Program-made: the position numbers and the translations under genes | Shown here: piece after piece, positions 1-64,000 of the stretch | Layout: every line of letters starts with the position of its first letter | How positions within the stretch are numbered: position 1 is the stretch's first letter | The notes under the pieces: generated by a model | Told to the model about the DNA's origin: nothing | The model's input: only the letters and a program-made list of their open reading frames with translations | Databases searched by the model: none | Assembly (NCBI GenBank): GCA_964035545.1 | Contig: OZ037771.1 | Span: 5,551,190-5,615,189 of the forward strand | Direction: 5' to 3' | DNA: 64,000 bases | From: Bugula neritina | Taxonomy: Eukaryota > Animalia > Bryozoa

Positions 1-2402
1 AGATTAGTTTACCAGGAAGCCTAGCAAAACTGCAGTGTAAATAAAATTGACAAGTGGATAAATAAAACATTCTTCACTACCTATTGGAAGAGTAGCTCAG
101 TAGCTGCTGTATATAATATTATGTTTGGTCAAAGTACAAGGAAAACCAGGTTGTTTATTGTTACAATGCCATGAAAATATCTAATCCAGCTTTCAATAGA
201 CCTGAATAATTGTGAATAAGTAGCAGAAATATGTTTAATATTGATAATACTTATAGTGAGAGTTTATTTCATGTAACTGTAACCACTAACTGCAGATAAG
301 CTTTAAAGCAGATGAAGCTTGTTACATAACAATGGAGCATCTACTTTATGCTTCTGGCAGTGTTGGGAATTCGCTTTTAGTAGTTATTCAGTCATTATTT
401 GCTACTAAAACATTTTAAAATAAAAATCCTAAAAAGGTTATCAAGATAAAACTTGAGTTGCCAGAATTGAAAGGAGTATTGAAAGAGGGCAGCTGAGTTT
501 ACTCACTTCCTTATTTAATAATAGATTTTGTGGGCTAACATCAATGAAAATAATCTATGTAGCCGCTAGTCTCATATTTAACTCAGTTGTTGTTGAAAAA
601 ATATAGAACAAGTTTTATACAAACTAAATATGTTTGAGTAACATTTTTTTAGTTGGAGTAAAACCAATATAGCAAGTTGTTTTATGCCATTTTTATAAAA
701 CATTAGTATGAATTATGGTAGTATTCATTCCCCCCAACCACTTCGCAAAGCCTGGTTTATAACGGACTCGAATTCTTTCAATGAAAGACAATATTGAGTA
801 GAATATATGAAATGTTATAGGGCTATATGACCTTAGAGCATATAAAATTAAACCATATAACACAGAGTTATAATTGTGTCCTGTTTGAGTTTTGCAAAAA
901 GCAATATTTTAAAACACACATTTGAAAGAAACAAATATAATATCTATCAAGTATAGCATGCTTTTATATTTTACTAAGGAACAAAGTTTTTAGCAAACTT
1001 GCATTAGAAATAACAGGATAAGCTAAAAACTTACGGATTGGTTTCTTGCCCTAGATTAGCTAGGCAGCTGGTTAGGTCAGCACTGGTACTGCTATCAGTT
1101 CATCACAAGATTTGAGCGCATGCTTAGGTTACCCTCTCTGTAGATCAGCTGGCAGGTTAGGTACCATGTGACCAATCAGGTGACACTGTAATACAATGTA
1201 AACGATATGAGTTATTCTATCTGAGCTTTTTCTGGTGGTGACAACTCCAAGTCAACCTTTCTTATAATAATACATAGCTATACAAAAATTAACTTGCTTT
1301 TTGTTGCAGTATATTTTACAAATTATACAACACAAATTAAAGTTAAATGCAAAAATCATTTATAGTTATCTTTTGAAAAACATATTTTCATAATTTTCTC
1401 TGGTTTGTAGTAAATAAAAAACAAATACTAGTAGGCTATATAGAAATGCAAATTTTTTCAAATGTTGCTATGATTTGACTAATATAGAAGTTTTCAAAAA
1501 ACAAGCTTGCACAATGGACACAATTTTCAATTATTTGAATATTTTAATTTCCGATTTAAAAGTGTCTATTTCTGAAAATTATTTTATTGTGAATAACTCT
1601 ATAAAAAGCAGTTTTTTGTTTTTATATTTATATAAAATAGTTACATTGTTATATTATACATATTATATAAGTGAAATAATGTTATGTCGTTTTTTGAAGC
1701 CTATAGCGTGCATTTTGATAATGCTTCTCCTTTGATGAAATCTGACAAGGTAGCTGGGTTATGCATGTAATACAACTTCCTAGACTGATATCATCATTAA
1801 TAGCATATATTGCAGAAGTTCATTTATGCTGAACTACATGTATATATATGAAATAATGAGTAAATTTGAAGAGCATAGTGAATTTTAGGTAGAACTAGTA
1901 GTAGAAAAAGTGATGTGAAGATTAAAGTATAGCTGCATGGTGAGTGAGTGAAGGACTCAGGAACATGGAATGTATAAAAATGGGCATATTTTGATGAACT
2001 CAAAAACAAATTTTGTGAAAAATTTCAACATCTCATTGCATAATTCAAAAACAGATGAAAGAAGCAAGTTTCCTATAATATAGTGGAGCTTTTCAGAAAT
2101 ATAAAAAGTTTAAATTGGAGTTACGGAAAGTCAAATTAAAATTGAGAAAACAATTGTACAATCCTAGTTTACATTATCTTATAGTAACCTCAAAAATATA
2201 ATGCACATTAATTGTTGATAATAACTAAATTTGAATTTATAGAGTTATGCAGCTATGTAATACAGAAAGATTGCTCCCGCTCTGCTTGCATTATTGCATC
2301 ACAATCCAATTCTCTATTTTAAACACTGATTGTATTGCATATAGTCCTTTCTAATATACTCTGTAAAGTTTCACACAGAAGCCGTATATACAGTTCTTAG
2401 AG

Positions 2403-4866
2403 ATGATATTGATAAACTCAGTACACATATCTGTATTGACTAACTTACTGCTGGTAAGAGTCAGCATAGGGCAAGAGTCGAGCTTCTCAGCAGATGGGAA
2501 GACATGCAGGCAAGCTTCAGACTGTGGTCTATATAGTGTTATTGTTACCTGCGATACGAGGCGTAGTGGCTGCATCACATACAGAGTAAGTTTCTTATAT
2601 TACTGAGTTTCATTATGTTATTAACTTATTAGAGCAAGGAGCCAATAGTTTAGTGATGGCTGCTTGACGCAACTTTTGTGCAGGTTTAAACATGCTGCAA
2701 GTACATAATGAAACAAAGAATGACATTTGCATTGATATGAGCTAAATGAGTGCCATTTATGCATATTGTATTTTAATTGTTTAGAAATTATAAGTTTAAA
2801 AGATAGAACACATATGCAAATTTAATGTTTAAATTAAAATGATGTTCTTAGAGTTAGCGTAATGTAGAAATCTACTAACAGTATTTTTGCTGAGTGCACT
2901 GATGTGCTGTATACCTGCAGTCTTTTTTGGCACAAAGTACTTGGAGTTATTAACTCTTGACTTGCTTTAACCCCAAACCTTTCCTTGTAAGGGTATATAA
3001 AACAAGATTTAATTTCTCTATAGGAACTATTGGTTATTTCATAAACTTCCAAATTACAGTCCTGACGAAACCTTTAGTTTCATTCTACTGTTACTATTGT
3101 TTGAAGAAGTAAATTACAGATCTTATTAGTTTATAGTAGTAATTTACAGACACATTATACAAAAAAGCTAAAATTTATGTTAGTAGTATAATAGTGGTTT
3201 GTTAGTGGTTACATAAACTGCAGCTTATTAAGATCTGGTCATATTTGCCCGAGGTAGTAATGGAGAAATTGAGAAAAGCTTGTGTTTTAGATTAGAAATG
3301 TAGCTTGAGAAGTTATGTTCTTACAGAAATTTCAACCTGAGCCCCAAACTAAATTTGTATAGAAAAATTAAAGAATTTGGGCTATCTCAATTTCTGCACT
3401 ACTGCTCAAACTTCATGTATAACAGCCCTTCCAAAAAGTTGATGACTGAAAAGTTTGTAATTTACTGATTTGTTAAATTTATTTTACCACATGCATGTTA
3501 AGTCAAACTGCAACTTATTTATTAAAGTGATCAACTATAAAAAATAAAAATATTATAGAGGTATATAATTACGCAGTAACATTCAAAAGGCAAGAAATTT
3601 GATTAAATTTGACAATAAATACAAACATTATATAAAGCCAAAAATTTATATCCTTTTAGCCTTTCTCAAAAAGAGTTTTATGTAAAATTTATGAGAATAT
3701 AAGTTTAAAATAAGAGCACATTTGAAGTCTAAGTTTGTAAAACATCTTGTGACAATTGCACAATGCAGTATCCAGTTCGATCAAACATCCTCTTTTTTGT
3801 ACGTTTGTGTAAATATAGAAAGTCGATTTTACAAACTGATTTTTACCAAGAGAGCAACCATGAGCAAACCAACCGCCAAACAATTGCAAACAAGCAGATA
3901 AATTAAAAAAAATAAGTTTTGTGTTAAAAAACACGACAAACTTACAAGAAACATCTTTAGAGAGTTGTGCTTTCCTTGCCAACAAATTGATCTCCACAAA
4001 AACACATCTTATAGACATACTAAATCTTTATAACTGCAACCTTCAAATCATTTCAGCAAACTGAAATCAAGTGTGATAATGATGAGGAGTGTAAGACAGC
4101 TACAAACGGGACAATAATGGATGACTACTCAGTGGTAGAAGAGGGAGAACAGTGGGCCAGCGTAGAGTGCAGCTCTAGACATACTTGTCAGTGCCGACAG
4201 TGGTTCGGGATTAGTCATCATGATCGAAACAGATGCATCAAAATTTTCAATGGTGTGCTAATTATAGTTTAATAGCTGATATGCTATTTTGAAAATATCA
4301 TTGTGTATATGAGCCAATAGTAGATATAGTTGCCTATAATATCTATGATAAATGCACAACTGAGCAGCTTAAAAACTTGCTATGCTATCGCCTTGAGTAG
4401 AACGCTCCATTAGCTTTCATCATGAGTTACTTATTCAACTTTATAATAAACAAGTAAAAATATGATAATTTTAGTTTTTGATAATTAGCAATACAAACAT
4501 AAAATAAATAATATCTATACGTAAACAAATTCTAATCTGACAAAACATAAATGAAGAAATATGATACGGCTTTTAAAAATATTGTGAAGATAAGTCACTA
4601 AAACAAACAACTATAATATATAAGTTTGAGTAATCAATCCACGACGGATGTTTAATAAATAAAACTTAATAATTATTTTAGTCGTGCCTGAGAAGATTGA
4701 AATACTAAGAAAAGAACTGCCACTTTACCAACAATACATGCCTGTAGCAGTAACCGGTCTCGCAGGCATTATTATAGGAAGTTTATTTGGCGCACTGTTG
4801 TATAAGATGTTGCTCTCAAAGAGAAAAGACAAACCCAGGAGCAAAACTACCAAACCGAAAACTTAA
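2403..4866 (+). CDS. Small type-I membrane protein with Cys-rich (EGF/EB-module-like) ectodomain, ~187 aa; exons 2403-2585, 4057-4252, 4682-4866
   Basis: GT/AG junctions are phase-consistent (0, 1). Hydrophobic N-terminus; Cys pattern CRQASDC..C..C and C-DNDEE-C...C-SSRHT-CQC...C; TM VAVTGLAGIIIGSLFGALLY followed by a basic tail; AATAAA at ~4899. Confidence 0.72.
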
Positions 4867-6383
4867 CTTATGAGCAATTAATGGTTTTACTTTTAGTGAA
4901 TAAAATGTATAAATTTGTCAGCAAAAGTGTATATATACTGTGTGTGCAATGTGCAGTGTGCAGGGTCCATTGTGCAGCGTGAAGCAAATGTGTGAGTAAA
5001 ACAAAAAAATATTAATTATGTAGTCTTGCGCTACTTGAAGCTGAAAATTAGTGTTCTATGAGTAAAAGTCACCATGATGAGATCACTGAGTTGTTAATAC
5101 AAAACATCATAATTTAAACTTAGTATATATAGTATTTTTTTGCATTGAATATATACATATGTATGCCACCTAAAGCTCTGCTTTAAACATATTGCTTAAG
5201 CTTACCATAATATTTTTAATGCAGAAAAACAAATGTATCACAGGAAACATAATACAGAACATATAAGTATAATCCAAATATTGATGGGCCATGTAGCAAA
5301 ATAGCCTTAATGCTTGTTAAACTTTTACTTGTTTTTAAGTTCTGTGAAAACACAAATAACCTGAAGTAACCTAGTCTAAACTATAAAATGCATTTTCATT
5401 ATAAGTAATTTTGCTGGGTTTAATACATATACCAAGAAATATAAAGCAATTGAATTTTTGTAGATATTACATAAAGTTATCAAAATATATATTTTATCAT
5501 GAAGAAGGCCTAACAGAGTTTATTTATAGCAACCAGTTTAGTGACATATATGTGATCATAAGCATGGATTGGAGATGGAAGTAGCTAACAAAATGCTAAA
5601 GTTTTATTAGTCTGTAACAGCTGGTTCTGTAACTAGCTCTTACAACTGTTTATATCTTAGCTAGAACGTTGAAGGAAATTTTAGAAAATCACAACAGAAA
5701 AATTTAATTCTTATTAAATTGGTGATAAATTTGAAGCAATGCATATATTATTTTGACTAAAATTTTACACAATCCATGTTTATGCTGGTTTAATACAGTA
5801 CAAAAATTACTATTATCGCAATATATAACCATAAATGAAAAATAAATTAATGCATTTGGTTTTTATAGTGTAAGCTGTTTGAACCATTAACTTATGGGCT
5901 CTGAAACTTTTTATACTTTTTGTGAAATTATAGCTGAAGTAACTCCAATAAGACAAGTAACTCAACTAAAGGGTTGAATGACTTTTGGTAATCTCATTGC
6001 TACCTAATTTTGAAATGTTAAAATATTTTCCAAACATACCAGACAAGCTGAAATAGTTTTTGATGTCTTTATTGCTCATATATATATGCTGGGCTGGAAC
6101 ATATCATGTATTCTAGGGCTGTTGTTTAAACTTCCAGTTATCTTAATACACTTCAGAGTATTATTTAACAAATATTACATTCTTGTTTATTAGACATTAT
6201 AATGTCATTTAACATGACATATCTTGCTGCATAGTTGGATTATTACTTAATAACAAAATCTTGGAGCATTGTTACAGTATTGTCTTACTGTATTCTACTA
6301 TTTCAACAATGACTGATGTTGCAAAGCTACAATAATTATCTTCAAAATTAAAATGCTGCCAAGAATGCTGTTGCAAGGAAATC

Positions 6384-8867
6384 ATGGTGAATGATGACCA
6401 GCACGTTTATGAGAATGACTGTAACACCAACTTCTCTGGACCTAGTCAGTCTCGTAAGAAGAAGAGACACAGCTCAACTCACTCGTCACGTAGTCATGGT
6501 TACAGTAGCAGTTACCACCCGCCATCGTTGCCTCATGGTGCTCAATCTTTCTCTTACCACCCTCTTCCTGGTAACATTGTTTCTTCACAAGTGGGGCCTA
6601 TGATATTTGTACCACAAGAAAATGAAACCAGCGCTGCAATAACTTGCTGGGATTATCTCATGTGGACGTTAGCCATCACAGCCTGCTTTTGCGGCCTTAT
6701 TCTTGGACTAATACCAATTGTATTGGCTGGTAAGGGTGCTTCGTGATGTTTACTCACATTTTATTATTTGTGACTAAGGTCAAGAAGTATTGTGATCATA
6801 TCTCCATGTATCTCCCCAATATATCTCCTTAGAGCAGGGGTGTCCAACCATTTCAGAGTGAGGGCCACTGCAATGGAATATTTCATGGCAAGGGCCACAT
6901 TGTAAAATGTAGGTTGATTTAGAAGGCACAGCATCAGCAATTTTCAGATAATTTTGCTCCATTTATTTCTTTGAGTTATCAATCACACAATAAAGTCTCA
7001 ATAATTGTTGCAGGCTGCATGCTTCTAGCATAATTATATAAACATGAGACATTTAAAAGATACCTTCTCACTCTAATTTATATGCATGTGCAAAATGATT
7101 TTATTTGTTTGTCCTTGAAGGATAAATAAATGAAGGCTGAGGCCACATTCAGCCCTGGCGCCACCTGTTGGACAGCCCTGCCCTAGACACACTTTTCCGT
7201 GAGGTCAACGGTACCGTCAATTGTCAGCCATTTTAAAAATGTCCGAGCTGATTGTACAAAATTACCGTACGTCAAGATCAAACACTGCTTGATTTAAAAA
7301 TTAGTCAGGCTCCTATGGGACAGAAAAACTCAGTGAATATAAATAATGTTCAATGAGGTGTCATAGATTTTTATATCTAACAGCGGACTTTAAGAACTTC
7401 AGCCCAGCCACGTTAAAAATGGCTGGCATTTGCTGTTACGGTCTGCGTTACGGCAAAGTGTGTCTATAGGGGAAGGAGATGTAAACCTAAATAATAGGTA
7501 GCTAAATAGTAAAGGGGTGCAACACAATATTACAGACAGCTGACTAATAAGCTATTAAGTATTAGTTAAAATATGTTTTAATGTTTACAGGCTAAAACCC
7601 ATGTGGAATATTTCAGAATGTATTTTATATTACAAAAACAATTTTTAATATGAAATGCAAATTTGAATTTTGTTGATGAGAAGACAAAAATTAATTACTG
7701 TAGCTGTCTACAAATTGAGTTTTAGAATAATTTCGACAAATATAAGTTATTTATTTATTATTTTCTCACTGGTAATGATTTCAAGCTATCAATATAAAAC
7801 CAGCAGATAAATAAATTAGGCTCAAAGTCGATGCAAAGTTTGAATTCTGTAGCTATATTTTCCAATCTTGATATCTAAGCAAAGTACGATTTTCCTAAAT
7901 TTAATTATATCACAGATAATTCATTAAAATGAGTAACACATTACATTTAAACAAGGCGGGAAAATTTTTATGTATGTATATGTTACATAGCGTAGAGTTG
8001 TACAAGAGCTGCCTTAATTGTTGTGAAAGTTAGACATGTTATATAATCTCGGTTACCAGGCTTATATGTCATGCAGCCATTACATATTTTATGAATTACT
8101 TCTCAATGATAAGTACATGTATGTATTAGCCATAATTATGATCATCCTTATAGATGTGCACATCATGCCACTCCACTGCATGCTTATACTGCTATATATA
8201 TGACAGGTTCATTGCTGTATGTAACCAATTACTTTTTGGGTCATTTTACTTAATTTAGTACACACTCGCAATCTCCAGTTTTTAGCTATTGCTCCTAATT
8301 TAGCTGCTAATATATATGAGTTTTTGCCTAAAACTAATAGCATATAAAAAAAATGCAACTAAATAGTCAAAGTTGTTTTTAATTTTGCTTAAATTCCCAT
8401 GTTTTTTCAAATTATTTAGCTAATTTGGATTTGCAGACCGTTAGGTTTTTTCGTAATGGTAACACATATTATATAATATCAAGTGCATATGACAATGACA
8501 TACATTAATGTTGGGGAATCCTCTCCCAGCCTTTTCTGTTATGCATAATTAGAACAAGCACATAAAAATACCACTATTAGTAAATTGCAATGGATTTTGA
8601 GCAAACTTTAATGTTAGGTCATAATTTGCTGGTGTGTACTAAATTAAGTAAACTGACTCTTTTTCCTACACATATGATATTGCAGCATAAATCCATTACA
8701 TAACTTATTTAAATAAATATAACTTTTTTGCAGCTCGTGCTAACAATGCAAGGAGAATAGTAGAACAGGATAGAAGAAAAAGAGTTGCTGTACTATCTGC
8801 AGTAATTGTTATAGTATTCTCTGCCACAGCTATAGTTTTAACAGTTATAGTGATTTACTTTTTATAA
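6384..8867 (+). CDS. CD225/dispanin (IFITM/PRRT1-like) membrane protein A, ~159 aa; exons 6384-6729, 8734-8867
   Basis: Ser/His/Pro-rich N-terminus, then DYLMWTLAITACFCGLILGLIPIVLA, a phase-1 intron (G|GTAAG ... TTTTTTGCAG|), a charged loop RANNARRIVEQDRRKR and a C-terminal TM. This is the typical two-hydrophobic-segment dispanin layout. Confidence 0.7.
6835..7180. mobile_element. Non-autonomous hAT-like MITE in intron of dispanin A
   Basis: 14-bp TIRs CAGGGGTGTCCAAC / GTTGGACAGCCCTG (1 mismatch); degenerate 8-bp TSD CCTTAGAG / CCCTAGAC. Confidence 0.7.
7184..7466. mobile_element. MITE with long imperfect inverted termini
   Basis: TAGACACACTT / AAGTGTGTCTA termini plus internal inverted CAGCCATTTT / AAAATGGCTG; related sequence at ~37630-37780 and ~51500-51650. 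Confidence 0.55.
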
Positions 8868-10218
8868 ACTATTTGAGCTTTTTTAAATTTTATTTAAAAA
8901 TAAAACCATTTCTTAAAACTTTTATCATGCATTTTGTTGTGATTGTCAAAAGATTATTTCGAACTTTAGATATTTACTCAGTAAACAGTCATAAAATTAA
9001 ACTACACATTTTCTTTAATTTTATTCTGTTTTAGAACAGCAGCGTTTAGAAAGTCAGATTCATTAGTATAACTTCCACGAAAATCTTTTGATGTTTATTG
9101 TAGTAAATTCATAGCAAAAGTGTTTAAACTAGATAAATTAGATACACTGACATTTTGCAATAACTTTTTTATTATATTTAATATAAAAATTATTATTCAA
9201 TAAATAGTTAAATAGTGTTAAAGTGACCCATAAATGTTTGTCACCTAAATTTCTAAAAGGGACTGTATTTGGTTGGCATAGACTATAGATGTGTTTTACC
9301 GTTCATATAGTACCCAGATTCGGATTCAGTAATATTAAGGTGTGTGTAGTTTGATAAATTTTAGAAAGCGGATGACTAGACTTTTGTTGCAGAATGCATT
9401 TAGTAATTCTCAACAAAGTCTTATGAATTTTTTCACTGTTTTTCTTTTTGTGAGTAGATTGAATTATGCTGTATACATCATCAATCAATAGTCAGTAAAT
9501 ACTTTTCGTAGTCCCAGCTCTTTAGTCATCTTAAACTGTAAAGTTTGAATTGACAACTCCTGGCAATTTCTTATACAATAGCAGCTCATTATCAAGGATA
9601 GAGTCTAATCACATTTATTGGTTGAATTGTGTCAGCATTTAAGCGTTGCTAGACATTGCCTTATGCTGTTTTATCTTTTGGGCTATTTTAATGTTTAGCA
9701 AGCTGCCAACTTTATTGTGTGGAGTTGATAAGAGGTTGGAAGTAAAACCTAGATGGTTTGTTATTGTTTATAGGTTGCAAAATTGATCACTAAATTTTTT
9801 ATTTTGAGACGCTCCATCATTTTTAAATTATTGGTAAAATGTGTTCTCCAAAATTTCAATTATATTTTAAATTTGATAAGTGGAAAGCAAGAAGTTGCTA
9901 GGATGCTGTAATAAAACAGGTTTGTGCTTTGATTAAAATAATAGGAACTAAGGTATCACGTACTGATTAACATGATGAAAAAGCAGAGAGCCAATAAAAA
10001 ACTGCTATATACATATATGCCTAAGTATATGCCTACATATATGTAGACATATATAAACTACTATATATTCGTCTACGTACTTGTACATACATAAGCACAA
10101 AGTGTAAACTTTTATTGTTTTATGCTCAACTTTTTAAAAATTCAATACCAAAAACTGTTACAGGCTTTGTTGCATTTTTGAAAGATTCTGCTTCTTGTAA
10201 CAATTGCAGGTTTTCAAT

Positions 10219-10228
10219 GGAATTTCCC
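10219..10228 (-). promoter_or_regulatory. Candidate NF-kB (Rel) site GGGAAATTCC upstream of dispanin B
   Basis: Exact match to the GGGRNWYYCC consensus, ~100 bp before a strong donor (AAG|GTAAG at 10330/10331) likely ending a 5'UTR exon. A single motif could be chance. Confidence 0.3.
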
Positions 10229-10467
10229 CTTCTATATAGACATAGAAGTTGTTCAGATAATATGCAAGGTTCATATATGTTGCAATATTTTGTTAACATG
10301 GATGTTCAAATAACTTGATTTCTATTTAAGGTAAGAACCTATACTATGCATATATACACTATCCATGGGTTTTTATTTAAAGTTTTATCCTATACCACAA
10401 GGGTATATCTTGCATCTAATCTTCTGCACGTTTTTTATTGCACTGTTCTTAAACTTAATATGAAGCA

Positions 10468-10610
10468 ACCATAGTCTAGAGGTTAAAGTGTTTGCCTAGT
10501 AAACACGATGTCATGGGTCCGAGCCATGACAAAGGCTATTGGTGATGTTAGGAAAAGCATCTAGTCATAATTGCTCCTGTGCTTAATTTAAATAAATCCT
10601 TAGCCCGATT
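10468..10610 (+). repeat. Degenerate tRNA-headed SINE-like repeat
   Basis: A-box-like TAGTCTAGAGG and B-box-like GGTCCGAGCC followed by a SINE-like core; heavily decayed. Confidence 0.35.
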
Positions 10611-10729
10611 TAACAAAAAAACTTTTAACATCAGAGGTTTTCTCACAGGAAGAGCGACTATAAACTTGCGTGAGTTTTTTTAACTTAATGGAAGAAATTA
10701 TATAACTACCAGTATAACAAATTATAGGT

Positions 10730-12591
10730 ATGAAGCAAGGCAGTTTTGCATCAGCAGCTGGTTCTGCAGAAAACTCAAACATTCCTTCCCATTCTCCCCA
10801 ATCACCAAACTCATTTGGAAATGCTCCACAACCACCATCGCAGTTTGGCTCACCACCACCACTATCCCAGTTTGGTTTTTCCCAACCACTATCCAACTTT
10901 GGATCGCTACCACCACTCTCTCAATTTGGATCGCCACCACCACTATCTAACTTTGGGACACCCCCACCACCGTCTCTTTATAGAGGATCACATGAACTAG
11001 CTTCTAACATAACAGCGCAGACACACTATGGAGTCCCAGTTTCTTTTACCTCGCCACCACCAGCATATGGTGCAGTTTCATCTCAACATCAATCTAACCC
11101 ACTATCATATAGTGCAACAGGTTTCTATGGCCCCACGTTTACACCAGCTGACCCTTCCATGCCAACAAATCGAAGGAGGCGAAAAGATTGTTGCGTAGCT
11201 AATGCAATGTGGCCATTAGCTCTGGTATCTTGTTTGTGTAACTGTATATTTGGACTAATACCAATGATATTAGCATGTAAGTATATTTATGCAAATTGTT
11301 TTACTGTACAGGTTTGTGCAAAATTCCCAGCTCGATTTGCTGTGACCTATTTCTATGTAACACCCTAGTATGTTTTATATTTGAAACTTTGAGATTTCTG
11401 TTCATATATATGAAGCTTTTTATCATTTAAGGATATATTTACGTGCTATTGACTTCAGTTTTTTACAAATAAACAAGAAGCAGTCTTTGTTTACTGATTT
11501 ATTTATATAAATAAATAAAATAAACTTATATAATTTCAAATACCATAATATGGTATCTGAAATTATATAATTATATATAATTATTATATATATTATATTA
11601 TATAACTATATATATATATTATATAATCATTATATATATATTATTGTATTCATTGTCAGAGTGAATATCTCATTATTTTTTATTATAACTGTTGAAATTC
11701 CTTAGCTTTTGTCTAATTATATTTTATCCATGCAAGTAATCTATATAGGGGTATTTTTGGTATTACAGACATTAATAGTTATGGCATAGATTTCTTGAAT
11801 ATAGCTTTTATTAAATGCTTTTAAATTGGTCATTGATAAATCTGTACTTTTGGGCACCTATCAAAAATTTTACTAACCAATTTCAATATTTCAACTATTA
11901 CTAATTTTGCTAGCCATCCCAGTCACCGCCATTAACGTGGTTCTTCTAAGTTGAAACAGATTATTAGTTTTCATTAAAAAATACTGTATAGTAAATAACT
12001 CATAAATTATAACTTGTTTCAGTTTATTAGTGGCTATTTCAGTATAGCCTTCATTTTTAAAAAGACCTATATATTCACTTGAAATTGACATGGGCCTACT
12101 TTATTCATTGTCTTTTTTCAAAACTTATAACAAAACAACTCATCAGGCAGTTATATAGTCACTTTTAAATATAAATATGAATAGATAAGAAAAATAAGTT
12201 GGAATACTTTTTAAAGGCATTTTTCTAGAAATAGCACAACTTAAAACCCATATAATCCTATACTTGAATGATTTTTTATTTTATAAATAATGCATATATT
12301 GGTTAGCATGTTGACTCCTGATAAAAAAACTAATGTTTTAATGTTTAGCTTATGTTGAACATTTTATTTTTTATAGTCCGTGCTACTGAAGAAAGGAATG
12401 AAGCTAGACGGCATAGTAAAAGAGTTGCAGCAGTAGTGTCCAGCATTGCCGTTATTATCTTGAATGTGATATCAGCAGTTATTCTCATAGCAACCTTCCC
12501 TTTAATCTTTGCTAATGCCAGTCCTTTTTTCTCCAGTGCCAAAGCTAGTTTGCCTGGCTTTTTTAATTCAACAATATTTTCAACGGAGTGA
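10730..12591 (+). CDS. CD225/dispanin-like proline-rich membrane protein B, ~253 aa; exons 10730-11276, 12377-12591
   Basis: Pro-rich N-terminus with SQFGSPPPL repeats, then MWPLALVSCLCNCIFGLIPMILA, a phase-1 intron at the same position as in paralog A, RATEERNEARRHSKRVAAVVSSIAVIILNVISAVILIA TM. Confidence 0.72.
10808..10972 (+). repeat. Coding 27-bp tandem repeat (~6 copies, S[QN]FG[ST]PPPL)
   Basis: Visible in both the DNA and the translation of ORF 10730-11368. Confidence 0.85.
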
Positions 12592-14459
12592 CAGCTTGCA
12601 TGACTGCAATGTGGAATACTGAGACTCCTGTTGACGTTCTGTGACAGTTTTGTTATACATTAGCCATTGAATAACAATTAATATATATTTAAGAGCATAT
12701 ATAAATAGCATCTCTTCTCATAGAGATTGGTAACGGTTTTTGTCATGTGTAATTTTGTATGTCCAACCAGTTTCTAATTTATATTATGAAAATCGGTTTT
12801 TTTCATTTTATTGATATGACCTCATGAAATGCAATATGACAAATATGATAGGCAATAATAAAGCATTTTTATTTTGAACTCAATTATTTTGCTGCTACAA
12901 TAGTCAATTATGCAAAAAATGCTTTTTCTAACACAACATTTGGAGCATTGTAAAAGAAAATTGTAGAATACATTGCTCATATGAGTAGGATTTGGTGTTG
13001 CTCTAAGTAAATTAGTCATACTAAACTGTAGAAAATTTAAATACAAAGTTAGATGTTAGTAGGCTACTAGCTCGATCAACTCATTATGAATAAGCTGAGT
13101 TGTCTAAAATACTAATTTCACACAAATGGTATACATTTTTACTTCACCTCCTCAAGACTAATGACCAATCGGGTTTTTGATGCGTAAGTAGCTCTGATGC
13201 TCATTTGCTATTAAATAAACTACTACGCCAGAGAGGGTTGGATCTTATCTTTATTTTCAACAGTTAAACCAGGAATCAATCAGCAACCAATCTTGCTTAT
13301 ACCAACCATTACCAACCTTTTTTATATAACCAGCCAACTGTGAAGCTTATGTTAATTATGTTAGCCATGTAATACTAGAGCAACTGATAGTAATACAAAA
13401 ACATAAATATACAAGAAATATCATTATTAACACGTTGAAGCTACAACACTATAAATTATCAAAAGAACAAAACTTGAATATAGAATAATATAATGTAACA
13501 CAAAATAACTACCTTGTGGGTCTATGCCTAGTAGATTACTGATTACTAATTGTTTTGTCATCTACTTGCTATAAATAGCTTAAAATAGCTGCTATTCTTT
13601 AATGCATCAGCTTAATAGCCAACAGTAGTCTATTGCTATATAGCTGAGTTAAGCTGAGTCATTTTAGCTTTGCAATTGAATTAGCAATGAGAACTACTAG
13701 TAGACCGGCCAGACTCCCACCCCACTCTGGCTCAGATGAAGTGCAGTTCCCAAGCTCATTATAGTGCAAAAAACTTTATAAATTGTGTAAAAGCTTAATT
13801 AACTTTCATAATTTGAAAAAAAAGTTACAAATACAATTTTTGTTTTGAGATTGAGATATTTTTATTTTGATTGCATATTAATGTGATTTTTTAAATTTAC
13901 ACAACCAATGGTTGTATAAAATTACTTTTTTGTGGCAATGCATGAAATGTTCACCTAGCTCAGTTAATGATAGTTTCTATTTTCTCCTGATATGATACCT
14001 TTAGTGTCTTTTTGATTGCATCTGTAAAGACAAGACTTCACAAATTTAAAAACAAATTTATGGTGAGTGTAGGTCTTATAGTAAACAAAAAATTTGCAGC
14101 AAAGATAAAAATGTTACAAAAAATACTTTAGACAAAATTTGCAAGAATTAAAGATGCAAATAGTCCATGAAAGTATTATGAAGAGCGGATTATATTCATA
14201 AAGAATGAATGTACATGTTTGTACACAGAAAGTAGCTTTAGTGTGCTTAAACACAGCCAATACTGATAATACTGCTAGTAATACATAAAATACAAACAAT
14301 GAGTATATTGATAATTATATTAGTTTATGTAAACTGTACATAAAATAATATATATGATTTTGGCATGTTTGTACATAAAAATTTTCACTTGGAATTTTTA
14401 TAACAACATAATATATTATAAATATATTACAATGTAATATAATTAAATGCGATAAAATA

Positions 14460-15826
14460 GAATAGGGGTAAGGGGGGGGGGGGCACAACGGTCATAGAGG
14501 TACAAAAAGCCGGCCAAATTGTGAGAGAACTTATTGACTTGGAGTTGTGATTTTTTTTTCATAAAAAGATAATCACATAATTATTCAGCCTTTGTAGTTT
14601 CAACACTTGCGGAACATACGTGTTGAAAAGGCGAGTAAAAAACTGTTTTTACCTACTTTTTGTAAATTTTTTAGGATGTCGTTAAAGCTTTATAACTTTT
14701 TACGCTCAAAGGCCAGCAGCCTATATTTTACTTATATTGTTGCCATTGCTTGTCTCTACATTGCTTAACTAGTATAACAGCAAACTCTGAAATAAATTTT
14801 CCTTGAGGCACATTTATTTTCAATTTGGCCACACGGGGCACAATGGGCCACGCTGACCGGGGCACAATGGGCCAGGCTGACCGGGGCACAATGGGCCACC
14901 TGATTATTGCACCCTGATCACTGTTATTAGTTTGTTTGCCCAAAAAGTTGGCTGAAATGTTACTAAAATCTATAAATATAGCCATTTCTGACCTTTTTGT
15001 AAAATATCAAAGACATCATGGTAAGACTACAAAACTATAAGTTGAAGCTCCCCTAATACATACATCTGGTGAGGTTAAAGCTTTGCCATTTTATACATAA
15101 TACAAAACACTCTGCTGTTGCTACTAGTAGATAGTCATGATAATCATTATATATTACACCATTGAGAGAATATACATGCATTTGACTGAAATAAATTGTG
15201 ATTTGCTCATTTGCTCCCCCCTCTCCCTTCCGTACTCCAGTCACAAACCTCAGCCATGCATGCACCTTAGCTACAGTTCATTGAAAAAAGTTCACTCAGA
15301 ATTTTGTAATACATTTTAGTAAAGTTTTTTTTTAATAAACGTTGCTCTGAAGTGAAAATAACAAAACATTTTTAGTTTTAAACGGTAATGATAATGGCAC
15401 TGCAGAACCGAGTGACGTGCGTTTGATTTTGCGTTCCTCTGCTATCCGTAGTGGCACAAACTGTACAGCTAAAACATGAATTTTGCTGTAGATCTGAAAA
15501 ATTATCTTTATTTATTTGTATTATTAAATAAATAAAAATCAGATATAACAAAATACGCAAAATTTCAATATATTGTTGTGTTCCACCCATTGGCCCATTG
15601 TACCCCGGTACCGGGGCACAATGGGCCAATTTTTTCGTCATGAAAATTTCATTATTCTGAAAGTTGTGAAAGAGATAGAAACAACAAACTGGTACCTGTA
15701 ATAGACAACAGATGTAGCATTAAGACTAGAGATTATTGAACTAGTAACTTGAAAAACAGACGAATTAGAGCAACAAATGCAAAATTCGGCCCGTTGTGCC
15801 CCCCCCCTCCCCCGTTACCCCTACTG
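14460..15826. mobile_element. Non-autonomous DNA transposon (TA-flanked, Tc1/pogo-like ends), possibly nested
   Basis: TIRs TAGGGGTAA(G)nCACAACGG / CCGTTGTG(C)n..TTACCCCTA flanked by TA; internal GGGGCACAATGGGCCA motif repeated 3x in 24-bp tandem (14834-14898) and as a palindrome (15589-15630); no transposase ORF. Confidence 0.65.
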
Positions 15827-18800
15827 TAGAATATATTGTAATATACTACAATTTATTATAATGTGAAATAATATTTTATAATTTAATAAGATAAATAATT
15901 GCAATATAATACAATTTAATACATATTATAGTTTCACTATGATACCTACAACATATAACATAATATTACAAATTTTAACATAATATTTTGTAATGCATTA
16001 TAATATAGCGTAATATAATTTTATATAATATAATTTTCATTATATTGTGTCATAATATAAAAAAGAGTATGTAATATTATATGATGCATCAAAATAATAT
16101 ACTTTTAAAACCTCTTCACTGTTTTCCAATTACAAATTTTTCAAACTATAATATAATAGTTGCTACTTTGCACACCAATGGTGTGAAATATTATATGGTG
16201 TGAAATTATTATATATACGCAATAAACCTAGCTCAAAAACATAAATCTGGACATGACGTGCACTAGAGTCTATATTATATATGTGTAACATTGAAGTTGA
16301 TTGCCGAATTCATTTGTAATTTTTCAAATCTGACATTTTTATAATGAGGTTGCATTTTCTTAAGTAATTTATTGGCTTTATGCCAAAAATCTTAGAAAAA
16401 GCTACAATTAATATAGAACTACATAGAGCTAGGTAACTATACTGCTAAAAATGTAATAACGAGACATAAACTATTGAATTCAAAAGCTTTTGAAATCATC
16501 TTCACATTTATTCAAAATAATATGTAGAATTGCAGTTTTATGAAGAAGTTGTCATACCCTTGAATAACTTGCTTGATCAACACAAAACAAAAAGTTTATC
16601 AGCCTAAAATATCTAACTTTATCTCCACAGAATGTATCTTGTTATGCAATTTTTTTCAGTTTGCTAATGAGAAATAGTTCAATTTTCTTACCTAACTGAA
16701 TACATGCACCTATAGCAGTAGGCTACTGTGACAGCTTTACTTTTAAAAAATTGTGTGTTTTGTTTTGCAAAAGAATGGAAATTGACTTAGCTATACTTGT
16801 ATAACAAGTCTTTTCACATGCATTTCCCCCACCACAGTGTTCAAATAAGTTCTTTTAAGTATACTCCATTAAAAAAGTTCTCATCCTAAAATATTACCCA
16901 TACTTGTTTTACTAATATTAATCGGAAAAACCTACATGGCTACTAGGCAACATCGAGTTTGGGGCAGTATTTTCACAGTACATCCATTAAGTTTCATCCC
17001 TAATAGACGCATCTCAGTTAGATGCTAGGCTACATTTCCTGCTTAGACTTTTCCCACATGAATGTTTTTCAATTATAGACGACATTTATTTATTTTGGTA
17101 CAATATATATTTTATGTGCAATCTATTTGAATATTTTTGAAATATATATATTCAAATAAACTTGGATCAATTGCTTGTTATATCTAGCGCATCGTAAATA
17201 AATTCTTGTGATCTGCATTAGCTTAATAATTTTGCACATTCTATACTTCTTGAGTTGTTTGAAAAAATACTTCATTAATAAGTATTCATTAAGAATAATG
17301 TCTATTATTAATGTATTACTGCTTTTTGCCCCACAAAAATCAGTGAAAGGTGGATTATTATGCTGGATACTTTATATTAACTATTATTTTATAATTAGCC
17401 ATCAATACAACAATTATATACATGTACATTAATATGGCACCAAAATAAAAATAGCGTCCAACTGGGAAGCATCTAAGTGAGAAATATCTAACGTAACCGG
17501 GTTAAGTGTCTATCTGAGATGACACCATCCATGACACATGCCAACAAGTAGACGCAATGACAGCTGACTGGTTATTAAGGTAAGGCATGGTTTTAACATC
17601 TCACTTATACAACTGTTTAATATTGACTTAAGTAATTACTTCCTTGTTTTATTTGTATGGCTTATGTTTGCATGTTTGCTTTTTAATATAGTAGAAAACT
17701 AATTTTACTTCGGCAATCAAATTTTAAAGAAGGTCCAATTAAGTTATTATTGCAAAAACTTCGTCCAAAGAGTCATTCTTACCAACAAACCATAATATTT
17801 TGAGCAATGGTTGCTACTGGAGTGTTTTGATTTACATTGTAAAGCTTTTTATATGCTAAGAGCAAATAATTGATGCATAAAAGCTTTTTGTAAAGTTATG
17901 AAGAAGAATAATATTTACATGCTTTACTGTGAGCCTATGAAATGAAATAATGAGAGAATATTTGACCAATTAGCACTTGGTATTATCAAAACTGCAATAC
18001 ATATAAACTTTATTTACTTAAACCAATAACATAAGAAAATTTTGGCATGTGATTATATACATTAAGGGTAGCTTGACAGCATGATAGAATGAGTTTAATT
18101 GCTTCTTTATTCACAAAGTATTACTGCAATAACATATAACTGGTATATAAACAATCTTAGTTAGGAGCTATTACAACTACACATCTAATTTAACTATATT
18201 TTGATTATGCTAAGATTATCAATGCATACTTATTGATTTCTGATTAACATATATGCCAAAACTATAATATTATTTTGCTGTATTTTATTATATATTTTAT
18301 TGTATTTGTTATAATAGTCTAACTCATAATTCCAAAATCTGAAAAGAAAAAAACTTAAAAGAAATTAGACCAAATGAATGTAGAAAGTTGAGTTTGAAAG
18401 TTAAAATGTTGTTATCTTGTATTTATTAATGCCTCTGCACTTGCAGCCTAATAGTATTATTTCAAAAGTTTGAAAAACTATTGGGAAAAATCATATTTGT
18501 CTATAGTATTGGTATAATGCCCACTTATGGTATTAATTTATTTACATTAATCTATTTATAGTAATAAGAATATAGGTATATTTTAGTTCCAATAAACACA
18601 GTAAACACAGCAAACATATATGAATAAAACATACTGTTAAGCATGCATACTATGAGCTATAACGGTCAGCAATCTGAAAGAAAAGCAGTCACCGATTTCT
18701 TATGTTTTGGTAAGAACAAAATAAAATTTATTTCAATTAAAAGTTAATTGTAATCTGCATTGTGTTCGATAAAATGGAACAGCTCTCAGCAAAGATAACA

Positions 18801-19095
18801 GATTAATAATAATTAGCCACAAGGTTTCTGAAAGTAATAGAAAGATTTGAAGTTAAAGCTGCGTTTGGTCCATAGGTTTCAAGCAATAAGCAGTAAGTCA
18901 AAGTAATTATTAGTTTTACATTAATTACTCTATGTATCTCTATTATAGATCAAATGTGTTTTTATGTAAATAGACAAATATCATATAACATTAGTTTGGT
19001 ATTACAGCAGCTGCTACCCAAACAGGGCAAAGCAGAGATCATGGGTGAGAATAGGTGAGAATTTGGTGCTACAGCATTTTTCAAAGTAAAACATT

Positions 19096-22000
19096 TCAAA
19101 TCCAATTTGAGACCTCAGATGGACGGTTACTTAGTGTTTCAATAAGTGTTTTGATAAACCCCTCCCTACTGTGACTACCAGCAGAGGTACTGCACACACC
19201 CACAGGCCATTCCAGATGCTTCTTGTCCATTATCAGTCTTGTGAGAAGTTTAGGAAGATGATCCAGTTGGGAGACAGAACTGATCCCAACTGTGATTACA
19301 AGAAGCTCACTCACTGGCTTCAATTTAATCAATTCAAACTCAAATTTAGTCACATCATCCTTCATGTAGTCTGGTGTGAGAAATATGATTGTTTTCGCAC
19401 TCTGAGCTATGAGCTTGGCTGTTGCTAATCTTGACATTTCACCCGGTAAAGTGTTTATTTCACTTGAGGTGATGGTAATGTTAAAACATTTGATCTCACT
19501 CAGCAACTCTAAAAAAACAAACACATATGAATCTGCATTGCAGTCATTGGATAGGAAAAAAGCTTTTCCACATGTTTTATTAAAATGATTGTCATTAGTA
19601 CTTCTTGGATAACATTAATTTTTATATGCCTATATAGATTTATCCAAATCTACTATCATTATACAGAGTATGTGATATAATTACCAATCAGTTTAGCAGT
19701 AAATCCATTTGTGTGACTGGCAAATACCCTACATTCTTCTGCAGCTAACGACCCTAATTTGTTTTGATAAAAACAAAGCAGCAGACTGTGGCGATTGAGA
19801 TACATCACAACTATTATAAAGAGTATTGAAACTGAAGCAATTGCAGTAGCAACACTGATTGTAACAAGCTGCTCTGATAATCCACCAGAAGTTTCTGTGC
19901 TGGTACTGACTGTTGGTGAGACATAGTAATCACTGATTGTCATATCTAATCCGTAGCAATAGAACTGAGAATCGCATTTAACAGCTGGAGATGTAAGCAG
20001 CCATTGGATATAATTAACGTGAGACTCATTGTTGGAGCATAGGACAGTGTTTCCTGTGAGATCAACATAAAAATTTTTATTCAATGATTGATTGTCAAAC
20101 TCATTTCGAAATTCTTCTTCAATGTAGTGAATGCTGTTGTTTATTAAGTTAAGGTATGTAAGTTTAAGGTTTTTAGAGATGGTGACGTTCCAACTAAAAA
20201 GTTCATTGCCATGGAGATCAAGATGGGTCAAGTCCGGGTGATGAGAGAAGAAGTTAAAGTCCGAAAAATATGAAATTCCTCCCGACTGTTGTCCAAGGTA
20301 AAGTTCTTCTAAAGCTGGAGCACCTCCTAAGAGCTCTCCATCTATATCATTCCTTAGCTTCTCACCAAGTTTATTTTTAGATAACTCCAAAGTTTTTATT
20401 GGAAAATTAGTCAGAAAATCTTGAGACCACCCACTGATATCGCAGTCAGTGCAAACCAGTTTTGAAAGATATTGAAATCCAGTTATATCTTTACATGATA
20501 TAAATCCTACTTGAGAGTGTGATAGTGTTATGGTTTTAAGATTATTGAGATAATTTACAATGTAAGAGCATAACGGATTTGCTTCATATTTTTGGGAATC
20601 TTCAGACAATGTGAAATCATTGTAATCAACGGCTAAAGTTGTCAGATGTGGAGGAAGAAAACGAAAATCGTTTTTTTTCGCTTCTAAAATGTCTTTCCAA
20701 TGATTTTCTATGTACTCCCAGTAATATCTTATAGTGAAATCTACAGCTTCATTGGACACATGTTCAATTTTGTCGTGTCTGATGTAATCTATAGCATAGT
20801 ACACTACAATGTCTTGATTAAAACATGACAACAGAGTTAAAGTGTTTTGATTACATTTGTATTCAAGGTAGTCCACAAGCTTAATAAAAACATAAAATTC
20901 AAGTATGTCAGGATTGTGAGTTACATTCCAGTTAAACTCATCTTCAGTAAACAAATAACTATCTTGGTTACAATCTAGAAGATCTGGGTAATAGTTGCGT
21001 CCATCACACGAATAGTCTTTGGCCATACCACGAAATGCAATGTAACGAATGAAAGGTGTCTGAAATTCCATGTTAAAGAACAGGGCTAAAACAGATGCGC
21101 GTAAGAGTTGATCTTCTGCAAAACCTGCCACCTGCAAAGAGGAATAGTTTAATTCGTTTTGGCTAATGTCAAAGTATAGCAGTCCTTGACAATACTTTCG
21201 TAAGTTGAGAGATGTTGGAGTTTGTATGTGATTGGCTTGTGCTGACAACACTTGTAGCGGAACTGTGGACAGAGGAGCTATGTCACCATTGTTAATATCC
21301 CACCAGCAGAAATCTATACCCTTCTCCGGAATGTTTATATGGTCTAGTAAGAGTGTGTGAAGTTTACTGTATGCTATTCCGTTAACAATTTCATGAAGAT
21401 GTTCTCTCAGTGGATTACAGGAAAGGTCAAGTTTTAGCAAGGAACTTATAAAACTTTTTAGAAACTCTTTATTAATAAGATTTACACCACAGTTTCTGGC
21501 AGAGAAACGTTTCAAGGGCAAAGTAAGAAGAGGCGACATAGAGGTGTCAGTCAATTCTGGCGTATCACAGTCAGGCCCACCTACAAATGAAAATACTAGT
21601 AACCTCTTATTTTTAAGTTCTAAATCACTTTTACTCATCCTAGGCAATGTTGTAACAATAAAAGATATATAGATTTCGGTTACACCAGCTACTTATAAGT
21701 TTGGTGAAAATCTCGGCTGAGAAGGCTGCATTATTTTTTGCTGATTCAAAAAAAGAAACTTTATGCTTTTTTTATATATTATGTATAGTTGATAGGCAGC
21801 TACCTGTCTGTATTTATTATTTGATGCTACATACTTTTTGAAAGAGCTTTTCTGTTGCTTTACATACCTTGCAAAGGATGTGAATGTCTTTTAGCCAGCA
21901 CATACATATAGTATATTACACAAAAAGACACTTATTTCTTTTGACATGGAAAAATTTTAGCTACTAACATTAGTATTTCAACTCAGCCAAAATTAGTTTC

Positions 22001-23803
22001 AAACCATAGTCTTTGGGAAGCACAGATTGATCTAACAAGCAAATTTACAATATTTACCAATGCTCAACGTGTGTAACTTGTGAAATTCTGTAAAGACTGA
22101 GCTAAATGTCGGGGTTCCAATTAAGTAAAGTTCTTCTAGCGAGTTGTTGAGAAGAGCCAAGGCTGAATAATCAAACTCCAGAGTAGGTTTGTGACCATCT
22201 TTCTGTTTTAACCTATAAGTTGGGCAACCACAGACGTGTTGTAGTTTTGTGCACTACGAGAGTGGGGTATTATTGCATACACGAATTACTGCTGCATGAT
22301 TTATTACGAGGTTAGTGTTTATGAAAGATCTATATTTTAAGTCTAATAATATACAAGTATGGAGTTATCAATAATTACAAAAGAATACACATATAGAACA
22401 GCTACACAATATTATCCTAGTCTACATGACAGTTATCCTCTGACTGAGGCTGGGCACCAGAAGACGCTGTTTATATCTGAAGGGTTGGCTCTGATTGGCC
22501 GGTAGGGGTGCCGGCGGTGCCACCATAAGGAGTGGTGCGGTGCCGCATGGGATTGCGGCATCGCTAACAGATTTATAGTCTCTTGGAACTTTTACAATAT
22601 TATATAATATCACAACTTCTGTTGCAGGTATTTAATACATGCAGGAGGTTGTGGGGCACACTTCCCACTGCCACTACACATTGACAGTTTGTTGGAACTT
22701 TACATCTTAAATATAATTCAACTAGTTATCAATTGCAATGTGTTGCAAACACAGAACATACAATGTAACCCACAATGGTGGCCATGAACAGTTCGTTACT
22801 AAATGGTTTACAATATTAGGATAGTACAAACAATTTTATGTAATCACTAACTACTTTTCTTGCAACAAAATTTGCCATAGCATAATAAATTGTTTTATAT
22901 TTTAATTTTATTTAGAAAAAACTTATAGTCTGCAACTTTTTGTAGCTCTACAAAATAATCATTTTGAAATTGTAATTCTTCAAAAATATTGCCTAACCTA
23001 CTAACATGCTGTCTTACCGTTGCTCACAGAGTTGATAAAACTAGTGCACTAAAATGAAAAAAGCTACGTTTTTTAGTTTAAGCAAATGCATTATTTTCAA
23101 ACGCTTTCTGGATTTGGAAATTTACTGTTTCAACTTTTAAATGGTAGATTATAATATACTCTTTAAATTGTATAACCTGTTTCAAAATGAAATATCTGAA
23201 CATGTACCTGAGTGTCTTCAGAGTTGTCAGTCCTTTGAATGAGTCTCTACTGATAGTTTTATTAGAAAGTAGAATATTGTTGAAAGACATGTTAAGATGT
23301 AAGAGTCGTGTATTGGAGGCAAATACAAGGGGACCAATGAATGAGATCTGGTTGTAGGAGAGATCAAGAGATTTAAGGTCAGTAAAAGGTGAAAGGTCGG
23401 GTATGCTGTTGAGGTGATTGTGATTGAGTTTTAGCACTCTGATACTAGTAGTATTGAGAGTTGGTGGTACAGAAAACTGTGTTATTTGACTATCACTACA
23501 GTCCATGACACCAGGTATATCACAGGTACATCTCTCTATCTCACAGGGTCTGCCACACTGTCTTCCTTCAACAAACTATAAAAAAAATCAAATTGAACTA
23601 TTTCAGTTGCTCTCTCTATTTGACATTTTGGTTAAAAGGTATAATAGTAAGCAATTCTCTAAGTTTGCGTAGCTAGTATACCATCCACAACTCTTGTGTA
23701 GTATGTTATATTTTCTTACCTGACTATGTGTTTGACAAATGGTGCAAAGTAGAAACAGTAATGACATGTATCTATAACACATGCTGTAAGCAGGACCAGC
23801 CAT
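19096..23803 (-). CDS. Toll-like receptor copy 1, ~971 aa; exons 23803-23720, 23575-23208, 22212-22058, 21580-19685, 19508-19096
   Basis: Signal peptide exon (84 nt), LRRNT (CGRPCEIERCTC..C), LxxLxLxxN repeats, LRRCT-like GNTVLC..C..C, TM, TIR (FASH; LPG; SAKTIIFLTPDY; KFEFEL; EWP). All junctions are GT/AG with phases 0, 2, 1, 1. Confidence 0.92.
22237..22569 (-). mobile_element. Probable solo LTR in intron 2 of TLR copy 1
   Basis: TGTT...AACA termini; on the - strand a GC-rich U3-like part, CCAAT (22494-98), TATA (22470-76) and AATAAA (22300-05) occur in LTR order; absent from the other three copies. No clean TSD. Confidence 0.55.
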
Positions 23804-24456
23804 GATGACAGCTAACTGATAAATAATAGGCATGGTTTTGAGACCTCACTCATACAGCTGTCTAATGAATGTCAGCATTTATTTCTTAATTGCTTCTTTT
23901 TATGGCTCTCAATGGTAAAAATTTGCTATTTACTAGTGAAAAGTTGTTTTGTCTTTGCCAAACAAATGTTCAACAAAGGTTTAATTAAACCAATAATGTA
24001 AACGCTGCGTCCAGTTAATTCTTCTTAACAGCAAATCATATTCTTGTGATCAGCATTGCTTTGATGGCTGCTATTGAAATGTTTTATTCATCATTTAAAG
24101 CTTCGTATATTTTTCAGTCTTCTATGACGCAAATTATAGACTGATGTATGAATGTGTTTTGTTAGCATATACAGAAAAATGGTTTGATTTTTTATTGCGA
24201 GCATTGACCATTTGTCAGTTTATATTATAACTGCAATATACAATAATTGGACACTAAACTTCACGGTAATAAACAACTATACTTTCTCAAACATATAAAT
24301 AATATACCAGAATATTGACATGTAACTACATGAGCTAGAATGAGAATGGGAACATGACATGCGTGACTGCTCTTTCTTATGCGCAAACTGTGTTGTTAGT
24401 TGAGTATACCATGCCAAGGTATTAGACGTGGTGTGAGTTAATAAGGTGTAGACTAA

Positions 24457-24800
24457 GCCTAGAGCCACACTGTGCGTATTTTCGCATGCGAAAATTGAAA
24501 TCACAAGTAGCAAAGGTGTCCACTGTAGCGTCAGTGTTGCGTAATAAATAAAGCTTTCATTTTTAAATCGCACTCACTTTCAATAGAACGCAATTTACTG
24601 GAATGTAGCACTAAATTAAAGAAATTGGGCTCGCTGAATAGCTACCAGCCAATTAGGTGACGATGATAGAGATGATTTGCACTTGTCGCTCAGCATTTTC
24701 AAAGCAAGTGCGAACGTTTTCTCAACGCGCACAGTGGACACCTTTGCTACTTGTGATTTCAATTTTCGCATGCGAAAATACGCACCGTGTGGCCCTAGGC
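24457..24800. mobile_element. MITE, PIF/Harbinger (Tourist)-like, ~650 bp upstream of the TLR copy 1 start codon
   Basis: 70-bp TIRs (24457-24526 / 24731-24800, 2 mismatches); TAA TSD at 24454-56 and 24801-03. Confidence 0.85.
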
Positions 24801-24989
24801 TAAGAGCAATACCGTCTAAGTCCTTTTGAAACATCTGGAGCGGTTTGCAGGTAGAATTGGCTTGCTATGGAGTGACTTAAATTAAGCATTCGGGTTCATA
24901 TCTATAAAGGCCCGTCAGTCAATGGGTACGAATGGGAGATAACTCACAACAGCACTTTCACTGCTGGCGCCAGGATATTTTTTGCATAC

Positions 24990-25192
24990 ATGCGAGACAA
25001 ATTGATTTTGTAGAGAGCTGTGGCCAGTCATTATAAAACAGGCCAAGTAATATATGTACTGCTGCTGCTTCTAGGAAAGGGCAGCAGCAACTGAGTAGCA
25101 ATGCTTACTATTGCTGTAGATGTGCCTACAGAGCAAAATATCATGCTGAGCAGCACAATGTGCCTTATAGTCTGATTGGTTTTGCAACTCAT
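24990..25192 (-). pseudogene. Orphan signal-peptide exon (25192-25109) of the TLR-like relic gene
   Basis: 84-nt exon MSCKTNQTIRHIVLLSMIFCSVGTSTAI|GTAAG, homologous to 35568-35485 and 49448-49365; downstream part is missing here. Confidence 0.6.
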
Positions 25193-26757
25193 TAGGGTTA
25201 AGTTTCTCCTTTTTTATTAGTTTCATGTTTTTCAGTACTTTTTTTACTAGTACTTGTCATTTTTGTTATTTATTACTATTTAATTCACTATTTCTATAAA
25301 TCTATATCAATTATATATGTACTAAATACTGATATTTCAGCACTAGTATAGGGTTACTAGACATGATAACCAGTTTTTCTTCTGAGTGTTTAGATTTGGA
25401 ACAATTAGTCAAGGTGGCACGTGGCATGACTCATTGATGATCGAAGTCACAGTAGCACCTCAAGGGTGTATTATACAAAAAGGTTGCTTTGATTCAAGTA
25501 GCTCAATATTACTAGCATTATTATTGGTGTCAATGCAAATAATAACTGTTTACTATGCTACCTCTTTAGTGACAAGAATAGCTGCAATGACAATATGGGC
25601 GGTTTTCTAACGTTTTCATTATAGTAACCAGCAATGATAGTAAGCGGTATTTTTTACCATTTGATAAAGAGTTGAACGAGTTTTATGAAAATGGTTTTAC
25701 ATTTATTGATTAGTCTTTGAATTTAAAGATCTCAAGCTGTCACTAATACGCATGTAGAAACCATCAATTAAATGGTCTGGGCTGGAAAATATTTTTTGGA
25801 TAGTGGAACTTAACCCTCAGTCCCACATCTTACCAATGGGTGGGTGGGGGGGGGGGTCCGATTGGATCCCAGAGGGTATTTGGTATTGTGGAACATGTAC
25901 TATTTTTATCAGTATGTAAGAGAATGCCCTTGAGTCTAATGAGTATGGGTATACCACTTATTTGTCAGTGAACATAATATGGGTGCAACAATCTTACAAT
26001 CATGTTATATTTGATCTTATTCTGTTAACTTGGAGTTATCCTTTCCTGATATTGTAGCTGTTCAATGTACATGCAGTTTTGAACCTAATAGTTATTTCTA
26101 GATTAGATTGCAAAGCTACACAGCTTTGAACGTTTTGCTAAGACTTAGAAAGATATTATTAGTTAGCACACAGAGTTTTTCACTTTTAGTTTGCTAAAGC
26201 CTTACAAATTCTGATATATTGAACTAAAGTAAGTATTGTACTAAATAGATACAAATTTGCCATGATTTTAAGATTACCTCCCTTGTTCCACAAGAGAAGT
26301 AATTTTTAAACTAACATACGTACAACAGAACATAATTGATATCACATATGCAACTGAATTATATGTTTGAGATTACACTTGCAGCTATCAAAAATGTTGA
26401 AGATACAATGCATGATAATTATATAGGCAGACACATGCTGACTTGCATATTATTATTAAAAGCATAAATAATTGTTTCACAATACAAATAGCATAACCAT
26501 GTAATTGGCAAACACTTCAACATTGTTAATATTGATAATGGCTATAATTCTAGTTATAGCATGTCAATATGTATAACTGGCTTGTTCAAAATAGATGAGA
26601 ATTTAGTAACATGCATTGATCTCAGCTTATGTTCTTGGTTGACAGACGTAAAAAATATCTCAAACCCAAATATTTGCAGTTTTTAAATATTTCAGCGAAT
26701 TAAAATTTTGCATAAAGTTAATTACTTCATTATCTGATTTTTAAATTAAATCCAATT

Positions 26758-29700
26758 TTAGACCTCAGATGAACGGTTACTCAGTGTTTCAACAAGTGTT
26801 TTGATAAACCCCTCCCTGTTGTGACTACCAGCAGAGGTACTGCACACACCCACAGGCCATTCCAGATGCTTCTTGTCCATAATCAGTCTTGTGAGAAGTT
26901 TAGGGAGATGATCCAGTTGGGAGACAGAACTGATACCAACTGTGACTACAAGTAGCTCACTTGCTGGCTTCAGTTTAATCAATTCAAACTCAAATTTAGT
27001 CACATCATCCTTCATGTAGTCTGGTGTGACAAATATGACACTTTTCCCACTCTGAGCTATGAGCTTGGCTGTTGCCAATCTTGACATTTCACCTGGCAAA
27101 GTGTTTATTTCACTTGAGGTGATGGTAATATTAAAACATTTGATCTCACTCAGCAACTCTAAAACAAAGAAAACACGTCAGATTAGTAGAAGTGTCCCTG
27201 AATGCTTCAGTTTAATGAGTGACATGAGCGCTTTTTGAATTAGAATTTGCCCTCTATGCAACTATATTGTACATTTTAAATGAAGATTTTTACTAAACAG
27301 AATACATGAAATAATTACCAATCAATTTAGGCGTGAAGTCATTTGTGTGACTGGCAAATGCCTTACATTCTTCTTTAAGAATTTTGCTTTGGTAAAACCG
27401 AAGTAATAAATTGGGCCAACTAAAATATATCATTGCGATTAGGAAGAGTATCAGAGCTGCAGCAATTGCTGTAGCAACACCGATTGTAACTAGCTGTTCT
27501 GATTGTTCACCAGAAGAGTCTGTGCTGGTACTAACAGTTAGTGAGTCATAGTAATCACTGATTGTCATATCTAATCCGTAGCAATAAAACTGAGAATCAC
27601 AATTAACAGACGGAGATGTTAGCAGCCAGTGGATATAATTAACGTGAGACTCATTGTTGGAGCATAGGACAGTGTTTCCTGTGAGATCAACAACAAAATT
27701 GTTATTCAATGATTGATTGTCAAATTCATTTCGAAATTCTTCTTCAATGTAGTGAATGCTGTTGTTTATTAAGTTAAGGTAATTAAGTTTAAGGTTTTTA
27801 GAGATGGTCAGGTTCCAACTAAGAAGTACATTGCCATGGAGATCAAGATGGGTTAAGTTTGGTTGATGAGAGAAGAAGTTAAAGTCTGAGAAATACAAAA
27901 TTCCTCCTTCCTGATTTCCAAAGTGAAGCTCTTCTAAAGTTGGAGCACCTCCTAAAAGCTCTCCAGTTACATCGTTTCTTAATTTTTCACCAAATTTATT
28001 TTTAGTCAGCACTAAAGTTTTGACTGGGAAGTTAGTCAGAAAGTCACGAGACCACCCAACAATACTGCAGTCAACACAAACCAGTTTGGAAAGATATTTA
28101 TATCCAGTAATATTGCGGCATGATACAAATCCAACTTGAGAGTATGACAGAGTTATGGTTTCAAGATTATTGAGATACATTTTAGCGTAAGAGCATAGTG
28201 GAATTGGTACATTTTTTTGGACATCTTCAGACAAGATGAAATCGTTATAATCAATAGCTAAAGTTGTCAGATGTGCAGGGACAAAGTGAAAATTAATTCT
28301 TTCTCTGTTTAGCAATGTATGAACAACACGATCCCAGTAATACCTTACTGTAAAGTTTACAGCTTTATCTGACACATAATCGATTCCTTGTGTTCTGATA
28401 TAATCTCTAGCATAGTTGATCACATTTACTCGATTTAAACATAACAATGAACATTTCCTTTGAAGATGGTGCATAAGTTGATTGAAAACATGGATGTCAA
28501 CTATGTCAGGATTGTGAGTTACATTCCAATCAAACCCATCTTCAGTGAACAAATAACTATCTTGGTTACAATCAAGAAGATCTGGGTAGTAGTCGTGTCC
28601 ATTGCATGAATAATCTTTAGTCATACCGCGAAATGCAATGTAGCGAATGAAAGGGGTCTGCAGTTCTGTGTTGTAGAACAATGCTTTGACAGATGATGGT
28701 AGCTTTTGACCTTCTGCATTACTCGATACTTGCAGAGAAGAATGGTTTAACTCATTCTGACTAATATCCAGATATAGCAGTCCTTGACAGTACTCTCGCA
28801 AGTTTAGGGTTTCTGGAGTTTGTATGTGGTTCGCTTGCATGGACAAAACTTGTAGTGGAATTGTAGAAAAGGGTCTGATGTCATCATTGCTGACTCCCCA
28901 CCAGCAGAAATCTGTATTCTTTTCTGGAATGTTTATATGGTCAAGTAAAAGTGTGTGGAGCTTACTGTTTGCTATCCCGTTAACAATTTCAGAGAAGTGT
29001 TCTTTTAACGGATTACAGGAAAGGTCAAGTCTTAGTAGAGAATTTGTAAAAATTTTTAGGAATTCTTGATTAATACTATTTACACGACAATTTCTGGCAG
29101 AAAAACGTTTCAAGGGCAAACTTGAAAAAGGCAGCATTGAGATGTCGGTCAACTCTGGAGTATCACAGTCAGACCCACCTACAAAAAAATATTATTAATT
29201 AAATTACTTGTTTAGAAAATACTTAGACCAGTATAAAAAAGCAGCTACTCATTCTAAACAATGTGGTAAAGGTAATAATTGGCTATAGCTGTCAGGTACA
29301 CTCAGACCGCCGTTATAATTATTTCCTGAGTAAAACACGGGAGAATATTTTGATAAAGAATCTAGAAATTTAGAAAATTTTGATTTGTGCTAATCATTAC
29401 ACCACGGGAACCACTGGTAAATTTAACACTATACTTTTGATTTTATTTATTATTGTGACATATTGTTGTGTAACATAAATGCAAAACAGCAAAGCAATAC
29501 TTTAGCAATATTTCTGTATTGCTAAGAAAAACTCAATTTAACTTTGTTTTACAAAAATAAACTTTTCCACGGCTTAAACTAATGACACAGAAAAATAAAC
29601 ATATCTCTAAGTTAATTACTGAACATTTTTTATGATCACACTCAATCAGGAATATTTCCTTGAGCATGACTAATATTAGCACCATGTTACCTATAGCATA

Positions 29701-31549
29701 TCCTCATAGCAACTTAATATATATTTTAATTTTAGACTTATCTATTTCAACATTTTGTGTTTATTGTCCATATAAGGCAGTGTACGCTTTTTTACATCAA
29801 CTGACACTAAACACATAAATTTAGGTTACTCACCAATGCTCAATGTGTGTAGTCTGTGAAATTCTGTAAACACTATGCTAAATGCTGGGGTTCCAATTAA
29901 ATAAAGCTCTTCTAGTGAGTTGTTGAGAGGAGCCAAGGCTGAATAATCAAACCCCTGAGCAGGTTTGTGGCCATCTTTCTGTTTCAGTCTACAAGTTGGG
30001 CAAACACAGTTCACACAAAGTAATTAACTGTAATGGCCATGAAAAGTTTGGCGGAAGTCTGAATTTTGGAGATTATACCAGTAATTTTTAATAAAATTTA
30101 ACTGGTTCTCCCTTGCAATAAAATAAGCTTATTAATGTTTTTATTCTCTTACTAAAAGAACATGACTTAATATGTATTTTACAGAAACACATCTGCATCA
30201 TTAGGATCAGAAATTTCAATTTATGCTGCAATTTATATGCATGCATTTTATAGACAGTTTAAGCTGAGTTATTTTAAAGCGTATAATTTTCCTACAGTTG
30301 ACATTTTGTAAGAAAAACAAAATAATAAGCTCAATTAGTACTACAATATCTTAATTTTGCTTAAATGTAACTTATGTTTTTTCTCTAAATATAGGAATTT
30401 TTAATACTCTTTTTATTCTACTTGCCGCCATTGATTTAATGAAATTGTTTGCTATAAAATATGTACCTGAGTGTCTTCAGAGTTGTCAGTCCTCTGAATG
30501 AGTCTCTACTGATAGTTTCATTAGAAAGTAGAATATTGTTGAAAGAGATGTTAAGATGTAAGAGTCGTGTATTGGAGGCAAATACGAAGGGACCAATGAA
30601 TGAAATCTTGTTGTAAGAGAGATCAAGAGACTCAAGGTCAGTGAAAGGTGAAAGGTCAGGTATGCTGTCGAGGTAATTGCGATTAAGTTTGAGTACTCTG
30701 ATACCAGTAGTATTGAGAGTTGGTGGTACAGAGAACTGTGTTATTTGACTATCACTACAGTCTATGACACCAGGTATATCACAGGTACATCTCTCTATCT
30801 CACAGGGTTTTCCACACTGTCTTCTTTCAACAAACTATAAAATAATGATGTGAATATGATAATTTTAGTTACCTTAGGTGGTACATAATAAAAAAAGCAA
30901 AAATAGTTTTAGAATTTGGCATAAAATTTATGTTCATGCCTGACCCTTTCTCAGATTTATTACTATTCATTGAAATTTTTGCTTCCTTGTACTTCATTGA
31001 AATACGTAATCTGTGTAACCATAGAAACAGTATTTTACTCGCAGCCAACTTTTAAACACGTTTCCAAAGACTTTTGGTTCAGGTGTATGAGTTTCAAAAC
31101 ACAGTTTAATTGTTTGTATTAAACAAAGATATTGCATCATATGTTACAAAGCTGTAATATTCTAGTGTTTTACCATTAATTTATCTTACGCAAACATGCA
31201 AAAAAGGTAAAATTAAGATATCTAAATGGTTTATTACAGTAAATATTATAATCACCAGTAATTCAACCTTCAATAATTTGGAAATTCTAATCAAAAGTGT
31301 TAATGGTGGTGCAATTGAGTCTTCAAATTGATATTAACTGGTTGAAGGAAAAGGAATATAAAGAATCAACTATTTATCTACTTGTGAACTTTTTACATTT
31401 ATATAGACTAGCATTTATTGGTAATACCTAAGGTATACGTTACTTCTATATAGTTAATTCATCTAATTGGATTGTTTTCTTCACTCAGTAGTTGAGAGTA
31501 GTTTTACTTTTTGTTGAGTTTACACCACACACACACACACACACACACA

Positions 31550-31581
<32 letters not shown>

Positions 31582-32072
31582 TGCACGCACGCACGCATAA
31601 CACTACACACACATACACGCATAACACTACACACACACACGCATAACACTAAGCACTGAGCACACGCACACACGCACACACGCACACACGCACACACGCA
31701 CACACGCACACACGCACACACGCACACACGCACACACGCACACACGCACACACGCACACACGCACACACGCACACACGCACACACAAATACATTATATAC
31801 ACAAGCACACAGATGCAGTAAAATAACATACTAAATTTTTTAAGTGCACAGATATAGTAGCTCTAAATAATAACGCAGGTACTGCAGGTATTTAGGCAAA
31901 CACTGCTGCTAGCCATGAAGGAGAGAATACATAAATTTATCTAATATCTAGCTTTTTCTCACACTATATATATAGTACTTGAACTTACCTGGCTATGTAC
32001 TCCACAAATATTACAAAGTAAAAACAGCAACAATGTATATGCATAGCACATTCTGTAAGCACAGCCACCCAT
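26758..32072 (-). CDS. Toll-like receptor copy 2, ~955 aa; exons 32072-31989, 30834-30467, 29988-29834, 29178-27319, 27158-26758
   Basis: Exon sizes 84/368/155/1860/401 with the same phases as copy 1; open frame; LRR-TM-TIR. Confidence 0.92.
31521..31787 (+). repeat. Compound (CA)n/(CACG)n/(CACACACG)n microsatellite in TLR2 intron 1
   Basis: Directly visible. Confidence 0.95.
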
Positions 32073-34843
32073 GGTGACAGCTAGTTGATAAATGATAAGC
32101 ATGTGTTCATAGTTTAGCCATATGGCTGTCTAAATAGCTTAAGCATCTGTTTCCTTGTTTCCTTGTTAAAATAACTGCTATTTATTAGTGAGAAACTGGT
32201 TTTGCTTTATCAAAAAATATTCAATAAGAGTTTCATTGGATCAAAACCAGATACACTGCTTTAGCTACTCCTTATCGTGGTTGCTATACTGTCTTTTTTG
32301 ATGTTTATTATGCAGTTATATTATAGCAACCACAATATAGATTAGACAGCATAATAATAAAGGACTGTATTTATTCAAACGCAAGAATGTGACAAGTAAA
32401 ACTTTGAGATGCAACTGCAAAAAGGTTAGCTAGTTAGCTGCTCTAGTTTAAATATAAATTGCTGCTGTAGCTATAGCATTCATATTATCATATAGTGATA
32501 CCAAACAAGATCTCTATACACTGTATGATTTTACACTTTTAATACGATTCAGTAAGTAGTAATTTTTACTGCATTATCAATAACGTCATCGTCTGAATAA
32601 CAAGCAAACGACTATCAGTTTGCAATATATTATAATATAGTATAATATATATTTTGCTTATAACACCAATTTACAATATCATCATTTAACAATAAATTGA
32701 AGAATAGAAGCTGATAAGACCAAACTCATATAATAAGTGTTGAAGCAATGACATGGCTGTTGCCAAAGGCATTAAAAACGAGTTTCAGAAATTAACAGCG
32801 CCGTTTAAAACCATACTTTTCCTTTATTTGAATGCTAAAACAGCACTAATTAAAAATGTACTTTATTTAAAATTAGTTTTTATTACGAGATAATATTCTT
32901 TTTGAAATATAGGAAACATTTAAAGCAAAAATTTTATAATATGCAGTTATCCTCAAGCATGATATTGTCATTTCTAAAATTAGGTATGATTTTAGCGTAT
33001 AAATAAATGGATACAATTTGAGCTTATTTGTCAACAACAATAATTATTTTTGATTGATTTTGCAAAAATAGTTGCACTCTACTTTAATTATTCTGGGAGA
33101 TTTAACAATTTCCTTCAAACCCATGACTGCAGATGCAGTAAATGATTATTGTATAAACAGAGCTAGTGGTTGTTAGCATCATGTATTACGATATGTTAAA
33201 CTTACATGACCTTAAATATAGACAATTAGACAATAGCTGTAATGCAGTACAAATAATATTACTCCGACTACTTGCCAAGAAGCAGTTATACTGGAAGTCT
33301 GTGAACAAGTAAATCAAAGCCTTTGCAACTTAGTGATGTATGAATAATACATTCGCTATCAAATTACTGTATATAGTAGATACTGTCAAATAAAACATGG
33401 GAGACAACTGGCAATCTACTGTAAAAAAGTCAAATATGCTGCTAAAGGTTTTTCTCAAATCTATGAGCTATATAGATTTGAGATTATTAGTATCAGTGCA
33501 ATACTTCAATTTATGCACTGATACTAATAATTGCAAAATGGCTGTTCACTGTTGTGTATAAGTTTGATAATAAATCTGCCTACTTGAATGCTGTTATAGG
33601 TAAAAAAACATTTACGTAAAATAACCACCAGGAAAAAAACCATTGCCAGCTTTTGACAAACGTATGACTATAATCACCTCTTTGAATTATTTTGTCAAGG
33701 GAAAATGAATATAATTAATATATAGTTTTTGAAGAAATAGAAACAGTTTCTTAAGCTAAAACCTATGATACGCAGCCGAGTAAAATGAACTTTTAACGAA
33801 AACCGATCCCACTAAATATTGCATATCAAGCAGCAAAAAATTGTAACTATACCTACAATGGATCAGTTATCAAAAGCTATGGATAATAATTTTAGTATTG
33901 CTGTGAAGGCTAGACAAGGAACTGTTTTCCAGTAACTATTATATAGTGGATCTATTTATAGATAATTGGTTAAGTAACAGATAACAATTGGGGTTAAAGT
34001 TCTTACAGAACACAATTTACGTTTCGTAATCTATTGTATTTCTAGGCTGATTGTTCACATCGCAAAGGTTTGAGGAAAAATATGGCTGTTTTTTAGCAAC
34101 ACACATAAACTTCTAACAGATCAAAAATATTTGTCTCCGACGTTTATAACTGCCAGCTGCAACAGACAGTTTCTAAAATTGAAAATGTTTCAATGTAGAC
34201 AGACTTATACACTGTAGATTATTTGTTGTTTTATCTTATAACAAAATGCATCTTGAATTGTGTGATTATCCAGATAACATGAGGTCTATAACTGTTATAT
34301 TATCTTGTTGTGAAATGCAAATTGAAAACATTTGAACTTTGCTAAAGTAAAAGAATTTAGAAATTAGGTCAAAAAGCAGATGAAAAATTAAGCTTTATAT
34401 TAACCACTAGCATAAAAGAGCAGCTACATAGAATAGCTGGCAAGAGGCACAGAAGTTGTATTCTTCATATTTAGGTACTCGAGTTATTTTAGCAACTAAT
34501 CATGCATTACATAAAAAAAAAAATTATAAACTAAGAAGAACAGGTTTTTTTGTAAACATAAATATTGTTACCATGGTCACGCCACTTGACAATTCTATAT
34601 AATTATAATATAGCAATAGAATAATAAATGAATTGATAACTGTTTCATAATGCATTCATTACTATTGTAGTATTATCACCAGTTTTAAATCTATACAAGT
34701 TATTATAATGTATAACTATTGCACTTTAGCAACACAGTCATGCGTGTCATTAAGTGCATTGTATACCAGAATATGCAGCTTGCAGTACATTACAGAGACT
34801 TACTACTTAACTTTTACATTAATATGTCTATTTATTCTCCAAG

Positions 34844-35568
34844 TTAAACTTTGCCTAGGGTGTTGAAGACACTTATAGGATCAAATCGTCTCATATTGTT
34901 GTAGTGGTGGTGAAAAGCACACAGTCTATATATAACATGATGACGGAAAACATAGAGAACTATAACAATGATAGCAGCTATTACAGAAAACAAAATGATT
35001 AAAATGAGGTTTTTCTGTAAAATATCTTTTGTCTCAGTAAAGCTAGAAAGTTTTTCAACTTCACTTGAGATAATTGATGTCGTCGGATTGTTGTAAAATA
35101 ATTGTTATCTTCCGTTGTTTTCAAAGTGATAATTGTTGTAGAGTCAGAACTTTTGCTCTTATAATCAAAGTTTTGTCACAAACTTTTTGAAAAAATTTTT
35201 AGATACAAAACAAAACTATTGTTTGGGGCTGAGTAGGGGCTGGGGCTTGGTGTGCCTGTAATAAACAGCTCCTCTAAAGATTTGTGTAGCGGATATAACT
35301 CCAAATAGGCATAGCCATGTGCTGGTGGGTAGTTCTGCTTCATTCTTTAACCACATGGTGCAACATGTGAGACAAATTGATTTTGTAGAGTGCTGTGGCT
35401 AGTCATTCTAAGACAGGTCAAGTAATATAGGTGCTGCTGCTGCTTATAGGAAAGGAGCAGCAGCAACTGGGTAGCAGTGCTTACTATTGCCGTAGATATG
35501 CCTACAGAGCAAAAGATCATGCTAAGCAGCACAATGTGCCTTATAGTCTGATTGGTGTTGCAACTCAT
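34844..35568 (-). pseudogene. Decayed TLR-like (LRR-TM, TIR-less) pseudogene
   Basis: 84-nt signal exon; exon-3 homolog (MKQN..PAHGYAYLELYPLHKSLEELFITGTP); Ser/Thr stalk; TM LILIILFSVIAAIIVIVLYVF-RHH; contains stops and a frameshift. Confidence 0.65.
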
Positions 35569-36489
35569 TAGGGTTAAGTTTCTCCTTTTTTATTAGTTTC
35601 ATGTTTTTTAGTACTTGTCATTTTTGTTATTGATTACTATTTAATTCACTATTTCTATAATCCTATAGCAATTATATGTACTGAATACTGGTATTTCGGC
35701 ACTACTATGAGTTATTAGACATAGCCAGTTTTTCTTCTGAGCGTTTATATTTGGGACCAGCCGAGGTGGCGCAGGCATAGCGATGATTCAAGATAACAGT
35801 AAAATCTCAGAGGTGCTTTGGCTACAGATTGCCAAGTTCTATTTTCATTTCAAGGTCATGTTACCTTATTTAGTAAACATAAGCAAATCACGGTCAAAAA
35901 TTAAAGTTTGCTGAAATTCATAAAAACTTACTATATGTTGGGTAATTCTATTCTAAATATAATGCATAGCAAAAACAGACTGCAACATTAAAAAGTGAAG
36001 TCATGTCATATGAGCTAAATACATACTATCTTATATACAGGCCGTAATGAAAAAAATCATTATGTTCTGTATATCCAAAATTTACTAAAAATTTGAGAAA
36101 AAGCATAAACAATTGAGCAAAATTAGAAAAAGATTCACTGATTGTTTGATTGCATTTGTTTGCATTTTAATAATTTAGGACAAAAGATTATATACATTAG
36201 CAAATAAATTGTGAAATATAGCTAAAACTAGACATATATCGAGTGTGTAGTGAATTAAGTAAAATGACCCTTTAACTATTATGTTTCATTATATATATAT
36301 ATATATTGCTGTAATTGTTATAATAGTCTGATTAAAAAATTGGTATTTGAAATTAAAGTTTGTTAGTTGAAAATTGAAATGTTTTTGTTTAGCAAAAGTT
36401 TTAGCATTCATAGCCTATAATCATAATTATACTAAAAAACTGAGAAAAAAGAAAAATATATTTGTTTTAGTGTTGGTAAAGTATAAGGT

Positions 36490-39225
36490 GACGCCCTCCG
36501 GAGCCTACTCTTAGGCCGGAGCTAGGAGGTATAGGACGCGGTGCTGCTTCAAATCATGCAAGCTTATCGCAGCAGACCACACTCCAGCACGCAGAAGATC
36601 CCACACTTCCTGATGCTCGGCAGGGGGACACGTGTTCTGGATCACCTGACGTACTATGTTCCGGCTCCCGAGTCCCCAGTACATGAGTACTTAGAAAAGT
36701 TGGTGGAGATCATGGAGCAAGCACATGATGCACTGTGAGAGAAGCAGTGGCAGATCTAGACGGATGACTCTGAGAAGCCGACTGTACTAAGTCGGGATCT
36801 GGGTCTGGATGGTGAGCTATCATAGGGAATGCGGACAGTCGGCTAAGCTTCAGCCCAAGTTTGCGGGTTCCTACTGTGTGGTGGAGGTGCAGACTAACCA
36901 CATGTATCATGCGAAATGCTATGGGCAGGTTTCAGTCTAGAGTGAGCAGCGCCTGAAGCCTTACCAGCCAGTCCAAACGCAGTAGGACAAGCTCCACCAA
37001 TCTTGGAGCTCAATCGCCAACCCAACACTCGAGGGAAAGTGACCCGACCCAGGGAGGTAGAGATCTCTGTTTGTAGGAGGCCGAAGCCTGACCCTGAGCT
37101 GGAGCCAACCCTCAACTTGACCATCTAGAGTAACAGGCCCCAGGGCCAGCACCCCCATTAGTGGAGGACATCCCCACTCCCATCCCCACCCACAACACCT
37201 GAAGAGCCACTGAGAGTACAAGAGCTAGTCACCCTGGAAGGAAGCCAGAGGACCAGGAAGCCACCTAGATATCTGGCTGATAGTACGCCAAGTACAGGCA
37301 ACTATCCCAATACCCTACTTGTTTCCTTGGCTTCATCTCCTGCCTCAGCTCCTGATTGCTTTAGTTTATCGGCAGCCGTACCTCCCGATAAGTGGGGGGA
37401 GTGTAAAGATTTGCGGACTAATTAGAAGCTACGCAACCCTCACACTACGCATTGCTACGCTAGCGTAGACACATAGTTAATTGTGATACGCTACGCTAAC
37501 TTCCATCCTTTGGCTAGTAATCATCCCCTGGAGCATTGACTAATGATCACCTGATCATTCTTTGTATTGCATCAGCTGTGCACTTATAAAATGACAATGA
37601 TGCGCCAGCCCCACGTTGCCTTACTCCCTGTTCACACATTGCCGTATCCTACGCCGTAACAGCAAATTTTCGTCATCTTTGATAACATTCGGGCTGAATT
37701 GTATTTTGGTATATGCTGCGGTGTTGATCAAGCAGTGCTTGATTAAAAAAATTATGGCGGGCTCCCATTGGGTAGAGTTGATCTGGTACTAAAATTAAAA
37801 GAATATTTTCGCTAGTTTATTTTAATCGCTTATTGTTGATTTAATTAACCAATTCAAAAGTTTTAAAGGATTAAAAAATCTTTATCCGGCTTGTTTGAAT
37901 TAAACTTGGCTTAAAAATCTAGTTTTCCCTTATCACAAAAGCACGCAAACCAAAAACTTGAAAATATTTATTATTCAAAGTAGTTTGCAAAATTATTTTA
38001 AGGACAAATATATTTAAAAAAGAGATTGTTTCTTTTTAATTGCTTTTATTTAGTCAATAGCGTTTGTAGCAAAATTAGCGCTAGCTTGCTCGGCTATTTT
38101 GGCTATATTACAAACGTACTAAGAAAAGCTTTCTACAGCACAGCTAGTGTTAACTAAAAGACCTCTGGCACTTGACAATAGTTGGTGCAAGAGTACTAGC
38201 GCTAATTTCACTACAGCATTTATATAACTTCTTTTGAAAAGAATGTTGCAAATAATTTGTGAATAGTATCCTAAGGCGTACAAGTCACCGCAGACAAAAA
38301 TTAGCCTCATTATGATTGGTCACAGCTCAACGTCACGCGTTTTACTTTTTGTCAATGTGTGAATGCCTGTTGACAAAACGTAACAGCGGTGCCATGTTGT
38401 TTGTGATGCTACGAGAGGGGGGGGGGGTTGAGTGGAGTCGGCTGAGTGGCTTGTGCTAAAGTTAGTAATTATGTAACATTTTTTTTGTGCCGTCTTTCTC
38501 ACTCCTATATTATTCATATGCAATAAACGCTATCTATAATACTGTGGTAAATATCAGAGTTATCCCCCTTGACACATTACTTACGGCTATTTTTCTAAAT
38601 ACTGTAGTTATAGCTAAGTCTGTGACGTAACTTTCTAATACATTAAATGCTATGGCTATTGTTAAGCTTTTAGCATAGTAAATAGTAAATCCCTTTTCCC
38701 CAATTACAAGTTACAATACGCATACACTTGGTTGAGTTCATTTTTTTATTCATGTAAACCAACAGTTGGACCGAGTTTGGCAGGTGGATGCCGACATTGG
38801 GTCTGTCGTTTACCGACATGATCAGTGTCGGTTACCGGCATGACGAATGTCGCCATTTTCTGCCGAATGTGGCCATTTTCTGCCGAATGTGGCCATTTTC
38901 TGCCGAATGTCGGCCCGCTGTCGGTGGAAGGTTCTAGAAGTCCTTTGTTCTACTAGTATAAAAGAACACGCATTTTCGAGCTTCAGTCACCTGAAGACTG
39001 GAGCCCGGACTAGATACATCTCATATACAATAAAGGATACTGTACACACACGAATTCAACACTCTCTCTTGTCTCTTAAATAACAAGGAGTTATTTTCTC
39101 TGCCTGATTTCATTCTATAACCCACAAAACTACTACAATACTCGCTACTCATGGGTTATTGATCTGCATCGCACCTAGTCTCAATTACCCACACACTGTG
39201 AACCCTATAATTCACAACAATAACA
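36490..39225 (+). mobile_element. 5'-truncated Ty3/Gypsy remnant: integrase C-terminus, PPT and interrupted 3' LTR (37402-39225)
   Basis: Decayed AYRS.PHSST..PHFLMLGR...KLQPKFAGSY (integrase end/GPY-F); PPT AAGTGGGGGGAG then TGTAAAG; TATAAAA at ~38957, AATAAA at ~39029, end ...AATAACA where TLR 3'-flank homology (cf. 18775) resumes. Confidence 0.8.
38844..38911 (+). repeat. 20-bp tandem repeat (CCGAATGT[CG]GCCATTTTCTG x3) in the LTR; second copy at ~52714-52782
   Basis: Directly visible. Confidence 0.85.
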
Positions 39226-39934
39226 TGGAACAGCTCACAGTGGTTGATAACATGTAACAACTTTCAGCAGCAATTATAATATAAAATATAATTTTGCAGT
39301 CCTAATTTATCAAATAGCACGAACTTTTATTAATAGTTATTCTGATATCTCAAGTATAAATTGCTTACAACTATTCAATTTTAAGCAGTAAGCAGTAAAT
39401 CAAAGTAGTCAGTAGGTAGTTTAAATTTTTGTACTTATCATTGGTCAATTTATTGGGATGGATTGTGCATGCGGTGACTTAATGTGTATTCATGAAAGCA
39501 TTTTACAAGTGAAATTTGCAGTTTCCTGCAAGGTGTTATAACTTATAAGTCAAGCGTAACACATTTCTTTAACTGTTGCTAGTTAGCCTATGAATTAAAT
39601 TGATTGGTAAATATTGTTATCTCTAGCTGAACGGCCAGCTTTGATTGATGTGGCCAGAGGTATATTTTGATGACAGAAAAAAAATACTAGAAATTTATCA
39701 GGATACAAAACATTTAGATTATGCATTATTTCGCTTTAGATTAGCTCTGTAACGATGTACAATCTGCATATCATGTCTATAGAAGTTTTTTACTCTTTTA
39801 GTCACTTTCTATCTATCAATTATACATTGAAGAGCATTAGTTAGGATTAGAAGTTTAAAAGTCATTCAATGTAAAATTCATGAAGTGTTTTGCCGAATAA
39901 ACAAATTGTATTAGATATTTGAAAGTACAATAAT

Positions 39935-42900
39935 TCAGATATGATTCGAGACCTCAGATGAATGGTTACCCAGTGTTTCAACAAGTGTTTTGATAAACCC
40001 CTCCCTGTTGTGACTACCAGCAGAGGTACTGCACACACCCACAGGCCATTCCAGATGCTTCTTGTCCATAATCAGCTTTGTGAGAAGTTTAGGAAGATGA
40101 TCCAGTTGGGAGACAGAACTGATCCCAACTGTAACGACAAGTAACTCACTCGCTGGCTTCAATTTAATCAATTCAAACTCAAATTGAGTCACATCATCCT
40201 TCATGTAGTCTGGTGTGAGAAACATGACTGCTTTCCCACTCTGAGCTATGAGCTTGGCTGTTGCTAATCTTGACATTTCACCCGGTAAAGTGTTTATTTC
40301 ACTTGAGGTAATGGTAATGTTGAAACATTTGATCTCACTCAGCAACTCTAAAACAGAACAAAAACATATAGATCTGCATTGCATTTAAACTTTAGTGTAG
40401 CAAAAATGTCTGCTCATGTTCCATTAAAACATGTGTCATTAGTGCTTCTTGAAGAATACGAGTTACTTCTTATATATATATTTATGCAAATTTACCATTA
40501 CTATACAGAGTATGTGATATAATTACCAATCAGTTTGACGGTAAACCCATTTGTGTGACTGGCAAATGCCTTGCACTCTTTCAAAGTTGAAGACCCTAAT
40601 TTGTTTTGATAAAATCGAAGCAACAGACTGTGGCGATTGAGGTACATCATTGCTATCAGAAAGAGTACTAAAACTGTAGCAATTGCAGTAGCAACACTGA
40701 TAGTAACAAGCTGTTCCGATTGTCCACCAGAAGACTCTGTGCTGGTACTGACTGTTAGTGAGTCATAGTAATCACTGATTTTCATATCTAATCCGTAGCA
40801 ATAAAACTGGGAGTCACATTTAATAGCTGGAGATGTAAGCAGCCAGCGGATATAATTAACGTGAGACTCATTGTTGGAGCATAGGACAGTGTTTCCTGTG
40901 AGATCAACAAAAAAATTGTTATTTAATGATTGATTGTCAAATTCATTTCGAAATTCTTCTTCAATGTAGTGAATGCTGTTGTTTACTAAGTTAAGGTAAT
41001 TAAGTTTAAGGTTTTTAGAAATGGTGATGTTCCACCTATGAAGTTCATTGCCATGGAGATCAAGATAGGTTAAGTTCGGGTGATGAGAGAAGAAGTCAAA
41101 GTCTGAAAAATACAAAATCCCTCCTTCCTGATTTCCAAAATGAAGCTCCTCTAAAGCTGGAGCACCTCCTAAGAGCTCTCCTGTTATATCATTTCTTAAT
41201 TTTTCACCAAATTTATTTCTAGTGAACACTAAAGTTTTGACTGGGAAGTTAGTCAGAAAGTCACGAGACCACCCAACAATACTGCAGTCAATGCAAACCA
41301 GTTTGGAAAGGTATTGAAGTCCAGTAATATTGCGACATGATATAAATCCAACTTGAGAGTATGACAGAGTTATGGTTTCAAGATTATTGAGATACATTTC
41401 AATGTAGGAGCATAGTGGATTTGCTTCATTCTTTTGGAAATCTCCAGACAAGGTGAAATCGTTATAATCAATAGCTAAAGTTGTAAGATGTGCAGGGACA
41501 AAGTGAAAATTAATTTTTCCTCTGTTTAGCAATGTAGGAACAACACGATCCCAGTAATATCTTACTGTAAAATCTACAGCTTTATCGGACACATAATCGA
41601 TTCCTTGTGTTCTGAAGTAAACTGTAGCATAGTAGATCACATTTTCTTTATGTGAACATAACAATAAAGTAAAAATGTCGTATGAACATTTCTTTTGAAG
41701 ATGGTTCATAAGTCCGTTGAGAACATGGATGTCAACTATGTCAGGATTGTGAGTTACATTCCAATCAAACCTATCTTCAGTGAACAAATAACTATCTTGG
41801 TTACAATCTAGAAGATCTGGGTAATAGTTGCGTCCATCACATGAATACTCTTTAGTAATACCACGAAATGCAATGTATCGAATGAAAGGGGTCTGAAGTT
41901 CTGTGTTGTAGAACAATGCTTTGACAGATGATGGTAGCTTTTGACCTTCTGTATTACTCGATACTTGCAGAGAGGAATGGTTTAGCTCATTCTGACTAAT
42001 ATCCAGATATAGCAGTCCTTGACAGTACTCTCGCAACTTGAGGGTTTCTGGAGTTTGTATGTGGTTCGCTTGCATGGACAAAACTTGTAGTGGAATTGTA
42101 GAAAAGGGTCTGATGTCATCATTGCTGACTCCCCACCAGCAGAAATCTGTATTCTTTTCTGGAATGTTTATATGGTCAAGTAAAAGTGTATGGAGTTTAC
42201 TGTTTGCTATCCCGTTAACAATTTCAGAGAAGTGTTTTTTCAATGGATTACAGGATAGGTCAAGTCTTAGTAGAGAATTTGTAAAACTTTTTAGGAATTC
42301 CTGATTAATACTATTTACATGACAATTTCTGGCAGAGAAACGTTTCAAGGGCAAACTTGAAAGAGACCACATTGAGATGTCGGTCAACTCTGGAGTATCA
42401 CAGTCAGGCCCACCTACAAAAAATTATTATTAATTAAATTACTTGTTTATATAATACTTGGACCAGCATAAAAAAGCAGCTACTCATTCTAAACAATGTG
42501 GTAAAGGTAATAACTGGCTATAGCTTTCAGGTACACTCAGACCGCTGTTATAATGATTTCCTGAGTAAAACACGGGAGAATATTTTGATAAAGAATCTGG
42601 TGGGTTGGTTAGAAAATTTTGATCGGTTATTTGATATTTTGTGATCTTAAAAAAGAGCTTTCTGTTGTTACAGTTGAGTTTCAGAATCTACTTATTTAAC
42701 TAGAAAAAATATTAGATGAAGAAAAAAACTTTTTTAGCATGCTTAAATTATTTGCAGAATGTTATATAAAGTTTCAATTATACTGACATAAGTTTTGCAT
42801 TTTAATCTAATGAGTCCTTAAAATTTTAAAGTTTGAAGTTTTAAGTAAAATGGCCATCATTTGTTTCACTTAACAATAAAGCTATATGCAATATTTGACA

Positions 42901-45500
42901 AACGAAGTTTTAAAACTATAAATATCATAAGCTTCTCACCGTACCATGGCGCAATCAAAAATCATTGAAAGTTGAAAATATTTAGATCATTATTATTAGC
43001 AAACACAGTAAACATGTTTCACAAGCTGATTTTATTTTGTACTAGTGTAATTTAATGTAATCACACAAGGAAATCTTTAGTTAGACAACAGAAATTTAAA
43101 TTTTTATAATTATGTTGATACCAATAGCAGCAGGAGGTAGATACCATATATTTATACACATTGATGACAAAAGCTCACAGTGTGCTTTGGTTTTTGGGAG
43201 ATGTAAAAGCTGTTACTTATATTGCATTCTTAAAAATAACTTGTGTGCTCTATAACATATAGTCATCTTAAAGGTTAAAATTCTCAATTAGTTACTTTTT
43301 GAAAAATAATTGCCCCCACTGAGAATTGAACCCGAGACCTCTGGCAAGCAAGTGTCCTAACTATTACACCACGGGAACCACTGGTAAACTTAACACTATA
43401 CTTTTGATTTTATTTATTATTGCGACATATTGTTGTGTAACATAATTATATGCAAAACAGCAAAGCAATATTTTAGCAGTATTTCTGTATTGCTAAGAAA
43501 AACTCAATTTAACTTTGTTTTACAAAAATAATCTTTTTCACGGCTTAAACTAATGACACAGAAAAATAAACATATCTCTACGTTAATTACTGAACATTTT
43601 TTATGATCACACTCAATCATGATTATTTCCTTGAGCATGACTAATATTAGCACCATGTTACCTATAGCATATCCTCATAGCAACTTAATATATATTTTAC
43701 TATTAAACTTATCTATTTCAACATTTTGTGTTTATTGTCCATATAAGGCAGTTTACACTTTTTTTTACATCAACTGACACTAAACACATAAATTTAGGTT
43801 ACTCACCAATGCTCAATGTGTGTAGTCTATGAAATTCTGTAAAGACTGTGCTAAATGCTGGGGTTCCAATCAAGTAAAGTTCTTCTAGTGAGTTGTTGAG
43901 AGGAGCCAAGGCTGAATAATCAAACTCCTGAGCAGGTCTGTGACCGTCTTTCTGTTTCAGTCTACAAGTCGGGCAAACACAGTTCACACAAAGCAATTAA
44001 CTATAATGGCCATGAAAAGTTCGGCAGAAGTCTAAATTTTGGAGATTATACCAGTAATTTTTAATGACATTTAACTGGTTCTCGCTTGCAATAAAAATAA
44101 GCATATTAAGTGTTTTTATACCCCTACTAAAAGAACATGACTTAATATGTAATTTACAGAAACAGCTCTGCATCATTAGCATCAGAAATTTCTATTTATA
44201 TTGCAATTTATATGCATGCATTTTACAGACAGTTTAAGCTGAGTGATTTTAAAGGGTAATCTTCCTACAGCTAACTTTTTTTGGAAGAAGAACATTATAA
44301 TACGCTCAATTAGTACTATATACAATATCCTAATTTTGCTTAAATGTAACTTATGTTTTTTCTCTAAATATAGGAATTCTTAATAGTCTTTTTATTCTAT
44401 TTGCCGCCATTGATTTAATGAAATTATTTGCTATAAAATATGTACCTGAGTGTCTTCAGAGTTGTCAGTCCTTTGAATGAGTCTCTACTGATAGTTTCAT
44501 TAGAAAGTAGAATATTGTTGAAAGAGATGTTAAGATGTAAGAGCCGTGTATTGGAGGCAAATACGAAGGGACTAATGAATGAAATCTTGTTGTAGGAGAG
44601 ATCAAGAGATTCAAGGTCAGTGAAAGGTGAAAGGTCAGGTATGCTGTTGAGATGATTGTGATTAAGTTTGAGTACTCTGATACCAGTTGTATTGAGAGTT
44701 GGTGGTACAGAGAACTGTGTTATTTGACTATCACTACAGTCCATGACACCAGGTATATCACAGGTACATCTCTCTATCTCACAGGGTTTGCCACACTGTC
44801 TTCTTTCAACAAACTATAAAATAACGATGTGAATATGATAATTTTAGTTACCTAAGATGGTACATGATGAAAAAAGCAAAAATAATTTTAGAATTTGGCA
44901 TAGAATTTATGTTCATGTCTGACCCTTTCTCAGATTTATTACTATTCATTGAAATCGTTACTTCCTTGTACTTTATTGAAATACGTAATCTGTGTAACCA
45001 TAGAAACAGTATTTTACTAGCAGCCAACTTTTAAACTGTTTCCAAAGACTTTTGGTTCAGGTGTATGAGTTTCAAAACACAGTTTAATTGTTTGTATTAA
45101 ACAAAGATATTGCATCATATGTTACAAAGCTGCAATATTCTAGTGCTATACCATTAATTTATCTTACGCAAACAAGCAAAAAATGTAAAAGATATCTAAA
45201 TGGTTTATTACAGTAAATATTATAATCACCAGTAATTCAACCTTCAATAATTTGGAAATTCTAATCAAAAGTAGTAATGGTGGTGTCTTCAAATTGATAT
45301 TAACTAGTAGAAGGAAAAGGAATATAAAGAATCGACTATTTATCTACTTGTGAACTCTTAACATTTGTATAGACTAGCATTTATTGGTAATACCTAAGCT
45401 ATATGTTACTTCTATATAGTTAATTCATCTAATTGGATTATTTTCTACACTCAGTAGTTGAGAGTAGTTTTACCTTTTTTTAGTTTACACCACACACACA

Positions 45501-45551
<51 letters not shown>

Positions 45552-45981
45552 ACACACACACGCATACACACAACACACACACACACACACGCATAACACC
45601 ACACACAACACACTTAACACTAAGCACTAAGCACACACCACACACCACACACCACACACACACAAGCACTAAGCACACACGCGCACACACACACAAATAC
45701 ATTATATACACAAGCACACAGATGCAGTAAAATAACATACTAAATTTTTTAAGTGCACAGATATAGTAGCTCTAAATAATAACGCAGGTACTGCAGGTAT
45801 TTAGGCAAACACTGCTGCTAGCCATGAAGAAGAGAATACATAACGTTATCTAATATATAGCTTTTTCTCAAATTATATATATAGTACTTGAACTTACCTG
45901 GCTATGTACTCGACAAATATTACAAAGTAAAAACAGCAACAATGTATATGCATAGCACAGTCTGTAAACACAGCCACCCAT
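39935..45981 (-). CDS. Toll-like receptor copy 3, ~968 aa; exons 45981-45898, 44813-44446, 43961-43807, 42413-40527, 40347-39935
   Basis: Exon sizes 84/368/155/1887/413, GT/AG, open frame; LRR-TM-TIR. Confidence 0.93.
43312..43376 (-). repeat. tRNA-derived fragment (pseudo-tRNA/SINE head) in TLR3 intron 3
   Basis: Homolog of 59855-59920 with a mutated B box. Confidence 0.5.
45486..45695 (+). repeat. Imperfect (CA)n microsatellite in TLR3 intron 1
   Basis: Directly visible. Confidence 0.95.
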
Positions 45982-48746
45982 GGTGACAGCTAGTTGATAA
46001 ATGATGAGCATGTGCTCATAGTTTAGCCATGTGGTTGTCTAAATAGCTTAAGCATCTGTTTCCTTGTTTCCTTGTTAAAATAACTGCTATTTCTTAGTGA
46101 GAAACTGGTTTTGCTTTATCAAAAAAATATTCAATAAGAATTTAATTGGATCAAAACCAGATGCACTGCTTTAGCTACTCTTTGTCGTGGTTGCTACTGT
46201 ATTTTTTGATGTTTATTATGCAGTTATATTATAGCAACGACAATATAGATTAGACAGCATAATAATAAAGGACTGTATTTATTCAAACGCAAGAATGTGA
46301 CAAGTAAAACTTTGAGATGCAACTGCAAAAAGGTTAGCTAGTTAGCTGGTCTAGTTTAAATATAAATTGCTGCTGTAGCTATAGCATTCATATAGTGATA
46401 CCAAACAAGATCTCTATACACTGTATGATTTTATACTTTTAATATGATTAGGTAATTAGTAATTTTTACTGCATTATCAATAATGTCATCGTCTGAACAA
46501 CAAGCAAACGGCTATCAGTTTGCAATATATTATAATATAGTATAATATATATTTTGCTTATAATACCAATTTACAATATCATCATTTAACAATAAATTAA
46601 AGAATAGAAGCTCTTATAATAAGTGTTGAAGCAATGACATGGCTGTTACCGAATTGGCATTAAAAATGAATTTCAGAAATTAACAGCGCTGTTTAAAACC
46701 ATACTTTTCCTTTATTTGAATGCTAAAATAGCACTAATCAATAATGTACTTTATTTAAAATTAGTTATTATTACGAGATTATATTCTTCTTGAAATATAG
46801 GAAACATTTGAAGCAACAATTTTATAATATGCAGTTATCCTCAAGCATGATATCGTCATTTTTAAAATTAGGTATGATCTTAGCATATAAATAAATGGAT
46901 ACAATTTGAGCTTATTTGTCAACAACAATTTTTTTTTTTGGTTGATTTTGCAAAAAGAGTTGCACTCTACTTTAATTTTTCTGCGAGATTTAACAATTTC
47001 CTTCACACCCATGACTGCAGATGCAGTAAATGATTATTGTATAAACAGAGCTAGTGGTTGTTAGCATCATGGATTACCATATGTTAAACTTACATGACCT
47101 TAAATATAGACAATTATAGACAATAGCTGTAATGCAGTACAAATAATATTACTCTGACTACTGGAGCAGTTATACTGGAAGTCTGTGGACAAGTAAATCA
47201 AAGCCTTTGCAACTTAGTGATGCATGAATAATTCATTCACTATCAAATTACTGTATATAGTAGATAATGTCAAATAAAACATGGGAGACAACTATCAATC
47301 TACTGTAAAAAAGTCAAACATGCTGCTAAAGGTTTTTCTCAAATCTATGAGCTATCTAGACTTCCATGGCTCACAAGTGCAAATACCATTAGCAATACTT
47401 CAATCTATGCACTGATACTAATAATTGCGGAATGGCTGTTCACTGTTGTGTATAAGTTTGATAATAAATCTGCCTACTTGAATGCTCTTATAGGTAAAAA
47501 AACATTTACGTAAAATAACCACCAGGAAAAATACCATTGCTAGTTTTTGACAAACGTATGACTATAATCACCTCTTTGGATTATTTTGTCAAGGGAAAAT
47601 GAATATAATTAGCATACAGTTTTTGAGGAAATAGAAACAGTTTCTTAAGCTAAAACCTATTATACGCAGCCGAGTAAAATGAACTGTTAACGAAAACCAA
47701 TTCCACTAAATATTGCATATCAAGCAGCAAAAAATTGTAACTATACCGACAATGGATCAGTTGTCAAAAGCCATGAATAATAATTTTAGTATTGCTGCGT
47801 GAAGGCTAGACAAGAAAATGTTTTCCAGTAACTACCATATAGTGGATCTATTTATAGATAATTGGTTAGGTGCTAGAAGTAACAGATAACAATTTGGGGT
47901 TCAAGTTCTTACAGAACACAATACATGTTTTGTAATCTATTGTACTCCTAGGCTGATGGTTCACATCGCAAAGGTTTGTAGAAAAATATGGCTGTTTTTA
48001 GCAACACACATAAACTTCTAACAGATCAAAAATATTTGTCTCCGACGTTTATAACTGCCAGCTGCAACAGACAGTTTTTATAAATGAAAATGTTTCAATG
48101 TAGACAGACTTATACACTGTAGATTATTTTTTATTTCATCTTATAACAAAATGCAGCTTGAATTGTGTGATTATCCAGATAACATGAGGTCTATCACAGT
48201 TATATTCTCTTGTTTTAGAATGCAGATTGAAAACATTTGTAATTTTGCTAAAGTGAAAAAATTTAGAAATTAGGTCAAAAAGCAGATGAAAAATTAAGCT
48301 TTATATTACCCACTAGCATAAAAGAGCAACTGCATTGAATAGCTGGCAAGAGGCACAGAAGTTGTATTGCTCATATTTAGGTTAGCGAGTTATTTTAGCA
48401 ACTAATAATGCATTACATAAAGGAAATATTATAAACTAAGGAGAACAGGTTTTTTGTAAACATAAATATTGTTACCATGGTTGCGCCACTTGACAATACT
48501 ATATAATTATAATATAGCAATAAAATCATAGATGAATTGATAACTGTTTCATAATGCATCCATTACTATTGTAGTATTATCACTAGTTCTAAATCTATAC
48601 AAGTTATTATAATGTATAATTATTGCACTTTAGCAACACAGTCATGCATGTCATTAAGTGCGTTGTATACCAGAATATGCAGCTTGCAGTACATTACAGA
48701 GACTAACTACTTAACTTTTACATTAATATGTCTATTTATTCTCCAA

Positions 48747-49448
48747 GTTAAACTTTGTCCAGGGTGTTGAAGACACTTATAGGATCAGAACGTCTCATAT
48801 TGTTGTAGTGGTGGTGAAATGCACACAGTCTATATATAACACGATGACGGAAAACAGCTATTACAGAAAACAAAACGATTAAAATGAGGTTTTTCTGTGA
48901 AATCTCTTTTGTCCCAGTAAAGCTAGAAAGTTTTTCAACTTCACTTGAGATAATTGATGTCGTCGGATTGTTGTAAAATAATTGTTATCTTCCGTTGTTT
49001 TCAAAGTGATAATTGGTGTAGAGTCAGAACTTTTGCTCTTATAATCAAAGTTTTGTCACAAACTTTTTGAAAAATGTTTTAGATACAAAACAAAACTATT
49101 GTTTGGGGCTGAGTAGGGGCTGAGGCTTGGTGTGCCTGTAATAAACAGCTCCTCTAAAGATTTGTGTAGCGGGTATAACTCGGAATAGGCATAGCAATGT
49201 GCTGGTAAGTAGTTCTGCTTCATTCTGTAACCACATGGTGCAACATGTGAGACAAATTGATTTTGTAGAGAGCTGTGGCTAGTCATTCTAAGACAGGCCA
49301 AGTAATATAGGTGGTGCTGCTGCTTATAGGAAAGGAGCAGCAGCAACTGGGTAGCAGTGCTTACTATTGCCGTAGATATGCCTACAGAGCAAAAGATCAT
49401 GCTAAGCAGCACAATGTGCCTTATAGTCTGATTGGTGTTGCAACTCAT
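48747..49448 (-). pseudogene. Second copy of the decayed TLR-like pseudogene
   Basis: Paralog of 34844-35568; the 130-aa ORF reads from the signal exon through to the exon-3 homolog; the TM segment carries a ~23-bp deletion. Confidence 0.65.
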
Positions 49449-50166
49449 TAGGGTTAAGTTTCTCCTTTTTTATTAGTTTCATGTTTTTTAGTACTTGTCA
49501 TTTTTGTTATTGATTACTATTTAATTCACTATTCCTATAATCCTATAGCAATTATATGTACTGAATACTGGTATTTCGGCACTACTATGAGTTATTAGAC
49601 ATAGCCAGTTTTTCTTCTGAGCGTTTATATTTGGGACCAGCCGAGGTGGCGCAGGAATAGCGATGATTCAAGATAACAGTAGAATCTCAGAGGTGCTTTG
49701 GCTACAGATTGCCAAGTTCTATTTTCATTTCAAGGTCATGTTACGTTATTTAGTAAACATAAGCAAATCACGGTCAAAAATTAAAGTTTGCTGAAATTCA
49801 TAAAAACTTACTATATGTTGAGTAATTCTATCTAAATATAATGCATAGCAAAAACAGACTGCAACATTAAAAAGTGAAGTCATGTCATATGAGCTAAATA
49901 CATACTATCTTATATACAGGCCGTTATGCAAAAATTCATTATGTTCTGTATATCCAAAATTTACTAAAAAGTTGAGAAAAAGCATAAAAAATTGAGCAAA
50001 ATTAGAAAAAGATCCTTTGATTATTTGATTGCATTTGTTTGTATTTTAATAATTTAGGACAAAAGATTATATACATTAGCAAATAAATTGTGAAATATAG
50101 CTAAAACTAGACATATATCGAGTGTGTAGTGAATTAAGTAAAATGACCCTTTAACTATTATGTTTC

Positions 50167-50167
<1 letters not shown>

Positions 50168-50241
<74 letters not shown>
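50168..50241 (+). repeat. (TA)n microsatellite
   Basis: ~37 units here versus ~9 at the paralogous site 36289-36306. Confidence 0.95.
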
Positions 50242-50243
<2 letters not shown>

Positions 50244-50399
50244 CTGTAATTGTTATAATAGTCTGATTAAAAAAATGGTAGTTGAAAGTTGAAATGTTTT
50301 TGTTTAGCAAAAGTTTTAGCATTCATAGCCTATAATCATAATTATACTTAAAAACTGAGAAAAAAGAAAAATATATTTGTTTTAGTGTTGGTAAAGTAT

Positions 50400-53096
50400 A
50401 AGGTGCCTACTCTTAGGCCGGAGCCAGGAGGTATAGGATGCGGTGCTGCTTCAAATCATGCAAGCTTATCGCAGCAGACCACACTCCAGCACGCAAAAGA
50501 TCCCACACTTCTTGATGCTCGGCGGGGGATACGGGTTCTGGATCACCTGACGTACTATGTTCCAGCTCCCGAGTCCCCAGTACATGAGTACTTAGAAAAG
50601 TTGGTGGAGATCATGGAGCAAGCACATGATGCACTGTGAGAGAAGCCGCCTGTACTAAGTCGGGGTCTGGGTTTGGATGGTGAGCTATCATAGGGAAGGC
50701 GGACAGTCGGCTAAGCTTCAGCCCAAGTTTGCGGGTTCCTACTGTGTGGTGGAGGTGCAGACTAACCACATGTATCATGCGAAATGCTGGGGGCAGGTTT
50801 CAGTCTAGAGTGAGCAGCGCCTAAAGCCTTACCAGCCAGTCCAAATGTAGTAGGACACGCTCCACCAATCCTGGAGCTCAATCGCCAACCCAACACTCGA
50901 GGGAAAGTGACCCGACCCAGGGAGGTAGAGATCTCTGTTTGTAGGAGGCCGAAGCCTGACCCTGAGCTGGAGCCAACCCTCAACTTGACCATCTAGAGTA
51001 ACAAGCTCCAGGGCCAGCACCCCCATTAGTGGAGGACATCCCCACTCCCATCCCCACCCACGTAACACCTGAAGAGCCACTGAGAGTACAAGAGCTAGTC
51101 ACCCTGGAAGGAAGCCAGAGGACCAGGAAGCCACCTAGATATCTGGCTGATAGTACGCCCAGTACAGGCAATTATCCCAATACCCTACTTGTTTCCTTGG
51201 CTTCATCTCCTGCCTCAGCTCCTGATTGCTTTAGTTTATCGGCAGCCGTACCTCTCGATAAGTGGGGGGAGTGTAAAGATTTGCGGACTAATCAGAAGCT
51301 ACGCAATCCTCAGACTACGCATTGCTACGCTAGCGTAGACACATAGTTAATTCTGATACGCTACGCTAACTTCCATCCTTTAGCTAGTAATCATCCCCTG
51401 GAGCATTGACTAATGATCACCTGATCATTCTTTGTATTGCATCAGCTGTGCACTTATAAAATGACAATGATGCGCCAGCCCCACGTTGCCTTACTCCCTG
51501 TTCACACATTGCCGTATCCTACGCCGTAACAGCAAATTTTCGTCATCTTTGATAACATTCGGGCTGAATTGTATTTTGGTATATGCTGCGGTGTTGATCA
51601 AGCAGTGCTTGATTAAAAAAATTATGGCGGGCTCCCATTGGGTAGAGTTGATCTGGTACTAAAATTTAAAGAATATTTTTGCTAGTTTATTTTAATTGCT
51701 TATTGTTGATTTAATTAACCAATTCAAAAGTTTTAAAGGATTAAAAAATCTTTATCCGGCTTGTTTGAATTAAACTTGGCTTAAAAATCTAGTTTTCCCT
51801 TATCACAAAAGCACGCAAACCAAAAACTTGAAAATATTTATTATTCAAAGTAGTTTGCAAAATTATTTTAAGGACAAATATATTTAAAAAAGGGATTGTT
51901 TCCTTTTAATTGCTTTTATTTAGTCAATAGCGTTTGTAGCAAAATTAGCGCTAGCTTGCTTGGCTATTTTGGCTATATTACAAACGTACTAAGAAAAGCT
52001 TTTTACAGCACAGCTAGTGCTAACTAAAAGACCTCTGGCACTTGGCAATAGTTGGTGCAAGTGGACTAGCGCTAATTTCACTACAGCATTTATATAACTT
52101 CTTTTGAAAAGAATGTTGCAAATAATTTGTGAATAGTATCCTAAGGCGTACAAGTCACCGCAGACAAAAATTAGCCTCATTATGATTGGTCACAGCTCAA
52201 CGTCGCGCGTTTTACTTTTTGTCAATGTGTGAATGCCTGTTGACAAAACGTAACAGCGGTGCCATGTTGTTTGTGATGCTACGAGAGGGGGGGGGTTGAG
52301 TGGAGCCGGCTGAGTGGCTTGTGCTAAAGTTAGTAATTATGTAACATTTTTTTTGTGCCGTCTTTCTCACTCCTATATTATTCATATGCAATAAACGCTA
52401 TCTATAATACTGTGGTAAATATCAAATTTATCCCCCTTGACACATTACTTATGACTATTTTTCTAAATACTGTAGTTATAGCTAAGTCTGTGACGTAACT
52501 TTCTAATACATTAAATGCTATGGCTATTGTTAAGCTTTTAGCATAGTAAATAGTAATTAATCCCTTTTCCCCAATTACAAGTTACAATACGCATACACTT
52601 GGTTGAGTTCATTTTTTATTCATGTAAACCAACAGTTGGACCGAGTTCGGCAGGTGGATGCCGACATTGGGTCTGTCGTTTACCGACATGATCAGTGTCA
52701 GTTACCGGCATGACGAATGTCGCCATTTTCTGCCGAATGTCGCCATTTTCTGCCGAATGTCGCCATTTTTTTGCCGAATGTCGGCCCGCTGTCGGTGGAA
52801 GGTTCTAGAAGTCCTTTGTTCTACTAGTATAAAAGAACACGCATTTTCGAGCTTCAGTCACTTAAAGACTGGAGCCCGGACTAGATACATCTCATATACA
52901 ATAAAGGATACCGTACACACACGAATTCAACACTCCCTCTTGTCTCTTAAATAACAAGGGGTTATGTTCTCTGCCTGATTTAATTCTATAACCCACAAAA
53001 CTACTACAATACTCGCTACTCATGGGTTATTGATCTGCATCGCACCTAGTCTCAATTACCCACACACTGTGAACCCTATAATTCACAACAATAACA
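50400..53096 (+). mobile_element. Duplicate of the truncated Gypsy remnant (LTR 51272-53096)
   Basis: Near-identical to 36490-39225 with the same flanks, so it was duplicated with the unit. Confidence 0.8.
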
Positions 53097-53217
53097 TGAA
53101 ACAGCTCTCAGTGGTTGATAACATGGAACAACTTTCAGCAGCAATTACAATATAAAATATAATTTTGCAGTCCTAATTTATCAAATAGCACCAACTTTTA
53201 TTAATAGTTATTCTGAT

Positions 53218-53345
53218 TGTAGTGTTAACCTACCAGGCTAAGCTCTAGCTCCAAAGTGTTCCTTGTTGGCTTTCCTTCGGCTATCACTTGTCAGTAGCTT
53301 TAGTACTTGTTAGCTTGTAGCTTGTCAACATCAGATCATCTTACA
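53218..53345 (-). repeat. 3' LTR
   Basis: Identical to 55753-55880; adjoins PPT GTAAGGAGGGAGCA on the - strand. Confidence 0.95.
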
Positions 53346-54054
53346 TGCTCCCTCCTTACAAAAGAGAAGCAGGGCACAAGAGCACATTTTCAGAATACCA
53401 GAACACATATCTATATTATCATCATCATGATGCTAATAATTCTACATGCCCTTTTCTTTTAAAAGAGAAGTGCAATCAATTCAAACAAAACTAGCTTTCA
53501 ACTAATGCCCTTGAATACTTAAACTTATTATGAAGTGGTTCAAAGTGGCTCAGTCCTAGATGTCGAATCCCACCTCCTCTCATTGCTAGCACTGTTGGGA
53601 AGAACAATGCCAAATTTGACATTTATCATATTATCTGAAAGTGAAGTAGCAGCAAGGGTCAAGGCTGACTTCTCTTGCTAGCTTGCAGAGTCTTCTATGA
53701 GTTAAACTAAGGAACTCACAGGAGCAGACAACATTAGTGGCAATGTTGATGATGTCATGTCAGTACTGAGGTCAAACCTCACATTTATCATATTATCTGA
53801 AAGTGAGATGTCGAGGGTCTGCATATAGACTACACTCGGCTCACACCCCGTGAAGCAACAGCGAGGGTCACAACTGACTTCTCTCGTCGGCTTACAGAGT
53901 CTTCCATGAGTTAAACTCACGGGAGCAGACAACATTGTTGGTAACTGCTTCTGCCTGTCATTCCATAGTATTCCACTGCAATAATGTGTTTATATCATTA
54001 CAGTGAACATCAATACACTTTTCCATATCTACAACACACATGTATCATTTTATA

Positions 54055-55428
54055 TCAACATTGCAGATCCAGCAATTTTAACCTAGTAATATCAGCTATA
54101 CCAAGCAAATTTTCAGTAGAGTTTTCCAATACATAAATCTTGGTATCCACAAATCTGTTGAAGTCGCCAATGCAAACCTTAGCTCTGCCTAGCACATTCA
54201 CCAAAGACTTATCAACACCTGTAATATGCTTATCTGGTTCCTTTAATTTAATGTTCAGCTTTTCTGCAGTCGCCTCAGTAAGTGTAGAAACCTCAGACCC
54301 AGTATCTAGCAAGAATTCTACACGTCTACCACTAACTAATAAAGTCCTTGTTATTTTAGGACTGACATTGTGATTATAAGTCCCATCACTCTTTGTAGAA
54401 AACTTCACTGATTTTAGGGAGTCCATAACTCCGATCCTGTTTTCTCTTTGTTCCACATATCTCTTTTTGTGATGATATCTTTTGTTATCAGAACAATCTT
54501 GAGCAATGTGGCCGAATTCCTTGCACATGTAGCAACGGGTTTTAGGACAGTTTCTCACATAATGCCCTGTACGGTCACATCTAAAGCATCTGCCATAACT
54601 TTTGTAAGCATTTTGCGATTTATAACTACAATGTTGATATGAATGACATGCCTCTTTTTTCTTTGAAAAAGAGTTGTCTCTATTGATAGAAGTTGTCTTA
54701 TCATAATTAGATCTATGTAGAACTTTATCTCTTTTCTTACAGTGTTCTGAGCTATCATTAGCTCGGTAAGAATATGTGAGTCTACCAATTGACTGTTCAT
54801 CTATGCATTCATTGTTTATTGCATTTAAAGCATCCTCAGAAAGTTTACTTAAATGTGCAGCACGACTTTTTCTTTTCAGTTGTTCCCAGCTTAGGTTAGC
54901 ATGCTGTAACAAATATCTGCGTAACCCTGAATTTCTTAGACCATTAACTGCTAGTGCGACTGCAAATCCCATTCTAACATCATCATTATTGCCAAAGTTT
55001 ATTGCTCTACTTAGCTTCTCAACTCTTAGCAAATAATCAATTTCATTTTCTCCACAAGATTGGGTCACAGTGACAAATTTCATGGTTTTCACATAAAATG
55101 TATCATCTCTATCATAGTGAGATTGCAGTAAGTCTAAGGCTAACTCATATCCATCATCAGAGTTATTATTCAAATCAAAGCCTAATGATTGTAAAGTATC
55201 AAGACCTTCTGACCCTACAGCTCCTAACAGAACTAAAAGCTTTCTCCTACCTCTAAATCTGCTAACCTGTTCATCTCCTACTACTTCAAACCCTGCATTA
55301 AGGGAAGTAACTTCTATACTCAATTTAAATTGAATGAGCCATGAGTTCCAAGATTTGGTTATGTTGCTTTCATCCAACTTTAATTTAGGAAAAGCATTAA
55401 GGTCTAATTTGATGTCTCCATGAGCCAT
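54055..55428 (-). CDS. gag: Retrotransposon Gag (two CCHC zinc knuckles) fused to aspartic protease, ~457 aa from ATG 55428
   Basis: CFRCDRTGHYVRNC and CYMCKEFGHIAQDC knuckles; FLLDTGSEVS active site and LLG motif; stop immediately after the protease. Confidence 0.9.
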   Translation of the reverse strand: MAHGDIKLDLNAFPKLKLDESNITKSWNSWLIQFKLSIEVTSLNAGFEVVGDEQVSRFRGRRKLLVLLGAVGSEGLDTLQSLGFDLNNNSDDGYELALDLLQSHYDRDDTFYVKTMKFVTVTQSCGENEIDYLLRVEKLSRAINFGNNDDVRMGFAVALAVNGLRNSGLRRYLLQHANLSWEQLKRKSRAAHLSKLSEDALNAINNECIDEQSIGRLTYSYRANDSSEHCKKRDKVLHRSNYDKTTSINRDNSFSKKKEACHSYQHCSYKSQNAYKSYGRCFRCDRTGHYVRNCPKTRCYMCKEFGHIAQDCSDNKRYHHKKRYVEQRENRIGVMDSLKSVKFSTKSDGTYNHNVSPKITRTLLVSGRRVEFLLDTGSEVSTLTEATAEKLNIKLKEPDKHITGVDKSLVNVLGRAKVCIGDFNRFVDTKIYVLENSTENLLGIADITRLKLLDLQC

Positions 55429-55734
55429 ACTACAGGTAAGCACTTTTATTACAGTAAATGAAACAATTTAATTTTAAGCAGCTATCTCGTGATTATGCAC
55501 TGTACTCTCAGTTTCAACCTCTGGGCATCCGTGTCTCTCAAAGTTTAATTCTCGGTTCCTTTCGCCGGCACTCTTATTCTGAATCTATTAGTATTATTTA
55601 TAAATTGCTCAAAAGTCAACACTCACCACCTTTCTCAACAAGCCTCTCAACTCTTTTTCCCAAAAATAAACCTCTGAAGTCTAGTAAACTCCAAACAACA
55701 CACTTCTCTCTTTTGTAACTCTTGTCTCCTCAAT

Positions 55735-55752
55735 ATCCTGCCGACTGCGCCA
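55735..55752 (-). other. Primer-binding site complementary to the tRNA-Ser 3' end
   Basis: TGGCGCAGTCGGCAGGAT abuts the 5' LTR; its complement ATCCTGCCGACTGCGCCA matches animal tRNA-Ser 3' ends (from recall). Confidence 0.8.
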
Positions 55753-55880
55753 TGTAGTGTTAACCTACCAGGCTAAGCTCTAGCTCCAAAGTGTTCCTTG
55801 TTGGCTTTCCTTCGGCTATCACTTGTCAGTAGCTTTAGTACTTGTTAGCTTGTAGCTTGTCAACATCAGATCATCTTACA
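55753..55880 (-). repeat. 5' LTR
   Basis: Identical to 53218-53345; followed by the PBS. Confidence 0.95.
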
Positions 55881-56468
55881 CTGATATCTCAAGTATAAAT
55901 TGCTTACAACTATTCAATTTTAAGCAATAAGCAGTAAATCAAAGTAGTCAGTAGGTGGTTTAAATTTTTTTTACGTATCATTGGTCAATTTGTTGGGAAG
56001 GATTGTGCATGCGGTGACTTAATGTGTATTCATGAAAGCATTTTAAAAGTGAAACTTGCAGTTTCCTGCAAGGTGTTATAACTTATAAGCGTAACACATT
56101 TCTTTAACTGTTGCTAGTTAGCCTATGAATTAAAGTGATTGGTAAATATTGTTATATCTAGCTGAACGGCCAGCTTTGATTGATGTGGCCAGAGGTATAT
56201 TTTGATGACAGAAAAAAATACTAGAAATTTATCAGGATACAAAACATTTAAATTATACATTATTTCGCTTTAGATTAGCTCTGTAACGATGTACAATCTA
56301 CATATCATGTCTATAGAAGTTCTTTACTCTTTTAGTCACTTTCTATCTATCAATTATACATTGAAAAGCATTAGTTAGGATTAGAAGTTTAAAAGTCATT
56401 CAATGTAAAATTCATGAAGTGTTTTGCCGAATAAACAAATTGTATTGGATATTTGAAAGTACATTGAT

Positions 56469-62638
<6,170 letters not shown>

Positions 62639-64000
62639 GGTGACAGCTAGCTGATAAATGATGAGCCTGTGTGTTCATAGTTTAGCAATATGGCTGTCTA
62701 AATAGCTTAAGCATCTGTTTCCTTGTTTCCTCGTTGAAATAACTGCTATTTATTAGTGAGAAACTGGTTTTGCTTTATCAAAAACATATTCAATAAGAAT
62801 TTAATTGGATCAAAACCAGATGCACTGCTTTAGCTACTCCTTGTCGTGGTTGCTACTGTCTTTTTTTATGTTTATTATGCAGTTATATTATAGCAACTAC
62901 AATATAGATTAGACAGCATAATAATAAAGGACTGTATTTATTCAAAGGCAAGAATGTGACAAGTAAAACTTTGAGATACAACTGCAAAAAGGTTAGCTAG
63001 TTAGCTGGTCTAGTTTAAATATAAATTGCTGCTGTAGCTATAGCATTCATATAGTGATACCAAACAAGATCTCTATACACTGTATGATTTTACACTTTTA
63101 ATATGATTAGGTAATTAGTAATTTTTACTGCATTATCAATAATGTCATCGTCTGAACAACAAGCAAACGGCTATCAGTTTGCAATATATTATAATATAGT
63201 ATAATATATATTTTGCTTATAATACAAATTTACAATATCATCATTTAACAATAAATTAAAGAATAGAAGCTCATATAATAAGTGTTGAAGCAATGACATG
63301 GCTGTTACCGAAGGCATTAAAAATGAATTTCAGAAATTACCAGCGCTGTTTAAAACCATACTTTTCTTTTATTTGAATGCTAAAATAGCACTAATCAATA
63401 ATGTACTTTATTTAAAATTAGTTATTATTATGAGATTATATTCTTCTTGAAATATAGGAAACATTTGAAGCAACAATTTTATAATATGCAGTTATCCTCA
63501 AACATGATATCGTCATTTTTAAAATTAGGTATGATCTTAGCATATAAATGAATGGATACAATTTGAGCTTATTTGTCAACAACAATTTTTTTTTTTGGTT
63601 GACTTTGCAAAAAGAGTTGCACTCTACTTTAATTTTTCTGCGAGATTTAACAATTTCCTTCACACCCATGACTGCAGATGCAGTAAATGATTATTGTATA
63701 AACAGAGCTAGTAGTTGTTAGCATCATGGATTACCATATGTTAAACTTACATGACCTTAGATATAGACAATTAGACAATAGCTGTAATGCAGTACAAATA
63801 ATATTACTCTGACTACTTGCCAAGAAGCAGTTATACTGGAAGTCTGTGGACAAGTAAATCAAAGCCTTTGCAATTTAGTGATGTATGAATAATACATTCG
63901 CTATCAAATTACTGTATCTAGTAGATAATGTCAAATAAAACATGGAAGACAACTAGCAATCTACTGTAAAAAGGTCAAACATGCTGCTAAAGGTTTTTCT

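Follow-up and report, generated by a model that had tools for sequence, protein, structure and literature searches.

The window analysed here, a 64,000-nt stretch of Bugula neritina DNA, is AT-rich eukaryotic sequence (30–38% G+C) and carries four tandem five-exon genes, all on the minus strand, whose products combine an LRR ectodomain with a putative single membrane span and a TIR domain of divergent sequence. Four long minus-strand open frames of 619–662 aa (19659–21647, 27293–29152, 40501–42387 and 57033–58919; copies 1 to 4) each represent the large exon of one of these genes, and copies 2–4 share 73–75% identity with copy 1 in the open-frame alignment. The other exons were located by tblastn with annotated B. 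neritina proteins, which placed three exons upstream of the large exon (one for the signal peptide, one for the LRRNT with LRRs, and a short one for LRRs) and the TIR exon ∼170 bp downstream of it. Pfam matches to LRR_8 and LRR_4 occur in both the large exon and the upstream exons, and the last exon matches TIR. Equivalents of the three 5′ exons listed for copy 3 in the table are also present upstream of copies 1, 2 and 4, with a Pfam LRR match on the copy 1 equivalent. Within exon 4 of copy 1, six LRRs are followed by a non-LRR segment, termed the island below, then by eight to nine LRRs, a putative LRRCT and membrane span, and the start of the TIR domain. From N- to C-terminus, the genes encode a signal peptide, an LRRNT, ∼11 LRRs, the island, ∼8–9 further LRRs, a putative LRRCT and single membrane span, and a divergent TIR; statements on the full-length receptor are based on public Bugula and Watersipora proteins as stand-ins for the window genes.

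Coordinates of the islands and exons of the four receptor genes in the window
Feature	Position	Strand	Basis
Island, copy 1 (131 aa)	20643..21035	-	Alignment; ORF starting 21647; island profile
Conserved N-module of island, copy 1 (∼44 aa): Cys pair and acidic/aromatic motif	20904..21035	-	Near-invariance among the four copies
Variable helical module and tail of island, copy 1: second Cys pair, 3-aa insertion	20643..20903	-	Alignment to copy 3
Island, copy 2 (122 aa; 6-aa deletion giving a C-x3-C loop)	28268..28633	-	Alignment
Island, copy 3 (128 aa; copy used for modelling)	41485..41868	-	AF2 model
Island, copy 4 (128 aa; 96% identical to copy 3)	58017..58400	-	Alignment; island profile
Large exon 4, copy 1	19686..21584	-	tblastn; Pfam LRR_8/LRR_4
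Large exon 4, copy 2	27320..29182	-	ORF; tblastn
Large exon 4, copy 3	40528..42417	-	ORF; tblastn; part 40711–42414 AF2-modelled
Large exon 4, copy 4	57060..58949	-	ORF; tblastn
Last exon, copy 1, divergent TIR	19099..19524	-	Pfam TIR 22.8 bits (cut-off 21.3); PDB TIR profile matches
TIR exon, copy 2	26749..27165	-	Pfam; tblastn
TIR exon, copy 3	39938..40354	-	tblastn; Pfam
TIR exon, copy 4	56472..56888	-	tblastn; Pfam
Exons 1–3, copy 3	43805..46020	-	tblastn with B. neritina protein N-terminus
Signal peptide, copy 3	45898..46020	-	tblastn
LRRNT and LRRs, copy 3	44445..44813	-	tblastn
LRRs, copy 3	43805..43969	-	tblastn

The extracellular part is an LRR solenoid according to Pfam matches to LRR_8, LRR_4 and LRR_1 and to structural alignments with TLR ectodomains by Foldseek and VIA-align (see below). 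A Cys-containing cap with helices at residues 516–527 and 546–557 is followed by a ∼23-residue hydrophobic stretch, read from the sequence as the putative membrane span; Pfam gave no LRRCT match in this membrane-proximal cap. Single-sequence Pfam scores of the cytoplasmic domain lie around the thresholds (TIR, 17.4–22.8 bits with a cut-off of 21.3; TIR_2, 25–26 versus 28). A profile of the four cytoplasmic sequences searched against the PDB matched IL-1RAcP (E 4.9e-6) and TLR10, TLR1 and TLR6 (2e-4 to 1e-3), as well as MyD88 TIR structures, with all TIR matches in the range of E 5e-6 to 2e-2, which identifies the domain as TIR by comparison with solved TIR domains. In the four-sequence TIR alignment, the BB-loop motif has an invariant P-G. 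The architecture corresponds to that of a single-cysteine-cluster TLR to which an island has been added.

Among public proteins, hypothetical proteins of B. neritina are closest (72–87% identity), which places the genome in Bugula, within the neritina complex or in a close congener; next comes a “toll-like receptor 4” of Watersipora subatra (36%); the Watersipora members that carry the island are 36–38% identical overall. The public B. neritina gene models are fragmentary (599, 758 and 915 aa), and the 915-aa model starts inside the LRRNT, so that it comes without a signal peptide. A transcriptome survey (PMC8609888) and a genome survey (PMC10279657) both reported no TLRs in B. neritina, and full-text literature searches returned no paper on this receptor family or on any animal TLR with an island. 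The family thus appears to be undescribed, as the initial annotation of this DNA had suspected when it raised the possibility of a new TLR subtype. The surveys plausibly missed it because the domain scores are marginal and the public gene models fragmentary. The ten-gene cluster described here, with its predicted full LRR-TM-TIR architecture and its orthologues in B. neritina, corrects this record.

The island is the stretch between an FRG[MI] strand and a P[PA]HL LRR, and spans 131, 122, 128 and 128 aa in copies 1–4, at four paralogous sites whose boundaries lie within a few bases of those originally proposed for an island of ∼125 aa. Its first ∼45 residues are almost invariant across the four copies, and the remainder carries two cysteines and dense substitutions, the same division that the initial annotation had described. 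Both ectodomain indels of the large exon lie inside the island, whereas the sole other indel is cytoplasmic. As had also been proposed, copy 2 is six residues shorter and copy 1 three residues longer: the six missing residues of copy 2 map exactly within the Cys-Cys loop, which changes from C-x9-C to C-x3-C, and the three extra residues of copy 1 follow the last helix of the model described below. The island had further been called aromatic-rich; an excess of F, W and Y does exist, but it is modest (16% versus 11%).

Across the family the island measures 122–160 aa, and an alignment of 21 homologues reveals a common pattern. In the conserved module, a Cys pair with the spacing C-x10-11-C precedes an acidic/aromatic motif. 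This first Cys pair is nearly universal, and in the motif past the second Cys a Ser and a Trp are invariant and Leu, Phe, Asp, Pro and Ile almost always kept. In the helical module that follows, a heptad-like hydrophobic pattern is kept across the 21 homologues, and a second Cys pair encloses a loop of 3–12 residues in most of them and is absent in several. N-glycosylation sequons occur in the island, which would fit an extracellular location. A furin-type R-x-K/R-R motif is found in none of the 21 homologues.

Conservation analysis showed that the island is confined to this receptor family. When 11 islands were combined into a profile and searched exhaustively against 1.84 billion representative proteins, 11 matches were returned, all in the same LRR-receptor context; the named ones belong to Bugula and Watersipora, and the others are contigs of ENA, Logan or JGI assemblies. 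In this genome the island is found at ten loci, all in one cluster of ∼93 kb; the window holds four of them, and the other six lie just outside it. Among the latter, two genes are of a divergent type in which only the N-module is still recognisable. No donor of the island and no free-standing copy occurs in this genome, and neither the cluster nor the protein matches include a family member without it. Pfam searches with the 11 islands at E up to 10 gave scattered chance matches only, with no LRRCT, LRRNT or SapB among them; Foldseek of the island against the PDB returned nothing at E below 2, and the ESM Atlas, searched by shape and by features, nothing consistent. A profile match in the PDB to the Plasmodium falciparum IMP-specific 5′-nucleotidase (E 1e-3, 22 bits) is uncorroborated and probably compositional. 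The island is lineage-restricted and related to no detectable known family and to no convincing solved structure.

For structure prediction with AF2 we used the ectodomain part of the large exon of copy 3 (568 aa), with an alignment of 21 sequences only; the model reached a mean pLDDT of 84.3 and a pTM of 0.84. LRR strands extend up to residues 180–182 and resume at 312–314, with no strand in between. Residues 183–228 are modelled as coil plus one short helix (pLDDT 75–88), and five helices follow at 229–243, 247–252, 256–269, 277–287 and 292–296 (pLDDT 84–91). Flexible stretches of low confidence (pLDDT 47–57) are found at the island tail and just past the island. When the island was modelled alone, the same five helices were obtained (pLDDT 78–93), while the N-module fell to 50–58. 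Since confident modelling of the N-module requires the LRRs, it is probably ordered against the solenoid, and we take it to be the probable anchor of the insert. The segment is thus predicted to be a folded non-LRR domain, composed of a ∼45-aa Cys-pair and acidic/aromatic module and a ∼70-aa bundle of five amphipathic helices. This agrees with the expectation that an AlphaFold model would show no LRR fold here: all 128 residues are strand-free.

Foldseek with the whole model retrieved the ectodomains of TLR7, TLR3, TLR9, TLR8, RP105, TLR2 and TLR5 at E of about 1e-7. VIA-align superposed 366 residues, spread over model positions 1–554, onto the 393-residue C-terminal fragment of mouse TLR9 at 3.2 Å (Z 20.3), with similar results for RP105, TLR4, TLR7 and TLR8 (Z 18–20). 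The 366 aligned residues approximate the length of the model minus the island and loose loops, indicating that both LRR blocks form one continuous horseshoe. In the model, the island is therefore an excursion from the solenoid and not a break in it.

We compared rates of change between the island and its flanks at several levels. In pairwise Nei-Gojobori estimates, dN of the variable half is 0.42–0.45 (copy 1 versus copies 2–4) compared to 0.10–0.16 for the LRR blocks, and omega is 0.46–0.81 compared to 0.15–0.5; for the conserved N-module omega is 0.1–0.3. Maximum-likelihood estimates (GY+F3X4) were obtained from a codon alignment of eight sequences, six distinct paralogues of this genome and two B. 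neritina genes, that is, from few sequences of a family with recombination. Here, omega is 0.30 for the N-terminal LRRs, 0.35 for the C-terminal LRRs, 0.35 for the region from LRRCT to the membrane span, 0.44 for the conserved and 0.61 for the variable island module. The tree of the variable module has a length of 4.5 substitutions per codon, versus 1.7–1.9 for the LRR and LRRCT-to-membrane partitions and 1.2 for the conserved island module, and is thus ∼2.5 times longer than the flank trees. Among the 21 homologues, mean column entropy is 2.38 bits in the helical part and 1.43–1.52 bits in the LRR blocks; when 25-residue windows are ranked by variability, the first six map to residues 226–275 and the next two elsewhere; and indel events are five times denser in the helical part (78 versus 15–16 per 100 residues). 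By these comparisons no part of the receptor protein changes faster than the helical part. The view of the island as the variation hotspot of the ectodomain, with variability above that of the flanking LRRs, therefore holds for the helical part on all measures (dN, omega, tree length, entropy and indel density), but not for the first third of the island, which is as constrained as the LRRs.

The omega of 0.61 for the variable module is significantly higher than the flank values (2dlnL 8.7–10.7, p 0.001–0.003) and significantly lower than 1 (2dlnL 6.8, p 0.009). Neither the pairwise nor the maximum-likelihood estimates for island and flanks gave evidence of positive selection at the level of regions, and no pair has an omega significantly above 1; the dN/dS above 1 that the initial annotation had named as support for its view of the island is not borne out. 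Relaxed constraint, too, would give an omega that is raised but remains below 1. Surface sites of the helices have omega values between 0.23 and 1.4; the counts are small, and core and surface were defined on outgroup homologues only. The best orthologue pair has a dS of 0.11–0.18, and between copy 1 and its B. neritina orthologue the variable module has an omega of 0.37, based on 12 nonsynonymous and 7 synonymous changes, which, on these few changes, suggests that most island divergence lies between paralogues. In the codon trees by partition, the N-terminal LRRs of copy 2 group with those of copies 3 and 4, but its island and C-terminal LRRs group with a paralogue from outside the window. 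Synonymous divergence is strongly uneven along the gene. These patterns show that paralogues have exchanged segments. With omega below 1, an orthologue omega of 0.37, a preserved hydrophobic periodicity and retention in Watersipora, the island is, on the evidence of its sequence evolution, maintained and not junk.

We propose, with a probability of roughly 60%, that the island is a lineage-restricted folded non-LRR domain of a bryozoan TLR family whose helical module serves as a paralogue-specific recognition surface. The conserved N-module would fix the insert to the LRR solenoid, and the helical module would contact a ligand or co-receptor in a manner specific to each paralogue. Ligand-binding and decoy functions, both raised in the initial annotation, are putative, and the cleavage role raised there is unlikely. 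Tandem duplication and the exchange of segments among paralogues would diversify the helical module, together with indels in its loop and rapid substitution at its surface; constraint would persist on the hydrophobic core and on the anchor. Such a design would resemble the islands of plant LRR receptors and, more loosely, the ligand-contacting role of the Z-loop in TLR8 and TLR9. TLR ectodomains are thought to bind ligands by their LRR surface, aided by short loops or co-receptors such as MD-2; if our proposal is true, a fast-evolving folded helical insert of ∼125 aa would be a different route to TLR diversification among tandem paralogues.

The same rates could in part be read in another way, with the island as a tolerated spacer, a folded and functionally passive insert under relaxed constraint in a receptor whose LRR surface does the recognition as in other TLRs. 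An omega that is raised yet below 1, the lack of any pair significantly above 1 and the tolerance of lengths from 122 to 160 aa are all compatible with this account, which we regard as somewhat unlikely, though it is the strongest competitor. A passive spacer is harder to reconcile with an anchor motif and a hydrophobic pattern that are kept among homologues only 20–33% identical to copy 3 within the island, with the low omega of the orthologues, and with an island that has been lost in no family member.

A bolder version of the recognition reading sees in the island an extracellular recognition domain of a new kind, perhaps one that binds lipids or amphiphiles as saposins do, built directly into the TLR horseshoe, which would make the receptor a co-factor-independent, paralogue-diversified sensor and a bryozoan-specific TLR subtype. 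It is prompted by VIA-align of the helical module against 48,161 PDB representatives, which ranked saposin-like proteins at or near the top with nearly full coverage (Na-SLP-1, Z 6.1 over 79 aa at 4.3 Å; NK-lysin, 5.6; granulysin, 5.2; saposin D, 4.9), scores that, over 71–79 residues, fall below the Z of 13 that helical bundles reach by chance. With a Z of at most 6.1, the wrong cysteine pattern and no sequence signal, the saposin-like identity is a lead and not a result, and we consider this extended reading improbable.

The mid-ectodomain position of the island between two LRR blocks, the presence of TLR7, TLR8 and TLR9 among the closest structural relatives of the solenoid, and the flexible stretches at and after the island tail recall the Z-loop of these receptors, a regulatory insert that must be cleaved by proteolysis for activation. 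We hold an analogous function to be very unlikely here: the island is three to four times as long as a Z-loop, is predicted as a compact helical bundle, and lacks the R-x-K/R-R motif in all 21 homologues. Even less probable is a degenerate LRRCT-LRRNT junction, which would make the receptor a protostome-type (mcc) Toll. Such internal junctions are usual in protostome Tolls (PMC8609888) and the island does have four cysteines in two pairs, but the 11 islands gave no LRRCT or LRRNT match in Pfam, the five-helix fold retrieved no LRR cap in fold searches, the flanking LRRs superpose on a single continuous solenoid, and the second Cys pair is missing from several homologues. Finally, ordinary LRRs that have lost their consensus, suggested by a length of roughly five LRR units and by short L-x-x-L-like strings in the N-module, are very unlikely, as AF2 predicts the segment strand-free with long helices in both contexts, and LRR units show neither such tolerance of indels nor a comparable Cys loop.

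Several known systems resemble the bryozoan receptor in part. With the protostome-type (multiple cysteine cluster) Tolls it shares a protostome host and mid-ectodomain cysteines; however, these Tolls commonly carry an internal LRRCT-LRRNT (PMC8609888), of which none was detected in the bryozoan receptor by Pfam at E up to 10, and its island is predicted to be helical and its solenoid continuous. The weak likeness of the helical module to SAPLIP lies in amphipathic helices, a Cys-bracketed hairpin and a near full-length alignment, whereas SAPLIP, compact bundles of four to five helices and about 80 aa, have six conserved cysteines in three disulfides and the bryozoan module has two cysteines or none and no SapB match in Pfam.

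Vertebrate-type TLRs such as TLR7, TLR8 and TLR9 share with the bryozoan receptor a continuous LRR horseshoe with a non-LRR insertion in mid-ectodomain and a TIR domain, and putatively also a single membrane span preceded by an LRRCT, and the best structural matches of the solenoid are TLR9, TLR7, TLR8, TLR3, TLR4 and RP105. The TIR, in contrast to that of vertebrate-type TLRs, is so divergent that its Pfam scores sit at or below threshold. The Z-loop, three to four times shorter than the bryozoan island, comprises ∼30–40 aa, is flexible and cleavable, and lies between LRR14 and LRR15, whereas the insert of 122–160 aa, predicted to be folded and helical and free of a furin motif, follows about LRR11 of about 20 and has no sequence similarity to the Z-loop.

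The islands of plant LRR receptor kinases such as BRI1 and PSKR1 are likewise non-LRR domains placed between LRRs in receptors of the cell surface. The analogy concerns design only: no sequence or fold match to any solved chain connects the bryozoan island with them, kingdom and signalling domain differ, and the plant islands comprise about 36–70 aa and are not five-helix bundles. In plants the island domain folds onto the concave face and creates the ligand pocket, and if the bolder version of the recognition reading is true, the bryozoan island would be the animal counterpart of these plant LRR-receptor island domains.

The LRR-TM-TIR genes of the Bugula genome form a tandem cluster of ten members, L001 to L010, which comprises the four gene copies of the window as well as six genes located just beyond it. 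Comparison of copy 2 (window 27293-29152) with copy 3 (40501-42387) showed that divergence between paralogues is mosaic, with dS values of 0.12-0.16 in the LRRs and the island, the non-LRR segment between two LRR strands of the ectodomain, compared to 0.72 in the LRRCT-TM-juxtamembrane part. Moreover, the topologies of the paralogue trees differ from partition to partition. Together, the mosaic dS and the partition-dependent topologies point to gene conversion or unequal crossing-over inside the cluster.

Features of the LRR-TM-TIR cluster and their positions (G000, the Bugula genome itself; model, AF2 model of copy 3)
Feature	Location	Strand	Remark
Ten-gene LRR-TM-TIR cluster, L001-L010	window 19099-62689 and G000:C7:5.570-5.663 Mb		
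L003, L004	G000:C7:5630264-5633650 and 5653587-5656973		near-identical paralogues
Relic fragments (two)	window 34850-35346 and 48754-49226	minus	between intact genes
462-aa ORF	window 54055-55443	minus	between copies 3 and 4
Additional short loops of low confidence (two)	model residues 151-158 and 324-334 (window 40711-42414)		within LRRs

A block of three genes (L003/L004, L007/L008, and L010/L009) is present twice at a spacing of ∼23.3 kb; the repetition stems either from a true segmental duplication or from sequence duplicated in the assembly. In both L003 and L004, the open frame of the large exon stops within the transmembrane segment (592 aa). In each of the two relic fragments, an exon-3-like piece (52% identical) runs directly into the stalk and membrane-spanning part of the divergent L009/L010-type paralogue (60-85% identical), and the entire LRR-island block is missing. 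The fragments represent either pseudogenes that have been truncated or short genes lacking LRRs. The cluster also harbors a Gag-protease retroelement, namely the 462-aa ORF, in which Pfam identifies two zinc knuckles of the CCHC type together with an aspartyl protease of the retroviral type.

In the AF2 model, the LRRs are interrupted not only by the island but also by the two loops, which have pLDDT values below 50. The first is located before the island, and the second, which varies in length among homologues, lies just after it, following the first post-island LRR.

In the public Bugula neritina assembly, several family members likewise adjoin on one contig (L012, VXIV02002975.1); one of their gene models, 1465 aa in length, may represent two fused neighbours. 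Two surveys reported no TLRs in Bugula neritina (PMC8609888, PMC10279657). The genes of the cluster were probably overlooked in these surveys because their TIR and LRR Pfam scores are at or below the gathering thresholds.
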